Counted from the stretch's first letter, positions 1-64,000 are shown. The stretch is DNA of 64,000 bases from Tagaea sp. (GCA_965279525.1 CBDIIB010000005.1:288001-352000); one strand, 5' to 3'. Notes: a model not told the origin generated them from the letters alone. Numbers and translations: made by a program.

Positions 1-2145
<2,145 letters not shown>

Positions 2146-2245
2146 CTAGACCCGGACGACGCGCCGCGCAACGTCCTTGACCTTCCCTCGGGGGCAAGCC
2201 GTAGAGGGATTGTCAGCGAACAATCGAATTCGAGGAGAAACCGTC

Positions 2246-2668
2246 ATGATGCGCAAGATCGCCGCCGCCGCCGTCCTTGGAGCCGCCCTCGCCGGCGGCT
2301 TCGCGCTTGCCCAGCAGATGCCGAACATGCAGGGCATGCCGCACGGCCAGATGGGTCGCCCGGCCGCACCCGACGCGCATTCCGGCCACGGCACGCCGGC
2401 CCGGAATGCCGCCGATTCGGCCGCGACGCGCGCCTTCAAGGCGGCCAACGCGAAGATGCACAAGGACATGGACATCGTGTACAGCGGCAACGCCGACAAG
2501 GATTTCGTGGCCGGGATGATCCCGCATCACCAAGGTGCCGTCGAAATGGCGAAGGTCGTCCTCCAGCACGGCAAGGATCCCGAGATCCGGGCGCTGGCCG
2601 AAGGCGTGATCCGCGAGCAGGAGAAGGAAATCGCCCAGATGCGCGCCTGGCAGGCACGCAACCGCTGA
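2246..2668 (+). CDS. DUF305/CopM-like secreted metal-binding protein
   Basis: Signal peptide, Met/His-rich N-terminus, [16 protein letters not shown] motif; GAGGAG RBS upstream. Confidence 0.85.
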
Positions 2669-2716
2669 GGCGCGCTAGAGTCGTCCATTCCGCGACTCGA
2701 AGCCGGAGTTCCTCCC

Positions 2717-3694
2717 ATGCGCGCCGCCGTCTATTCCGCCTTCGGCCCTGCCGCCGATGTCCTTTCCGTCGTCGAGTTGCCGACGCCCGAACCCGGTCCC
2801 GGCGAGGTGCGCGTGTGCCTTGCCACGTCGGGCGTCAATCCGTCCGACGTGAAGTCCCGAGCCGTCGCCACGCGCAACGCCGTCTACAAGCGGGTCATCC
2901 CGCACTCGGACGGCGCCGGAACGATCGACGCGGTGGGCGAAGGCGTGGACAAGGGCCGTATCGGCGCGCGCGTCTGGGTTTTCAACGCGCAATGGAAGCG
3001 CGCCGATGGGACGGCGGCGGAATATGTCTGCCTGCCTGCCGAGTTCGCGGTCGCGTTGCCGGCCAATGTCGATTTCGCGGTCGGGGCCTGTCTCGGCATT
3101 CCGGCATTGACCGCATGGCGCGCGGTCACGATGAACGGCGGCGTCGCCCGGCGCAGCGTTCTCGTCACCGGCGGGGCCGGCGGCGTTGGCCACTACGCGA
3201 TCCAGATGGCAAAGTACGAGGGCGCCAAGGTCTTCGCCACCGTCTCGTCGCCCGAAAAGGCGGAGATCGCGCGCGAGGCGGGTGCCGACGCCACGATCGA
3301 TTACCGATACGAGGATGTCGGTGCGCGCGCGCGCGAGCTGTCCGGCGGCGAAGGCGTGGACCGGGTGATCGAACTCGACATCGCCGGCAATGCAAAATCG
3401 AGCGTCGACGCGCTGAAACCCGGCGGCACGCTCGCCGTCTACGGCTCGAACAAGGCCGATTTCACGATGCCGTTCGGACCAATGATCGTGAAAAACGTCA
3501 CGGCCGCGTTCTTCATCGTCTACGAGCTTTCGCCCCCCCAGCGCCGCGAGGGTGCCGCCTGGATCAATTCGCGTCTCGCGATGGGCCATCTGAAGACCCG
3601 GATCGCAGCCCGCTTTCCGCTGGCCGAGATCGCGGCGGCGCACGTTGCCGTCGAAAGCGGCAAGACGGTCGGGAACGTCGTCCTCGACATCTGA
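2717..3694 (+). CDS. NADPH:quinone reductase (MDR superfamily)
   Basis: SGVNPSD, PHSDGAG and VLVTGGAGGVG motifs; 325 aa. Confidence 0.88.
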   Translation: MRAAVYSAFGPAADVLSVVELPTPEPGPGEVRVCLATSGVNPSDVKSRAVATRNAVYKRVIPHSDGAGTIDAVGEGVDKGRIGARVWVFNAQWKRADGTAAEYVCLPAEFAVALPANVDFAVGACLGIPALTAWRAVTMNGGVARRSVLVTGGAGGVGHYAIQMAKYEGAKVFATVSSPEKAEIAREAGADATIDYRYEDVGARARELSGGEGVDRVIELDIAGNAKSSVDALKPGGTLAVYGSNKADFTMPFGPMIVKNVTAAFFIVYELSPPQRREGAAWINSRLAMGHLKTRIAARFPLAEIAAAHVAVESGKTVGNVVLDI

Positions 3695-3738
3695 CGACGC
3701 GCGTTGAGCGTCGGCACCCTGCGGGCTAAGGTGCGCCC

Positions 3739-5943
3739 ATGCCGCTCCCCCGCCTTTCCGCCCCGCTGTCCGACGCGACGGTGAACCCCGCGCCTCCGCT
3801 GAGCGCCGATCCCGATGCGGCCCCGCCGCAGCGGCTCGAGGTCGTGTCCGATTTCAAGCCCGCCGGCGACCAGCCGGCGGCGATCGCCGAAATCACGCAA
3901 GGCCTGCTGCGCGGCGAAAAGGACCAGGTCCTGCTCGGTGTCACGGGTTCCGGCAAGACCTTCACGATGGCGCATGCGATCCAGAACCTGCAGCGCCCCG
4001 CCCTGATCCTCGCCCCCAACAAGACTCTCGCCGCCCAGCTCTACGGCGAGATGAAGCTGTTCTTTCCGAACAACGCGGTCGAGTATTTCGTCAGCTATTA
4101 CGACTATTACCAGCCCGAGGCGTACGTGCCGCGCTCGGACACGTATATCGAGAAGGAAAGCTCGGTCAACGAGCAGATCGACCGGATGCGCCATTCGGCG
4201 ACGCGCGCCCTGCTCGAGCGGCAGGACACGATCATCGTCGCGTCGGTGAGCTGCATCTACGGCATCGGCTCGGTCGAGACCTATTCGTCGATGACGCTGA
4301 AGCTGGCCGCAGGCCAGCGCATGGACCGCAACGAACTGCTGCGCGAGCTGGTAAAGCTCCAGTACAAGCGAAACGAGGTCGCCTTCCAGCGCGGCACGTT
4401 CCGCGCGCGCGGCGACGCGGTCGAGATCTTCCCGGCGCACTGCGAAGACCGCGCGTGGCGCGTGTCGATGTTCGGCGACGAGATCGAGGCGATCTGGGAG
4501 TTCGATCCGCTGACCGGCGAGAAGAAGGCCACGCTGGAATCGGCCAAGCTCTACGCCAATTCGCACTACGTCACGCCGCAGCCCACGCTCGATCAGGCGA
4601 TCTCGCAGATCAAGATCGAGCTCAAGTCGCGGCTGGCCGAGCTCAACGCGGCGGGCAAGCTGGTGGAAGCGCAGCGCCTGGAGCAGCGCACGACATTCGA
4701 CGTCGAGATGATGGCAGCGACCGGCAGCTGCGCCGGCATCGAGAACTATTCGCGCTTCCTGACCGGCCGCAAGCCGGGCGAACCGCCACCCACACTGTTC
4801 GAGTACCTGCCCAAGAATGCCGTGCTGATCTGCGACGAGAGTCACGTGATGGTTCCGCAAATCGGCGGCATGTACAAGGGCGACTACGCGCGCAAATCGA
4901 CGCTGTCGGAATACGGTTTCCGCTTGCCGTCCTGCATCGACAACCGCCCCCTCAAATTCGAGGAATGGGACGCGATGCGCCCGCAGACGGTGTTCGTGTC
5001 TGCCACGCCCGGCCCGTGGGAACTGGAACGCACCAAGGGCGTGTTCGTCGAGCAGGTCATCCGTCCCACCGGTCTTGTCGATCCGCCCTGCGAGATCCGC
5101 CCGACCGAGCGGCAGGTCGACGACCTGCTGGGAGAACTCAAGGCGCTCGCAAAGAGAGGCATGCGCGCACTGGTCACCACGCTGACCAAGCGCATGGCCG
5201 AGGACCTGACCGAATACCTGCACGAGAACGGCGTGCGCGTGCGCTACATGCACTCGGACGTCGAGACGCTCGAACGCATCGAGATCATCCGCGACCTGCG
5301 CCTTGGCGCCTTCGACGCGCTGATCGGCATCAACCTGCTGCGCGAGGGCCTCGACATCCCCGAATGCGGGCTAGTGGCGATCCTCGACGCCGACAAGGAG
5401 GGCTACCTGCGTTCGCGCACGTCGCTGATCCAGACGATCGGGCGCGCCGCGCGCAACGTCGACGGCCGCGTGATCCTCTACGCCGACAGGATGACCGATT
5501 CGATGAAGGCGGCACTGGCCGAAACCGACCGGCGACGGACCAAACAGGTCGCCTACAACACGGAACACGGCATCACGCCGGAATCGATCCGCAAGGGCAT
5601 CGGCGACATCCTGGGCAGCGTCTATGAGCGCGACCGCGTGACGGTCGGCACCGGCGACGACGGCACGCCCCATCTGGTGGGCCATAATCTGCGTGCCCAC
5701 ATTGCCGCCCTCGAAGGGCGCATGCGCGACGCGGCCGCCAATCTCGAATTCGAGGAAGCGGCACGCCTGCGCGACGAGATCAAGCGCCTCGAGGCGATGG
5801 AGATGGAACTGCCCGGCGCCCCCAACGGCAAGGGCGGCTACAACCCGACCGAAGGGGCTGCTCGCCCGCGCTCGACCGGTGGCGCCGTCAATTCGCGCAA
5901 GGGCCGCGCCCGGCGGCCCCCGCCGGGCGGTGCGCGCAAGTGA
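3739..5943 (+). CDS. uvrB: excinuclease ABC subunit B
   Basis: GVTGSGKT Walker [11 protein letters not shown] beta-hairpin, DESH, C-terminal UVR domain. Confidence 0.97.
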
Positions 5944-7139
5944 AGCCGATCTTCCTGCCGCTCGGCACGACGCTGGCGGTGCAGGTGCTGGCAAGCGGGG
6001 CAAGCCTGACCGCCGCAGTGCTGGCCCCGCTCATCAGCGCCGATCTGGGCGTGCCGGCGTCGAGCGTCGGTTTCTACGTGGCCTTGCTCTATGGGTCGGC
6101 GGCGGTGGCTGGCCTGGCGAGCGGCGGCATCATCGCGCGCTTCGGTCCGCTGCGAACGATGCAGAGCGGCCTCGTGTTCGGCGCCCTTGCCGCCCTGTCG
6201 CTTTCCCATGCCTCGCTGCCCGGTGCGATGCTCGCGGCATTGCTCGGCGGCTTCAGCCTGGGGCCGACGACGCCGGCCTCTTCGGCAATCCTCGCGCGCG
6301 CGACCGATCCTTCGAACCGCAACCTCGTCTTCTCGATAAAGCAGACGGGCGTGCCGGCCGGATTCATGGTCGCCGCCCTCGGTCTGCCGCAACTCGCCCT
6401 CGCGTTCGGCTGGCGGGGTGCGTGCCTGTGCGTGGCGGCACTGCTCGCCTTGGCCGCGATCGCGGTAACCCCGCTGCGTCCCCGCTTCGACGACCGGCGC
6501 GAAGGCTCCACGCTCTTCTCGCCGCGCGCCCAGCTCGTCGATCCGCTGGTGCGCGTCTGGCGACAGGTCGAGATGCGCAATATCTCGTTCGCGTCCTTCG
6601 CCTATTCGGGCCTGCAGGGATCGCTCGCGGGCTTCATGATCGTCTTCCTGCTGCACGACACCAAGCTCGACCTCGTCGCCGCCGCCGCGGTGCTGGCCTG
6701 CGCGCAGGCCGCCGGCATCGGGGGCCGTGTCGTCTGGGGGTTCGTCGCAGACCGGCTTGGCCGGCCGGGCACCGTGCTCGCCGCACTCGGCATCGCGATG
6801 GCGGGGTTCGCGGCCTTGATGGCGCTCGGTGCTTCGACGATGCCCTACGGCGTGCTGATTGCCGCCAGCATCGCGTTCGGCGGAACGGCGATGGCCTGGA
6901 ACGGCGTGTTCCTGGGCGAAGTGGCGCGCCTCGCCGCACCCGGACGCACCGGCGAGGCGACGGGTGCGACCGGCCTTTTCACGTTCGGCGGTGTCGCCAT
7001 CGTGCCTGGAATATTCACCACGATCGTTTTCGCGACCGACAGCTATGTCGCGGCCTATCTTCTTGCCGGTGCGCTGCCGGGGCTCGTGGGCATCGCGCTG
7101 TTGCGCGGGCGCACGCATGCGGGCATATCGGAACGATGA
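5940..7139 (+). CDS. MFS transporter
   Basis: 399 aa with many hydrophobic helices, [11 protein letters not shown] motif; coupled to the uvrB stop. Confidence 0.85.
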
Positions 7140-7909
7140 ATCCTCCGCCTGCCCTTCCGCGCACGGCCCTCGTCACCGGCGGCGCCAGACGCCTGGGTGC
7201 CGCTCTCGTGCGTGCCCTTGCCGCCGACGGCTTCGCCGTCGCCATCCACTATCGCGAAAGCCGCGCCGAAGCAGAAGCGCTCGCCGCCGAGATCGTGGCC
7301 GCGGGCGGGCGGGCGACGGCATTGCATGCGGATTTGGCCGTCGAGGCATCCGTCCTGGAACTGGCGGCCGCCGCGAATGCCGCCTTCGGCCCGGTCGGAG
7401 TGCTCGTCAACAATGCCTCTGTCTTCGAACGCGACGAGGTGGAAAGCGCGACGCGCGCCAGCTGGGACGCGCATCTCGAAGTCAACCTGCGGGCACCTTT
7501 CGTGCTGGGCCAGTCGCTCGCGCGCAATCTTCCGGGCAATGCCGAGGGCGCGATCGTCAACCTGATCGACCAGCGCGTCTGGAACCTGACGCCGCACTTC
7601 ACCAGTTATACGGTCGCCAAGGCCGGCCTGTGGACGCTGACCCAGACGATGGCGCTGGCACTTGCGCCACGCATCCGCGTCAATGCGATCGGGCCGGGCC
7701 CGACCATCGCCAGCGCTCGGCAGGATCCGGCGCAGTTCGCCCGCCAGGTCGCAAGCGTGCCGCTGCAGCGCGGCCCCGCACTCGAAGAAGTGGCGCAAGC
7801 ACTTCGCTTCATCCTGTCCGCGCGCTCGATGACCGGCCAGATGCTGGCGCTCGACGGCGGCCAGCATCTCAACTGGGGTGCGCCCGGCCGGCACCAGCCG
7901 GAGGAATGA
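7136..7909 (+). CDS. SDR oxidoreductase (pteridine reductase/FolM-like)
   Basis: TGGARRLG, NNASVF, YxxxK (YTVAK), RVNAIGPG; adjacent to folB. Confidence 0.85.
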   Translation: MNPPPALPRTALVTGGARRLGAALVRALAADGFAVAIHYRESRAEAEALAAEIVAAGGRATALHADLAVEASVLELAAAANAAFGPVGVLVNNASVFERDEVESATRASWDAHLEVNLRAPFVLGQSLARNLPGNAEGAIVNLIDQRVWNLTPHFTSYTVAKAGLWTLTQTMALALAPRIRVNAIGPGPTIASARQDPAQFARQVASVPLQRGPALEEVAQALRFILSARSMTGQMLALDGGQHLNWGAPGRHQPEE

Positions 7910-8328
7910 ACCTGTCGACTCGCAAACCCCTGCCCGACAACGTCGTGCCGCTTGCGCCTGCGGACCGGCCGGTCCGCAAGATCCTGATCCGCGATCTGGT
8001 GCTGGCGACCGAGATCGGCGTGTTCCGCCGCGAGAAGGGAAAGCGCCAGCGCGTGCGCTTCAACATCGAGCTTGGCGTGATCGACCGGCCCCCGCGCCAG
8101 GACCGCAGGGCGGAAGTTGTCTGCTACGACCGGATCGTCGTCGGCCTGCGTGCGCTCGTTGCCGAGGGCCACGTGAACCTCGTCGAGACCCTTGCCGAGC
8201 GCGCGGCAAGCCTCTGTCTGGCGATCCCGTCGGCACTCTATGTGCGTGTTCGGATAGAGAAACTCGACGTCTACAAGGATGCCGCCGCCGTCGGCATCGA
8301 GATCGAACGGCACCGCGCGGCCCGCTAA
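7906..8328 (+). CDS. folB: dihydroneopterin aldolase
   Basis: IRDLVLATEIGV...QRVRFNI...NLVETLAE...VRIEK...VGIEI pattern. Confidence 0.85.
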   Translation: MNLSTRKPLPDNVVPLAPADRPVRKILIRDLVLATEIGVFRREKGKRQRVRFNIELGVIDRPPRQDRRAEVVCYDRIVVGLRALVAEGHVNLVETLAERAASLCLAIPSALYVRVRIEKLDVYKDAAAVGIEIERHRAAR

Positions 8329-8529
8329 ATCGCGCCAGTTGTGCACACGCCCGGTCCACTGTCGCAAAAATGGCGGAATTCTGCGGTTTCTTAAGAGAAT
8401 ATGAAGCCCATGTGACACAAGGGGATACCAAAAATATTGCGAATCAATAGATTATCGGAGTCTGCCTAAATCGCGGGCAAGATGGCCAAGATTGCGGTTA
8501 ATGCCCGATTCGACTGGGTCGGGACTCGG

Positions 8530-8564
8530 TTCTCCACAAAGTTATCCACAAGAATCGTGGATAG
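8530..8564. promoter_or_regulatory. cluster of three DnaA boxes upstream of uvrC
   Basis: TTCTCCACA (8530-8538), perfect TTATCCACA (8542-8550) and inverted CGTGGATAG (8556-8564). Confidence 0.7.
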
Positions 8565-8687
8565 TCAGCCGACCGATTTGGCGGGATGCCCCGTCCCGGG
8601 CACGACGGTGGCAGAAGCGCCACAGCGCCTCCGCAAGATTTGTAGTACTTGCCAGCATCGCACCGGAAGCTTTACGCAATTTCAGCC

Positions 8688-10598
8688 ATGAGCACGGCAG
8701 GCGACGACCAGAACTACGATCTCGATACGCCACCCGCCCTCGCTGCGGAGGGTGCCGGCGTCCTGCGGGCGGCGTTGCCGACGCTGCCGCTCACGCCAGG
8801 CGTCTACCGGATGCTCGATGCCAAAGGCGACGCGCTTTATGTCGGCAAGGCTCGTGCGCTCCGCAAACGCGTTGCCCAATACCTCCAGTTCGACCGGATG
8901 CCGAACCGCCTGCTGCGGATGGTGTCGGAAACGCGCCGGCTCGAGATCGTCACGACGCATACCGAGGTCGAGGCGCTGCTTCTCGAGAGCAATCTCATCA
9001 AGCGACTGATGCCGCGCTACAATGTGTTGCTGCGCGACGACAAGTCGTTTCCCTATATTGCGCTGATCGAAGACCATGACTTTGTCCAGGTCACCAAGCA
9101 TCGCGGCAGCCGCGATCGCAAAGGGCGGTATTTCGGGCCGTTCGCGTCCGCCGGTGCAGTCAACCAGACGCTGACGGCCATGCAGCGCGCATTCCTGCTG
9201 CGCTCCTGTTCCGACGCGATCTTCGGCGCGCGCACGCGCCCCTGCCTGCTCTTCCAGATCAAGCGCTGCTCGGCTCCGTGCGTGGGGCGCATCTCGAAGG
9301 ACGACTACGCGAAACTCGTCGACGAGGCGGTCGATTTCCTCGAAGGCCGCTCGCACGACGCGCAGGGCGAACTCGCGGCGAAGATGCAAGTTGCCGCCGA
9401 CGCAATGGATTTCGAGACGGCCGCGATGTATCGCGACCGCATCCGCGCGCTTACGGCCGTGCAGGCCCGACAGGACATCAATGTCGAGGGGCTTGGCGAC
9501 GCCGATATCGTCGCGATCCACGCCGAAGGCGGCCAGACCTGCATCCAGGTCTTCTTCTTCCGGGGCGGCCGCAACTACGGCAACCGCGCCTATTTCCCGC
9601 GCCACGACCGCAATCTGGCGACCGGCGAGGTGCTCGCCGCGTTCCTCGGCCAGTTCTATTCCGACAAGCCGTCGCCGCCGACCGTGGCGCTGTCCGAAGA
9701 CGTGCCCGAGCGCGACCTGCTGGAGCAAGCGCTGGGAACCCGCGCGGACAGGCGCGTGCGCATCCTCGTGCCCGAGCGCGGCGACAAGCGCAAACCCGTC
9801 GACCATGCACTTGCCAACGCACGCGAGGCGCTGGCCCGGCGGATGGCGGAAAGCGGCGCCCAGTCAAAGCTGCTTGATGGCGTCGCCGCCGCCTTCGGCC
9901 TTGAAGCACCCCCCAAGCGCATCGAGGTCTACGACAACAGCCATATCCAGGGGACCAACGCGATCGGCGGCATGATCGTCGCGGGGCCGGAAGGCTTCAT
10001 GAAGGCCCAGTACCGGAAATTCAACATCCGGGGCCCGGGCAAGTCCGATACGGGTGCCGGCGGCGACGACTACGCGATGATGCGCGAGGTCTTCGAGCGG
10101 CGCTTCTCGCGTGCGCTGCGCGAGGACGCGGGACGCGACGGCGGCACCTGGCCGGATCTCGTGCTCGTCGACGGCGGCCCCGGACAGCTGAGCTCGGTGA
10201 TGGGCGTGCTGGCCGAACTCGGCATCGACGATCTCAACGTCGTCGGGATCGCCAAGGGGCCGGACCGCGATGCCGGGCGCGAGCGGTTTTTCATGCCCGG
10301 GCGCGAGCCGTTCCAGCTCGAACCGCGCGACCCCGTCCTTTACTACCTGCAGCGCCTTCGCGACGAGGCACACCGCTTCGCCATCGGCGGCCACCGTGCG
10401 CGGCGCAGCAAGGGGCTGGAAAAATCGGCGCTCGACGAAGTTCCGGGCATCGGCCCGCGCCGAAAGAAGGCGCTTTTGCTGCATTTCGGGTCCGCTGCGG
10501 CAGCCAAGCGCGCCGGACTGGCCGATCTCGAGGCCGTCGAAGGCGTCGGCAAGGCCGCAGCCAAAAAAATCTATGACCACTTCCACGGCGGCGGGTAA
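8688..10598 (+). CDS. uvrC: excinuclease ABC subunit C
   Basis: GIY-YIG domain (PGVYRM...LYVGKA), [26 protein letters not shown]-terminal HhH. Confidence 0.97.
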
Positions 10599-10639
10599 AA
10601 TCGCGCGCGCACCCGACCTGAACCCAAAGCCGGTCCCCC

Positions 10640-11266
10640 ATGGGCTTTTCCCTCCCGATGTGGCTCACGCTGAGCCGTATTGTCGCAATCCCGGTCATCG
10701 TTGCCCTTTTCTGGCTGGAGGGCGACGAATGGCGCTATGTCGCGTGTGCGGTCTATGCAGTTGCCGCCGTGACCGACTGGCTCGACGGCTATCTCGCGCG
10801 CGCGTGGGCACAGCAATCGAAGCTCGGCCGCATCTTCGATCCCATCGCCGACAAACTGCTCGTTTCCGCCACGATCCTGATGCTTGTCGCGTTTGGCCGT
10901 GTCGCCGGCTTTTCGGTGCTTGCGGCCCTCGTGATCCTGCTGCGCGAAGTCCTGGTCTCGGGCCTGCGCGAGTTCCTTGCGGAGATCCGGGTCGGCCTGC
11001 CGGTTTCCAAGCTCGCCAAGTGGAAGACCGGGATCCAGATGGGCGCCCTCGGGATCCTGATCGTCGGCGATGCCGGGCCGACAGCGTTCCTGCCTGTCAC
11101 GGTTCTCGGAGAGTTGGGCCTATGGATCGCGGCGGCACTGACGCTCTACACCGGCTACGACTATCTCGCGACCGGGCTCAAGCATGTCGACGAGGAGGAT
11201 GAGCCCGCCGTTGCCCCGACCGCGCCGCCGCCCGCGACAGCCGACGCCGCCCGCCGCTCGGCCTGA
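10640..11266 (+). CDS. pgsA: CDP-diacylglycerol--glycerol-3-phosphate 3-phosphatidyltransferase
   Basis: TDWLDGYLAR...GRIFDPIADK motif; follows uvrC. Confidence 0.93.
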   Translation: MGFSLPMWLTLSRIVAIPVIVALFWLEGDEWRYVACAVYAVAAVTDWLDGYLARAWAQQSKLGRIFDPIADKLLVSATILMLVAFGRVAGFSVLAALVILLREVLVSGLREFLAEIRVGLPVSKLAKWKTGIQMGALGILIVGDAGPTAFLPVTVLGELGLWIAAALTLYTGYDYLATGLKHVDEEDEPAVAPTAPPPATADAARRSA

Positions 11267-11778
11267 TGGCCATGCGTGTTTTCGGGTTGGCAGGCTGGAG
11301 CGGCAGCGGCAAGACGACACTGGTCGTGAAGCTGATCCCCGAACTCGTCCGGCGCGGCATCAGCGTGTCGACGATCAAGCACGCGCATCATGCGTTCGAC
11401 GTCGATCAGCCCGGCAAGGACAGTTTCGAGCATCGTCAGGCGGGTGCCAGCGAAGTGCTTGTCGCGTCGGCGAACCGGTTCGCGCTGATGCGCGAGCATC
11501 GCGGCGCACCGGAGCCGGGGCTCGAGGCGTTGCTGGCACGTCTGGCACCCGTCGACCTCGTGCTGGTCGAAGGCTTCAAGCGCGACCACCACGACAAGCT
11601 CGAGATCCATCGGCCGTCGCTCGGCAAGCCGCTGCTGGCCAATGAAGATCCGCACATCGTCGCGGTCGCCAGCGACGCGCCGGTCGCCGGCCTGCGCGTA
11701 CCGCTGCTCGCCCTTGGTGACATCCCGGCGATCGCCGAATTCGTGCTGGCCCGCACGCGACTGGCCGGAGCCGCCTGA
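11266..11778 (+). CDS. mobB: molybdopterin-guanine dinucleotide biosynthesis protein B
   Basis: GWSGSGKTT, IKHAHH, PGKDS, VLVEGFK. Confidence 0.93.
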   Translation: MAMRVFGLAGWSGSGKTTLVVKLIPELVRRGISVSTIKHAHHAFDVDQPGKDSFEHRQAGASEVLVASANRFALMREHRGAPEPGLEALLARLAPVDLVLVEGFKRDHHDKLEIHRPSLGKPLLANEDPHIVAVASDAPVAGLRVPLLALGDIPAIAEFVLARTRLAGAA

Positions 11779-13034
11779 TGGCGCAGTTGTCGAACGACTG
11801 CTTTGCGTTCGGCGGAGAACTGATGCGGGCCGACGAGGCGCTGTCGATCCTCGCCGCACGCGCAATGCCGGTCGCGGGCATCGAACCGGCCAGTTTGCGA
11901 CAGGCCACGGGCCGCATCCTTGCCGAGGACATCGTCGCCGCCCGCAGCGTGCCGCCGCACGACAACGCGGCCGTCGACGGCTACGCCGTCCATTTCGACG
12001 ATCTGGTACCCGACGGCGAGACGCGCCTGCCGGTGCGCGGTCGCGCTGCGGCAGGGCACCCGATGGAAGGCCCTCAGCCGCGCGCAACGGCCGCACGTGT
12101 CTTCACGGGCGCGCTGATGCCCCAAGGCTCCGATACCGTTTTCATGCAGGAAGACGTCCGTATCGACGGCGCGTTCGCGATCCTGCCGCCCGGCCAGAAG
12201 CGCGGTGCGAACCGCCGCAAGGCCGGCGAGGACATCGCGGCGGGCAAGACCGTGCTTGCCGCCGGCCAGCGCCTGCGCGCACAGGATGTCGGACTCATCG
12301 CGTCGCTCGGCATCGTCGAGATCGCGGTGCGCGCCAGGCTGCGCGTTGCCGTCTTCTCGACCGGCGACGAACTGCGCGAGCCCGGCGCCGACGCGCCGCC
12401 AGGTTCAGTCTACGACGCCAACCGCTTCGCGCTGATGGCGCTGCTGGAGAAGGCCGGCTGCCAGGTCACCGATCTCGGCATCCTCGCCGACCGACGCGAC
12501 GTGGTTTCGGCTGCCCTCGCCGACGCTGCCGCCGCCCACGACGCGATCGTCACTTCCGGGGGCATGTCGACGGGAGACGAGGACCATGTCCGCGCCGCAG
12601 TCGAAGCCAACGGCAAGATCCATTTCTGGCGACTGGCGATCCGGCCCGGCCGGCCCGTCGCCTTCGGCACGATCGCAGGCAAGGCGTTTGTCGGGCTTCC
12701 GGGAAACCCGGTCGCGATGATGGTGACCTTCCTGCGTTTTGCCCGGCCTGTCCTGCTGCGCCTCTCGGGCGCTGCCGATATCGCCCCGCTCTCGTTCCGC
12801 GTGCGGACCGGCTTCGACATCCGCAAGAAGGAAGGACGGCGCGAATGGCTGCGCGCGCGCCTGACGGTCGACACCGACGGGATGCAGCTTGCGCGCCGTT
12901 TTCCGCGCGACGGAGCGGGCATCCTCACGTCGCTTGTCGAATCCGACGGACTCGTCGAGCTTGCGGAAAACGTGACGGACCTGCCGGCCGGTGCGATGGT
13001 CGACTTCCTGCCCTATTCGGAGCTCGTGTCGTGA
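11778..13034 (+). CDS. moeA: molybdopterin molybdotransferase
   Basis: DNAAVDGYA, STGDEL, TSGGMSTG, GLPGNPV. Confidence 0.93.
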   Translation: MAQLSNDCFAFGGELMRADEALSILAARAMPVAGIEPASLRQATGRILAEDIVAARSVPPHDNAAVDGYAVHFDDLVPDGETRLPVRGRAAAGHPMEGPQPRATAARVFTGALMPQGSDTVFMQEDVRIDGAFAILPPGQKRGANRRKAGEDIAAGKTVLAAGQRLRAQDVGLIASLGIVEIAVRARLRVAVFSTGDELREPGADAPPGSVYDANRFALMALLEKAGCQVTDLGILADRRDVVSAALADAAAAHDAIVTSGGMSTGDEDHVRAAVEANGKIHFWRLAIRPGRPVAFGTIAGKAFVGLPGNPVAMMVTFLRFARPVLLRLSGAADIAPLSFRVRTGFDIRKKEGRREWLRARLTVDTDGMQLARRFPRDGAGILTSLVESDGLVELAENVTDLPAGAMVDFLPYSELVS

Positions 13035-13282
13035 AGGTCCTCTGGTTTGCATGGCTGCGTACGCGCGTGGGTACGGGTGCGGAGGAGATCGATCCGCCGT
13101 CGGCGGTCGACGACGTGGCCAAGCTGCTCGACTGGCTTGCCGCACGTTCGCCCGGGCACGCCGAGGCGCTGGCCAAGCGCGCGGTGGTGCGCGTGGCGGT
13201 CAACCAGGAATACGTGAAACTCGACCACCCCGTGAAAAAGGGCGACGAGATCGCGATCTTCCCGCCGGTGACGGGAGGCTAG
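13031..13282 (+). CDS. moaD: molybdopterin synthase sulfur carrier subunit
   Basis: GTG start; ends GDEIAIFPPVTGG. Confidence 0.92.
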   Translation: MKVLWFAWLRTRVGTGAEEIDPPSAVDDVAKLLDWLAARSPGHAEALAKRAVVRVAVNQEYVKLDHPVKKGDEIAIFPPVTGG

Positions 13283-13284
13283 GC

Positions 13285-13731
13285 ATGGCCGTGCGCGTGC
13301 AACGCGAGGATTTCGATGTGGGCGCCGAACTCGCGGCGCTGACCGCCGGGCGCACCGACATCGGCGCGCTGACGAGCTTCGTCGGCCTCGTGCGCGACAT
13401 CGGCGGCGGCGCCATGACGCTCGAACACTATCCGGGCATGACCGAAAAGGAGCTTGCTGCGGTCGAGCGCGAAGCCAACGCGCGCTGGAAACTGTCGACT
13501 ACGCTGATCGTCCACCGCTATGGGCGACTCGATCCGGGCGACCGGATCGTTCTTTGTGCTGCCGCTTCGCCGCACCGGGAAGCCGCGTTCGAGGCCTGCC
13601 ATTTCCTGATCGACTGGCTCAAGACGAGAGCACCTTTCTGGAAGCTCGAGGAAACGCCGGAAGGCCCGCAGTGGGTCGAGGCGAAGGCCGACGACGACGC
13701 GGCGGCCGAACGATGGAAGGACCGCAGATGA
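13285..13731 (+). CDS. moaE: molybdopterin synthase catalytic subunit
   Basis: LEHYPGMT, HRYGRL, HREAAF, KTRAPFWKLE. Confidence 0.93.
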   Translation: MAVRVQREDFDVGAELAALTAGRTDIGALTSFVGLVRDIGGGAMTLEHYPGMTEKELAAVEREANARWKLSTTLIVHRYGRLDPGDRIVLCAAASPHREAAFEACHFLIDWLKTRAPFWKLEETPEGPQWVEAKADDDAAAERWKDRR

Positions 13732-14201
13732 ACACCGAAGCGCTTCGGCCGCGCCAGCTCGCGATCCATTTCGCGTGCGGCTTTCTTGCCGTGCTGCTGT
13801 TCCATCAGGGCGCCATCCTGACGCTGAACCTGCTCGGCTTCATTCCCAACGGGCCGTTCCAAACGCGACCGATACCGCCCTTCGGCGTCCCGGCATTCGT
13901 CAATCAGGCGTTCTGGGGCGGGGTCTGGGGAATCGTCTACGGTCTCGTGCGCGCGCGGATTCCGGCAGCACTTCCCGTCGCAGCCGCCGGCTTCCTTTTC
14001 GGCGTCGTCGGGCCGACGTTTTTCGGCTGGTTCGTGCTTGCCCCGCTGCGCGGCCTGCCGGTCGCCGGCGGGTTCGTGCCCGCCAACATGATGCGCGGCA
14101 TATTCATCAACGGCACATTCGGACTAGGGCTGGCGTTGATCGCGGCCTATGCCACCCGGTTCACGGCGCGGCCCGAGCCGGTTCCCACGCCCGACGCCTG
14201 A
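13728..14201 (+). CDS. hypothetical membrane protein
   Basis: About four hydrophobic segments, FWGGVWG; ATG overlaps the moaE stop. Confidence 0.75.
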   Translation: MNTEALRPRQLAIHFACGFLAVLLFHQGAILTLNLLGFIPNGPFQTRPIPPFGVPAFVNQAFWGGVWGIVYGLVRARIPAALPVAAAGFLFGVVGPTFFGWFVLAPLRGLPVAGGFVPANMMRGIFINGTFGLGLALIAAYATRFTARPEPVPTPDA

Positions 14202-14445
14202 GCGCATCGTCGAGCGCTTTCGCCCGCGCGGGCTCGTCCGCCGCGACGCAGACGCGCGCCGCATGCTCGATGAGCGACTGGCGCTCGCGTCGGGCCAGCG
14301 TGCGCGAATCGCGGCCGAAAAGCCGCAACAGGGGATCGATCAGCCGATGCGCCGGTCCCGGCTCGGGCGTCGTTGCCGCGAGCCGGGCCAGCGCTTCGTC
14401 GTAGGCGACGAGGAGCTCGTCGGCCATCACTGGATCGAACGTCAC
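14161..14445 (-). CDS. small hypothetical protein
   Basis: GTG overlaps the ilvE stop; plausible helical sequence, but its 3' end overlaps the convergent gene by about 40 nt. Confidence 0.4.
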   Translation of the reverse strand: MTFDPVMADELLVAYDEALARLAATTPEPGPAHRLIDPLLRLFGRDSRTLARRERQSLIEHAARVCVAADEPARAKALDDALRRRAWEPARAAP

Positions 14446-15329
14446 TGGATCGGGAAGTCGACCTCGCCGCGCGTGGCCCGGCCGAAGTCCTCGATCAACG
14501 CCTTGGTGATGGCGCCAGGCGTGAACTTGTATTCGCCGATCTCGCCGACCGGCGTGATCTCGGCGGCCGTGCCCGTCAGGAACACTTCCTGTGCCTTGGC
14601 AAGCTCGTCGGGCCAGATCGCCCGTTCGACGACCTGGATCTGGCGGGACTTCGCCATCGCGATCACCGAGCGGCGCGTGATGCCGTCGAGGAAGCAGTCG
14701 GGCTTGGGCGTGTGCAGGACGCCGTCGATCGCGAGGAAGACGTTGGCGCCGGTCGCCTCGGCGATCTGGCCGCGCCAGTCGAGCATCAGCGCGTCGGCAT
14801 AGCCGTTCTTCTCGGCCTCGTGCTTGGACATCGTGCAGATCATGTAGAGGCCGGCGGCCTTCGACGCGGTCGGGGCCGTGTTCGGCGCCGGGCGCGACCA
14901 CTTGGCCCAGCTCATGCGGATGCCCTTGTCCTTGTCCTGGAAGTAGCTGCCCCAGGCCCATGTCGCGATCGCGACGTTGATTTTCGACTGCTGTGCCGAC
15001 ACGCCCATCATTTCCGACCCGCGCCAGGCGATCGGACGGACATAGCAGTCGGGCTGGCCGTTGGCAGCCACGACTTCGTTCGTCGCCGCGTCGATCTGCT
15101 CGACCGTGTAGGGAAGCTCGAAGCCGAGGATACGCGCCGAATCGATCAGGCGCTGCGAATGCTCGCGCAGGCGGAAGACCTTGCCGCCATAGGCCCGCTC
15201 GCCCTCGAAGACGGCCGAGGCATAATGCAGGCCGTGAGAAAGGACGTGCAGCTTCGCGTCGCGCCACGCCGTCAGCGCGCCATTCCACCACACGAAGCCG
15301 TCGCGATCGTCAAAAGGCACCAGTGCCAT
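14442..15329 (-). CDS. ilvE: branched-chain amino acid aminotransferase
   Basis: HGLHYASAVFEG, KAAGLY, EATGANVF, LDGITR, GTAAEITPV (PLP class IV). Confidence 0.93.
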   Translation of the reverse strand: MALVPFDDRDGFVWWNGALTAWRDAKLHVLSHGLHYASAVFEGERAYGGKVFRLREHSQRLIDSARILGFELPYTVEQIDAATNEVVAANGQPDCYVRPIAWRGSEMMGVSAQQSKINVAIATWAWGSYFQDKDKGIRMSWAKWSRPAPNTAPTASKAAGLYMICTMSKHEAEKNGYADALMLDWRGQIAEATGANVFLAIDGVLHTPKPDCFLDGITRRSVIAMAKSRQIQVVERAIWPDELAKAQEVFLTGTAAEITPVGEIGEYKFTPGAITKALIEDFGRATRGEVDFPIQ

Positions 15330-15470
15330 GGCATTTCCCCTCGTCCAGGTCATTTCCTTCGCCGGGATCGTCTCCGGCGCAACATTCGCCCGTTTTGGGC
15401 TTGCCACAAGAAACACTCTTGCGGCATATATGTCAACATCACTGACGTATTTCGGTTATGAAGCTTTCAC

Positions 15471-15989
15471 ATGCCTGAATTGCGGACCGGCCTGCACCAC
15501 CTCTATCTGCGCGACGAGGATCTCCGCCTCGGCATCGAGCTGCTCTTCTATGCCTATCGCGATTTCACCGCCGAGCCCGACCGGATGCTCGACGAGATCG
15601 GCCTCGGCCGGGCGCATCATCGCGCGATCTATTTCGTCGGCCGCTATCCCGGCATCAATGTCGGCGAACTGCTCGCGATCCTGCGGATCACCAAACAGAG
15701 CCTTTCGCGCGTTCTGGGCGAACTGGTCCGCAAGGGCTACATCGCGCAGCGTCCCGGTGCCGTCGACCGCCGCCAGCGCCGTCTAGAACTGACCGAGCAG
15801 GGGGCGGCACTCGAGCGCAAGCTGTCCGAGAACCAGCGCCGGCGCATCGCGGCCGCGTATCGTGCTGCCGGCCCCAATGCGGTGGAAGGCTTCCGGCGCG
15901 TGATGCTGGGCCTCATCGACGAGCGCGATCGCGGCAAGGTCGCCGGCGAACCCGTCAAGCCGCTGCCCGCGATGTCGGGGCGGCGATAA
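15471..15989 (+). CDS. MarR-family transcriptional regulator (PetP-like)
   Basis: ELLFYAYRDFT, GRAHHRA, ITKQSLSRVL, DRRQRRL winged HTH. Confidence 0.88.
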   Translation: MPELRTGLHHLYLRDEDLRLGIELLFYAYRDFTAEPDRMLDEIGLGRAHHRAIYFVGRYPGINVGELLAILRITKQSLSRVLGELVRKGYIAQRPGAVDRRQRRLELTEQGAALERKLSENQRRRIAAAYRAAGPNAVEGFRRVMLGLIDERDRGKVAGEPVKPLPAMSGRR

Positions 15990-16061
15990 TTCCCGACCGA
16001 TCGGGCCAAACGGCAAACGCCACAGTTGGCAGGTGCGGCCGCCGCACCTACATTCCATTCC

Positions 16062-16748
16062 ATGGATGAGGCCGCCCACCTCCTGGTCGTCGACGACGAC
16101 ACGCGGACCCGCGAACTGCTTCGCCGGTTCCTGGCCGAGCGCGGCTATCGGGTCGCGACGGCCGCCGATGCCAAGGAAGCCGAATCGCAGCTTGCCGCCA
16201 TCGCCTTCGATCTCGTGGTGCTCGATGTCATGCTGCCCGGCGAGGACGGCATGGAGTTCACCCGCCGCCTGCGCGCGGCCAAGCGTGATGTGCCGATCGT
16301 GCTGCTGACCGCACGCGGAGAGACGGCCGATCGCATATCCGGACTGTCGTCGGGCGCCGACGACTACCTGCCCAAGCCGTTCGAGCCCGAGGAACTGCTG
16401 CTGCGCGTGCGCAACATCCTGCGTCGGGCGCCGCCACCGCCGGCGGATGCACCCGAGGAGGTCGTGTTCGGCGCCTTCAGGTTTACCCTCGAGCGAGAGG
16501 AACTGACGCGCGGCAGCGTCCACGTGAAACTCACGTCGGCGGAAGCTTCCCTGCTGAAGGTCCTGGCAAGTTCGGCAAACGCGCCCGTCAGCCGCGACGA
16601 CCTGCTGCGCCGCTCGCGCCTGTCGGGCAACGCGCGCACGGTCGACGTGACGGTCACGCGTCTCCGGCCCAAGATCGAGGATGATCCGCGCAATCCGCGC
16701 TTCCTGCAGACCGTCCGCGGTGCGGGCTATCTGCTGCGGACCGATTGA
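16062..16748 (+). CDS. OmpR-family response regulator
   Basis: LVVDDD, LDVMLPGEDG, GADDYLPKPF, C-terminal wHTH LQTVRGAGY. Confidence 0.92.
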   Translation: MDEAAHLLVVDDDTRTRELLRRFLAERGYRVATAADAKEAESQLAAIAFDLVVLDVMLPGEDGMEFTRRLRAAKRDVPIVLLTARGETADRISGLSSGADDYLPKPFEPEELLLRVRNILRRAPPPPADAPEEVVFGAFRFTLEREELTRGSVHVKLTSAEASLLKVLASSANAPVSRDDLLRRSRLSGNARTVDVTVTRLRPKIEDDPRNPRFLQTVRGAGYLLRTD

Positions 16749-16756
16749 GCGGACCG

Positions 16757-18082
16757 ATGACGACACTCACCAATCTCGTCCGCAGATGCATGCCGCGCTC
16801 GCTGTTCGCGCGGGCACTGATAATCCTCGTGACGCCGATGGTGCTGGTGCAGATCGTCGCCGGATTCGTGTTCTACGACCGGGTCTGGGACACGGTCTCG
16901 CGCCGCCTGTCCAACGCGGTCGCAGGCGAGGTTGCGACCGTCGTCCACGCGATCGGCCGCTATCCGGACGCGGCCGAAAGGGCGTGGCTGTTCCAGACCA
17001 TGCAGATCGCCTACGGATCGTTCTACGATTACCAGCCTGGCGGCATCCTCGAGCGAACGGGCCCGGCGGCACCGGACACGATCCTTGAATACTATCTCGT
17101 CGCCGGCCTCAACGAACGGGTCCGCCGCCCCTTCTTTCTCGACGCATGGAGCGATCCCGACGACCTTCGGCTCGCCGTCCAGCTGCCGGATGGCGTGTTG
17201 CGTCTGGCGACCTCGCGTCAGCGTGTTTTCACCACGAACGTCTACGTCTTCCTGCTGTTCATGATCGGCACGTCCCTGATCCTGATCGCGGTCGCGTCGG
17301 CCTTCATGAACAACCAGGTCCGGCCGATCAAGCGGCTCGCCGATGCGGCCGACGCCTTCGGCAAGGGGCGCGAAGACGCCGAATTCCGCCCCTACGGCGC
17401 CTCCGAAGTGCGCCAGGCCGCGTCGGCTTTCGTCACGATGCGCGAGCGTATCCGCCGGTACATGGCGCAACGCACCGAAATGCTCGCCGGCATCAGCCAC
17501 GACCTGCGCACGCCGCTCACGCGCATGAAGCTCGAACTCGCGATGCTCGGCGACCATCCTTCTTCCGCGGGGCTAAAGACCGACGTTTCCGACATGGAGC
17601 GCATGGTCGATTCCTATCTCGCATTCGTACGCGGCGAAGGCGAAGAGAAGATCGAAGAGGCCGACCTGTCGATCCTGCTTGCCGAGCTGGTCGCCGCAAC
17701 CCAGCGCGGCGGGCATTCGGTCGCACTGGCGGTCGAGGGCGACATGCGCATGTCGCTTCGTCCGCACGCGATCAAGCGCAGCCTCGAGAACCTGATCGCC
17801 AATGCCGTCCGGCACGCAGCCCAGGTCCGGATCCAGGCGATGCGGCACACCGGCGAGATCGAGATCGTGATCGACGACGACGGCCCGGGCATCCCGCCGG
17901 AATCGCGCGAGGACGTGTTCAAGCCGTTTTTCCGGCTCGATCCGGCGCGCAACGTGGAAACCGGCGGTGTCGGCCTCGGATTGACGATCGCGCGGGATGT
18001 AATACGCGGACATGGCGGCGACGTCCGTATCGACGAATCACCCCTTGGCGGCGCACGCGCGCGAATCCGCCTTCCTTTGTAG
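16757..18082 (+). CDS. EnvZ-like sensor histidine kinase
   Basis: Two TM segments, HAMP, ISHDLRTPLTR H-box, DDDGPGI, GVGLGL. Confidence 0.92.
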   Translation: MTTLTNLVRRCMPRSLFARALIILVTPMVLVQIVAGFVFYDRVWDTVSRRLSNAVAGEVATVVHAIGRYPDAAERAWLFQTMQIAYGSFYDYQPGGILERTGPAAPDTILEYYLVAGLNERVRRPFFLDAWSDPDDLRLAVQLPDGVLRLATSRQRVFTTNVYVFLLFMIGTSLILIAVASAFMNNQVRPIKRLADAADAFGKGREDAEFRPYGASEVRQAASAFVTMRERIRRYMAQRTEMLAGISHDLRTPLTRMKLELAMLGDHPSSAGLKTDVSDMERMVDSYLAFVRGEGEEKIEEADLSILLAELVAATQRGGHSVALAVEGDMRMSLRPHAIKRSLENLIANAVRHAAQVRIQAMRHTGEIEIVIDDDGPGIPPESREDVFKPFFRLDPARNVETGGVGLGLTIARDVIRGHGGDVRIDESPLGGARARIRLPL

Positions 18083-18315
18083 TCAAAGGCCGGCTTAGCA
18101 ATCTGTTAACCCCCGGTCTCTAACGTTCGAGACGTCGGCGACGGCACGCGCGGAATCACTTCCGGTGACGCCGCCGCCGATACAACCGCCCCGGCCGGCG
18201 ATCGCCGCCGGGGCGGTCCAATTTCCGGGCCCCGAGCGGCGGATATTGAGGCTTGCCGCCCGCGTGCCACGGGCGTATGTCCCTGCGACCCTTCCGCAAG
18301 GATTTTCCAAGCTCG

Positions 18316-19899
18316 ATGTCGTCCGCTTCGCCGCAAGGCGCCTCCACGCGCCGCACCTTTGCGATCATCTCGCACCCCGACGCCGGCAAGACGACGCTGA
18401 CCGAAAAGCTCCTGCTGTTCGGCGGTGCGATCCGCCTTGCCGGACAGGTCAAGGCGCGTGGCGAGAGACGGCGCGCGCGCTCGGACTGGATGGCCATCGA
18501 ACAGGCCCGCGGCATCTCGGTGACGAGCTCGGTGATGACGTTCGATTATTCGGGCGTCACCTTCAACCTGCTCGATACGCCCGGACACGAGGATTTCAGC
18601 GAGGACACCTACCGCACGCTGACGGCCGTCGACTCGGCCGTCATGGTCATCGACGCCGCGAAGGGCATCGAGATCCAGACGCGCAAGCTGTTCGAGGTCT
18701 GCCGCCTGCGCGACATCCCGATCTGCGTGTTCGTCAACAAGGTCGACCGCGAGGGTCGCGACCCGTTCGACCTCCTCGACGAGATCGAAAAGACGCTTCA
18801 GCTCGACGTGAGTCCGTTCGTGTGGCCCGTCGGAATGGGCTCGGACTTCCACGGCTGCTACGACCTTCGCAACAACCGTTTCCTGACGGGCAAGCCCGGC
18901 GGACCGTACGAGCGCGCGATCCCGATGTCCGGCCCGGACGATCCCGCACTGGACGCGCTCGTCGCCGAACGTCCGTTGCGCGAGTTCCGCGAGGCCGCGT
19001 CGCTCGCCTTGTCGGCCTATCCGACGCTGGAACTTGACGCCTACCGGGCCGGCAACATGACGCCGGTGTTTTTCGGCAGCGCGCTCAAGGACTATTCGGT
19101 CGAGACGCTGATCCAGGGCCTGGCCGAGTTCGCTCCGCCGCCGCGCCCGCAGCCGGCACAATCGCGCACGATCGAGCCGGAAGAAGATCGTGTCACCGGT
19201 TTCGTGTTCAAGGTCCAGGCCAACATGGACCCCAACCACCGCGACCGCATCGCGTTCCTGCGGCTGTGCTCGGGTCGTTTCAAGCGCGGCATGAAGCTCA
19301 AGCAGGTGCGCACGGGCAAGGCGATTGCCGTCCACAGCCCGATCTTCTTCTTCGCCCAGGAACGCGAGCTTGCCGAAGAAGCGCTCCCCGGCGACATCAT
19401 CGGGATCCCCAACCACGGCACGCTTCGGGTCGGCGACACGCTGACCGAGGGCGAGGACCTGCGCTTTACCGGAATTCCGAACTTCGCGCCCGAAATCCTG
19501 CGTCGCGTGCGGCTCGACGATCCGATCAAGGCCAAGCAGATGCGCCGGGCACTCGAAGATCTTGCCGAGGAAGGCGTGACCCAGGTCTTCCGGCCGGTCC
19601 TGGGTTCGCAATGGATCGTCGGCGTCGTTGGACCGCTTCAGATCGAGGTGCTCGCCAGCCGCATCGCGGCCGAGTACGACGTCAAGGTCGGCTTCGAACC
19701 CGCACCCTTCGAGACGGCACGCTGGGTCTCGAGCGAGGATCCGGCGATGCTGAAGAAATTCATCGAAAGCAATCGCGGCAGCCTTGCCGAGGATCGCGAC
19801 GATGCGCCAGTGTTCATGGCCCGCAACGCGTGGGAGCTGAACCGCACGACGCAGGACTGGCCGGGCATCACCTTCCGCACTACGCGCGAGCGCGGCTAG
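18316..19899 (+). CDS. prfC: peptide chain release factor 3
   Basis: ISHPDAGKTT, DTPGHEDFSEDTYR, NKVD; alternative start at 18277. Confidence 0.96.
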   Translation: MSSASPQGASTRRTFAIISHPDAGKTTLTEKLLLFGGAIRLAGQVKARGERRRARSDWMAIEQARGISVTSSVMTFDYSGVTFNLLDTPGHEDFSEDTYRTLTAVDSAVMVIDAAKGIEIQTRKLFEVCRLRDIPICVFVNKVDREGRDPFDLLDEIEKTLQLDVSPFVWPVGMGSDFHGCYDLRNNRFLTGKPGGPYERAIPMSGPDDPALDALVAERPLREFREAASLALSAYPTLELDAYRAGNMTPVFFGSALKDYSVETLIQGLAEFAPPPRPQPAQSRTIEPEEDRVTGFVFKVQANMDPNHRDRIAFLRLCSGRFKRGMKLKQVRTGKAIAVHSPIFFFAQERELAEEALPGDIIGIPNHGTLRVGDTLTEGEDLRFTGIPNFAPEILRRVRLDDPIKAKQMRRALEDLAEEGVTQVFRPVLGSQWIVGVVGPLQIEVLASRIAAEYDVKVGFEPAPFETARWVSSEDPAMLKKFIESNRGSLAEDRDDAPVFMARNAWELNRTTQDWPGITFRTTRERG

Positions 19900-19906
19900 C
19901 GGGCGC

Positions 19907-20341
19907 TCAGCTCCCGGCGGGCGGTGCGGAGGACATTTTCACGACGGGCTTGATCTGGCTCTTCTCGATCTCCGCGACGGTACCGGTGATGTACTCGATC
20001 GGCACGCTCGCGACGATTCCTTCGGACGGCATCGAGATCATGAACGCGATCTGGCCGCCGACATTGACCAGGTTCTTCTTTGACTTCATCGGCAGTGGGA
20101 TCTTCCGCTTGCGGCACAGCATGATGAGGGCCGCCGTCATCTGCGCGTCCTGAATCTGCATTTCCGAACTGGTGCCGTCCTTCTTCTTGACCTCGATCTT
20201 GAACGACAGGGTGTCCCGGTCGATCGTCAGCTTCGTGGCGCGGCCATTGGGCGGCGGCTCGCCTTGCGTCCGCTTCCAGTCGAAAGCCGCCGCGACGAGA
20301 TCGAGATTCTCGAAGAAAATGACGCGATACTCGCTGGCCAC
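19907..20341 (-). CDS. hypothetical protein
   Basis: 144 aa with host-like codon usage; EYRVIFF...AALIMLCRKRKIPLPMKSKK. Confidence 0.7.
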   Translation of the reverse strand: MASEYRVIFFENLDLVAAAFDWKRTQGEPPPNGRATKLTIDRDTLSFKIEVKKKDGTSSEMQIQDAQMTAALIMLCRKRKIPLPMKSKKNLVNVGGQIAFMISMPSEGIVASVPIEYITGTVAEIEKSQIKPVVKMSSAPPAGS

Positions 20342-20458
20342 GCGGCCACCGCCTTGTCGTTATGTGGCTGTAAGGCTTACCACGAAACCGGATTCTTGGC
20401 ATCTGTCAGAAGCCTCGCGCCGGGCCAGAAGAGCGTCTAATGTCTGGTTTCCCGCCTG

Positions 20459-21283
20459 ATGGATGTGATGGAAAGCCGCGATTTCCAGTTTGCCTGTACC
20501 GCGACGCTGACCGCCAATGACGGTCGCGAGCGGCTTGCGTCGCGCAGTTTCAGCGCCGTGGATACCGCGGCGGACTGGGCGCTCACGACTGCCGGGCGTC
20601 TCAAGGAAGCACTCGGTACCGGGCCCTATGGCCAGGTCGAACTGGCACTTGGGATCGCGATCGAAGGGCGGCTCGCCGACGACCCGGACGCGCGGCTGAC
20701 GCTCGTGTTCTCCGGCACGCTCGCGCATGCGACCGACACGCTTGCAGCACATGTCCGGAGCTTCGAAGCCGACACGATCCCCAAGCTGCGCGCCCAGGCC
20801 GCCGCCCGGCGCAAAGCCAGACGCGCCGGGATCCTGCGGAAGTTCGGGCTGGTCGCCGGGATCGCCGTATTCGTCGGACTCGTGTTCGTCGTCTACCGCT
20901 TCGTTCCGCCCATCCTCGATCCCGAGCGGGCCGCGGAGGAGATCCTCGCCCGACCGCCTCCCGAGGTTACCGGGCGCTGGTCTCTCGGCCAGACAACCGC
21001 CAATTGCGAGACGAACTACGTGGAATTTGCCGCCGGCCGGTACGAAGCCGTGGTTGCCGGCAGTCGTCAGCGCTTTGCGGCCGCCTATTCCCAGCCTGCG
21101 GCGGCGACCATGCGTGTCGAATATGCCGAAGGCGGCATTCGGCTCGCCCAGATATTCAGGCTCGGACCCGATCAGGGCCGGATGTCGATCGCCGGGGTCG
21201 AGTCCAGCGTACCGGAAATCGAGGCCGCAGCCCGGCGCGCAATCGGTACGTGGCTGACCAAATGCCCGGAGAAGGCGCGCTAG
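20459..21283 (+). CDS. hypothetical single-pass membrane protein
   Basis: Central TM (FGLVAGIAVFVGLVFVVY) and a C-terminal domain with two Cys. Confidence 0.7.
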   Translation: MDVMESRDFQFACTATLTANDGRERLASRSFSAVDTAADWALTTAGRLKEALGTGPYGQVELALGIAIEGRLADDPDARLTLVFSGTLAHATDTLAAHVRSFEADTIPKLRAQAAARRKARRAGILRKFGLVAGIAVFVGLVFVVYRFVPPILDPERAAEEILARPPPEVTGRWSLGQTTANCETNYVEFAAGRYEAVVAGSRQRFAAAYSQPAAATMRVEYAEGGIRLAQIFRLGPDQGRMSIAGVESSVPEIEAAARRAIGTWLTKCPEKAR

Positions 21284-21370
21284 CGTCCGATCGTCAGCCC
21301 TTAACTACTTTTTCACCCCGAGAATGCGTCAATCCCCGGATCCAGACCGCATTTTCCGAGTGACCGGGTA

Positions 21371-23398
21371 TTGACGAAAACCGAGAAAGCACGTTCGGCA
21401 GGGCGCACCGCGACCATACGAAACCTGGTGCCGTCGGCGCTCCTGTTCGTCGTGCTTGCGGCGATGTGGACCTATGTGTCGCTTGCCGATCGCAATGCCC
21501 GGAATGCCGTGCGGGCGCAGGAGTTTGCCGACGTGTCCGATACGGTGTCGGAAACGATCGCGCGACGGATCGCCAACAGGCTGCGCGGCCTTGCCTATAT
21601 CCAGCACCTCGCGCGCGACGGCGCGCTTGAAGATCCGGAGCGTTTCGACATCGCGGCGGCAACGACCCATGAGATCGCCCGGGAATTCCTCGCGATCAAT
21701 CTGATCGACGCCGAGCGCCGGATCGTCCGGACATGGCCGTTGGCCGAAAACGCGAACATGATCGGACGGGTCGTCGGCCAATCGCCGTCGATCGTCGAGT
21801 TGCTCGACATCGCGCGGGATACCGATACTGCCCGCAGTTCGGGCATCGTGGAGCTTTTCCAGGGTGGCAAGGGAATCGCCAGCTACTTCCCGATCTGGCG
21901 GGATGGTCGTTTCGTCGGCTACGTCAACGGCGTCTTCAGGGTCGATGCCATCGAGCAGCTCCTCGGCACGCTGCGCGCGATGCGCTATGCGTGGAGGATC
22001 GACACGGAGCAGCCAGAAGCATCCCCGCTTCCGGTCGGCGCGCGTCGCCTGTCGATCCCGCTGCTTGACCGCACGCTGACGGTCGAGTTCGAGGAAAAAG
22101 CGCACGCCGGCGTAGGTGATTTTCTGCTTCCGAACCTGGTGCTTGGCATCGTTTTCTCGCTGGTCTGCGCAGCGCTGACGTTCCTCGGACTCAATGCGAG
22201 ATATACGGCCGCCCGCGACGAGGCGATGCTGTCGAGCATCCTGACGGCGGCACCGGACGCGATCATATCCCTGGACGAGAACCGCCGTATCCGCGTCTTC
22301 ACGCCGGCTGCCGAGGCGATGTTCAAGAGATCGGCCGAGACGATGATCGGCGAGCCGCTCGATGTACTTCTGCCCGAAGCCGCGCGGCCCCTCCATCATG
22401 CGCATATCGAACAGTTCGCGGCATCATCGAGCCGCGAACGGCAGATGGGCGACTGGCGCCTGATCCGCGGCCTTCGCGCCAACGGAGAGACGTTTCCCGT
22501 CATGGTGCAGCTCGCCAAATCGCAGTTCGAAGGCGAACGTCTGATGACCGCGGTCTTGCGCGACATGACCGATATCGAGCGCATAAACAGCGAACTGATA
22601 TCGCTGGCGGACGAACGCGCGCGGCAGGCGGAACGGGCCGAGGCCGCCAATCACGCCAAAACGATGTTCCTCGCCACCATGAGCCACGAACTCCGCACGC
22701 CGCTCAACGCGATCATCGGGTTCTCGGATATCGCGGTGCGGGAGATGTTCGGGCCGATCGGCAACGCGCGCTACAAGGATTATCTCGCGAGCATAAAGAG
22801 CAGCGGCGAAGATCTCCTGACGATCATCAACGACGTGCTCGATCTCTCGAAGGCCGAGGTCGGCGCCTACCGGTTCGAGCCGGAGAATTTCGATGTCTGC
22901 GAACTTCTGTCTTCAACGGCCCGGCAGATCATGCCTTTGATGGATACGAAGGGCCTCGTATTCCGTTCCGAACTTCCCGAGCGGCTGTTCGCTCACGCGG
23001 ATCCGCGCGCGACCCGCCAGATCGCCGTGAACCTCCTTTCGAATTCCATCAAGTTCACAAATCCGGGTGGAGTCGTGACGCTGAGCGCCGGCCCGTCGTC
23101 CGACACCGCCTTCATCGACTTTTCCGTCCAGGACACCGGACGCGGAATTGCCCGGGACGATCTCGGCCGTGTCGGCCGCCCCTTCGTTCAGGTCGGCGAT
23201 GCGTACCGGTCGGAGGTCAAGGGAACCGGCCTGGGTCTGGCCATAAGCCGTACCTTTTCCGCAGGAATGGGGGGAAATCTCCGGATCGAATCGGAACTCG
23301 GACAGGGAACCAAGGTTACCGTCAGCCTTCCGGCCGGCCCGAACAGCAACCTGAAAACAAGCCATCAGCCGGACATGAATTCCCACTCAAGCATTTGA
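21371..23398 (+). CDS. membrane PAS-domain histidine kinase (PleC/DivJ-like H-box)
   Basis: TM-periplasmic-TM, PAS domain, FLATMSHELRTPLNAIIGFS, NLLSNSIKFT, GTGLGL. Confidence 0.9.
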   Translation: MTKTEKARSAGRTATIRNLVPSALLFVVLAAMWTYVSLADRNARNAVRAQEFADVSDTVSETIARRIANRLRGLAYIQHLARDGALEDPERFDIAAATTHEIAREFLAINLIDAERRIVRTWPLAENANMIGRVVGQSPSIVELLDIARDTDTARSSGIVELFQGGKGIASYFPIWRDGRFVGYVNGVFRVDAIEQLLGTLRAMRYAWRIDTEQPEASPLPVGARRLSIPLLDRTLTVEFEEKAHAGVGDFLLPNLVLGIVFSLVCAALTFLGLNARYTAARDEAMLSSILTAAPDAIISLDENRRIRVFTPAAEAMFKRSAETMIGEPLDVLLPEAARPLHHAHIEQFAASSSRERQMGDWRLIRGLRANGETFPVMVQLAKSQFEGERLMTAVLRDMTDIERINSELISLADERARQAERAEAANHAKTMFLATMSHELRTPLNAIIGFSDIAVREMFGPIGNARYKDYLASIKSSGEDLLTIINDVLDLSKAEVGAYRFEPENFDVCELLSSTARQIMPLMDTKGLVFRSELPERLFAHADPRATRQIAVNLLSNSIKFTNPGGVVTLSAGPSSDTAFIDFSVQDTGRGIARDDLGRVGRPFVQVGDAYRSEVKGTGLGLAISRTFSAGMGGNLRIESELGQGTKVTVSLPAGPNSNLKTSHQPDMNSHSSI

Positions 23399-23565
23399 TA
23401 ATATAAGAGAATTTGATATACCCAACGAACTGAGCCGGACGTCTCGAATGGCACCGTTCCAGCGCCGGTCAAGCGGCCGCCGACTTCCCCCGAATCGAGC
23501 TAGTTGCGTGCCGACCGGCAAATCTATAAACACGAGCTCTCTAGTTCTATTTCCAGGAGCGTTAA

Positions 23566-23775
23566 ATGCCCGTCGGTACGGTTAAGTGGTTCAATGGCAC
23601 CAAAGGTTACGGCTTCATCCAGCCGGAAAATGGTGGTGCTGATGTGTTCGTGCATATCTCGGCGGTCGAGCGCGCCGGGCTTCGCGGGCTGAACGAAGGC
23701 CAGAAGGTGTCGTACGAGGAGAAGCCCGATCCCAAGAAGGGCAAGACCTCGGCTGACAACCTCAAGGTCATCTAA
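23566..23775 (+). CDS. cspA: cold-shock protein
   Basis: [21 protein letters not shown]; AGGAG RBS. Confidence 0.93.
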
Positions 23776-23850
23776 GAGGTTCCCCTCGCGGAACCCAGGC
23801 GCCGACGGTACGTCCCCGGCGCCGGCTTTCCGATCACGGGCGAGAATCTG

Positions 23851-23882
23851 ACGCGCCCCGTTCCTACGGGACGGGGCGCGTT
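23851..23882 (+). terminator. stem-loop downstream of cspA
   Basis: ACGCGCCCCGT / ACGGGGCGCGT inverted repeat followed by TGTCTGTCT. Confidence 0.6.
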
Positions 23883-24073
23883 GTCTGTCTGCCGCATGTT
23901 TTCGTGCATGATGGCTGCAGCTTAAATCCAATTTTTTCAAGGCCGAATGGTTCCCATCCGGCCTGTTTTGCCGTGCGTTCAAGGCACCCCTTCCTTGATC
24001 CCTGTCCGCCGGATGTGACAGACATGATTGCCGGCAGCAGCAAGCTGTCTGGCGACCGAACAAGGATCGCGGA

Positions 24074-25288
24074 ATGGCCCGACGGGTTGACCGGCTTTGG
24101 ACGAACGCCCGTCTCCTGACCATGGCGCCACCCGCCGGTACGGCTGGAGCGACGATACAAGCCGGGATCATCGCCTGCGCGGACGGGCGCATCGTGTACG
24201 CCGGGCCGGCGACCGACGCGCCGGGGTTCGATGCCCCGGATCGGATCGACTGCGAGGGCCGCTGGATCACCCCCGGCCTGATCGACTGCCACACGCACCT
24301 GGTTTTCGGCGGTGATCGTGCGGCCGAATTCGAGATGCGCCTCGACGGTGCGACTTATCAGGAAATCGCCAAAGCCGGCGGCGGCATCGTTTCGACCGTG
24401 CGCGCGACGCGCGCGGCAAGCGACGACGAACTGCTCGCGGCCGCGTGCGGACGCCTCGACCGGCTGATCGCGGAAGGTGCCACGACCGTCGAGATCAAAT
24501 CGGGCTACGGGCTCGATACGGCAAGCGAACTGCGCATGCTGCGTGTCGCGCGCCGTCTGGGGACAGTCCGGCCTGTGGGCATCCGCACCACGTTTCTTGG
24601 CGCACATGCGCTTCCGCCCGAAGCAGGCGGCGACAAGCAGACCTATATCGATCTTGTCTGCCGCGAGATGCTGCCCGCCATCGCGAACGAAGGTCTTGCC
24701 GACGCGGTCGACGGTTTCTGCGAAGGCATCGCCTTCTCGCCTTCCCAGATCGAACAGGTCTTCGCCGCGGCCGCCGCACTCGGCCTGCCGGTCAAACTCC
24801 ACGCCGACCAGCTTTCCGATCTCGGCGGGGCAGCACTCGCCGCACGCCACAAGGCACTGTCGGCCGACCATCTTGAATGGACGAATGCGGCCGGCGTGGC
24901 GGCGATGGCTGCAGCCGGCACAGTCGCGGTCCTTCTCCCCGGCGCCTACTACGTGCTGCGCGAAACGAAGCTGCCGCCGATCGCGGCGCTGCGGCACGCA
25001 GGTGCCCGCATGGCCGTCTCGACCGACTGCAACCCGGGAACCTCGCCGATGACGTCGCTGCTGCTTGCGATGAACATGGCCGCCACGCTGTTCGGGTTGA
25101 CGGTTGCCGAATGCCTTGCCGGCACGACGCGCGAAGCGGCGCAGGCACTGGGTCTCGGCGACAAGACCGGTACGCTCGAGGCCGGGAAATGGTGCGACCT
25201 GGCGATCTGGGACATCGAACGTCCGGCCGAACTCGTCTACCGTCTGGGTTTCAACCCGCTCCATTCGCGCGTTTGGCGCGGCATCTGA
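24074..25288 (+). CDS. hutI: imidazolonepropionase
   Basis: [36 protein letters not shown]. Confidence 0.94.
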
Positions 25289-25301
25289 CCGGAAGGGCTC
25301 C

Positions 25302-26966
25302 ATGACCCGCATCGACAACGAACGCCGCATCCGCGCCCCGCGCGGTGCTGAACGGACCGCGAAGAGCTGGCAGACCGAAGCGGCGATGCGCATGCTGATG
25401 AACAATCTCGATGCCGAGGTCGCCGAACGGCCCAGCGAACTCGTCGTCTACGGAGGAATCGGGCGCGCGGCGCGCAATTGGGAAGCGTTCGACCAGATCG
25501 TCGCGGGCCTCAAGACCCTCGAGGACGACCAGACGATGCTCGTCCAGTCGGGCAAGCCGGTCGGCATTTTCCGCACGCACCGCGACGCGCCGCGCGTGCT
25601 CATCGCAAACTCCAATCTCGTGCCGCACTGGGCCACGTGGGATCATTTCCACGAGCTCGACCGCAAGGGCCTCATGATGTACGGCCAGATGACGGCGGGG
25701 TCGTGGATCTATATCGGCACGCAGGGCATCGTCCAGGGCACCTACGAGACTTTTGTCGAGGTCGGCCGGCGTCACTATGGCGGCGATCTGGCCGGCCGCT
25801 GGATCCTGACGGCCGGTCTCGGCGGCATGGGCGGCGCCCAGCCGCTCGCCGCGACGATGGCGGGGGCTTCGTGCCTCGCCATCGAATGCCAGCCGAGCCG
25901 GATCGAGATGCGTCTGCGCACCGGATATGTCGACCGCCGCGCCGACACGCTCGACGAGGCGATGGCGATCATCGAGGAAAGCGTGAAAGCGAAGAAGCCG
26001 GTTTCGGTCGGCCTCCTCGGCAACGCCGCCGACATCCTGCCCGAGATGCTGCGCCGGAAGATCCGCCCCGACGTCGTCACCGACCAGACATCCGCGCACG
26101 ATCCGGTGAACGGCTACCTGCCGCGCGGATGGACCCTCGCCCGGTGGGAAGCCGCCCGCGAGAAGGATCCCAAATCGGTCGAGACCGCATCGCGCCACTC
26201 GATGGCCGAGCATGTGCGCGCGATGCTGGAGTTCCACCGCCTCGGCGTACCGACGCTCGATTACGGCAACAACATCCGCCAGGTCGCGAAAGAGGAAGGT
26301 GTCGCCGACGCCTTCGCCTTCCCGGGCTTCGTGCCGGCCTATATCCGCCCGCTTTTCTGCCGCGGCATCGGCCCGTTCCGCTGGGCGGCGCTGTCCGGCG
26401 ACCCGGAGGACATCTACCGGACGGACGCAAAGGTGAAAGAGCTGCTGCCCGACAACAAGCACCTGCACAACTGGCTCGACATGGCGCGCGCGCGCATCAA
26501 GTTCCAGGGATTGCCGGCGCGCATCTGCTGGGTCGGCCTCGGCGACCGCCACCGCCTCGGCCTTGCCTTCAACGAGATGGTGCGCAACGGCGAACTCAAG
26601 GCCCCGCTCGTCATCGGCCGCGACCATCTCGATTCCGGTTCCGTCGCCAGCCCGAACCGCGAGACCGAAGCGATGAAGGACGGATCGGACGCGGTGTCGG
26701 ACTGGCCGCTTCTCAACGCCCTTCTCAACTGCGCCAGCGGCGCCACGTGGGTATCGCTCCATCATGGCGGCGGCGTCGGCATGGGCTTCTCGCAGCATTC
26801 CGGCATGGTGATCGTGTGCGACGGGACCGAGGATGCGGACCGCCGCCTCGAGCGCGTGCTGTGGAACGACCCCGCGACGGGGGTGATGCGGCACGCGGAT
26901 GCCGGCTATCCGGAAGCCATCGCCTGCGCCCGGGAAAAGCAGCTCGATCTGCCCTTCCTTCGCTAG
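25302..26966 (+). CDS. hutU: urocanate hydratase
   Basis: [48 protein letters not shown]. Confidence 0.96.
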
Positions 26967-27095
26967 CATCCGGCGCCATACGCCATGAGTGCCACTCATC
27001 CGGAGATGAGGCAGCGCGCCTGATCGCGATAACAGGACAATTGCCTTGCACGCCTGAGCAATTGGGTCGGAATATCCGCGCTGTCGCCAATCCTC

Positions 27096-27111
27096 TGGCA
27101 TGAAGCCTGCA
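27096..27111 (+). promoter_or_regulatory. sigma-54 (-24/-12) promoter candidate
   Basis: TGGCATGAAGCCTGCA (GG-N10-GC) about 55 nt upstream of the ABC ATPase start. Confidence 0.6.
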
Positions 27112-27164
27112 AATCCAAACGGGCGGGGCAGCGGCCGGCGACCTCGAGATCTTGGAGAAGTTCG

Positions 27165-28232
27165 ATGTCGAGCGTGACGTTGCAGGGTGTCAGCAAGTCG
27201 TACGGGGCCGTCACGGCATTGCGGACGATGGATCTCGAAATCGCGGAAGGCGAGTTCCTGACGTTGCTCGGGCCGTCGGGATGCGGCAAGACCACGACGC
27301 TGCGGCTTGTCGCCGGATTCATCACGCCGTCGAGCGGCCGCATCCTGTTCGGCGGCGACGACGTTACTGACCTGCCGGCGCAGAAGCGCGAGATCGGCAT
27401 GGTGTTCCAGGACTATGCGCTTTTTCCCCACATGACGATCGCCGACAATATCGGATTCGGTCTGGTCGAGCGTGGACGCAAGTCCGCCGAGATCCGTTCG
27501 AAAGTGAACGAACTTCTCCAGCTGATCCGCCTGCCGGGCGTCGAGAACCGTTTCCCGGCCGAGCTCAGCGGCGGCCAACAGCAGCGCGTTGCCGTGGCCC
27601 GTGCGGTCGCGCATTCGCCGCGCGTCCTGCTGATGGACGAGCCGCTCGGCGCACTCGACCTCAAGCTGCGCGAAGCGATGCAGGCGGAGATCAGCGCCAT
27701 CCAGCATGCGCTCAAGATCACGACTGTCTACGTGACGCACGACCAGTCCGAAGCGATGAGCATGTCCGACCGCATCGCCGTGATGAATGACGGCGTCATC
27801 GAGCAGCTTGGCTCTGCAACCGAGATCTACAACCGTCCGGCCTCGCGCTTCGTGGCGAGTTTCGTCGGCCAGATCAATCTGGTCGAAGGGGATGTCGTCG
27901 CGAACGAGGCGGCGAGTGCCGTGATTTCGGTCGGCGGCACGCATGTCCGGGTCGCGACACCCCAGGCACTGGCCGGCCGCATCACGTTCGGGATCCGGCC
28001 CGAGCAGCTTTCGATCCTTGGCGAGGGCCGTGCGCCGGCGGCAGGCGCAAACGCGCTTCCCGGCACGGTGCGCAGCACCATGTTCGCGGGCAACATCGTC
28101 AAGGTCGAGATCGAGGCCGCCACGCCAGCACCGATCATCGTCGAGACACATCCCAACGCGGCGACCCCGACAGTCGGCCAGCGTGTCCAGGTATCGTGGA
28201 ACCTGCCGAACGCCGTCGTCCTGGCGAACTGA
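27165..28232 (+). CDS. ABC transporter ATP-binding protein (PotA-like)
   Basis: GPSGCGKT, LSGGQQQR, LLMDEP, C-terminal TOBE-like region. Confidence 0.92.
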   Translation: MSSVTLQGVSKSYGAVTALRTMDLEIAEGEFLTLLGPSGCGKTTTLRLVAGFITPSSGRILFGGDDVTDLPAQKREIGMVFQDYALFPHMTIADNIGFGLVERGRKSAEIRSKVNELLQLIRLPGVENRFPAELSGGQQQRVAVARAVAHSPRVLLMDEPLGALDLKLREAMQAEISAIQHALKITTVYVTHDQSEAMSMSDRIAVMNDGVIEQLGSATEIYNRPASRFVASFVGQINLVEGDVVANEAASAVISVGGTHVRVATPQALAGRITFGIRPEQLSILGEGRAPAAGANALPGTVRSTMFAGNIVKVEIEAATPAPIIVETHPNAATPTVGQRVQVSWNLPNAVVLAN

Positions 28233-28243
28233 AGGAGCGCCCA

Positions 28244-29212
28244 ATGGCAATCCCCGTCATCGACATCGCCCCGTTCCGGGATGCCGGCGGCAAGGCCGGC
28301 GTGGCCCGGGCCGTCGCACGTGCTTGCGAGGACGTCGGGTTCTTCTGCATCTCCGGGCATGGCGTGGATTCCGGCCTGACCGAACGCGCCTTCGCCATTT
28401 CGCGCGACTTCTTCGACCAGCCGGCCGACGTGAAGATGCGGTTCCGGCCGGCGGGCGAAGTGGCGCCGCGCGGCTACGCGGCGATGGAAAGCAAGGGCCT
28501 GGGTGCCACGCTCGGCCAGAACGTGCCCAAGGATCTGCGCGAGCAGTTCATGCTCGGCACGCTGGCACCGATCACGCCGGCCCTGTCGAAGGTACCCGAA
28601 GCGGCCGGCTGCTACGCGCCGAACGTTTGGCCCGATACACCTGCCGAGTATCGCCCGATCTTCACCGAGCTCTATCGTTCGTTCGAATCGCTTGCCGGAA
28701 CGCTGATGCGCATCTTCGCGCTCGGCCTCGAGCTCCCCGAGCACTATTTCGCCGACAAGATCGACCATCATTTCAGCGTGCTCGGGTCGAACCACTATCC
28801 GCCGCTCACGCATCCGCCGCTGCCGGGCCAGCTGCGTACCGGCGAACACACGGATTTCGGCAGCCTGACGATCCTGCTTCCGACCGCCGGCCCCGGCGGA
28901 CTGCAGGTGCGCCTCGCTGACGGCACGTGGACCGACGTGCAGCCGATCCCCGGCGCGCTCATCATCAATATCGGCGACATGATGGCACGATGGACGAACG
29001 ACCGCTGGCGTTCGACCCTGCATCGCGTCGCGAACCCGCCCGAAGCGGCGGCGGCGATGAGCCGGCGCCAGTCGATCGCGTTCTTCTGCCATCCGAATTA
29101 CGACACCGAGATCCGCTGCATCGAGAGCTGCACAAGCCCCGATCGGCCACCGCTCTATCCGCCGATCCTCGCGGGCGAGCACATGCGGATGAAAATGGTG
29201 AAAAGGCTGTGA
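28244..29212 (+). CDS. isopenicillin N synthase-family 2OG-Fe(II) oxygenase
   Basis: IPVIDI, HTD...H (GEHTDFG, TLHRV), RQSIAFF. Confidence 0.9.
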   Translation: MAIPVIDIAPFRDAGGKAGVARAVARACEDVGFFCISGHGVDSGLTERAFAISRDFFDQPADVKMRFRPAGEVAPRGYAAMESKGLGATLGQNVPKDLREQFMLGTLAPITPALSKVPEAAGCYAPNVWPDTPAEYRPIFTELYRSFESLAGTLMRIFALGLELPEHYFADKIDHHFSVLGSNHYPPLTHPPLPGQLRTGEHTDFGSLTILLPTAGPGGLQVRLADGTWTDVQPIPGALIINIGDMMARWTNDRWRSTLHRVANPPEAAAAMSRRQSIAFFCHPNYDTEIRCIESCTSPDRPPLYPPILAGEHMRMKMVKRL

Positions 29213-30594
29213 CGCTGGGCACGCAGCTTGCGGACTGGGCCGCCGGCCTGCGGTTCGACGACCTGCCGGCCGAAGTCGTGGCCGACTGCCGCCTGCGCCT
29301 GCTCGACACGCTGGGCGTGGCACTTGCTGCAGCGCCCTTGCCGATCGGCGTCGCGGTGCGCACGGCCGGCCGCGCGATGGGTGGCGGCGATGCCGCGACG
29401 GTGCTGGGTGAAGGAACACGCAGCTCGGCCGCGAACGCCGCCCTCGTCAACGGCACGCTCGCGCATGCGATGGACTTCGACGACACGCATAACGAGTCGG
29501 TGATGCATCCGAGTGCGCCTGCGGTTACGGCCGCTCTGGCCGCCTGCGAGGCGATCCGCGCGAACGGGCGGGAACTGATCGTCGGGATCGCCATCGGCAA
29601 TGAGCTTGGCTGCCGCCTCGGGCTCGTCACGCCTGGCGCGTTCCATGGCGTGGGCCTGCATCCGACCAGCGTGCTTGGCGCGCCCGCCGCGACCGCCGCG
29701 GTCGGCCGAATTTGGCATCTTTCGCCGGCGCAGATCGCATCGGGCTTCGGAATCTCCGCCAGCCAGGCATCCGGCGTGCTCGAGGCGTATAGCGACGGGA
29801 CATGGTCGAAGACGCTGCATCCGGGCTGGGCTGCGCACGCCGCGATCGTCGCCGGCCATCTGGCACAGGCCGGCTTCACCGGACCCGCGACCGCATTCGA
29901 GGGTCGCTACGGCATCTACAAGGCATTGCTGCCAGCCGACACGAAGATGGATCTCGCCGCCGCGACCGACGGGTTGGGACAGGACTGGACCTGCCTCGAC
30001 ACGGCTTTCAAGCTCTATCCCAACGCGCACGCGATCCACGCCTTCATCGAAGGGGCCTTGCAGTTGCGGGGCGCGCACAATCTGTCTGCCGGACAGATAC
30101 AGTCAGTCGAACTCGCCGTTCCTGCCGAGTTCGTCGGCCAGATCGCGGAACCGCGCGACGCCAAGCTGGCGCCCCGTACATCCACGCATGCGCGCGCCAG
30201 CGTGTTCTACGCGGTCGCCGCAGCACTGGTCGATGGCGAGGTCAATGCCGCGCACTACGAGGGCGATGCGTTCCGCCGCCCGGACCTTCTGGCAATGGCG
30301 CAGCGCATCGTCGCGCGCATCGTCCCGGCCGGCGATGCGATCCGCTTCTCGGGCGGCGTGACGATTCGGCACAAAGACGGTCCGGACGTGTCGACTTTCG
30401 TTGCCGAAGCCGATGGAACAGGCGCGCGCCGTCTCGACGAGACGCGGATCATCGGCAAGTTTGCGGCGACTGCCGGTTCGGTGCTGCTGCCGGCCGCACG
30501 CGACCGGCTGGCCGAACTGATCTTGTCGGCCGACCGGATCGACGACGTGTCCGCACTTGCCGCCGCGTGCACCATTCCGGGGTTGGACCGATGA
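29209..30594 (+). CDS. MmgE/PrpD family protein
   Basis: NGTLAHAMDFDDTH, KTLHPGWAA, GFTGP, FKLYP. Confidence 0.88.
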   Translation: MTLGTQLADWAAGLRFDDLPAEVVADCRLRLLDTLGVALAAAPLPIGVAVRTAGRAMGGGDAATVLGEGTRSSAANAALVNGTLAHAMDFDDTHNESVMHPSAPAVTAALAACEAIRANGRELIVGIAIGNELGCRLGLVTPGAFHGVGLHPTSVLGAPAATAAVGRIWHLSPAQIASGFGISASQASGVLEAYSDGTWSKTLHPGWAAHAAIVAGHLAQAGFTGPATAFEGRYGIYKALLPADTKMDLAAATDGLGQDWTCLDTAFKLYPNAHAIHAFIEGALQLRGAHNLSAGQIQSVELAVPAEFVGQIAEPRDAKLAPRTSTHARASVFYAVAAALVDGEVNAAHYEGDAFRRPDLLAMAQRIVARIVPAGDAIRFSGGVTIRHKDGPDVSTFVAEADGTGARRLDETRIIGKFAATAGSVLLPAARDRLAELILSADRIDDVSALAAACTIPGLDR

Positions 30595-31067
30595 TCCGCC
30601 TCAGCGCCCGAAAGCTGACCGAGGATGCGTTCCGGCCCTTCGGCCCGGTCATGGCGGTCCCTGTCGGCGGCGCACGCACCGGTCCGCTGCCGGTGATCGC
30701 CGATCCGCGCCCGGCAGCGAAGGTGACCGCGACATTGATCGACTTGCCGCCGCAAACGGCACCGCGGACGGTGCGGATGATCGAGCGGCACATGAATTCC
30801 GCCCAGTTCTTCCTGCATCTGTCGGGTGGCGCCCTATCGCTGGTCGTGTTCCCGACGGGCGCCGACGGCCAACCGAATCTCTCCGGCGCATGTGCCTTCA
30901 TCGCGGCATCCGGCCAGGCCTTCGGCTATCATCCGGGAACGTGGCACGCCGGCGTTGCCGCACTGGGCGACGGCGCCAAGGTCGCCTCGCTGCTCAGCCG
31001 CGACGGCACGCCGGGCGATGTCGAGGAAAGAACGCTCGCCGAGGCGATCGAGGTCGACTGGACATGA
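30591..31067 (+). CDS. ureidoglycolate lyase-like cupin
   Basis: LTEDAFRPFG, IERHMNSAQFF, YHPGTWHA. Confidence 0.8.
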   Translation: MIRLSARKLTEDAFRPFGPVMAVPVGGARTGPLPVIADPRPAAKVTATLIDLPPQTAPRTVRMIERHMNSAQFFLHLSGGALSLVVFPTGADGQPNLSGACAFIAASGQAFGYHPGTWHAGVAALGDGAKVASLLSRDGTPGDVEERTLAEAIEVDWT

Positions 31068-31981
31068 GCCAAGCCCCCTACCCGCGCGACATGATCGGCT
31101 ATGGCCGCAAGCGCCCCGATCCGAAATGGCCGAACAAGGCGCGCCTCGCGCTCAATTTCGTCCTCAACTACGAGGAAGGGTCCGAGTACTCGTTTCCCGA
31201 CGGCGACGGCGCTTCGGAAACGCAGCTTCTCGAAGCCACGCCGTCGATGCCGCCGGGTACGCGCGATCTCAACGCGGAATCGATCTACGAATTCGGCAGT
31301 CGCGTGGGCGTGTGGCGGCTGATCGGCCTGCTCCGGGAATACGAGATGCCGGCAACCGTGTTCGGCTGCGCGCTGGCGCTCGAACGCAACCCGCAGGTCG
31401 TCACGGCGATCCGCGAGGCCGGATACGACGTGTGCAGTCATGGCTGGCGGTGGATCAAGCACTGGCTGCTGAAGCCCGACGAGGAAAGAGAGCATATCGC
31501 ACGCGCCGTCGCCTCGCTGGCACGCAGCTTCGGCGAGCGGCCGCTCGGCTGGTATTGCCGCACCGGCCCGAGCGTGGAGACACGCAAGCTGCTCGTCGAG
31601 GAAGGCGGCTTCCTCTACGACAGCGACTCCTACGCCGACGAGCTTCCCTACTGGGACACGCGCCATGGCCGGCCGCATCTGGTGATCCCGTACTCGGTCG
31701 ACAGCAACGACACGAAATTCGCCAACCCGGCCGGCTTCGGGAACGGCGAGGAATTCTACTCGTATCTGAAAGACAGCTTCGACTGCCTCTATCGCGAAGG
31801 TGCGAAGCAACCTGGGATGATGTCGGTCGGCCTGCATATGCGCCTTGCCGGCCGGCCGGGCCGCGCCGAAGCGTTCCGCCGCTTCCTCAACTATGTGCGC
31901 AGGCATGACGGCGTTTGGATCTGCCGCCGCATCGACATCGCCCGACACTGGATCGCGACACACCCCTGCTCCGCTTCCTGA
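31064..31981 (+). CDS. puuE: allantoinase PuuE-like polysaccharide deacetylase family protein
   Basis: YPRDMIGYG, NYEEG, ESIYEFGSRVG, SHGWRW, DSYADELPYW, MSVGLHMRL. Confidence 0.8.
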   Translation: MSQAPYPRDMIGYGRKRPDPKWPNKARLALNFVLNYEEGSEYSFPDGDGASETQLLEATPSMPPGTRDLNAESIYEFGSRVGVWRLIGLLREYEMPATVFGCALALERNPQVVTAIREAGYDVCSHGWRWIKHWLLKPDEEREHIARAVASLARSFGERPLGWYCRTGPSVETRKLLVEEGGFLYDSDSYADELPYWDTRHGRPHLVIPYSVDSNDTKFANPAGFGNGEEFYSYLKDSFDCLYREGAKQPGMMSVGLHMRLAGRPGRAEAFRRFLNYVRRHDGVWICRRIDIARHWIATHPCSAS

Positions 31982-31991
31982 CGAGGACGCC

Positions 31992-33345
31992 ATGACCGAA
32001 GATGTCCGCCACGCAAGGGCTCCGTTCCGCGGCTACGACCTGCGCCTGCCGGCGGAACCGGATGCCGAAATCACGCGCGTCGAGCCGGGCACGCCGGCAG
32101 GCGAGTATCTGCGTCGTTTCTGGACACCGGTCGCGATGACATCCCAGCTTGGCGCCAAACCCGTTCCAATCCGCATCCTCGGTGAGGATCTCGTCGATCT
32201 TCCGCGACGGCAGCGGCAATATCGGCCTGCTGCACCGGCACTGCGCGCACCGGCGTGCGTCCCTCGAGTTCGGACGCATCGAGCAGCGCGGGATCCGCTG
32301 CTGCTATCACGGCTGGCATTTCGACGTCGACGGCACGATCCTGGAAACGCCGGGCGAGCCGGCGTCGAGTTCGATCTGCAAGTCCGTCTGCCAGCCGGCC
32401 TATCCGGTGCGCGAGATGAAGGGCCTCGTCTTCGCCTTTATGGGCCCGCCGGACGACATGCCGGCCTTCCCTTATCTCGACTCGCTCGACCTGCCGGACC
32501 ACGAGCTCATCCCCTACTCCATCCATTCGCCGTGCAACTGGCTGCAGGAGACCGAGAACGCGATCGATCCCTACCATTCGGTATTCCTGCACGGACGTGT
32601 CAACGGTCCGCAGTTCCCCGGTCTCGAGCATTTCGTCGAGTTGCCTGTCGTCTCGTATTTCCGGCGCGAAGCCGGCATCGTCTACAGCCATGCGCGGCGC
32701 GTCGGCGATCTCGTCATGCTTCGCTTCCACGACTACCTGATGCCGAACCTCGCGCAGAACGGCGGCATGTTCCAGCGGCTGGAGAAGCCCCAGTTTTTCG
32801 GCCGCACGAGCCTGACCAAGTGGGTCGTGCCGATCGACAGCACGAACAGCCGGAAGTTCGGCTGGCGGCATTTCAACGACAAGGACGAAGTGCTGCGCCA
32901 GGGCAAGCGCGACGAGGTCGGCTGGGAGACGGTCGATTTCTACGGCCAGACCGCGCACCGCCCCTACGAAGAGCGCCAGTCGAATCCCGGCGACTGGGAT
33001 GTCTGGGTCAGCCAGGGACCGATCGCGGTGCATTCGCGCGAGTATCTCGGGCGCACCGACGAAGGCATCGCGATGCTGCGCCGGCGGCTGCGCCGCGAGA
33101 TCCGCGCACTCGCTGAAGGCAAAAGCCCGGCACGCGCCGCTGGCGATGCAGACAATCCGTTCCCGACCTATGGCGGCGACACGGTGCTGCGTGTCGCCAA
33201 GACAAACGACGACGAAGCGACCATGAAAGCCGTGCAGAACCAGGTGGCGGAGATCTATTTCGCCGCCGACGGACTGAAGGGCGAGGCGCGGTCGGCGCGC
33301 ATCAAGGCCGACCTCAAGGCGAAATTCCCGGATTCGGCGAGCTAG
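31992..33345 (+). pseudogene. Rieske aromatic-ring-hydroxylating oxygenase alpha subunit, frameshifted near 32196
   Basis: N-terminus GTPAGEYLRRFW...ILGEDLV is in one frame; IFRDGSG...CAH...CCYHGW...DPYHSVFLH is in the next frame; one extra G at about 32196. Confidence 0.8.
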
Positions 33346-35639
33346 TCGCGCGCGACGAACTTCGGCGGATCGAACGCCGCGATGCGTGCGAGCGGCCCGT
33401 CATGGCGTTCGATTTGGACCAGCGCGGACTGTGCTGCACAGCCTTGCGAGAGCTTCGACGAGGGCCGGTCGGCGGTGATCATGTTGGGATTGCCGTGGCG
33501 ATCGAGGGCGCCGATCACACCGGGCGTCTCGGGATCGTACCAGGCACCGGTCGCGATCTGGACGACACCGGGCCTCAACCCGTCCGTCACACGCGCCGCC
33601 GCAAGGAAGGCACCCCGGTCGTTGAAGACCCGCACGATGTCGTCGCTGCGGATCCCGCGGGCGGCCGCATCCACCGTTGCGATCGAGATCGGTTCGCGGC
33701 CATTGATCTTCGACTGAACGCTGATGCTGCCATGGTCGTACTGGCTGTGCAGCCGCGTCGCCGGCTGGTTCGACAGCAGATGCAGCGGAAAATGCTTGGC
33801 AAGCGGTGCACCCAGCCATTCCTCGGCCGGGCGCCACACCGCATGACCGGGGCAGTCTTCGTAGCCGAAGCCGGCGATCGTGTCGGAATGGAGCTCGATG
33901 CGCCCGGACGGCGTGGCAAGCGGTGTGGTTTGCGGATCGGCGCGGAAGGCGGCGAACAACGTGCGTTCGGCATCCCCGGGCGGCAGCTCGAAATAGTCCT
34001 CGCTCCAGAACCGGTCGAATTCGGGCAGATCGATTCCCTTCGCGTGGGCGGTCGCTCGTGATTCGTCATAGAGGACCCGCAGCCAGTCCTGCACCGTACG
34101 ACCGCACGTGAAGGCGGATTCGACATCGAGACGGCGTGCCAGCCCGGCGAAGATCGCGTAGTCGTCTCGCGCCTCGCCGACTGGCGCGACCGCCGACTTC
34201 ATCGCGACGAGGTACGCGTCGTCGCCGGCGGCCCCGATATCGTCGCGCTCCAGCGACGTCGTCGCCGGCAGGACGATGTCGGAGAACTTGGCCTGTGCGG
34301 TCCAGAACTGCTCGTGCACGATCGTCGTTTCCGGCCGCCGCCACGCCGCGACAAGCCGGTTGATGTCCTGGTGGTGGTGGAAGACGTTGCCGCCCGCCCA
34401 ATAGACGAGACGGATGTCGGGATAGACGCAGCGCTGGCCATTGTAGTCGAACGACGTTCCCGGCCCGAGCAGCATGTCGGCGATGCGCGCGACCGGGATG
34501 AATGCCTTTACCGGATTGTCGCCCTGCGGCAGGCGCGGACCGGCGAAGCCAGTCGTGCGAGCGCCCACGCCATTGATCGCCGCGTAGCCGAACCCGATTC
34601 CGCCGCCCGGCAGGCCGATCTGGCCGAGGATCGCGGCAAGCGTCACCGCGGCCCAATAAGGCTGCTCGCCGTGGCGCGCGCGCTGCAACGACCAGCTTAT
34701 CGCGATCATCGTGCGATTCGTCGCCATCTGGACGGCGAGTGCGCGGATACGCTCGGCGGATACGCCGGAGATTGTGCTTGCCCACTCGGCCGTCTTGGCC
34801 TGTCCGTCCTCGTGCCCCAGTAAATAGTCGATCACGCGTCCCGCACCGACACAGTGCGTCGCCAAAAAGGCCTTGTCGTGAAGGTCCCGCACGACGATCT
34901 CGTGCGCGAGTGCGATCATCACGCACGCGTCGGTGTTGGGTCGGATTGACAGCCACTCCGCGGACCCGTCGGCAAGATCGGCACGCGCCGGCGAGACGTT
35001 GACCAGGATCGCACCCGTGCCGGCAAGCCGCCGTATCCGCTCGGCGACGTCGTGGTCGCCCACACCGCCGGCATTGACCTGCGCATTCTTGATCGGCAGC
35101 CCGCCGAATGCCACGAGAACCCTGCAATGCCGTTCGAGGCTTTCCCATGCCGAGGCGTCGCGGTTCAGCGTCTCGACGGGTGCCAGGATGTGCGGCAGCA
35201 GCACGCGCGCGGCGCCAAGACTGTAACTGTCCATGTGCCGGACATAGCCGCCGACGCAGTTGAGGAAGCGGTGGATCTGGCTTTGCGCATGATGGAATCG
35301 CCCGGCGCTGGCCCAACCATACGAGCCGCCGAAGACCGCCGTGTTGCCGTGCGCTCCGATCGTGCCGCGCAGTGCCTGCGCGACGATGTCCAGCGCTTCG
35401 TCCCACGGCACCTCGACAAACGGCTCGCTGCCGCGCGCCTCCCGGCTTGCCGGACCGTTCGCGAGATAGCCCTTGCGGATCGCCGGCCGACGCACCCGCG
35501 CCGGTCCGTCGAGCGCGGCGGCCATCGACTGGCCAATCGGTGACGGCGAACGGTCGCGCTCGAACGGATCGAGACCCGCAAGCACGCCGTCGCGCACGCG
35601 CGTGCGGTAGATGCCCCAATGCGTCGACGTGAGGGCCAT
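33342..35639 (-). CDS. molybdopterin (DMSO reductase family) oxidoreductase, BisC/TorZ-like, no Tat leader
   Basis: STHWG, GGSYGWASAGRFHHAQ, YWAGGN, DIVLPATT, RLHSQ. Confidence 0.9.
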   Translation of the reverse strand: MALTSTHWGIYRTRVRDGVLAGLDPFERDRSPSPIGQSMAAALDGPARVRRPAIRKGYLANGPASREARGSEPFVEVPWDEALDIVAQALRGTIGAHGNTAVFGGSYGWASAGRFHHAQSQIHRFLNCVGGYVRHMDSYSLGAARVLLPHILAPVETLNRDASAWESLERHCRVLVAFGGLPIKNAQVNAGGVGDHDVAERIRRLAGTGAILVNVSPARADLADGSAEWLSIRPNTDACVMIALAHEIVVRDLHDKAFLATHCVGAGRVIDYLLGHEDGQAKTAEWASTISGVSAERIRALAVQMATNRTMIAISWSLQRARHGEQPYWAAVTLAAILGQIGLPGGGIGFGYAAINGVGARTTGFAGPRLPQGDNPVKAFIPVARIADMLLGPGTSFDYNGQRCVYPDIRLVYWAGGNVFHHHQDINRLVAAWRRPETTIVHEQFWTAQAKFSDIVLPATTSLERDDIGAAGDDAYLVAMKSAVAPVGEARDDYAIFAGLARRLDVESAFTCGRTVQDWLRVLYDESRATAHAKGIDLPEFDRFWSEDYFELPPGDAERTLFAAFRADPQTTPLATPSGRIELHSDTIAGFGYEDCPGHAVWRPAEEWLGAPLAKHFPLHLLSNQPATRLHSQYDHGSISVQSKINGREPISIATVDAAARGIRSDDIVRVFNDRGAFLAAARVTDGLRPGVVQIATGAWYDPETPGVIGALDRHGNPNMITADRPSSKLSQGCAAQSALVQIERHDGPLARIAAFDPPKFVARD

Positions 35640-35659
35640 CGCCGGCGGCCGGTCGCCGG

Positions 35660-36406
35660 TCAGGCGACGATCCGGCGCGGCAACGGAATGCTCTCGATTG
35701 GAATATCCCCGAAGCGGGCATAGCCCTCCGCCAGCGGCAGCTCGCGTGCGACGATCATTCCGTCGCCCTGAACGCCGAATGTCGGGTCGAGCATGCGCCG
35801 GCCCTTGCCGCCCGGCGGATCGAACGTCCAGTCCTGGAAGCCGAGAATGTAGAAGTTCAGCATCACGGCGGGTCTGTCGTCGGCACAGAACCAGTGCGCG
35901 TTACGCGAGACCTCGGTGGTTTCGAACCGGTCGCCGATGCCGAACCACCGGTCGGTACGCGTGCGCAGCAGGATGGTGTCCGGTCCAAGTCGCGCCACGC
36001 GATCCCATTCGCGCGCGTAGACGCGGCCGTGCAGAACGACCTGGGTTGAAATCAGGTTGTGATGGCAATGCGGCGGATGGACCTCGTGCGGCTCGAGATA
36101 GAGGAGCTGCATCGTCCACGACTTGTCCGGCGTGGTCTTCTGGTTGAGGATCTGGTCCTTGCGCTCGGCGAGTGCACGTTCGATCCATGGCTTCAGCTCG
36201 ACCGGCAGGTCGATGCTGCGATGGAGATCGCGGATCCGATCGATATAGTCGTCGGGCGTGATCTCGCGTCGCCCGAGCCGCTCGATCTCCACCTGCGCGT
36301 CCGTCCAGAGCCGCTCCCGGTACATGTCGACGTCCGGCAGGACGGCACCGGCGCGCGTGTTCATCTTGACGAGCTTGCCCGTCGCCGTCCTGATTTCGCC
36401 AGCCAT
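35660..36406 (-). CDS. cupin-fold protein, thiol dioxygenase-like His motif
   Basis: VHPPHCHHNL and RNAHWF give a 3-His pattern; GGAAGGA RBS upstream. Confidence 0.6.
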   Translation of the reverse strand: MAGEIRTATGKLVKMNTRAGAVLPDVDMYRERLWTDAQVEIERLGRREITPDDYIDRIRDLHRSIDLPVELKPWIERALAERKDQILNQKTTPDKSWTMQLLYLEPHEVHPPHCHHNLISTQVVLHGRVYAREWDRVARLGPDTILLRTRTDRWFGIGDRFETTEVSRNAHWFCADDRPAVMLNFYILGFQDWTFDPPGGKGRRMLDPTFGVQGDGMIVARELPLAEGYARFGDIPIESIPLPRRIVA

Positions 36407-36428
36407 CGTCCGGTCCTTCCGTAGTGCT

Positions 36429-37652
36429 TCAGTCGGGGTCCGCACCGAGCATCGTTTCGACAAGCATGCGCTGGAAATGGTGAACGTTCTTCTCCCACAC
36501 AGGCGAGAAGACGACCTTGTCGGCAACCGGCGACTGGCGCGCGATCTGCTGCTGTTCCCAGATCTTCATGTCCTGGCTGCGGATGCCGCCATAGTCGCGC
36601 AGGATGCCGGTTTCACCGAGCCAGCGCGACAGCGTCTTCTTGCGCTGCGGTGCGAACGCCGGATCGGTCGCGGCATCCCCTACGAAGAAGAAACCCATCT
36701 TCGATACGGTCCTGTCGGCTGCCGTCGGTGCGGCGATCACCGACGCCAGATGGTCGGACTGCAGTGTCAGCGTCATGTTCGGGAAGACCACGCTCGTGCA
36801 GCGCACGCGTTTCTTGCCCTCGGGGAACGGGATCAGCGGCAGGTCGCCGGCACCCGGGTAGAAATCCTGATCGCCGCGCCGCTTCAAGGTGACGACGGTC
36901 CCCAGCGGGATCGGCTCGGCGACCGGTTGGCCCGTGGCGAGATCGAGATCGTCCGAGATCTTCGTGAAGACGTTCTTGTGGACCCAGACGTGGTGGTACG
37001 TCTCCCAGTTGTCGTTCTGCATCTTCCAGTTTCCGCGCCATTCCCAGTCCTCGCGGTGGGCCATGCGCGTGGCGCCGATGTCCGCACCCTGGATGAGGTC
37101 GTCGAGCGGCCGCACATGCTCGGCGAACGGGGCAGCATTGGCGTCGATATTGATGAAGACCCAGTGGTGCCACACGGCTGTGCGGACGGGAATGAGGCCC
37201 AGCGCCGAAAGATCGAGATTGGTACGGCTGTTACCTTCTTTGGTGCCGTCGAAATAGGGCGTCGACTTGAGGCGCCCGTCGAGGTCGTAGGCCCACGCAT
37301 GATAGGGGCACGCGAACTGCTTCAATTTGGTGCAGGGCTCGGTCACCATCAGGGCAGCCCGGTGCCGGCACACGTTGTGGAAGACGCGGATCTGGCCGGC
37401 GCGGTCGCGGACGAGGATGAGCGGCAATCCTGCCGCCATGAGCGGGATTGCATCGCCCGGCTCCGGCACGTCGCTGGCGAATGCCAGGCACATCCAGGTG
37501 CGTGCAAATAGCTGCTTTTGCTCGATCTTGAAAAACACGTCGCTCGTATAGGCGACCGCCGGGAGGCCGCAGGCCTCGGCGATCGGCTTTCGCAGCGCCG
37601 CGATCGCCTCTTGCCCGAGAATGTCCGTTACCGTCGGTCCTGCAAGCGCCAT
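36429..37652 (-). CDS. Rieske oxygenase alpha subunit (choline monooxygenase/betaine demethylase-like)
   Basis: FHNVCRHR...CPYHAWAY Rieske motif; NWETYHHVWVH mononuclear Fe site. Confidence 0.9.
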   Translation of the reverse strand: MALAGPTVTDILGQEAIAALRKPIAEACGLPAVAYTSDVFFKIEQKQLFARTWMCLAFASDVPEPGDAIPLMAAGLPLILVRDRAGQIRVFHNVCRHRAALMVTEPCTKLKQFACPYHAWAYDLDGRLKSTPYFDGTKEGNSRTNLDLSALGLIPVRTAVWHHWVFINIDANAAPFAEHVRPLDDLIQGADIGATRMAHREDWEWRGNWKMQNDNWETYHHVWVHKNVFTKISDDLDLATGQPVAEPIPLGTVVTLKRRGDQDFYPGAGDLPLIPFPEGKKRVRCTSVVFPNMTLTLQSDHLASVIAAPTAADRTVSKMGFFFVGDAATDPAFAPQRKKTLSRWLGETGILRDYGGIRSQDMKIWEQQQIARQSPVADKVVFSPVWEKNVHHFQRMLVETMLGADPD

Positions 37653-37680
37653 CAGGTCCTCTTCCAGATCGTTGACACTA

Positions 37681-37696
37681 TGCCAAAAGCGGACCA
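37681..37696 (-). promoter_or_regulatory. sigma-54 promoter candidate for the Rieske-cupin-Mo reductase operon
   Basis: Reverse strand TGGTCCGCTTTTGGCA (GG-N10-GC). Confidence 0.45.
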
Positions 37697-37745
37697 GTGC
37701 TGCCTGGAATTTTTATCTCCGGTCCAAGTCGAATCCGCGTGCGGC

Positions 37746-37761
37746 TGGTCTGTTATTTGCT
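37746..37761 (+). promoter_or_regulatory. sigma-54 promoter candidate for the ABC permease operon
   Basis: TGGTCTGTTATTTGCT (GG-N10-GC with TTGC). Confidence 0.5.
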
Positions 37762-37840
37762 CATCATCTTCGGTGACGACAATGCCCCCGCGCCCCGGAT
37801 GTAACGAGACCTCCATGCGTATCCCGAGCAGGAGACGTCG

Positions 37841-38695
37841 ATGAAAGCGCGCTGGCATTTCGTTCTCGTGCCGTCGCTGCTGCTGACGCTTTTCCTGCTG
37901 CTCAGCTCGCAGATCGCCTTCCTGCGCGGCAGCTTCTTCAAGGACCTCCGCCTCGGACGCCTCGGGACGGAACTTACGGCGGAGAACTATGCCCGTTTCT
38001 TCACGGACAGCCTCTATCTCGACTCGCTGCTGCTGACGATCCGCCTTTCCGCGACCGTCGCGATTCTCACGCTCGCGATCGGCTACCCGGTCGCCTACAT
38101 CCTCGCGCGCATGCGCTCGCGCTGGTCTCTCGCGCTGCTGGCGGCGATCATCGCCGCTTCGTTCATCACGATCGTCATCAAGGTCCTCGGCCTGATCATC
38201 ATCTTCTCGAGCGGCGGTACGCTGAACCGGTTGCTTCTCGGCTCCGGCCTGCTCGAGCGGCCGCTGACGATCATGGGCGAACCGTCCGGTGTCGTCGTGG
38301 GGCTCATGCATTTCACGATGGGTTTCGCCGTGCTGCTCCTCTACGGCGTCATCCGGACGATCCCGCGCTCGCTCGAGGAGGCGGCCGAAATCCACGGTGC
38401 GCCGCGCTGGCGCGTCTTCCTGCGCATCGTCGTGCCGCTCAGCCTGCCCGGCATCGTCGTGACGGCCCTGATCGTCTTCAACCTTTGCATGGGCGCGTTC
38501 ACGTCGGCGGCCCTGATCGGCGGCGGCAAGGTGTTCACGCTGCCGGTCCTCATCCAGCAGACGGTGATCATGCAGACACGCTACGCGATGGGTGCGACGG
38601 TCTCAGCCGTCCTGATGACGGCGACGCTGCTCATCAACGGGCTCTCGGTCCTGATCATGGCGCGCTTCGACCGGCGTCGCGGGATGGTCGCATGA
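37841..38695 (+). CDS. ABC permease (PotB-like)
   Basis: EAA motif LEEAAEIHGA...VPLSLPG. Confidence 0.9.
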   Translation: MKARWHFVLVPSLLLTLFLLLSSQIAFLRGSFFKDLRLGRLGTELTAENYARFFTDSLYLDSLLLTIRLSATVAILTLAIGYPVAYILARMRSRWSLALLAAIIAASFITIVIKVLGLIIIFSSGGTLNRLLLGSGLLERPLTIMGEPSGVVVGLMHFTMGFAVLLLYGVIRTIPRSLEEAAEIHGAPRWRVFLRIVVPLSLPGIVVTALIVFNLCMGAFTSAALIGGGKVFTLPVLIQQTVIMQTRYAMGATVSAVLMTATLLINGLSVLIMARFDRRRGMVA

Positions 38696-39531
38696 ACCGC
38701 TATCGTGCCATCGCGGCTTGCCGCAAGGCGGCGTCCGGCTTCTGGCTGTTCGGCGTATTCGTGTTCCTGTTTGCGCCACTCGTCGTCGTCGTGGGTGCGT
38801 CGTTCGACGGCGGCGAACGGACATTCCTAAACTTCCCGCCGCGCGAGATCTCGTTCCGCTGGTACGGCCGGATCAGCCCGGAACTTTTCGAAGCACTCGG
38901 CCTCAGCATCGCACTGGGCTTCATCACCGCGGCGATCGCCTGCCTCGTCGGCGTTCCGGCGGCACTCGGCCTCGTGCGCGCCCAGTTCCCCGGCAAGGCG
39001 ATCGTCGCCGCCGCGTTCCGCGCCCCCCTGCAGATTCCCGCCGTCGTCACCGGCGTTTCGTTCCTGAAGCTCTACTACCTGATCGGCGATGCGACGGGCT
39101 TCTACATGGTCGGCACGCTGCCGGGCCTCGTGGTCGCGCACAGCTTCCTGGCCACGCCATACGTGATCGGGACGGTCTCGGCCGTGCTGCAACGCTTCAA
39201 CACGCGCCTCGAAGAGGCGGCTCTCAGCCTTGGCGCCACCCGATGGCGGACGTTCAAGCGCGTGACACTGCCGGTGATCATGCCGGGCGTATACGCCGGC
39301 GCGATGTACGCCTTTCTCGTCTCGTTCGGCGACGTACCCGTCGCCCTCTTTCTCGGGTCGAGCGGCATGCAGCCTTTCGCCGCGAAGATCTTCCACCTGA
39401 TGGAGTTCGACTTCGATCCCACGCTTCTTGCCATCTCGACCTTCATAATCTTCGGCTCGCTTGCGGCGATCTACCTGCTGCAACGCGCCGTCGGACTCGA
39501 AGAACTCAGCCGCTCGAGCGGCGGCAACTGA
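38692..39531 (+). CDS. ABC permease (PotC-like)
   Basis: LEEAALSLGA...TLPVIMPG, FLVSFGD. Confidence 0.9.
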   Translation: MNRYRAIAACRKAASGFWLFGVFVFLFAPLVVVVGASFDGGERTFLNFPPREISFRWYGRISPELFEALGLSIALGFITAAIACLVGVPAALGLVRAQFPGKAIVAAAFRAPLQIPAVVTGVSFLKLYYLIGDATGFYMVGTLPGLVVAHSFLATPYVIGTVSAVLQRFNTRLEEAALSLGATRWRTFKRVTLPVIMPGVYAGAMYAFLVSFGDVPVALFLGSSGMQPFAAKIFHLMEFDFDPTLLAISTFIIFGSLAAIYLLQRAVGLEELSRSSGGN

Positions 39532-39559
39532 TCCCCCTTTCTCTTCCAGGAGAACTCCG

Positions 39560-40645
39560 ATGACCAATTTCGACAGACGGCAGATCCTGACTGGCATCGC
39601 GGCGACGGGTATCGGACTGGCAGCCGGCTCGCGCGGCGCCGTCGCCCAGCAACCCCGCTTCGACGGTGTCACGCTTCGCGTGGCGACCTTCGGCGGCGGC
39701 TGGGACCGGGCGGTCCACAAATACGCAGGCGTGAAACTCGAAGCGCTCGGCGCGAAAGTCGAGTACGTGACGGCGCCGCCGCGCGACAATCTTGCCAAGC
39801 TGATCGCCGCGAAGGGACGTCCGGCACCCTTCGACGTCGTCGAGATGGGCGACCTCACATGGGTCGACACCTACGATGCCGGCTTCCTCCAGAAGATCGA
39901 TCTTGCGAACGTGCCCAACCGCAGGGACCTGCTGCCCTCGCAGTCCGACGAGTGGAAGGTCGCGAGCTGGGTCACGCAGGAAGGCATCGTCTACAACACC
40001 GAGAAGTTTGCGGCCAACGGCATTCCGAAGCCGGAGCGCTACAAGGATCTCCTCAATCCCAAACTTGCCGGCAAGCTTGCCCTGATCGACATCACCCAGG
40101 CCGGCGCCTCGCAGCTGATCGTCGGTGCCGCGATGGACGAAGGCGGCAGCATGACCGATATCGAGCCGGCCCTGCGCTTCGTCAAGGCAGCCAATCCGTT
40201 CCAATTCTGGAAGGTCGGCGCGCAGGCGGTGACACTGATGAACTCGGGCGACATCTGGGCCTCGACCATGCATGCGGGCTTTGCCGTGCAGATGCGCCGG
40301 GCTGGCCTGCCGGTCGCCTTCTCGCACCCGAAGATCGGCCCGACCAAGCGGGGGCTACTCAAGGAAGGCTGGCTCGGCGTGGTCAAGGGCACGCCGGTGG
40401 CGCGCGCGGCCGAGTTCTTCATCAACGAGTACGTGTCCGACGAGACCCAGTTCGGCCTCGCGACGGAGCGCGGTGTCGTGCCGGTGAACGGAAAATCCCG
40501 CGCCAAGCTTGCCGGCGATCCGCTGCTGAAGGAAATGTTCCTGCTCAGCGATGCCGAGGTCGGCAACATGGTGTCGGTCGACTTCAACGTGTTCAACCTC
40601 GACGATGCGACTCAGCGCTGGGCGCGCACCGTCAGCTCGCGCTGA
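39560..40645 (+). CDS. ABC substrate-binding protein (PotD/PotF-like) with Tat signal
   Basis: FDRRQIL twin-arginine leader, LRVATFGG, IVYNTEK. Confidence 0.88.
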   Translation: MTNFDRRQILTGIAATGIGLAAGSRGAVAQQPRFDGVTLRVATFGGGWDRAVHKYAGVKLEALGAKVEYVTAPPRDNLAKLIAAKGRPAPFDVVEMGDLTWVDTYDAGFLQKIDLANVPNRRDLLPSQSDEWKVASWVTQEGIVYNTEKFAANGIPKPERYKDLLNPKLAGKLALIDITQAGASQLIVGAAMDEGGSMTDIEPALRFVKAANPFQFWKVGAQAVTLMNSGDIWASTMHAGFAVQMRRAGLPVAFSHPKIGPTKRGLLKEGWLGVVKGTPVARAAEFFINEYVSDETQFGLATERGVVPVNGKSRAKLAGDPLLKEMFLLSDAEVGNMVSVDFNVFNLDDATQRWARTVSSR

Positions 40646-40658
40646 AGCGGAAAGAAGC

Positions 40659-41642
40659 GTGCGGATCGCGGTTGTCGGAGCCGGTGCCATCGGCAGCTCG
40701 ATCGCGCACGCGCTTGCCCACGCCGGGTGCGATCCCGTGCTCGTGGCGCGCGGGGCAGCGGCGGCTGCCATCGCGCGCGACGGCCTGCTGGTCGAACGGT
40801 TCGGCGAGTCCCAGAAGTCGCGGCCACGGGTCGTCGAGGATACGCGGGGCATCGAGCCGTTCGATGCCGTCATCGGAACACTGAAGGCACAGGACTGGGC
40901 CGCCGCGGTGCCGTTGATGAAGCCGCTTGTCGGACCGGAGACCTGCCTTGTCCCGGCAATCAACGGGATTCCCTGGTGGTACTTCCAGCGCTCGGGTGGC
41001 GCCCTGGAAGGAACGCGCCTTGGCTGCCTCGATCCGGAAGGCCTGCTCGAAGCCGGATTTCCGGCATCCTGTCTGGTCGGTGGCGTCGTCTACATGGCAG
41101 CGACACGGCTTGCCCCGGGCCGGATCGACTGGCCCACGGGCAAGCGGCTCGTGCTGGGCGAGATCGGCCGCGAAACCGGCACGCGCGTGCCGGCACTTGC
41201 CGCGGTCCTGCGCTCGGCGGGCATGGAAATCGACGAAAGCGCCGACATCCGGCATGCGCTCTGGATGAAGCTCCTCGGCAATGCGGGGTTCAACACGCTC
41301 TCGGCGCTTGCCGGTGCCACGATCTCGGACATCCTTGACGATCCAGACCTTCGTGCCGTCTGTGCCGAAACGATGAAAGAACTGATCGCGGTCGCCGCAG
41401 CCATCGGCGTCGATATCGACATATCGATCGACGTGCGGCTCGAAGCTGCCCGCCGGCTTGGCGATTTCCGGACATCGACGTTGCAGGACTTCGATGCCGG
41501 CCGGCCGCTCGAGACGGCGGCCCTCGTCGAGGCGCCCTGCGAAATCGGGCGGCTTGCCGGCGTCCCTACGCCTGTCCTTTCCACGCTCGGCAGGTTGTTG
41601 CGCAATGCCGTCGCCCGGCGCGATCGGGCGACGGGCGCATGA
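40659..41642 (+). CDS. ketopantoate reductase family protein (second paralog)
   Basis: IAVVGAGAIG, NGIPWWYF, WMKLLGN, TSTLQD. Confidence 0.87.
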   Translation: MRIAVVGAGAIGSSIAHALAHAGCDPVLVARGAAAAAIARDGLLVERFGESQKSRPRVVEDTRGIEPFDAVIGTLKAQDWAAAVPLMKPLVGPETCLVPAINGIPWWYFQRSGGALEGTRLGCLDPEGLLEAGFPASCLVGGVVYMAATRLAPGRIDWPTGKRLVLGEIGRETGTRVPALAAVLRSAGMEIDESADIRHALWMKLLGNAGFNTLSALAGATISDILDDPDLRAVCAETMKELIAVAAAIGVDIDISIDVRLEAARRLGDFRTSTLQDFDAGRPLETAALVEAPCEIGRLAGVPTPVLSTLGRLLRNAVARRDRATGA

Positions 41643-41736
41643 ATCCCGTACCGACGCGCGCCACCGAAACTAATTCGACAAGCCGGCCATGCCACCTTAC
41701 CGTGATGCCGATCGCGACGACATCGGTGCCACGCGT

Positions 41737-42873
41737 ATGACGCAAGATAGATCGCAGTCCGGGTCATTGCCCGGTATCGGCTGGGCGGCCGCAGCAATCC
41801 GGGCTCTGCCTGCATATCGTGGACCCACGACATTCGCCGACTTTCCCGACCCGGCGACTCGGCCGCGACTCATCCACCTGAACGAGTCGCCCTATCCGCC
41901 TTCTCCGCGCGTCGGCGAGGCTATCGCCGCGGCGATGCATGACATCAACCGGTACCCCGACATTTTCGGCCGCCAGCTCTGCGCCGCGATCGCCGGATCG
42001 CTGGATCTACCGGCGGCGCACATCGTGCTGGGTTGCGGGAGCGACGAACTGATCCATTTCGCGACCGTCGTGGCACTCGCGGCAGGCGACGAGGCCGTCA
42101 TCCCTGCGCCGAGCTTTCCGCGCTACGCGCTCTCGACGAAGCTGGCCGGCGCAAGTGTCCGGCGTGTGCGTCTCGATGCCGGCGGTGCGTGCGATCCCGA
42201 CACGATCCTTTCAGCCATCGGTCCGCGCACGCGGCTTGTGGTCTGCTGCACGCCCAACCCGCCTTCCGGCGGGATGATGACCGCCGAAGCGCTGGCCGCG
42301 GTTGCGCGAGGCGTGCCGGACGACGTCTTGCTGCTCGTCGACGAGGCATATTACGAGTTCGGCCGGCACGCCGGGGGTCCCGACGCGCTTTCGATCCTGC
42401 GCGCACGCAAAGGGCCCTGGCTGTCGACGCGGACATTCTCGAAGGCCTATGCGTGCGCCGCGTTGCGTGTCGGCTACGCGATCTGCGGCGACGATGGCGT
42501 TGCCGAGGCGCTACGACGCGCGAAGCTCCAGTTCAACGTGCCGACACTCAGTCAGGCGGGGGCGCTGGCCGCCTTCGGCGATCAGGCTTACCTGCGCACG
42601 ATGCTCGACCGCATCTCTTCCGAACGCGACCGGCTTTCCAAGGGCCTCGCGCAGTTGGGCTTGCGCGTCCTGCCGACGGCGGCGAATTTCGTATCGTGCG
42701 TGCTGCCCGGGGCCGCCGCTCCGGCAATGGCGGCCCTCGAGAAGAAAGGCATTTTCGTTCGTGACTGGCGGGACCCCGAGCACCTGAACGAGCTTCGTAT
42801 CGGCGTCGGCACCTCCGACGACACAGGTGCCACACTCGCTGCGCTGGGCGACTATCTGCGGGGTGAGGCGTGA
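41737..42873 (+). CDS. histidinol-phosphate aminotransferase-like PLP enzyme
   Basis: HLNESP, NRYPD, GSDELI, PNPPSG, DEAYYEF, RTFSKAY. Confidence 0.87.
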   Translation: MTQDRSQSGSLPGIGWAAAAIRALPAYRGPTTFADFPDPATRPRLIHLNESPYPPSPRVGEAIAAAMHDINRYPDIFGRQLCAAIAGSLDLPAAHIVLGCGSDELIHFATVVALAAGDEAVIPAPSFPRYALSTKLAGASVRRVRLDAGGACDPDTILSAIGPRTRLVVCCTPNPPSGGMMTAEALAAVARGVPDDVLLLVDEAYYEFGRHAGGPDALSILRARKGPWLSTRTFSKAYACAALRVGYAICGDDGVAEALRRAKLQFNVPTLSQAGALAAFGDQAYLRTMLDRISSERDRLSKGLAQLGLRVLPTAANFVSCVLPGAAAPAMAALEKKGIFVRDWRDPEHLNELRIGVGTSDDTGATLAALGDYLRGEA

Positions 42874-43397
42874 GGAAGGCCGCACCGCAAGGCGAACGGA
42901 TCATCGCCAGCCTGAAAACGGCACGGGTCGAGTTCGTCGTCGCCTTGCCGGATATCGTGACGAGCGACGGATTGCTCTGGCCGCTGTCCCGGGATCCGGA
43001 TGTCCGGCTCGTGCGCATCTGCAAGGAAGACGAAGGCATCGCGATCTGCACGGGCCTCGCATTCGCCGGCCGCCGCTCGGTCCTGCTGATGCAGCAGACG
43101 GGTCTGCTCGATTCGATCAACGCGCTTCGCGCGGTCGGCGTCGAGTACGAGCAGCCGGTCGTCATGCTGGTCGGCCTGCAGGGCAAGGAGCCCGGAATCG
43201 CCCCTGCGGATTCGGCCAAGGTATCGGTGCGGATCGTCGTACCGATACTCGACGCCATGGGCGTGACCCATCACGTGATCGAGAACGACGGCGACGAAGC
43301 GGCAATCGGTCCCGCGATCGAGACGGCTTACGACCGTTCCCGTCCCGTCTGCCTGCTGATCGGCCGGCCACCGGACGCACCGGCGGCACGGCCATGA
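42870..43397 (+). CDS. ThDP-dependent decarboxylase alpha subunit (ComD/phosphonopyruvate decarboxylase-like)
   Basis: LPD, KEDEGIAICTG, LMQQTGLLDSINAL. Confidence 0.8.
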   Translation: MRKAAPQGERIIASLKTARVEFVVALPDIVTSDGLLWPLSRDPDVRLVRICKEDEGIAICTGLAFAGRRSVLLMQQTGLLDSINALRAVGVEYEQPVVMLVGLQGKEPGIAPADSAKVSVRIVVPILDAMGVTHHVIENDGDEAAIGPAIETAYDRSRPVCLLIGRPPDAPAARP

Positions 43398-43969
43398 TGA
43401 AGCGCGACGCCTGCCTGAAACTTCTCGCCCGCCATATCCGGGATGAGGCGATCGTCGCTACCTATCAGGCCGCATTCGACTGGATGGCGATCGCACCGCG
43501 CGATCTCAACTACCTTTCGATCGGTGCGATGGGCATCGCCTCGTCGCACGGCCTGGGCCTGGCACTCGGCCGGTCCGACCGGCGCGTCATCGTGCTCGAC
43601 GGCGACGGAAGCCTGCTGATGAATCTCGGCAGTCTCGCGACGGTCGCGGCAGCCAACCCTCGCAACTTCGTGCATCTTGTCTGCGTCAACGGCGTCTACG
43701 AGGCCAATGGCAGCCACCCGCTGCCGGCAAGCGACAGACTCGATTTTGCCGCCATCGCACGTGGCGCCGGGATCGCCAACGCCGGGACCATCGATACGCT
43801 CGACGCGTTCGAGGCGGCATTGCCGGAGATCCTCGGCGGCGAAGGTCCGATCTTCCGTGCGCTGCTTGTCGAAGCGGGCGAGCCAAGCCAGCAGGATTAC
43901 GCCTACATCCATGGTGCACAGACGCGCCAGCGCTTCAAGGACGCGTTCGGCAAGCCGCCGAAAAGCTAG
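43394..43969 (+). CDS. ThDP-dependent decarboxylase beta subunit (ComE-like)
   Basis: GAMG...GLGLAL, DGDGSLLMNLG ThDP-binding motif, NGVYE. Confidence 0.82.
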   Translation: MMKRDACLKLLARHIRDEAIVATYQAAFDWMAIAPRDLNYLSIGAMGIASSHGLGLALGRSDRRVIVLDGDGSLLMNLGSLATVAAANPRNFVHLVCVNGVYEANGSHPLPASDRLDFAAIARGAGIANAGTIDTLDAFEAALPEILGGEGPIFRALLVEAGEPSQQDYAYIHGAQTRQRFKDAFGKPPKS

Positions 43970-44886
43970 ACCTTGCCCTGCGCTTCGGCGAACAGCCATG
44001 TGCGGAATGCCGCGATCTTCGGCGTGGCCAGCGCGCGCGGCGGGCAGACGAAATAGTGCGCGTAGCCGCTCGGGATCGAGATGTCGAACGGGCGCACGAG
44101 CCGGCCGGCGGCCAGGTCGTCGATCACGAGCGGCGTGCGGCCGAGCGCCACGCCCAACCCCTCGATCGCCGCCTGGATCGACATGTTCGACTGGCCGAAC
44201 CGCCGACCCTTCGAGATGTCGACGCCTGTCGCCGCTGCGGCATCGAGCCAGCTCTTCCAGCCCGGCGTGTTGCCGTCAAGCGTGAGGATGTCGTCATGCA
44301 GCAGCGGCACGTTGGCAAGGTCGCCCGGCACGCGCAGTGCCTTGGGGCCCTTCATGAGCCGCGGCGCGCAGACGGGGAACATCTCTTCGTCGAGGATCTT
44401 CTCGACATGCAGGCCCGGATACCGGCCGGTGCCATAGCGGATCGCCACGTCGGCTTCGCCTGCCGAGAAATCAGCGATCTGTCCCGTGGTAGCGATCGAC
44501 AGTTCGATGTGCGGATGGCGCTCGTCGAAGCGGATCAGTCTGGGAAACAGCCACTTCACCGCAAAGCCGGGCAGCGTCGAAACCGTCAGGCGCGGCCCCG
44601 TGTCGGTCTTGGTCAATTCGCGGATCGCATCGGCGACGACGCCAAGCCCGTCCCGCACGGCGCTTGCAAGCGCCTCGCCCTTGACCGTCAGCGTGATGCG
44701 CCGTGGCTCACGATGGAAAAGCTCGAAGCCGAGCTGGTTTTCGAGGCTGTGGATCTGGTGGCTGATGGCGCTCTGGGTAAGACCCAGTTCATCGGCGGCC
44801 ATCGTGAAGCTCTTGAGGCGTGCCGCTGCCTCAAAAGCGCGCAGCGCCGAGATCGGCGGCAAATGACGCAGGGGGGAGGTACCCAT
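43966..44886 (-). CDS. LysR-family regulator (GcvA-like)
   Basis: LRAFEAAARLKSFT...TQSAISHQIHSLE HTH; GLGVALG. Confidence 0.9.
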   Translation of the reverse strand: MGTSPLRHLPPISALRAFEAAARLKSFTMAADELGLTQSAISHQIHSLENQLGFELFHREPRRITLTVKGEALASAVRDGLGVVADAIRELTKTDTGPRLTVSTLPGFAVKWLFPRLIRFDERHPHIELSIATTGQIADFSAGEADVAIRYGTGRYPGLHVEKILDEEMFPVCAPRLMKGPKALRVPGDLANVPLLHDDILTLDGNTPGWKSWLDAAAATGVDISKGRRFGQSNMSIQAAIEGLGVALGRTPLVIDDLAAGRLVRPFDISIPSGYAHYFVCPPRALATPKIAAFRTWLFAEAQGKV

Positions 44887-44977
44887 GAAATCGGCTCACT
44901 TGAGGATTTAGGTATTTCCAAACAGAATGCCAATACCCGATCTTCTCACATGAACGAAACAGATGGAAGGGCCGCAG

Positions 44978-45961
44978 ATGGCCTACGCGGGCGCCAAGCA
45001 GATTGCAGTCGAGGAAATCCCGATCATCGATGTCGGCGATCTCGCGTCGGACGACCGCGAGAAGATCGATGCGGTCGGCGCGCAGATGCGCGAGGCCGCC
45101 GAGCGGATCGGCTTTTTCTATGTCCGCAATCACGGCATAGCACCGGCCCTGGTCGAACGCGTCTATGCGGCCAGTCGGGCCTTCTTCGCGCAACCGGATG
45201 CCGTCAAGCGGACGGTCACGATCAACGATCTCCATCGCGGATTCCTGTCGGTCGGCGGCGCGAAGATGTACAGCAGCGCCAAGATCGATCTGAAGGAGAG
45301 CTATCTCTGGGGCCTCGAGCTTGGCGACGACGATCCCGACGTCGCCGCCGGCAAGCCGCTGATGGGGCCGAACAACTGGCCGGCCGGAAGCCCCGAGACG
45401 CGGGCGGCGTTCTACGCCTACTACCTCGCGATCTGCGATTGCGGACAACGCCTGCTCAAGGGTCTTGCCGCCAGCCTCGGGCGCGATCCCTCCTTCTTCG
45501 CTGCCGCGTTCGCCAAACCGCTCGCGCGCGGTTCGGCGATCTACTATCCGCCGCAACCCCCGGATCTCGGCGAGACACAGTTCGGCGTGGCGCCTCACAC
45601 CGACTACGGTGGCCTGACGCTGCTGTCGCAGGATCAGGTCGGAGGGCTTCAGGTTCTCGCCAAGTCCGGTCAGTGGGTCACGGCGCATCCGGTTCCGGAC
45701 ACGCTGGTCGTCAATATCGGCGATCTCATGCATCGCTGGACGAACGCGCGCTTCAGCTCGAACCCGCATCGCGTGATCAACGCGTCGGGTCGCGAACGCT
45801 ATTCGATCGCCGTCTTCTTCGATCCGCATCCCGACACGGTCGTCGATCCGCGCGACCTGCTCGACGACAAGGCCGCCGCGAAATACCCGCCGATCGCGTG
45901 TGGCGAGTACATCGTCCAGCGCTTCGACAAGGCGTTCAAGTACCGGCAGGCGAAGTCGTGA
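44978..45961 (+). CDS. isopenicillin N synthase-family 2OG-Fe(II) oxygenase (second)
   Basis: IPIIDV, PHTDYG, NPHRV, RYSIAVF. Confidence 0.9.
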   Translation: MAYAGAKQIAVEEIPIIDVGDLASDDREKIDAVGAQMREAAERIGFFYVRNHGIAPALVERVYAASRAFFAQPDAVKRTVTINDLHRGFLSVGGAKMYSSAKIDLKESYLWGLELGDDDPDVAAGKPLMGPNNWPAGSPETRAAFYAYYLAICDCGQRLLKGLAASLGRDPSFFAAAFAKPLARGSAIYYPPQPPDLGETQFGVAPHTDYGGLTLLSQDQVGGLQVLAKSGQWVTAHPVPDTLVVNIGDLMHRWTNARFSSNPHRVINASGRERYSIAVFFDPHPDTVVDPRDLLDDKAAAKYPPIACGEYIVQRFDKAFKYRQAKS

Positions 45962-46349
45962 TCCGGCGTGCGCGCTCGAGCCAGGCCTCCAGCCATTCGG
46001 CATAGGACCGCTCGCAGCGCAGCACGTAGCCCCCGGGCGTACAGACGAGGATGACAGCCATGTCGCCGAGGCGCGTGCGGCCGGCGAAATCCGGCGCGAG
46101 GCGTCCGAGATCGAGCGCGATGCCTTGGGCCAGCAGGTCCGCCGCCCCTGGGCCGTCAACCGAAAAGGCGGCATAGGCGTGCGACATGTCGACGGCCATT
46201 CCGTCGGCCGGGGGCGCGGCGCATGCCCCGAAGACGAGCCACATCGCCGGCTCGATCCGCACGGACGGTTCGCGCGGCGCGGATCGCGAAAGCCACGCGG
46301 TCAACCGTTCCGCCGGCAAGGCACGGATGCGAATCTCGCGATCAGCCAC
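45936..46349 (-). CDS. soxG: sarcosine oxidase gamma subunit-like (short)
   Basis: VDMSHAY, GIALDL, RSYAEWLEAWL; GTG start overlaps the soxA end. Confidence 0.7.
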   Translation of the reverse strand: MADREIRIRALPAERLTAWLSRSAPREPSVRIEPAMWLVFGACAAPPADGMAVDMSHAYAAFSVDGPGAADLLAQGIALDLGRLAPDFAGRTRLGDMAVILVCTPGGYVLRCERSYAEWLEAWLERARRITTSPAGT

Positions 46350-49257
46350 GCTGGCGATCCCCGCGCGGGTCGTAGAAAGCCGGCGCCACGACCCGCGCGC
46401 CGGCGACCCCGTCGGCAAGCGCCACCGTCACGTCGCTGCCGACAAGTGCGCGACCGTTTTCGATCAGCGCCAGCGCCAGCGACCGGCCCAGCGCATCGCT
46501 CCAGCAGCTTGCGGTGACGTGGCCGCGTCCGCGCGCGGCATCGCGCCACATCACGCAGGCACCCTCCGGCAGCACGAAGCGCGCGTCGCGCGAAAGCAGG
46601 CCGACAAGCTGTGGCCGGCCGGAAGGATCGGCGCGGTTGCGCCGCAACGCCTGCCGGCCGATGAAATCGGCCTTGTCGGCTTGCACGGCAAAACCCAGTC
46701 CCAGATCGTAAGGATCGGCGATCCCGTCGCCTTCATGCCCGACCGAGATGAAGCCCTTCTCGATCCGCAGCACGTGGTTGGCCTCCGAACCGACCGGCAC
46801 GATTGCGTGCCGTGCACCGGCTTCCAGAAGACGCGCCCAGAGGGCGCGTGCCGCACTCGCAGGCAGGAAAATCTCGAACGACAATTCGCCGGTGAAGCCG
46901 GCGCGTGCAACGCGGACTGCCTGCCCGCCGATGCGCGCCTCCACGAGCGACATGAACGGAAAGTCGGCCGGAAGCACGGCGCCGGCCTCGGCAAGCACGG
47001 CACGCGCCTGCGGACCGCACAGCACCAGATCGGCCCATTGCTCGGTCACCGGCAGGATGAAGACCGAGAGGTCGGGTCGCAGGATCTGGCGGCAATATTC
47101 GAAGCGCTGCAGGCAGGCATCGGCATTGCCGGTCGTCGTCGTCACGAAGAAACGGTCGGGGGCAGTTCGGAAAACGATGCCGTCATCAAAGAGCCGCCCG
47201 TCCTCGTGGACCTGCAGCGCATAGCGCCCGCGGCCAGGCTTCAGGTCCGAGAGCCGCGTGGCATAGACGAAGTCGAGGAAGACGGCTGCATCCCGCCCGC
47301 CAATCTCGAACTTGCCGAGTGGCGAGGAATCGTAGAGGCCGACGCATTGGCGGACCGCGCGGCATTCCCGATGCGTGGCGCTTTCGAGCGTCTCGCCGGA
47401 ACGCGGGTAGTAGCCCGGTCGCCGCCAGTTGGCGCCGGATTCGTACATGACGGCACCAGACGCCTCGTGGATCGAGGTCAGTGTCGTGGTCCGCGACGGG
47501 CGAAGGAGCCTGCCGCCCGCATCGGCGAGTGCCGCGAACGCGACCGGGACGAAGGGCGGCCGATAGGTCGTGGTGCCCGCCGCCGCGGGCGAGACTTCGC
47601 GTGCCCGCGCGAGCGCGTCGATCGCGTTCATGTTGCCGAAGCGGCCCTGGTCGGGCGCCATGCCCGTCGTAGTATAGCGCTTCAGCAGCTCGACGGCATC
47701 GTAACCTTCCTGCACGGCAAGCCGCAGGTCGTCGGCCGTCACGTCGGCAGCCACATCGACGAAGGCCTTGCCGCCGCGCCGGGCGCGCGGCATTTCCCAG
47801 CGCGCCAGAAGACCGGCCGGTCGGTCGGTCGATACCGGAACATGTCGCGCCGCCGACGCGACGAAGCCGGCGGCTTTCACCGCCGCGATGCCGGCGCGAT
47901 GCCCGTCCGCAAGCGCCTCACCGATCCTTCCGCGTCCATTGCAGGCACCGGCACTGAACGCGCCGTCATGCGGCGCGGTCGGCACGAAAGCGGACAGGTG
48001 CGGCTCGAATTCGAGCCTGCCGCCGGCGTGCGAATGCAGATGCACGGCCGGCGTCCAGCCACCTGCCATCGCGACGGTGTCGCATGGAAGATCGCGCGTC
48101 CGGCCAGGCTCCGCGACCAGGGCAATGCGCAATCCGCGCACCGGCGAACCGAGGGCCGCGATCGCCGCATGGCCGGCATGGATCGCGATGCCGGCGGCTC
48201 GAGCCGCGGCGACGCGAAGCGGATCTGCTGCCGGCCGGATGTCGACGAGTGCCGATACCCGCACGCCGGCGGCGGCGAGGGCGGCCGCGTCGTCATAGGC
48301 CTCGTCGTTGTTGGCAATGACGGCGACATCGCGCCCGCAGGCGACGGCAAAACGTCGCGCATAGGACAGGACGGCGGAGAGCAGCATCACGCCCGGCCGG
48401 TCGTTGTCGGCGAAGACGAAGGGCCGCTCGAATGCGCCGGTCGCCAGCACGACCGTCTTCGCGCGGATCTTCCAGAGACGTTTCTCGATCCCGCAGGCAG
48501 GTGCCTCTTCAAGTGCGACGATCAAGCCGCCGTCGTACCGACCCAGCGCCGTCGTCCGCGACAGGACACGCACGCCGCGGGCGCGCAGAAGTGCAGTGGT
48601 CCGGGCAATCCAGTCTGGAGCCGCGTTGCCGTCGATTTCCGCGTCCGGCCGGTCGCGCAACGCGCCGCCCGGCGCCAGATCTTCGTCGAGGAGCCAGACC
48701 CGTGCGTCCGTCGCTGCCGACACAGCCGTTGCCGCGGCCAGACCGGCAGCACCGCCGCCGACGACCAGCACGTCGCAATGCGCGAAACGTTTCTCGCACG
48801 CGAGCGGGCCCGATGCTTCGGGCAACCTTCCCAAGCCGGCCAGTGCGCGGATCGCCGGCTCGAAAAGATGCCAGGCGCGGCCGCGCGGACCGCGAAATGT
48901 CTTGTAGTAAAATCCCGCCGGCATCAACGCGCCGAATGCACCGAGAACGGACGCGACATCGAATGCTGCCGACGGCCAGCAATTGACCGCGCGCGCGTCC
49001 AGTCCCGCCGTGGCAGCAAGCCGGGTCGCAAGCTCGACGCCGTCACGCGTCTGGACCAACGCGTTCGGTTCGTGCCAGCCGAAGCCGACAATCCCGCGCG
49101 GCCGGTGGTACTTGAAGCTGCGCGCGACGGTCCGCACGCCGTTTGCGAGCAGCGTTGCGGCAAGTGTTTCACCGGCACGGCCCGCGAGCGACCGGCCGTC
49201 GAAAGTGACGGGCACGATCGCATCGGGTGGGACAGCGGAAAGTCTGTATCCGCTCAT
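46342..49257 (-). CDS. soxA: sarcosine oxidase alpha subunit-like
   Basis: RSFKYHRPRG, GFYYKTF, NDRPGVML, KRYTTTGMAPDQG, GcvT-like C-terminus, FYDPRG. Confidence 0.9.
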   Translation of the reverse strand: MSGYRLSAVPPDAIVPVTFDGRSLAGRAGETLAATLLANGVRTVARSFKYHRPRGIVGFGWHEPNALVQTRDGVELATRLAATAGLDARAVNCWPSAAFDVASVLGAFGALMPAGFYYKTFRGPRGRAWHLFEPAIRALAGLGRLPEASGPLACEKRFAHCDVLVVGGGAAGLAAATAVSAATDARVWLLDEDLAPGGALRDRPDAEIDGNAAPDWIARTTALLRARGVRVLSRTTALGRYDGGLIVALEEAPACGIEKRLWKIRAKTVVLATGAFERPFVFADNDRPGVMLLSAVLSYARRFAVACGRDVAVIANNDEAYDDAAALAAAGVRVSALVDIRPAADPLRVAAARAAGIAIHAGHAAIAALGSPVRGLRIALVAEPGRTRDLPCDTVAMAGGWTPAVHLHSHAGGRLEFEPHLSAFVPTAPHDGAFSAGACNGRGRIGEALADGHRAGIAAVKAAGFVASAARHVPVSTDRPAGLLARWEMPRARRGGKAFVDVAADVTADDLRLAVQEGYDAVELLKRYTTTGMAPDQGRFGNMNAIDALARAREVSPAAAGTTTYRPPFVPVAFAALADAGGRLLRPSRTTTLTSIHEASGAVMYESGANWRRPGYYPRSGETLESATHRECRAVRQCVGLYDSSPLGKFEIGGRDAAVFLDFVYATRLSDLKPGRGRYALQVHEDGRLFDDGIVFRTAPDRFFVTTTTGNADACLQRFEYCRQILRPDLSVFILPVTEQWADLVLCGPQARAVLAEAGAVLPADFPFMSLVEARIGGQAVRVARAGFTGELSFEIFLPASAARALWARLLEAGARHAIVPVGSEANHVLRIEKGFISVGHEGDGIADPYDLGLGFAVQADKADFIGRQALRRNRADPSGRPQLVGLLSRDARFVLPEGACVMWRDAARGRGHVTASCWSDALGRSLALALIENGRALVGSDVTVALADGVAGARVVAPAFYDPRGDRQRG

Positions 49258-49478
49258 GGCACGAACGCGTTCGAAGCGGTGTCGCGGCGCAGGCGAAGCC
49301 AACCGCGGCAGCCGAACCTGTGCCACCAGAGTTCCTCGGCAACCCCCTTCGGATTGGCACGCGCGTAAAGCGTGTCCGCGAGATCATCCGCCGATGACGG
49401 ATGCGCCGTCGCCTCGCCCATGCAGACGAATTCATTCTGTTCGCGCAGACCGCAATCGGGACAAGGGACGAGCCGCAT
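49254..49478 (-). CDS. soxD: sarcosine oxidase delta subunit-like
   Basis: PCPDCGLR...EF...NPKG...WWHRFGC zinc motif. Confidence 0.85.
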   Translation of the reverse strand: MRLVPCPDCGLREQNEFVCMGEATAHPSSADDLADTLYARANPKGVAEELWWHRFGCRGWLRLRRDTASNAFVP

Positions 49479-49482
49479 GGCT

Positions 49483-50733
49483 TTATGAATCCCGGTTCGA
49501 CGCGCCGGCGGTTTCGTAGAGCGGCCGGCCGCGTGCGAACCGGTCGAGCGCGAACCCGGCGATCTCCGGTCCGGGAAGGTCGTTGGCGATGAGGTCCGCG
49601 AACGCGGCACCACCGGCCGGGATCGCCTTGAAGCCGCCGGAGCCCCATCCGACATCGAGATAAAGCCCCTCGACCGGCGTCTTCGAGACGATTGGCGACG
49701 TGTCGTGGCAAAGATCGATCGCACCGGCCCATTGGCGAAGCATCCGTACACGGCCGAGGACCGGGAAAAGCTCGACGAGGTTCGACACGACGCGCTCGAG
49801 CGTGGCGAACTCGCCGCGCTGGACATAGGACGGGACCGGATCCGAGCCGCCGCCGATGACCAGTTCGCCCTTGTCGGACTGGCTCAGATAGACCTGCCCC
49901 GGGCAATTGACGATGCAGGAGAGCATGGGCTTCAGCGGCTCGGAGACGAAAGCCTGCAGCGGCACCGTCTCGATCGGAAGCCGTAGGCCGGCCGTTTGGG
50001 CAAGCACGCTTGCGTGCGCCGAGACGGCGAGCGCCACTTTCGGGGCCGCGACGAAGCCGTGCGTCGTCTCGACGCCGGTAACGCGCCCGCCGCTTCGCCG
50101 GATCGCCGTCACTTCGCAGTTCTGGACGATATCCACGCCCAGCGCGTCGGCCGCACGCGCGTATCCCCATGCCACGGCATCGTGGCGGGCGACACCGGCG
50201 GTCGGATGCCAGGTCGCCGCCAGGATCGGCAGGCGCTTGGGTCCGTCGAGATCGAGAATCGGCACGCGTCCCTTCGCCGCCTGCGGCGTGATGATCTCGA
50301 ATGGCACGTCGGCAAGCCGCAGGATCGACTGGCGGCGCTTCACGTCGCGCAGCTTGGCCCATGTCTGGATCAGGTCGATCTGGCCGCGCTCGGAGAACAT
50401 GACGTTGAAGCCGAGTTCGCCCGACATCTCGCGCCACATCCGCAGGCCTTCGGCATGGAACCGGATGGATTCTTCGCGCAGGTAGTTGGCCCGGATCGTC
50501 ACCGTGTTGCGGCCCGTGTTGCCGCCACCCACCCAGCCCTTGTCGACCACCAGCACGTCGCGAAGCCCGTGCCGCCGGGCGAGGTAATATGCCGTGGCGA
50601 GGCCGTGCCCGCCCGCCCCGACGATCACGGCGTCGTATTTCGCGCGCAGCGGCGGACTGCGCCACGCGCGCGGCCAGTCGGTCCGGGCTGCGAACGCGTT
50701 GCGCGCCAGACTCCAGATCGAATAGCCGCGCAT
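49483..50733 (-). CDS. soxB: sarcosine oxidase beta subunit-like
   Basis: GAGGHGLATAYYLA, GGNTGRNT, ARHDAVAWGYAR, GWGSGGFKAIP. Confidence 0.9.
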   Translation of the reverse strand: MRGYSIWSLARNAFAARTDWPRAWRSPPLRAKYDAVIVGAGGHGLATAYYLARRHGLRDVLVVDKGWVGGGNTGRNTVTIRANYLREESIRFHAEGLRMWREMSGELGFNVMFSERGQIDLIQTWAKLRDVKRRQSILRLADVPFEIITPQAAKGRVPILDLDGPKRLPILAATWHPTAGVARHDAVAWGYARAADALGVDIVQNCEVTAIRRSGGRVTGVETTHGFVAAPKVALAVSAHASVLAQTAGLRLPIETVPLQAFVSEPLKPMLSCIVNCPGQVYLSQSDKGELVIGGGSDPVPSYVQRGEFATLERVVSNLVELFPVLGRVRMLRQWAGAIDLCHDTSPIVSKTPVEGLYLDVGWGSGGFKAIPAGGAAFADLIANDLPGPEIAGFALDRFARGRPLYETAGASNRDS

Positions 50734-50738
50734 GCGCG

Positions 50739-51347
50739 TCAGACGTGCTCCCAGTCGTCGAGCTTGTCGGAGTTCGGCGGCGAATAGCCGAGGATGTCGC
50801 CCTGCGTCGTGACGCCAAGCCCGTTCAGCAGCCGGTTTGAATAGTTGAAATAGGCGCAGACCTGGTTCGCCTCGAAGATCTCGGCATCGCTCGCACCGGC
50901 GGCGCGCGCGGCCTCGACATCGGCCTCTTCCATCTTCTGCGGCTCGAGCGTGAGCTTGCGCACGTAGCGCAGCAGGCCGAGCTCCTTGCCGTCGAACGCG
51001 CGTTCGGGCGCGCCAAGCACCAGCGCCTGATAGATCGAACGCGCCTTCGCGTCGTCCTTCAGCAGGCGCGTGAGCCCGGCATAATGGTGCGAGACCGAGT
51101 ACTCGCACTTGTTGGAAAGGCTCGTGTAGATGCCGAGACACTCGAGGAACCAGACGGGCATCGTATTGCCGACATGGTGCAGCACGCTTTTGTAGAGCGC
51201 ACTGTGGCCCTCCATGGTGTGCGGACGCAGCGAATGGATCTTCATCACGTTGTCGATGGCCCCGCCCGGCCCCTTCACGCGGTCGTAGAGCTGGCGCAGA
51301 TATCCGGTCGATTCGTCGTACTGCAGCATCTTGATCCAGGCCGTCAT
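50739..51347 (-). CDS. AhpD/carboxymuconolactone decarboxylase-like peroxidase-related protein
   Basis: HSLRP, NKCEYSVSHH (CxxS instead of CxxC), AYFNYSNR. Confidence 0.8.
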   Translation of the reverse strand: MTAWIKMLQYDESTGYLRQLYDRVKGPGGAIDNVMKIHSLRPHTMEGHSALYKSVLHHVGNTMPVWFLECLGIYTSLSNKCEYSVSHHYAGLTRLLKDDAKARSIYQALVLGAPERAFDGKELGLLRYVRKLTLEPQKMEEADVEAARAAGASDAEIFEANQVCAYFNYSNRLLNGLGVTTQGDILGYSPPNSDKLDDWEHV

Positions 51348-51373
51348 CGTGTCGTCTCCTTGAAGGGCCGGCG

Positions 51374-52627
51374 TCAGAACCAGCCGGAATAGCGGGTCGG
51401 CGAATAGGGCTTGAGATCGATCGCCGGCGCCCGGCCGGCAACCAGATCGGCGACGATCCCGGCCGTCGTGGCGGCAAGCGTGAGCCCGAGATGTGCGTGG
51501 CCGAAGGCGAGGATCGCGCGCTGGCTTGCGGGTGCTGCACCGATCACCGGCAGGCCGTCTGGAAGCGATGGCCGAAACCCCATCCAATAGGTCGGGTCGC
51601 GCACGTCCAGTTCCGGCAGAAGTCGTCGCGCATTCGCCACAAGTTGCTCGGCCCGCGCATAGTTCGGCGGCGCTTCCATTCCGGCCAATTCGACCGTTCC
51701 GGCAAGGCGCAGGCCGCCCGACATCGTGGTCAGCGCGTACTTGCCTTCGCCGTCGATCATCTGGGCCGGAAGCTCCAGCCCCGGTGCCGGCAGCATCGCG
51801 TGATAGCCGCGTTCCACATCGAGCGGCACGCGCGCACCCAGTTTGGCGGCAAATGGCCGGGAATGGGCGCCAGCGGCGAGCACGAAATGCCCGGCCCGCC
51901 ACGAAGCCCCCGACGTGCGGAAAGCAACGCCGTCGGCATCGGCGGCAAGATCGTCGATCGCTTCGCGCACTATGCGGCCGCCTTTGGATTCGAGCGCCGT
52001 CGCCAACCCGTCGCACAGAGCACCGGGATCGACGACATGTCCTGCACCCGGCGAGAAGACGCCGTAGCGGTACGTCGAAGACAGCATCGGCGCGAAGTTG
52101 CGCAGCCATGCGCCATCGACCTCCTCCATCGCCACGCCGCGCTTGCGCCGCAGTGCGTGTGCCGCTTCGGCACCCGCCCGGCTGCCGGCACTGGCGTAGG
52201 CATAGAGGATTCCCTGCCGGCGCAGCAGATGGCCCACACCCGTGCGGGCGGCAAAATCCTGCCAGACCTCGTACGAGGTCAGCGTCAGGGCCGCGAGCGC
52301 CTTCGAGATCGCCTCCACCCGGTGCGGCAAGGCCGCATGCGCGAAGCCGAGCAGCCAGGGAACGAGCCGTGGCAGATAGGCGGGCCGGATCGCGAGCGGG
52401 GACAGCGGATCGGCCAGCATGCGCGGCAGGGCACGGATCGTCGAGGGCATCGCCGTCGGCGCCACCCAGCCGGGCGTGATGCCGCCGGCATTGCCGAAGG
52501 ATGCGGCGCGCCCCGGAGCCGGATCGAAGAGCGTCACCTCGCGGCCGGCCTCGGCGAGTGCAAAGGCGCTGGCAAGCCCGATCGCACCGCCGCCCAGCAC
52601 CGCGACATCGAGGCGACGGATGCTCAC
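51374..52627 (-). CDS. FAD-dependent D-amino acid dehydrogenase-like oxidoreductase
   Basis: GGGAIGLA, ASFGNAG, ERGYH, WMGFRP, FGHAHLGLT. Confidence 0.88.
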   Translation of the reverse strand: MSIRRLDVAVLGGGAIGLASAFALAEAGREVTLFDPAPGRAASFGNAGGITPGWVAPTAMPSTIRALPRMLADPLSPLAIRPAYLPRLVPWLLGFAHAALPHRVEAISKALAALTLTSYEVWQDFAARTGVGHLLRRQGILYAYASAGSRAGAEAAHALRRKRGVAMEEVDGAWLRNFAPMLSSTYRYGVFSPGAGHVVDPGALCDGLATALESKGGRIVREAIDDLAADADGVAFRTSGASWRAGHFVLAAGAHSRPFAAKLGARVPLDVERGYHAMLPAPGLELPAQMIDGEGKYALTTMSGGLRLAGTVELAGMEAPPNYARAEQLVANARRLLPELDVRDPTYWMGFRPSLPDGLPVIGAAPASQRAILAFGHAHLGLTLAATTAGIVADLVAGRAPAIDLKPYSPTRYSGWF

Positions 52628-53538
52628 TTGAAGCGGCCCATCCGCACCTCGAGCCGGGCGAACTGGCGCGAGAGCGCGAAGCAGAGGGCGAAATAGAGAA
52701 GTGCGACGATCGTCCATGCCTCGAAGACGCGCGTCGTCGTCGCGGCGACCTCGTTGCCCATGAATGTCAGGTCCTGGATCGAGATCAGCGAGACGATCGA
52801 CGAATCCTTGATCAGCGATATGAACTGGCCGGCGAGCGGCGGGATCGTGCGCTGGATCGCCTGCGGCAGGATGACGAGGCGCAGCGTCTTGCCGCGCGTC
52901 AGCCCGAGCGATCTGGACGCTTCCCACTGCCCCTTGTCGATCGATTCGATTCCCCCACGCACGATCTCGGTCACATAGGCGCCTTCGAACAGCGCAAGGC
53001 ACAGGACGGCGGACAGGAGCGCGGGAAGGAACTGCGGCGGCCCCAGCAGCAGGTCGACGGCGGCGCGCGCCTCGGGCGATGCCGTGCGCACCCAGACATC
53101 GACCCCGAGCAGGGGCACGATCTGGCTGGTCAGGAAGAAATAGAACACGAAGATGAAGACGAGCGGCGGCACGTTGCGGATCAGCTCGACATAGCTGCGC
53201 GCGACGAGGTTGAGGAAAAGCGAGTTCGAGACCCGCGCGATCCCCATCAGGCCGCCGAATATGGCGGCAAGCAGGCCCGCCCAGACGGAAATGCGGATCG
53301 TGGTCCACAGGCCCTTGAGGATCAGGTTCGGAACCCAGGAATCCTGCACGGCGTCGTAGCGGATGACGAAGCCCCACACGGGGGCCCAGTTCCAGTCGTA
53401 ACGCAGAACGGTCTGCGCCCGCCATATGACGTACGCGATCGTCGCGAGCAGGACAGCGACGATGACGGCATCGATCGGCCCGAGCCGCCGCCTGCGTGGC
53501 GCAGGCGGCGGGCCGGAGGCTTGCAGTGCCGACGTCAC
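52624..53538 (-). CDS. polar amino acid ABC permease
   Basis: YVELIRNVP, EIVRGGI...GQWEA, LIKDSS. Confidence 0.9.
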   Translation of the reverse strand: MTSALQASGPPPAPRRRRLGPIDAVIVAVLLATIAYVIWRAQTVLRYDWNWAPVWGFVIRYDAVQDSWVPNLILKGLWTTIRISVWAGLLAAIFGGLMGIARVSNSLFLNLVARSYVELIRNVPPLVFIFVFYFFLTSQIVPLLGVDVWVRTASPEARAAVDLLLGPPQFLPALLSAVLCLALFEGAYVTEIVRGGIESIDKGQWEASRSLGLTRGKTLRLVILPQAIQRTIPPLAGQFISLIKDSSIVSLISIQDLTFMGNEVAATTTRVFEAWTIVALLYFALCFALSRQFARLEVRMGRFK

Positions 53539-54368
53539 TAGGGCTGCTGGTCCTTCCACTCGCGGGCCTTGAACCAGTAGGCCTGCCGCTCGGCGAGCCA
53601 GCCGTCGATCGTCCGGTTCTGGATCCAGTTGTTGAGGAAGTTGAGCGCGTCCGGATCGCCCTTGCGCACGGCCATCGCGTCGGCCTGGCCGACGAGCGGC
53701 TCGGCGAACGGACGGAACAGCGCGTTCGGGTTGTCGAGCGTCGCGAACGCCGGCTTGGGCACCGTGCTGACCCAGGCGTGCGCGCGGTCGTTGGTGACCT
53801 CGAGCAGTGCGGGCGCGTCGTCATCGAACAGGCGCAGCGTCGCTTTCGGGAACAGGCGCTGGGCCGTCGTCGCGGCCGACGTGCCGCGCCGCGCGGACAG
53901 CGTGACGGTCGGCTTGTCGAAATCCGCGACCGTCTTGAAGGCGCCGGCGAGCTTCTTGCTGGCGACGACGTCGACGCCGGTTGCCGAGTAGGGTGCCGTG
54001 AAGTTGACGGTCAGGTTGCGCGCCGGCGTGATCGTCATGCCGCCGATGATGAAGTCGAACTGGCCGGCGAGCAGGGCGGGAATGATGCCGTCCCAGGCCG
54101 TCGGCACGAACTCGGGCTTCACGCCCATGTCCTCGGCGAGCTTCTTGGCGACATCGACTTCGTAGCCGATGAGCTCGCCCGACTTGCTGCGGAAGGCCCA
54201 CGGCACGAACGTCGAAAGGCCGACGCGCAGCGTGCCGCGCTTCTTGATTTCCTCGATGGCGCTCGTCGCCGACAGGGCCGCGCGCGCGTCCTGCGCCACG
54301 GCCGCGTAGGGTGCGAGCAGGACCGTCGCGGCAAATGCCGCGAGAGCCAGTTTCTTGAGTCCGAACAT
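53538..54368 (-). CDS. polar amino acid ABC substrate-binding protein
   Basis: Signal peptide, GTLRVG, WDGIIPAL, GMTITPAR. Confidence 0.92.
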   Translation of the reverse strand: MFGLKKLALAAFAATVLLAPYAAVAQDARAALSATSAIEEIKKRGTLRVGLSTFVPWAFRSKSGELIGYEVDVAKKLAEDMGVKPEFVPTAWDGIIPALLAGQFDFIIGGMTITPARNLTVNFTAPYSATGVDVVASKKLAGAFKTVADFDKPTVTLSARRGTSAATTAQRLFPKATLRLFDDDAPALLEVTNDRAHAWVSTVPKPAFATLDNPNALFRPFAEPLVGQADAMAVRKGDPDALNFLNNWIQNRTIDGWLAERQAYWFKAREWKDQQP

Positions 54369-54393
54369 GTAGCCTCCTTCTTCTTGCGTTGGT

Positions 54394-55206
54394 TCAGTTC
54401 TTGAGTCGTCTCTCGAGTACGCCGACAGCCGCGGACATCGTCCCGGTCACGACCAGATAGACGGCGGCGACGGCAAGCCAGATCTCGAATGTCAGGAACG
54501 TGTCGGCGATGACGTTGCGCCCCTCGTTCGTCAGGTCGAACACGGCGATCACGCTGACGATCGCCGAGTGCTTGACCAGCGACACGGAAAGTCCCGTCAG
54601 CGGCGGCAGCACCAGCCGCAGCGCCTGCGGCAGCACGATGTTGCGATAGAGCCGCGCCGTCGTGAGGCCGAGACTGCGGCCGGCTTCCCACTGGCCCTTC
54701 GGCACGGCTTCGATCCCGGCGCGGAAGATCTCGGCCGCGAAGGCCCCTTCGAAGACCGCCAGGCACAGCACGCCGGTCCAGTAGCGGTCGATGCCCAGGA
54801 TCGGCGACAGGACGAAATAGAACAGATAGAGCTGCACGAGCAGCGGCGTGTTGCGGATCGCCTCGACATAGATGCGCACCAGCGCCCCGCCGACGAGCGA
54901 ACCCGACTGGCGCAGGATCGCCGCGACCAGGCCGAAGACCACCGTGAGCACGAGTGCGAGCGCGCTGATCTCCAGCGTGACGAGAAGCCCTTTGGCGAGA
55001 GGCCCCAGATAGATCTCGCCGTCGATCTCGCGGAAGAAATATCGCGGCACGCGGTACCACTGCCAGTTATAGCCCATGCGGCCGGCGCCATAGACCGTCG
55101 CCCAGACGATCAGGCCGGCAAAAAGGCCGAACTGGACGAGATCGGAAAGGCGGCGCCAGGCGAACGGTGCCTTTGGCGGTCCTTGCATGTTGTCGACTGC
55201 GTTCAT
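54394..55206 (-). CDS. polar amino acid ABC permease
   Basis: RNTPLLVQL, AEIFRAGI...GQWEA. Confidence 0.9.
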   Translation of the reverse strand: MNAVDNMQGPPKAPFAWRRLSDLVQFGLFAGLIVWATVYGAGRMGYNWQWYRVPRYFFREIDGEIYLGPLAKGLLVTLEISALALVLTVVFGLVAAILRQSGSLVGGALVRIYVEAIRNTPLLVQLYLFYFVLSPILGIDRYWTGVLCLAVFEGAFAAEIFRAGIEAVPKGQWEAGRSLGLTTARLYRNIVLPQALRLVLPPLTGLSVSLVKHSAIVSVIAVFDLTNEGRNVIADTFLTFEIWLAVAAVYLVVTGTMSAAVGVLERRLKN

Positions 55207-55280
55207 CGCGTTCCGTTCGTCGGCATTCCGGCGAGCACGCCTCTCGTCCGCGCGAAATGCCCGGCGATGTTAACAGCGCA

Positions 55281-55296
55281 CGCAAGAAACCTGCCA
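55281..55296 (-). promoter_or_regulatory. sigma-54 promoter candidate for the amino acid ABC-dehydrogenase-sox operon
   Basis: Reverse strand TGGCAGGTTTCTTGCG, a close match to TGGCAC-N5-TTGC. Confidence 0.65.
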
Positions 55297-55510
55297 TGCG
55301 TTCGAGCATGTCGGGGCGATGCAAACGTCTTCATGCGCGCCACAGCCGTGCTCATGCGCGCGCCCGGCGGACGCCCTGCACGAACACGGCACGGGTGGGG
55401 AAAATGGCCATCCCATCAGATGCTTGCCCCGGCCGACAGCGTGCTATCGTGCGATGGCATGCCGATTGATAGGCTGGCACCGCAAACGAATGGAAAGGAC
55501 GACGGATCGA

Positions 55511-55927
55511 ATGGAAAAGCTGCGCATCACCGCCGGACCGTTCGTCTTCGCCGGCCGCTTCGAGACGCAAGCGGCACCGAAGACCTGTGCCGTCTTCCGC
55601 AAGCTGCTGCCCTACCGGGAGCGCATCATCCATGTGCGCTGGAGCGGCGAAGGCTGCTGGGTGCCGCTGGGCGAGCTCGATCTGGGTCTCGGATACGAGA
55701 ACCACACGAGCCATCCGGCACCCGGCCAGATCATCGTCTATCCCGGCGGCATCAGCGAGACCGAGATCCTGCTTGCTTACGGTGCCGTGAGCTTCGCCAG
55801 CAAAGTCGGCCAGCTTGCCGGCAACCACTTCATCACGCTGACCGAAGGCCTCGAGAATCTCCCCGCACTCGGCAAGATGGTGCTGTGGAAGGGCGCGCAG
55901 GACATCGTCTTCGAACTCGTCCCGTAG
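55511..55927 (+). CDS. DUF3830 (cyclophilin-like) protein
   Basis: APKTC, IHVRWSGE, ENHTSHP, SETEIL, LAGNHF. Confidence 0.8.
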   Translation: MEKLRITAGPFVFAGRFETQAAPKTCAVFRKLLPYRERIIHVRWSGEGCWVPLGELDLGLGYENHTSHPAPGQIIVYPGGISETEILLAYGAVSFASKVGQLAGNHFITLTEGLENLPALGKMVLWKGAQDIVFELVP

Positions 55928-55931
55928 GCAT

Positions 55932-56543
55932 ATGATTGACCGCCATCTGCTGCCGCTCCAGCGCCGCGTGTTGGCGCCTGCCGCCCGATGGCTTGCCGCC
56001 GTCGGCGTGTCGGCCAACACGGTCACCTTCGCCGGCTTCGCGATCGGCATGGCGGCGGTCCCGCTGATCTCGTCGGGCCAGTTCGGTGCCGGCCTTGCCG
56101 CAATCCTCGCGAACAGGCTTCTCGACGGTCTCGATGGTGCCATCGCGCGTATCGAGGGTGCGACCGACCGCGGCGCCTTCCTCGATATCGCACTCGACTT
56201 CTTCTTTTACGCGAGCGTCCCGCTCGCTTTCGCGCTTGCCGATCCGCCAGCCAACGCGCTTGCGGCGACCGCCCTGGTCGTCGCGTTCGTCGGCACGGGC
56301 AGCAGCTTCCTTGCTTTCGCGGCGATCGCGGCCAAGCGGGGAATCGAGGCGTCCGAATTTCCGGACAAGGGGATCCATTATCTCGGCGGTCTTACCGAAG
56401 GTGCCGAGACGATCGCCTTCTTTGCCGCGTCCTGCCTGTGGCCAGCCCTGTTCCCGACGTTCGCGTGGATCTTCGCGGCCGCCTGCCTGATGACGACCGT
56501 CGTGCGCTGGCATGCGGGCTGGCGCGCGTTTGCCGACAGGTAG
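55932..56543 (+). CDS. CDP-alcohol phosphatidyltransferase family protein (YnjF-like)
   Basis: DGLDGAIAR...GAFLD motif, GLTEGAET. Confidence 0.85.
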   Translation: MIDRHLLPLQRRVLAPAARWLAAVGVSANTVTFAGFAIGMAAVPLISSGQFGAGLAAILANRLLDGLDGAIARIEGATDRGAFLDIALDFFFYASVPLAFALADPPANALAATALVVAFVGTGSSFLAFAAIAAKRGIEASEFPDKGIHYLGGLTEGAETIAFFAASCLWPALFPTFAWIFAAACLMTTVVRWHAGWRAFADR

Positions 56544-56552
56544 CCTGCCGGA

Positions 56553-57611
56553 CTACCGGCAAGCCGGATAGACCTGCTCGCGGCGTGTTCCGCGACGGAA
56601 CTGGTCAAACAGCAGCTCCGTCGCATGGCGCGTCTGCGCGCGATACTGGCCGAACTTGAAATACTGGCGTTCGCCCGCCCGCGCGCGGTGGCCGATGTTG
56701 CCTTCGACCGCGACGACGTCGCTGCCGTTCGCCCAGACCTGCACGAGCCCGGTGCCGTCGCGCCCGGCGCGGACGCGCAGCGTCATATCCACCCAGTCGC
56801 GCCGCGGATCAGGCAGGACCGGCGTCGAGCCGGGCACGATCCGCAGCCTGGTTCCGTCCGCCGCAGCCGGATTGTCGATCACGTAGCTGAATTCGACGAA
56901 ACGGTCAGCGGATGTTTCGCCTGCAAGCCGCCGGAACAGGTCCGATCGCGCCTCGAGCTGCCGGCTGATCTGCGCGAATGTCAGCCGCAGCATCCGTCCG
57001 GCCAGGACGATCTGGCGCGCAATGTCGATCTCGACTGGCGAAAGTCCGCCGAGCTCCGCACGGTAGGTCTTGATCTGGTCGATCGTGTGCTGGGCCGAGG
57101 CGACGGTGAAACGCTCCTTGTCGTCCTGGACGGTGATGTGGAACACGCCATCGTCGAAGCGCAGTGCCAGGAACGGGCTTTCGTCGGACTGTTCCTTGAA
57201 CTGCGCGAGGATCCAGCGCGTGCTCAGCCCGTCTTCGGGATACTCGCCGCGGACCCGGAAGCTGAAGCCGTACCAGGCCTCGTCGCCGAACCGCAGCCAG
57301 TGCCCCGGACGCTCGCGGAATTCGGCGCGCTGGCAGAGTTCGCCGCCGCCACAGTTCGACCCGCCGGTCGTCCCGTCGATCCGGATCGCGACGGCGCTGT
57401 CGTTGCCGCAGCGGCCGGGTGACACGAAAGCGTACGCGTCGCGGCGGATATCCTTGAGGTCCCACAGGTCGGACCGGATTTCCGGCCGGTCGAACCCGTC
57501 GGAAAGCGTCGTGTCGGCAAAGGCCGGCAGCACGAAAACCGCCAGGACAGCGGCACGGACCGACGCGCGGATAAGGGCCGCCCGCAGGTTCGCGCATCGC
57601 GTTGGAAGCAT
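56553..57611 (-). CDS. polysaccharide lyase/heparinase I-like secreted protein
   Basis: Signal-like N-terminus, QRAEF, WYGFSF, YFKFGQYR; exact start uncertain. Confidence 0.65.
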   Translation of the reverse strand: MLPTRCANLRAALIRASVRAAVLAVFVLPAFADTTLSDGFDRPEIRSDLWDLKDIRRDAYAFVSPGRCGNDSAVAIRIDGTTGGSNCGGGELCQRAEFRERPGHWLRFGDEAWYGFSFRVRGEYPEDGLSTRWILAQFKEQSDESPFLALRFDDGVFHITVQDDKERFTVASAQHTIDQIKTYRAELGGLSPVEIDIARQIVLAGRMLRLTFAQISRQLEARSDLFRRLAGETSADRFVEFSYVIDNPAAADGTRLRIVPGSTPVLPDPRRDWVDMTLRVRAGRDGTGLVQVWANGSDVVAVEGNIGHRARAGERQYFKFGQYRAQTRHATELLFDQFRRGTRREQVYPACR

Positions 57612-57632
57612 TGCCGGAAGCCTGGGTTCGGA

Positions 57633-57707
57633 TGGTGGGCGCTACAGGGATTGAACCTGTGACCCCTACCATGTCAAGGTAGTGCTCTCCCGCTGAGCTA
57701 AGCGCCC
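57633..57707 (-). tRNA. tRNA-Val (GAC)
   Basis: Reverse complement GGGCGCTTAGCTCAGCGGGAGAGCACTACCTTGACATGGTAGGGGTCACAGGTTCAATCCCTGTAGCGCCCACCA folds as a cloverleaf with encoded CCA. Confidence 0.97.
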
Positions 57708-57782
57708 ATCCGAACCCGGGAAGGCGCGGAATATACCGATCCGCCCCCGTTTGGCAAGCCCACGAAGCAGATATTTCCCAGA

Positions 57783-58676
57783 ATGACCGCCTTGCTTGCC
57801 GTCCGTCCCGCGCCGAGCCTGCCCTACAGGATCGTCGAGCCGACCGTCCCGCGCGTTCCGCTGATCTTTTCCTCGCCCCATTCCGGCTCGGACTATCCGG
57901 CCGAATTCGTCGCCGGCGCGCGGCTTGATCCGCTCTCGCTGCGCCGGTCCGAGGACGCGTTCGTCGACGAACTGTTCGATGCCACCCCCGCCCACGGCGC
58001 ACCGCTGATAAAAGCGCTCTTTCCCCGCGCCTATGTCGACGTCAACCGGGAGGCCTGGGAACTGGACCCCGCGATGTTCGACGGGCCGCTGCCGGCTTAC
58101 GTCAACATCGCGTCGCCGCGCGTGGGTGCCGGGCTCGGGACCGTGGCGCGCGTCGTCTCCAACGGTGCCGAAATCTACCGCGACAAGCTTTCGTTCGACG
58201 CGACGCGCGTGCGCATCGAATTGCACTACATGCCCTATCACGCCGCACTTGAAGGGCTGGTCGCCGACAGCGTGGAACGCCAGGGGCGCGCCCTGCTCGT
58301 CGACTGCCATTCGATGCCCTCGGTCGGCGGTCCGATGGATCGCGATCCCGGCCGCCGGCGCCTGGATTTCGTGCTCGGCGACTGCTTCGGCGCCGCCTGC
58401 GCGCCGGTGGTGACAGAAACGGCAGAGGCGGTGCTGAAGCGAATGGGATATGCCGTCGGGCGCAACGATCCCTACGCCGGCGGGTTCATCACGCGTCACT
58501 ACGGCGTTCCCCGCCGCGGCCGGCATGCACTCCAGATCGAGATCAACCGCCAGCTCTACATGGACGAGACGGCCATCGCGCGCGCGGCGGGCTTCCAGTC
58601 GCTGCGCGCCGACCTCGTCAAGCTCGTCGCCGCACTTGCCAAACTCGCCCCTTCCCTTCCCGGTGTCCACGCATGA
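57783..58676 (+). CDS. N-formylglutamate amidohydrolase
   Basis: SSPHSG, RAYVDVNR, PYHAAL, DCHSMPS, PYAGG, QIEINR. Confidence 0.9.
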   Translation: MTALLAVRPAPSLPYRIVEPTVPRVPLIFSSPHSGSDYPAEFVAGARLDPLSLRRSEDAFVDELFDATPAHGAPLIKALFPRAYVDVNREAWELDPAMFDGPLPAYVNIASPRVGAGLGTVARVVSNGAEIYRDKLSFDATRVRIELHYMPYHAALEGLVADSVERQGRALLVDCHSMPSVGGPMDRDPGRRRLDFVLGDCFGAACAPVVTETAEAVLKRMGYAVGRNDPYAGGFITRHYGVPRRGRHALQIEINRQLYMDETAIARAAGFQSLRADLVKLVAALAKLAPSLPGVHA

Positions 58677-59221
58677 GTTCTTCCGTCAATGTCCTGGTTC
58701 CGCGCGACAGCGTCGAGGCCGACATCCCCGCCATCCAGGCGATCTACGCCCATCACGTGGCCAATGGCTTCGGAAGCTTCGAGGAAATCCCGCCGGATGC
58801 AGCCGAACTTGCCCAGCGCCGCCGCGCGATCCTCGACAAGGGCCTGCCCTACATCGCGGTCGACATCGACGGGAAACTTGCCGGTTACGCCTATGCCGGC
58901 CCCTTCCGGCCGCGGTCGGCCTATCGCTTCTCGGTCGAAGACTCGATCTATGTCGCACCCGGCCTCGCCGGTCGCGGCCTCGGTCGGGCACTGCTTTCGG
59001 CGCTGATCGAGCGCACGACCGCCTGGGGGGCGCGGCAGATGATCGCCGTGATCGGCGATAGCGCCAATGCCGGTTCGATCGGCTTGCATGCCAGCCTCGG
59101 TTTCCGCATGGTTGGGACGTTCCGTTCGATCGGGTTCAAGCACGCGCGCTGGGTCGACAGCGTGATGATGCAGCTGGCCCTGGGCGACGGCGACACGAAC
59201 GATCCGCCGGGGGGCCGATGA
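58673..59221 (+). CDS. GNAT N-acetyltransferase (phosphinothricin acetyltransferase-like)
   Basis: GYAYA, RSAY, EDSIYV, GRGLG, HASLGF, GFKHARWVD. Confidence 0.88.
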   Translation: MSSSVNVLVPRDSVEADIPAIQAIYAHHVANGFGSFEEIPPDAAELAQRRRAILDKGLPYIAVDIDGKLAGYAYAGPFRPRSAYRFSVEDSIYVAPGLAGRGLGRALLSALIERTTAWGARQMIAVIGDSANAGSIGLHASLGFRMVGTFRSIGFKHARWVDSVMMQLALGDGDTNDPPGGR

Positions 59222-59883
59222 GCCAGACAGGAACAGCACGCCTCGAAGAGGCGCTGAATCTCCACAAGGCGGGCAAGCTCGCGGCGGCCGAAGCGGTCTA
59301 TGCCGCGATCCTTGCCGACAATCCGGACGATCTCGACGCGCTCAATCTCGGCGGACTTGCCCTGCATGCGCTCGGCAAGCGCGAACAGGCGGCCCAGCGC
59401 TTCGCGCGCGCCATCGCGATCTTCCCCGACTTCGCCGACGCGCATGCCAACCTCGGCGCCGTCCAGCGGACCGAGAACCGCCTCGACGACGCCGCCGTCA
59501 GCTTCGCGCGCGCCATCGAGATCGATCCCGCACACGGGTTCGCGGCGAACAATCTGGGCCTCGTGCGGCTGGCGCAGGGATCGTTTTTCGAGGCGATCGG
59601 GCGGTTTGCCCAGGCGCGCGCCCTGATGCCGGGGCAGCCCGAGATCGTGATCAATCTTTCGATCGCGTACATGTCGATGGGCGATTTCGTGACCGCACTC
59701 AAGGAACTCGACGTGCTCGTCGAGGCGGCCCCGAAGGACAAGCGGGCCCATTTCGGGCGCGGTGCCGCCCTGCTGGCGCTCGGCCAGAAGGCCGACGCGG
59801 TCGCGGCCCTGGAAAAGGCGCTGGCGCTCGATCCCGACTATGCCGACGCGCGCGCCAAGCTCGACGAGGCGAAGCGCGCCTAG
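59218..59883 (+). CDS. tetratricopeptide repeat protein
   Basis: Repeated A..NLG....A...F.RAI.IDP units. Confidence 0.85.
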   Translation: MSQTGTARLEEALNLHKAGKLAAAEAVYAAILADNPDDLDALNLGGLALHALGKREQAAQRFARAIAIFPDFADAHANLGAVQRTENRLDDAAVSFARAIEIDPAHGFAANNLGLVRLAQGSFFEAIGRFAQARALMPGQPEIVINLSIAYMSMGDFVTALKELDVLVEAAPKDKRAHFGRGAALLALGQKADAVAALEKALALDPDYADARAKLDEAKRA

Positions 59884-59912
59884 CACTGCGATTTTCCGTC
59901 GAGGAGTTGCGG

Positions 59913-60416
59913 ATGTTTGCGCTGAAAAAGGCATCACCGGTTCCGCTCGACGCGATCCCGAGCGAGACGCTCAACGAACTGCTCGGCTTCTGGCGGCGCA
60001 AGTGCGGCAACGACCCGCTTCCGCGGCTCGGAAACATCAACCCGACCGAGGTCCAGAAGCTCCTGCCCCGGATGCATCTCCTGGCAGTCGAAGGGCCGGG
60101 AGTTTTCCGATACAGCATCTATGGATCCGGCGTCACGAATCCGGACCGGCTCGACATGACTGGCCGGACGACGCTCGACTACATCGACAAGGAATTTTCC
60201 CGGCTCGTCACGGCGCATATCGACGAGGCCGTACGGCTCGCGATGCCGAGCTGCTACCACATCGAGGCGGAGACCGACGCAAAGCCGTACGTCTATATCC
60301 GTCTCAGCCTGCCGATCGGCCAAGCCGGCAAGGTCAGTCACGTCCTCGTCGGAACCCAACGCATCGAGGTTGATCCTTCGGTGGACCGCAATGTGGACGG
60401 TACGCGGCTGGCATGA
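59913..60416 (+). CDS. stand-alone PAS (PAS_5-like) domain protein
   Basis: W..K.G...LP....I.P....LLP...L, FRY...GS, DMTG, RLSLP pattern. Confidence 0.7.
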   Translation: MFALKKASPVPLDAIPSETLNELLGFWRRKCGNDPLPRLGNINPTEVQKLLPRMHLLAVEGPGVFRYSIYGSGVTNPDRLDMTGRTTLDYIDKEFSRLVTAHIDEAVRLAMPSCYHIEAETDAKPYVYIRLSLPIGQAGKVSHVLVGTQRIEVDPSVDRNVDGTRLA

Positions 60417-60470
60417 CCGACGCGGCGGATTTGGATCCGGCGAACGATGGCCGGACGCCGGCATCCGGAC

Positions 60471-60540
60471 AAAAAGAAAGGGCCGCGCCCGAAGGCACGG
60501 CCCAAGTTTAGGGAGGAAACGCCCACGAAACGGCCCGGAG
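60471..60540 (-). ncRNA. suhB/MmgR (alpha-r8)-like small RNA
   Basis: Reverse strand GGGCGTTTCCTCCCTAAACTTGGGCCG core, then a GC hairpin and U-tract; near N-formylglutamate amidohydrolase. 5' end approximate. Confidence 0.7.
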
Positions 60541-60552
60541 GCCATTTCGAGC

Positions 60553-60572
60553 TGCGACAAATCAATGTCGCA
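60553..60572. promoter_or_regulatory. palindromic operator upstream of the sRNA
   Basis: TGCGACA-N6-TGTCGCA perfect inverted repeat. Confidence 0.55.
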
Positions 60573-61053
60573 TTTTCCCAATAACTTGAGGTGCCTACGC
60601 TGGAATGGACGGAGACTAGTAGCAATGGCTACTGGCATCAAGCCTCTCAGTTCCGTGCGCCCGGTGTGACATGGGTGTGACAGGTCGCGACTAATAGTTC
60701 GGAAGGTTGCCAGAGAGGGGGGTGGACTAGGGCCATGCCGGGGGTGGGGGTAGTGCATATACGCGCTCGTGTGAAAATTCCTGACAGGAGTTGGCAACCA
60801 CCTCGACCAATCCGGATCGACCGATTGGATCCCACGAACAAAGAGCTAGCTCAGGAAATCTGGACAGCGGGATCTGCAGCATATCTGCCTGACGGTAGCC
60901 AATCTCCGCTATTGCAGGCACTCGACGCTCGGCTATGAGAGCCTGATAGCCTTCGAGGCGAAGATGCGGGTAGCTTAACTACGTGTCCACGGAACTCGGG
61001 GCATGCCAGATTATTATTGATTTGCATCGACGCCTTGACGTTAGTTTGTAGTT

Positions 61054-61584
61054 ATGACGTCAATCCGCACGATAGCTCTAGTCATTTTCGGGCTGTTTAT
61101 TGGCGCCGCAAGTCCTTCTGGGCTCGCGTCCGAACCCTTGCCTAAGGGTTTCTTTGAGCTTCGAAATCTGGAGTTTTCTACATCGTTTCAGGATGAAACC
61201 GGGCGACCGGTATCTTTAGAAAGTTTTCGAGGAAGAGTTGTGGTTCTGAATTTATGGGCAACATGGTGCGCGCCCTGTATCAAAGAGATGCCATCTCTAG
61301 ATCGGCTCTCGAAAGTACTCCCTGCCGATAAATTCGCGGTCGTAGCAGTGAGTCAAGACAATGCCGGTGTCCTCGTAGCGAAGCCTTTTTTGGCTAAACT
61401 TGGCGTGATGATGGTCAATTCCTATTTTGATCCAAGGGGCCGTGTATCACGGGACCTCAGCGCAAGAGGGCTTCCCACAACCGTCATTGTTAGCAGCAAG
61501 GGGACGTTAATTTCGCGCCTCGAAGGCGCGATTGAATGGGACGCGCAAGAGGTGGTTTCGTACCTTAAGTCGCTTACTCATTAG
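61054..61584 (+). CDS. TlpA/ResA-family thiol:disulfide oxidoreductase
   Basis: N-terminal signal/anchor, VLNLWATWCAPCIKEMP, GLPTT cis-Pro loop. Confidence 0.9.
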   Translation: MTSIRTIALVIFGLFIGAASPSGLASEPLPKGFFELRNLEFSTSFQDETGRPVSLESFRGRVVVLNLWATWCAPCIKEMPSLDRLSKVLPADKFAVVAVSQDNAGVLVAKPFLAKLGVMMVNSYFDPRGRVSRDLSARGLPTTVIVSSKGTLISRLEGAIEWDAQEVVSYLKSLTH

Positions 61585-61647
61585 CCTTGCCCTCCTCTGT
61601 TGTTTCCCTTAAAGTTTTTTTAAGTTAATTTTGTGTGGGGGAACGCC

Positions 61648-61995
61648 ATGAAACTATTGGTTGGTTTTGTCTTTGCGGTATTCGCACTTTTTGCGGTCGC
61701 AAACCCTCCTGCCAATGCATCTGACGGATGCGTTGTGATAAAGTCTTCGCAATTGATGGCAGCCGAAATCAATGAATTGGGCTCGCCAGACGCAAAGTTC
61801 GCCATCGCCTCTTTGGAATCTTTCGCCAATGGAGCTGTTGAGAAGATTGCCAAAGAATCATCGGTCGGCAATCAAGGAAGCACCATTCAACTCGCTCAAA
61901 GCCGTAGCACCGGCTGCTCTTCCGGTTGCTCCAACGGGTGCTCCACCGGTTGCTCTGTCGGTTGTTCCGTTGGCTGTTCAGTAGGTTGTCGATAG
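61648..61995 (+). CDS. secreted Cys-rich CXXX-repeat protein (putative RiPP-like precursor)
   Basis: Signal peptide ending ANA; C-terminus STGCSSGCSNGCSTGCSVGCSVGCSVGCR; synonymous codon variation across the repeats indicates coding. Confidence 0.8.
   Translation: MKLLVGFVFAVFALFAVANPPANASDGCVVIKSSQLMAAEINELGSPDAKFAIASLESFANGAVEKIAKESSVGNQGSTIQLAQSRSTGCSSGCSNGCSTGCSVGCSVGCSVGCR
61912..61992 (+). repeat. 12-nt period tandem repeat encoding (GCSx)6-GCR
   Basis: ggctgctcttcc ggttgctccaac gggtgctccacc ggttgctctgtc ggttgttccgtt ggctgttcagta ggttgtcga. Confidence 0.9.
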
Positions 61996-62027
61996 TTGAT
62001 CCAGTGTCGTTAGTTTCTCAGTAGCTA

Positions 62028-64000
62028 TTGGCGAGTTTATCGACACATGCACGGCCCGGTTGGCAAGACCGGGCCGTTTGCATTTGGGCCGTAGCACTCA
62101 CAGCCACCTCGGCTTTTGCTATAGTTGATGCCAGTGAAGTTGCCGCACATTCCGCCGCGCTAGTTGGATTTCTTTTCCCGTCCAGGACTAGCCAAATTAG
62201 GCGAGTGGTATTGGTGCTCTTGGCAACAATTGGTTGGATGTTCGGTCCAACGTCTCTAATTGCTACAACTACGGGAATGCTTCTGATCGTTGCTATGGCA
62301 GATACAGCCATCGCCTTTGCATTTGCGATATGCACATGCGCATTTCTAGGTCACCACTTTCAGTCAATCGAGAGAATTTCGGGGCTAACTTTTCATATAG
62401 GCTCTTCGCCGTTTATTATTCTTCCTGCAATTGTCGCCTGCACATCTCTCAATTGGCGAATTGGATGGAGTGGCGTTCTCACTATCTTACTAGCCGCTAC
62501 AACTGTGCTCATCGGTATAAATTTGTCGGCAGCAATATGGATCAATCACAACACTTTGACATCTCAATATTTCCGACTGGCGGCTTCCGTGCTGCCGATT
62601 GCTATCGCAGCGCTCGCAGTTAGTTCGGGATCTACGCAATGCTTAAAAATGCCTTCTGTCTTTTGGATGCTCGGCGGCGTGACTATTGGCGCACTAGTCA
62701 CATTTGCTGCGCCCCAGTTTCCAGTCTCCCAGATCGTTTTTGACGAGGCTCATGGTCGCTGGGAAACCGTCAGGGCAACATTCGGTCCTAACGATTTCGG
62801 ACGCAGCGCAAACTACACATATAGCCTTCTAGAAAGGCATGCTGATCGTCTCGTAGGTTCTACTACCCTGGACAATGAGGGGGATTCGTTACCCCCCCAT
62901 GCCCTATTTGTATTGAAAATGCCCACAACGGCACTTTCAGATGAATTTTCCAGCCGACTTTATCAATGGATTTCCGATGGAGGGCGCCTATTGGTAGTGG
63001 CCGACCACACTGACCTCTACGACACTACTCAGAACTTGAATTTGTTTTTGCAGCTACTAGGCGTCAGCATAAATTCGGACGCGGTGTTTGATACGCGCGG
63101 AATGCCGACCGTCCCTGAGACGGAACAGTTCGCCTTTTTTCTGGGCCGCATAGACGCTTACGCAAAACCGCTTCCTTGGCAGACGGGTGCAAGCTTCGGA
63201 AGATTGCCCGCGAACGCCGTGGAGTTAGCGTCCTATGGGCCATCTTTCTCGGAGCCCGGCGACTATTCTCGCCCGAATCGCTTTGGCCCCTTCTTGCCAC
63301 GCTCCACTCTTCGCTTCACAAAACATACGGCAGTTGCGGCCTTCTCTGTTGGGGCGGGAGCAGTTGCCATCATTCTTGACAGCACGCCGTGGTCAAATTT
63401 TTCGATCTTTATTGACCAATATACGCGACTATTCCGATCTATCGTTTTCGCACTAAGCAATCCTATCGCAATAAAAATCTGGGGGTGGGCCGCACTGCTT
63501 CTGCCAATTGCGGGCATAGCTGTTCTGGTTTGGAGAACACGCACGATACTTGTTCTAGGTGGCGCCGTATTAGGTCTTGTCGTTGGTGCAGCTAGCCAGA
63601 TTGGTGCCCTATCTCATTTAATGCCGGTTGAGGGGCGGGATTTTGGATTGAAAGTTCAACTAGGAAACTCCGCTCGACTGGAGTTCTTGAAGCAACTTGT
63701 TGGGTCAGGAGACCGAAATTTTTCGCGAATTATTTCTGCCATGGCGAAGTACGGCCTTAATCCTTCGGCAGAGCTCCCAGGCACTGATGCTCAAACAATT
63801 TCTACCGCGAAGCGATGGCTTTTTATTCAGCCAGAGTTTCGCACTCTTCCAAATATTCAAGTCGTCCTGCGTCACCTCAAGGCTGGTGGCGATCTCACAA
63901 TTCTGTTTGGCCCAGAACAAGGGCAGAGCATGGAAATCGAAACTTGGCTGCGTTCGTTAGGGCTTAATTTGCGAAAGACTGTGGCGTTAGCTGTAGCAGA
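62028..64000 (+). CDS. large multi-pass membrane protein with extracytoplasmic domain (DUF4350/GATase-like), partial
   Basis: Absent from the ORF track because it has no stop in the window. The frame is open from TTG 62028 to the end. Several TM segments precede VFDEAHGRWE, LKMPT, GGRLLVVADHTD and DSTPWSNF. Start uncertain. Confidence 0.75.
   Translation, partial: MASLSTHARPGWQDRAVCIWAVALTATSAFAIVDASEVAAHSAALVGFLFPSRTSQIRRVVLVLLATIGWMFGPTSLIATTTGMLLIVAMADTAIAFAFAICTCAFLGHHFQSIERISGLTFHIGSSPFIILPAIVACTSLNWRIGWSGVLTILLAATTVLIGINLSAAIWINHNTLTSQYFRLAASVLPIAIAALAVSSGSTQCLKMPSVFWMLGGVTIGALVTFAAPQFPVSQIVFDEAHGRWETVRATFGPNDFGRSANYTYSLLERHADRLVGSTTLDNEGDSLPPHALFVLKMPTTALSDEFSSRLYQWISDGGRLLVVADHTDLYDTTQNLNLFLQLLGVSINSDAVFDTRGMPTVPETEQFAFFLGRIDAYAKPLPWQTGASFGRLPANAVELASYGPSFSEPGDYSRPNRFGPFLPRSTLRFTKHTAVAAFSVGAGAVAIILDSTPWSNFSIFIDQYTRLFRSIVFALSNPIAIKIWGWAALLLPIAGIAVLVWRTRTILVLGGAVLGLVVGAASQIGALSHLMPVEGRDFGLKVQLGNSARLEFLKQLVGSGDRNFSRIISAMAKYGLNPSAELPGTDAQTISTAKRWLFIQPEFRTLPNIQVVLRHLKAGGDLTILFGPEQGQSMEIETWLRSLGLNLRKTVALAVA
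62051..62077 (+). terminator. stem-loop downstream of the Cys-repeat gene
   Basis: ACGGCCCGGT-tggcaag-ACCGGGCCGT perfect 10-bp stem followed by TTGCATTT. Confidence 0.55.

Follow-up and report, generated by a model that had tools for sequence, protein, structure and literature searches.

At the far end of the window, by which we mean the whole 64,000-nucleotide stretch of Tagaea sp. DNA analysed here, the GC content, which is 0.65-0.70 further upstream, drops to 0.48-0.53 between about position 60750 and the window end. Three co-oriented genes lie in this segment (Table 1): a TlpA-like reductase gene (gene 1), a gene for a small secreted Cys-repeat protein (gene 2) and the 5' part of a gene for a large membrane protein, which we call M892. 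All the elements of this arrangement given in the sequence-only reading were recovered at the same coordinates, including the low GC content (about 0.50, the host genome being at about 0.67). The drop in GC starts at the left copy of a perfect 105-nt direct repeat. A repeat search identified two copies (100% identity, spacing 10375), which bound a 10,375-bp island. Each copy exhibits a match to the mmgR sRNA, covering model positions 1-77 of 77 in both (52.5 and 52.1 bits by cmscan, gathering score 41), and a tyrosine integrase is encoded at the island's far end. A 10.4-kb tyrosine-integrase island that has entered an mmgR sRNA gene carries the genes described here as its cargo. The island ends 8 kb downstream, and beyond M892 it encodes only a second membrane protein (M649), a small protein, phrog_4756 (a phage-type protein of unknown role) and the integrase. 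The genes seen in the window are the 5' half of a self-contained envelope module of four to five genes.

Table 1. Features of the low-GC segment, with positions counted from the first letter of the window unless stated otherwise
Feature	Position	Strand	Basis
attL, left repeat copy	60468..60572	.	105-nt perfect direct repeat
mmgR sRNA match (Rfam RF00519) in left repeat	60465..60549	-	cmscan
TlpA/ResA/DsbE-family thiol:disulfide oxidoreductase (gene 1), 176 aa, WCAPC	61054..61584	+	Pfam, hydropathy
Cys-repeat secreted protein (gene 2), 115 aa, ATG start	61648..61995	+	ORF, family alignment
Predicted Sec signal peptide, MKLLVGFVFAVFALFAVANPPANA	61648..61719	+	sequence, hydropathy
Thiol array R-(S-x-G-C)7-R, C-terminal	61903..61992	+	sequence, repeat period
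M892, polytopic membrane protein	62028..64000 (residues 1-657), cut by window end	+	ORF
M892 N-terminal bundle, 7-8 transmembrane helices, residues 1-231	62028..62720	+	hydropathy, AF2
M892 GIFT1 / DUF4350 domain, residues ~232-485	62721..63482	+	Pfam, structure match
M892 transmembrane hairpin, residues ~484-525	63477..63602	+	hydropathy; AF2 helices 479-502, 505-530
Right repeat copy, beyond window	L003 11843-11947 = C5:358843-358947		105-nt perfect direct repeat

The product of gene 1 scores above the Pfam cut-offs for Redoxin (60.8 bits, cut-off 26.6) and AhpC-TSA (59.7 bits, cut-off 26). By hydropathy, residues 1-19 are hydrophobic and form a signal or anchor at the N-terminus, and the protein is probably periplasmic. 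Its score against the equivalog model of the rhizobial TlpA proper (NF047696) is 122 bits, below the cut-off of 230; by these model scores it is a member of the TlpA family and not an ortholog of the housekeeping TlpA. A TlpA homolog was identified at eight of the nine assessable genome loci carrying the module, and also at 20 metagenome loci. A 1,256-bp contig encodes a 186-aa protein in which a TlpA domain is fused directly to a (GCSx)7-GCR tail. The proposal of the sequence-only reading that this reductase is dedicated to the Cys-repeat protein is borne out in that its dedication to the module is supported. The host genome encodes a DsbD_TM protein.

The start codon of gene 2 has the sequence GGGGGAA 7 nt upstream; an alternative GTG start at 61633 gives the 120-aa mechanical ORF. 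The predicted protein consists of a signal-like N-terminus (MKLLVGFVFAVFALFAVANPPANA), a spacer ending in IQLAQ, and the tail SRSTGCSSGCSNGCSTGCSVGCSVGCSVGCR, with one extra, non-conserved Cys close to the mature N-terminus. The N-terminus exhibits a hydrophobic core (residues 5-23 of the 120-aa form by hydropathy) and an A-N-A cleavage motif, with no twin-arginine, and is probably a Sec signal peptide. No anchoring or sorting signal is recognisable in this small protein. No Pfam or NCBIfam family matched it at E <= 1, metallothionein and precursor models included; NCBIfam probably includes a model of CXXX-repeat precursors. Relatives were found as 79 clusters in one database (E <= 0.01) and 109 representatives in another (E <= 0.001). 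All of them keep the layout of the query, and the protein is thus more than a chance ORF. The family alignment (A1) exhibits the signal peptide, an EIxGLxxPDAKF motif and an RS-x-GCS tail. The seven Cys residues of the tail are spaced exactly four apart, as had been noted from the sequence; the GCSx register given there is refined to S-x-G-C flanked by Arg, in the general form R-(S-x-G-C)n-R with n = 4-10. Among 819 units from 119 distinct tails, the first position is Ser in 95.8% and Thr in 2.8% (P0247 is an example with Thr in place of Ser), and the third position is Gly in 94.6%. An Arg precedes the array in 96 of the 119 tails. At the DNA level the array exhibits a 12-nt period (4 copies, 75% match). 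At one locus (L049) the Cys-repeat gene is duplicated in tandem.

M892 is 892 aa long in the genome, ending at L003 5706. Its TTG start is backed by homologs whose alignments begin at residue 7-15, and 161 relatives were found at E <= 0.001. The AF2 model (pLDDT 87.5, pTM 0.87) combines the N-terminal helix bundle with two domains of the GIFT fold. The bundle yielded no meaningful structural match: the best was a GPCR at Z 7.6, and the Atlas gave no usable match. Pfam DUF4350 (cut-off 30.4) is matched by both the full protein (33.2 bits) and the form truncated at the window end (31.3 bits). In VIA-align comparisons the first domain, GIFT1, matched IFT52 (5fms_A: Z 17.2, rmsd 3.0, 211 residues aligned), in agreement with Foldseek, and OST48 (6s7o_G: Z 14.5). 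The C-terminal GIFT2 (residues ~538-760), which is cut by the window end, matched OST48 (Z 11.6, rmsd 4.6, 186 aligned) and IFT52 (Z 11.3). M892 thus carries two scaffold domains of the IFT52/OST48/GldG type, and the transmembrane hairpin between them would bring the chain back to the same side of the membrane ahead of GIFT2. The columns of the homolog alignment exhibit three invariant motifs in GIFT1: FDE-HG-WE, ADHTD and DSTPWSNF. The identification of M892 as a GldG was rejected: it scores 10.9 bits against the equivalog TIGR03521, where 389.85 is required, and the island contains no ABC genes.

M649 is a distant paralog of M892 (hhalign probability 93.9%, E-value = 1.6e-7, 325 columns), aligning to its first GIFT/DUF4350 domain. 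The two proteins have the motifs [DE]-H-T-[DN] and D-[SN]-[ST] in common, and are the largest and best conserved parts of the module, with 35-55% identity across phyla. P146, a small protein lacking a signal peptide, is present in many loci. The GIFT domains of the membrane pair probably face the periplasm, since Lys and Arg are frequent (1.8 per sequence) in the last loop ahead of each GIFT domain, since both C-terminal domains (of M892 and M649) exhibit invariant Cys pairs, and since an extracellular location has been predicted for archaeal DUF4350 proteins (PMC5898192).

The order of the module is TlpA, Cys-repeat protein, M892, M649 and often P146. The Cys-repeat gene lies directly 5' of M892 at all assessable loci (9/9 in genomes and 27/27 in metagenomes, 36/36 in total), and M649 directly 3' of it likewise (10/10 and 21/21, 31/31 in total). 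Even in a degraded copy (G244), the TlpA gene, the Cys gene, the M892 N-terminus and P146 are still together, and none of 22 distant loci that exhibit only a DUF4350 protein has an adjoining Cys-repeat gene. The three genes form a functionally linked unit that was acquired horizontally. Their homologues co-occur in the same order at every assessable locus, and the sequence-only reading, which had named a lack of such co-occurrence as a ground for its refutation, withstands that test. The hosts are Alpha- and Betaproteobacteria, Bacteroidota and Chloroflexi, and the context is a mobile element in every case, with recombinases, transposases, TraG and methylases in the flanks. Searches of 18 further species in the genus yielded no M892, and of 401 genomes searched in the class, 2 yielded the Cys-repeat family. 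The module travels between phyla on different mobile elements.

This constant role as cargo could suggest a structural or surface function of benefit to the mobile element. The Cys-repeat protein would then be a building block that can be crosslinked by disulfides, with TlpA checking or remodelling its polymerisation and the membrane platform organising it, for example into an envelope mesh, an adhesin, or an entry-exclusion or barrier layer. The variable repeat number and the tandem duplication at L049 are consistent with such a building block, as are the GIFT domains, being protein-protein scaffolds, and an nSTAND3 gene adjoins the module at one locus. However, none of six island proteins matched a family of the PADLOC defence models (E <= 0.01), the protein is small and devoid of a recognisable anchor, and no secretion-system or outer-membrane component occurs in the module or among the 25 most recurrent of 76 matched flank families. 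The presence of a reductase argues for reduced thiols rather than disulfides. We consider a structural role improbable.

The sequence-only reading placed these genes at the start of a cluster whose maturase or exporter would follow further on. Neither was recognised in the next 10 kb. Pfam searches of the island identified no radical SAM/SPASM, MNIO, YcaO or Lan enzyme, no peptidase and no ABC exporter, and none of these is among the 25 most recurrent of 76 families matched by 103 flanking ORFs from 40 related loci; ABC_tran was found in one of the 103 ORFs. Neither a maturase or protease nor an ATPase or exporter can be recognised in any form of the module. It might still be supposed that a classical RiPP cluster is at hand, the radical SAM/SPASM or MNIO maturase, the protease and the exporter being encoded beyond the window or elsewhere in the genome, and the Cys period of four together with a signal peptide does recall CXXX-repeat and bufferin-type precursors. 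But the island has been read to its end, the host genome (97% complete) exhibits no match to MNIO (PF05114), and the one radical SAM/SPASM gene that it has is 461 kb distant, beside a glycosyltransferase, and falls far short of every maturase cut-off, the best score being 49.8 bits where 395 is required. Moreover, the module crosses phyla in the company of no such genes, and the Cys protein matches no NCBIfam precursor model. The classical RiPP reading is largely refuted, and we attach very little probability to it.

As our best explanation we tentatively propose an envelope thiol system that is complete in itself, with a poly-thiol arm, reduced and docked on a membrane platform, as the binder of metals or electrophiles; we regard this as a real possibility, somewhat short of probable. 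The small Cys-repeat protein would be exported unfolded by Sec. Its 4-10 thiols would stay reduced in the oxidising periplasm through the dedicated TlpA-like reductase, which would take electrons from the host DsbD/CcdA. The conserved N-terminal region would dock the protein on a heteromeric, periplasm-facing M892/M649 platform at the outer face of the inner membrane, and the flexible arm would bind soft metals (Cu(I), Zn, Cd, Hg) or thiol-reactive compounds with high capacity, either sequestering them or passing them to the membrane pair. The fixed Cys, the Cys/Ser/Gly composition and the copy number of 4-10 fit such a capacity function. Of these steps, the chemistry of binding and the part played by the membrane pair are the most uncertain. 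Several observations count against a thiol system of this kind. No metal-sensing regulator, P-type ATPase, RND pump or other metal gene was identified in the island or among the 25 most recurrent of 76 flank families. The Ser/Gly conservation and the period of four appear tighter than simple metal chelation needs, and two large conserved membrane proteins are surplus to sequestration alone. The GIFT fold, a scaffold in its known examples, tells nothing of the chemistry.

Ser (96%) and Gly (95%) are nearly invariant in the units, which, with the strict period of four, points to enzyme recognition or a defined structure. These features bring in another explanation, a new Sec-dependent and ATP-independent pathway of peptide modification or thiol attachment in the periplasm, with M892/M649 as the maturase or assembly machine acting on an R-(S/T-x-G-C)n-R core; we judge it unlikely, though deserving of attention. 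The conserved N-terminal region would act as a leader that docks on M892/M649 after Sec export, and TlpA would provide reduced thiols for the reaction. Either each Ser/Thr would be joined to the Cys three residues on, giving a thioether ladder, or an exported cofactor, lipid or glycan would be attached to the thiols. The logic would resemble that of System II cytochrome c biogenesis, with its ResA reductase and ResB/ResC membrane synthase. The pairing of Ser/Thr with Cys is one-to-one, Thr substitutes for Ser, and the array opens with the conserved Ser behind an Arg and closes with a Cys that an Arg follows; the conservation of Ser, Gly and period past the needs of chelation, the leader-like region ahead of the core and the constant presence of two large, highly conserved membrane proteins all agree with this explanation. 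The invariant D/E/H motifs of GIFT1 probably lie at loops corresponding to flavodoxin-like active-site places, as judged from the order of secondary structure in the AF2 model, and the two motifs common to both paralogs also speak for this explanation. Complex prediction of M892 with the mature Cys-repeat protein gave a score of 0.51, within the weak range, against 0.00 for the best of three controls. Of 80 solved complexes 58 reach the pass mark, as do 2 of 110 mismatched pairs, and passing scores at or under 0.60 comprise 7 of the 80 solved complexes and both passing mismatches. The runs share at least 44% of their contacts, with a partner pLDDT of at least 43, so that the fold of the partner itself is uncertain. 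The prediction hints that the Cys-repeat protein may dock on M892, as both the thiol system and the modification pathway suppose.

Nevertheless, no known catalytic fold was found, GIFT domains being non-catalytic scaffolds in IFT52, OST48 and GH42, and distant DUF4350 proteins without any Cys-repeat partner (22 loci by pattern) exhibit these D/E/H motifs too. To our knowledge, the periplasm provides no ATP for the known Lan and YcaO chemistry of dehydration or cyclodehydration. The heme-type CxxCH motif is absent from the Cys-repeat protein, and Pfam identified no ResB or CcsA (WWD) domain in M892 or M649. If the modification pathway were real, M892/M649 would be a new membrane-bound maturase, with a D/E/H site on a fold known so far only as a scaffold, and a RiPP-like or cytochrome-c-synthase-like logic would have been built of entirely new parts and spread by mobile elements.

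Several known systems resemble parts of the module. The TlpA/ResA/CcmG (DsbE) family reduces Cys pairs in exported client proteins. Gene 1 agrees with it in the Redoxin/AhpC-TSA domain, the WCxxC site and the N-terminal export or anchor segment, but is island-borne and adjoins a dedicated poly-Cys client instead of cytochrome or ScoI clients. System II cytochrome c biogenesis (ResA-ResB-ResC / CcsBA) has a dedicated reductase, a Cys-bearing substrate and two polytopic membrane proteins. The module likewise combines a TlpA-like reductase, an exported Cys substrate and two polytopic proteins with large, probably periplasmic domains. However, its substrate is not of the CxxCH type, and GIFT folds take the place of the ResB and CcsA/WWD domains; the likeness is one of logic only. 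In SoxY, a single Cys (GGCGG) sits on a flexible Gly-rich C-terminal arm and is kept reduced by the periplasmic thioredoxins SoxS/SoxW. The Cys-repeat protein would similarly be a periplasmic protein with Cys on a flexible C-terminal arm and a dedicated periplasmic thioredoxin, but its tail has 4-10 units, the module contains no Sox genes and there is no sequence similarity.

Metallothioneins, phytochelatins and the Csp copper-storage proteins, which can be periplasmic and have Cys about one helical turn apart, are comparable in being thiol-dense, rich in Cys/Ser/Gly, poor in aromatic residues and variable in capacity. The Cys protein differs in the combination of gene encoding, probable Sec export, a periodic S-x-G-C array, a dedicated reductase and membrane partners. 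The precursors of lanthipeptides, TOMMs (microcin B17-type) and CXXX-repeat peptides or ranthipeptides are modified in the cytoplasm by Lan, YcaO or radical SAM enzymes and bear no Sec signal. They share with the Cys protein a core of paired Ser/Thr and Cys with Gly and a Cys period of four, whereas the Cys protein has a predicted Sec signal and no such enzyme accompanies it in the island or among the 25 most recurrent of 76 flank families. Bufferins, made with MNIO (DUF692) enzymes, also have a Sec signal peptide on a small Cys-containing precursor and act in the periplasm; they are reported to bind copper (PMC11626156, PMC11252979). Here, by contrast, MNIO is missing from island and host, the DUF2063 partner is missing from the island, and the SxGC array is regular.

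M892 resembles the GldG/ABC_transp_aux/DUF4350, IFT52 and OST48/Wbp1 proteins in being a DUF4350 protein with two such folds (Z 17.2 and 11.6) and, as GldG and OST48, it would be membrane-anchored with extracytoplasmic domains. It differs from the GldG/DUF4350/GIFT proteins in its fusion to a bundle of 7-8 helices and its pairing with a paralog, from GldG also in having no ABC ATPase or permease partner in the island, and from the proteins of the distant DUF4350 loci in its coupling to a Cys-repeat gene at every assessable locus. The sequence-only reading could name no matching system, and we likewise found no family, name or paper for the module, which appears to be of a kind that has no earlier description: a small mobile cassette of a secreted Cys-array protein, its own reductase and two large membrane proteins, present across unrelated bacteria.

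The three co-oriented genes described in the sequence-only reading are present at the end of the window, where the GC content, 0.65-0.70 further upstream, drops near window position 60750 and is 0.48-0.53 from there to the window end. The first gene encodes a thioredoxin-like protein scoring above the cut-off for both Pfam Redoxin and AhpC-TSA, and at 122 bits, under the cut-off of 230, against the NCBIfam TlpA equivalog. It is a typical TlpA/ResA/DsbE family protein but not the TlpA ortholog. The most likely start of the second gene bears out the proposed length of 115 aa. Its product comprises a predicted Sec-type signal sequence, a spacer with an IQLAQ end and the tail SRSTGCSSGCSNGCSTGCSVGCSVGCSVGCR, and exhibits no match to any Pfam or NCBIfam family at E-value ≤ 1. 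The third gene encodes a large membrane protein of 892 aa (M892). A strong hairpin (11 pairs, 8 of them G-C) is found at window 62051-62077 (L003 3051-3077, + strand; L003 is a stretch that runs from the end part of the window into the DNA past it), directly after the Cys-repeat gene and overlapping the first M892 codons. Attenuated read-through at this hairpin could provide a high ratio of peptide to membrane protein. The count of terminator-like sites in this region is not above that of shuffles.

Features of the Cys-repeat island and of its proteins (window positions, L003 positions or residue numbers; other L-numbers are related loci)
Feature	Position	Remarks
Island repeats with mmgR	window 60465-60572 and L003 11840-11947 (beyond the window)	105-nt perfect copies
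Gene 1, thioredoxin-like protein, 176 aa	window 61054-61584	WCAPC; N-terminal hydrophobic segment
Gene 2, Cys-repeat protein	window, most likely start ATG 61648	GGGGGAA 7 nt upstream of the start
Gene 3, M892	window 62028 onward	runs past the window end
M892 bundle, 7-8 helices	residues 1-231	from model and hydropathy
M892 first soluble domain	residues 232-485	
M892 helical hairpin	residues about 484-525	
M892 C-terminal region		360 residues
P146, small protein, 146 aa	L003 7623-8063	homologs in L014, L015, L016, L019, L020, L023
481-aa protein	L003 9087-10532, - strand	sole match phrog_4756, function unknown (E-value = 5e-38)

In the host genome (4.35 Mb; the window is C5:288001-352000), of which the 34 kb past the window were also read, the low-GC stretch extends over about 10.5 kb and is bounded by perfect 105-nt direct repeats at a spacing of 10,375 bp. 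Each repeat exhibits a full-length match to the sRNA gene mmgR (RF00519; 52 bits against a gathering score of 41), indicating that the sRNA gene was duplicated almost entirely upon integration. The attachment site of the island is this sRNA gene; no tRNA was found at the island, and none of the papers listed in our literature search links mmgR with an integrase or with genomic-island integration. The repeat copy adjoining the integrase retains host-side upstream DNA. The genes between the repeats are, in order, those of the TlpA-like protein, the Cys-repeat protein, M892, a second membrane protein (M649, 649 aa), P146, two small ORFs, the phrog_4756 protein and a tyrosine integrase (Phage_integrase, 80 bits; phrog_1). 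M892 scores 33.2 bits against DUF4350 (cut-off 30.4), M649 exhibits no Pfam match, and the two small ORFs exhibit no match. The 481-aa phrog_4756 protein probably serves the replication or mobility of such islands. A 25%-identical relative of this protein lies beside the module at a metagenome locus (L047 6942-8276). A search of 18 further species of the genus detected no M892.

The sequence-only reading had placed the three genes at the start of a larger cluster, with modifying enzymes further on. The next 34 kb reveal instead an island, ended by its repeat, and no radical SAM, MNIO, YcaO, Lan enzyme, peptidase or ABC transporter is encoded between the two repeats. A host maturase acting in trans was also considered and rejected, since the host genome (97% complete) exhibits no MNIO and its sole radical SAM/SPASM gene, 461 kb distant and beside a glycosyltransferase, scores 49.8 bits against the best maturase model (cut-off 395). 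A literature search for 'CXXX repeat' radical SAM peptides found no paper. The classical RiPP reading, with the Cys-repeat protein as a precursor peptide acted on by a maturase, appears highly improbable. For RiPP genome mining, this calls for caution: a leader-plus-Cys-repeat "precursor" may belong to a conserved system without a known maturase.

The Cys-repeat protein represents a real, rare family. A word-indexed search identified 79 clusters (E-value ≤ 0.01), none of which has a name or a Pfam domain. When 1.84 billion representatives were searched exhaustively by HMM, 109 matched at E-value ≤ 0.001 and 55 at E-value ≤ 1e-10, nearly all of them 95-130 aa long. Among 401 sampled genomes of the class of the window, only two carry the family, namely the window's own genome and Rhodospirillaceae bacterium SYSU D60007 (G244). 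In the family alignment, the signal peptide is followed by a region bearing the motif EIxGLxxPDAKF, after which come RS-x-GCS and the repeats. In 119 distinct tails (819 units) from 133 small proteins, 14 of which lack such a C-terminal tail by the search pattern, the unit is serine (95.8%; threonine 2.8%), a variable residue (V/T/S/Y/M/N), glycine (94.6%) and cysteine, present in 4-10 copies per tail. An arginine precedes the array in 96 of the 119 tails, and most often one follows it as well. The tail can thus be written R-(S-x-G-C)n-R, with one serine or threonine for each cysteine. Searching the literature for the repeat strings GCSTGCS, GCSSGCS and GCSVGCS found only unrelated papers. Fe-S binding was rejected on the basis of the sequence, as export of the Cys-repeat protein appears to be of the Sec type, with no twin-arginine motif.

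Two variants of the family were observed. One metagenome locus harbors tandem Cys-repeat genes before M892 (L049 5283-5612 and 5609-5968), with differing tails (GCR and GCSRY). A 186-aa protein (P0067) on a 1,256-bp contig exhibits a TlpA-like domain that continues in frame into a (GCSx)7-GCR tail; missing from it are the last part of TlpA and the entire N-terminal region of the Cys-repeat protein. P0067 is consistent with a functional link between TlpA and the tail, and is either a natural deletion-fusion or an artefact of assembly.

Loci were retrieved with an alignment of 38 M892 relatives, and the island proteins were mapped onto them by tblastn and the tail pattern. The 24 loci from named genomes comprise 10 full-length M892 relatives, one degraded copy (G244) and 13 distant loci with DUF4350 only; the 41 from metagenomes comprise 32 relatives and nine distant ones. 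The Cys-repeat gene lies directly 5' of M892 at 9/9 genome and 27/27 metagenome loci, a count excluding the one genome and five metagenome loci whose DNA begins inside M892. M649 lies 3' of M892 at all assessable loci (10/10 and 21/21, respectively). TlpA was identified at eight of the nine assessable genome loci, in one case downstream on the opposite strand. Of the metagenome loci, 20 have it, 19 of them upstream and one downstream. No TlpA was seen at two loci with 365-520 nt of DNA on the upstream side, and others are too short for judging. Homologues of TlpA, the Cys-repeat gene and M892 do co-occur, as had been anticipated. None of the 22 distant DUF4350 loci carries an SxGC-tail gene. 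P146 is an accessory part, since only 5/10 genome loci and six metagenome loci carry it.

The hosts are scattered: two Bradyrhizobium, a Hyphomicrobiaceae, a Rhodospirillaceae genome, two uncultured Alphaproteobacteria, Candidatus Nitrotoga, Methylophilus, a Methylophilaceae SAG, a Cryomorphaceae MAG and a Chloroflexi MAG. Among the top 25 of 76 families in the flanks (103 ORFs, 40 loci) are Resolvase (4), Sel1 (3) and Phage_integrase (3), and methylases, rve, DDE_3 and TraG_N are also recurrent. Conserved linkage, mobile flanks and scattered hosts together indicate that the module is a cassette that travels as self-contained cargo on diverse mobile elements. In G244, a decayed module lies in a 2.5-kb low-GC islet (around L012 11100-13400; L012 / L023); it keeps TlpA, the Cys-repeat gene, P146 and only the first 279 residues of M892, which is cut after the membrane bundle, and has lost M649. 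At the Chloroflexi locus (L022 3874-5719), the M649 homolog is broken into several short ORFs, the Cys tail ends in GCQ, and no TlpA was found on the 6.5-kb contig. In Candidatus Nitrotoga (L017 6902-9181), the genes directly 3' of the module encode an nSTAND3 NTPase and a DDE transposase, and the surroundings are defence-island-like. PADLOC gave no match for six island proteins.

The M892 model (pLDDT 87.5, pTM 0.87) was compared with known structures. Its first soluble domain exhibits a GIFT (IFT52/OST48/GldG-like scaffold) or class-I amidotransferase-like fold, with best matches to IFT52 (Z = 17.2, rmsd 3.0, 211 aligned), the site-1-protease C-terminal domain (Z = 16.6) and OST48 (Z = 14.5), and further matches to ThuA-like proteins and GH42 trimerisation domains. 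The GIFT fold is otherwise known from IFT52 and the oligosaccharyltransferase subunit OST48. In M892, invariant residues of this domain include D239, E240, H242, D326, H327, D329, D451 and S452. The C-terminal region, modelled alone (pLDDT 81.2), opens with a second GIFT-like domain (OST48, Z = 11.6; IFT52, Z = 11.3), and its last approximately 130 residues contain the invariant C835 and C844. Neither these last residues nor the helical bundle matched a known fold in whole-chain searches, which were dominated by the GIFT domain, and residues 1-232 gave no usable match in the Atlas; this is no proof of new folds. The sole match of the M892 profile among PDB sequences is IFT52 (E-value = 0.011). 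M892 is a DUF4350 member without an ABC partner, and not GldG.

M892 and M649 exhibit no similarity by BLASTP (best E-value = 0.15), and only profile-profile comparison revealed their paralogy (probability 93.9%, E-value = 1.6e-7); the 325 aligned columns cover the last part of the bundle together with the GIFT domain. M892 motifs are echoed in M649, which has GEHTN where M892 has ADHTD, and VGDNS where M892 has LDSTPWSN. A K/R-rich loop ahead of each GIFT domain and an invariant Cys pair in each C-terminal domain suggest that the soluble domains face the periplasm. Archaeal DUF4350 proteins are predicted to be extracellular (PMC5898192), in agreement with this orientation.

P146 lacks a signal peptide and exhibits no Pfam or PHROG match. 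Its nearest Atlas clusters are viral hypothetical proteins (0.94 and 0.92), and its profile weakly matches TALE-type helical repeats around an LTPEQ motif (9jo8_A, E-value = 4.3e-5). P146 may regulate the module by binding DNA, the TALE match being a lead only.

Beside the observed parts, linkage and mobility of the module and its absence of known maturases, we propose the following working. The small Cys-repeat protein would be exported by Sec, its thiols would be reduced by the dedicated TlpA-like enzyme via the host DsbD/CcdA, which is present, and it would dock on a platform formed by M892 and M649. The predicted complex of M892 with the Cys-repeat protein weakly suggests such docking: it scored 0.51 (best of three controls 0.00; contact agreement at least 44%, partner pLDDT at least 43) by a test whose pass mark 58/80 solved complexes and 2/110 mismatches reached; at scores of 0.60 or under, only 7 of these 80 solved complexes reached it, as did both passing mismatches. 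Our favoured reading, held tentatively, is that the reduced poly-thiol arm serves at the surface of the membrane as a ligand for soft metals or thiol-reactive compounds. Both the strictness of the S-x-G-C unit and the presence of two large conserved membrane proteins speak for a more specific role, and for this reason we retain a pathway of post-export modification or attachment, unlikely as it seems. A structural or barrier role of the module is quite improbable.

If the thiol arm, its reductase and the membrane proteins do work as a unit, they would constitute an undescribed type of extracytoplasmic thiol system, in which a genetically encoded poly-thiol arm competent for export is joined by a reductase of its own and by a membrane platform dedicated to it, and which mobile elements trade among soil and freshwater bacteria of several phyla. 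This would also be the first functional context for bacterial DUF4350/GIFT membrane proteins. With four or five genes and DsbD/CcdA as the sole host-specific partner, the module offers a clean experimental system that could test periplasmic buffering of metals or electrophiles, or new post-export peptide chemistry.

In the databases and literature searched, neither the Cys-repeat family nor the module has a name, a family model or a paper. Nothing on such a module was found among the papers listed for DUF4350, nor anything relevant among the matches listed for TlpA, cysteine-rich, signal peptide, repeat and RiPP, nor anything on such proteins among those listed for GIFT/GldG. The module is alike only in logic or composition to System II cytochrome c biogenesis, the SoxY-thioredoxin pair, bufferin systems and metallothioneins: the CxxCH substrate motif and ResB/CcsA domains of the first, Sox genes, and the MNIO enzyme of bufferin systems were not found in it, and its likeness to metallothioneins is one of composition and of a predicted metal binding.
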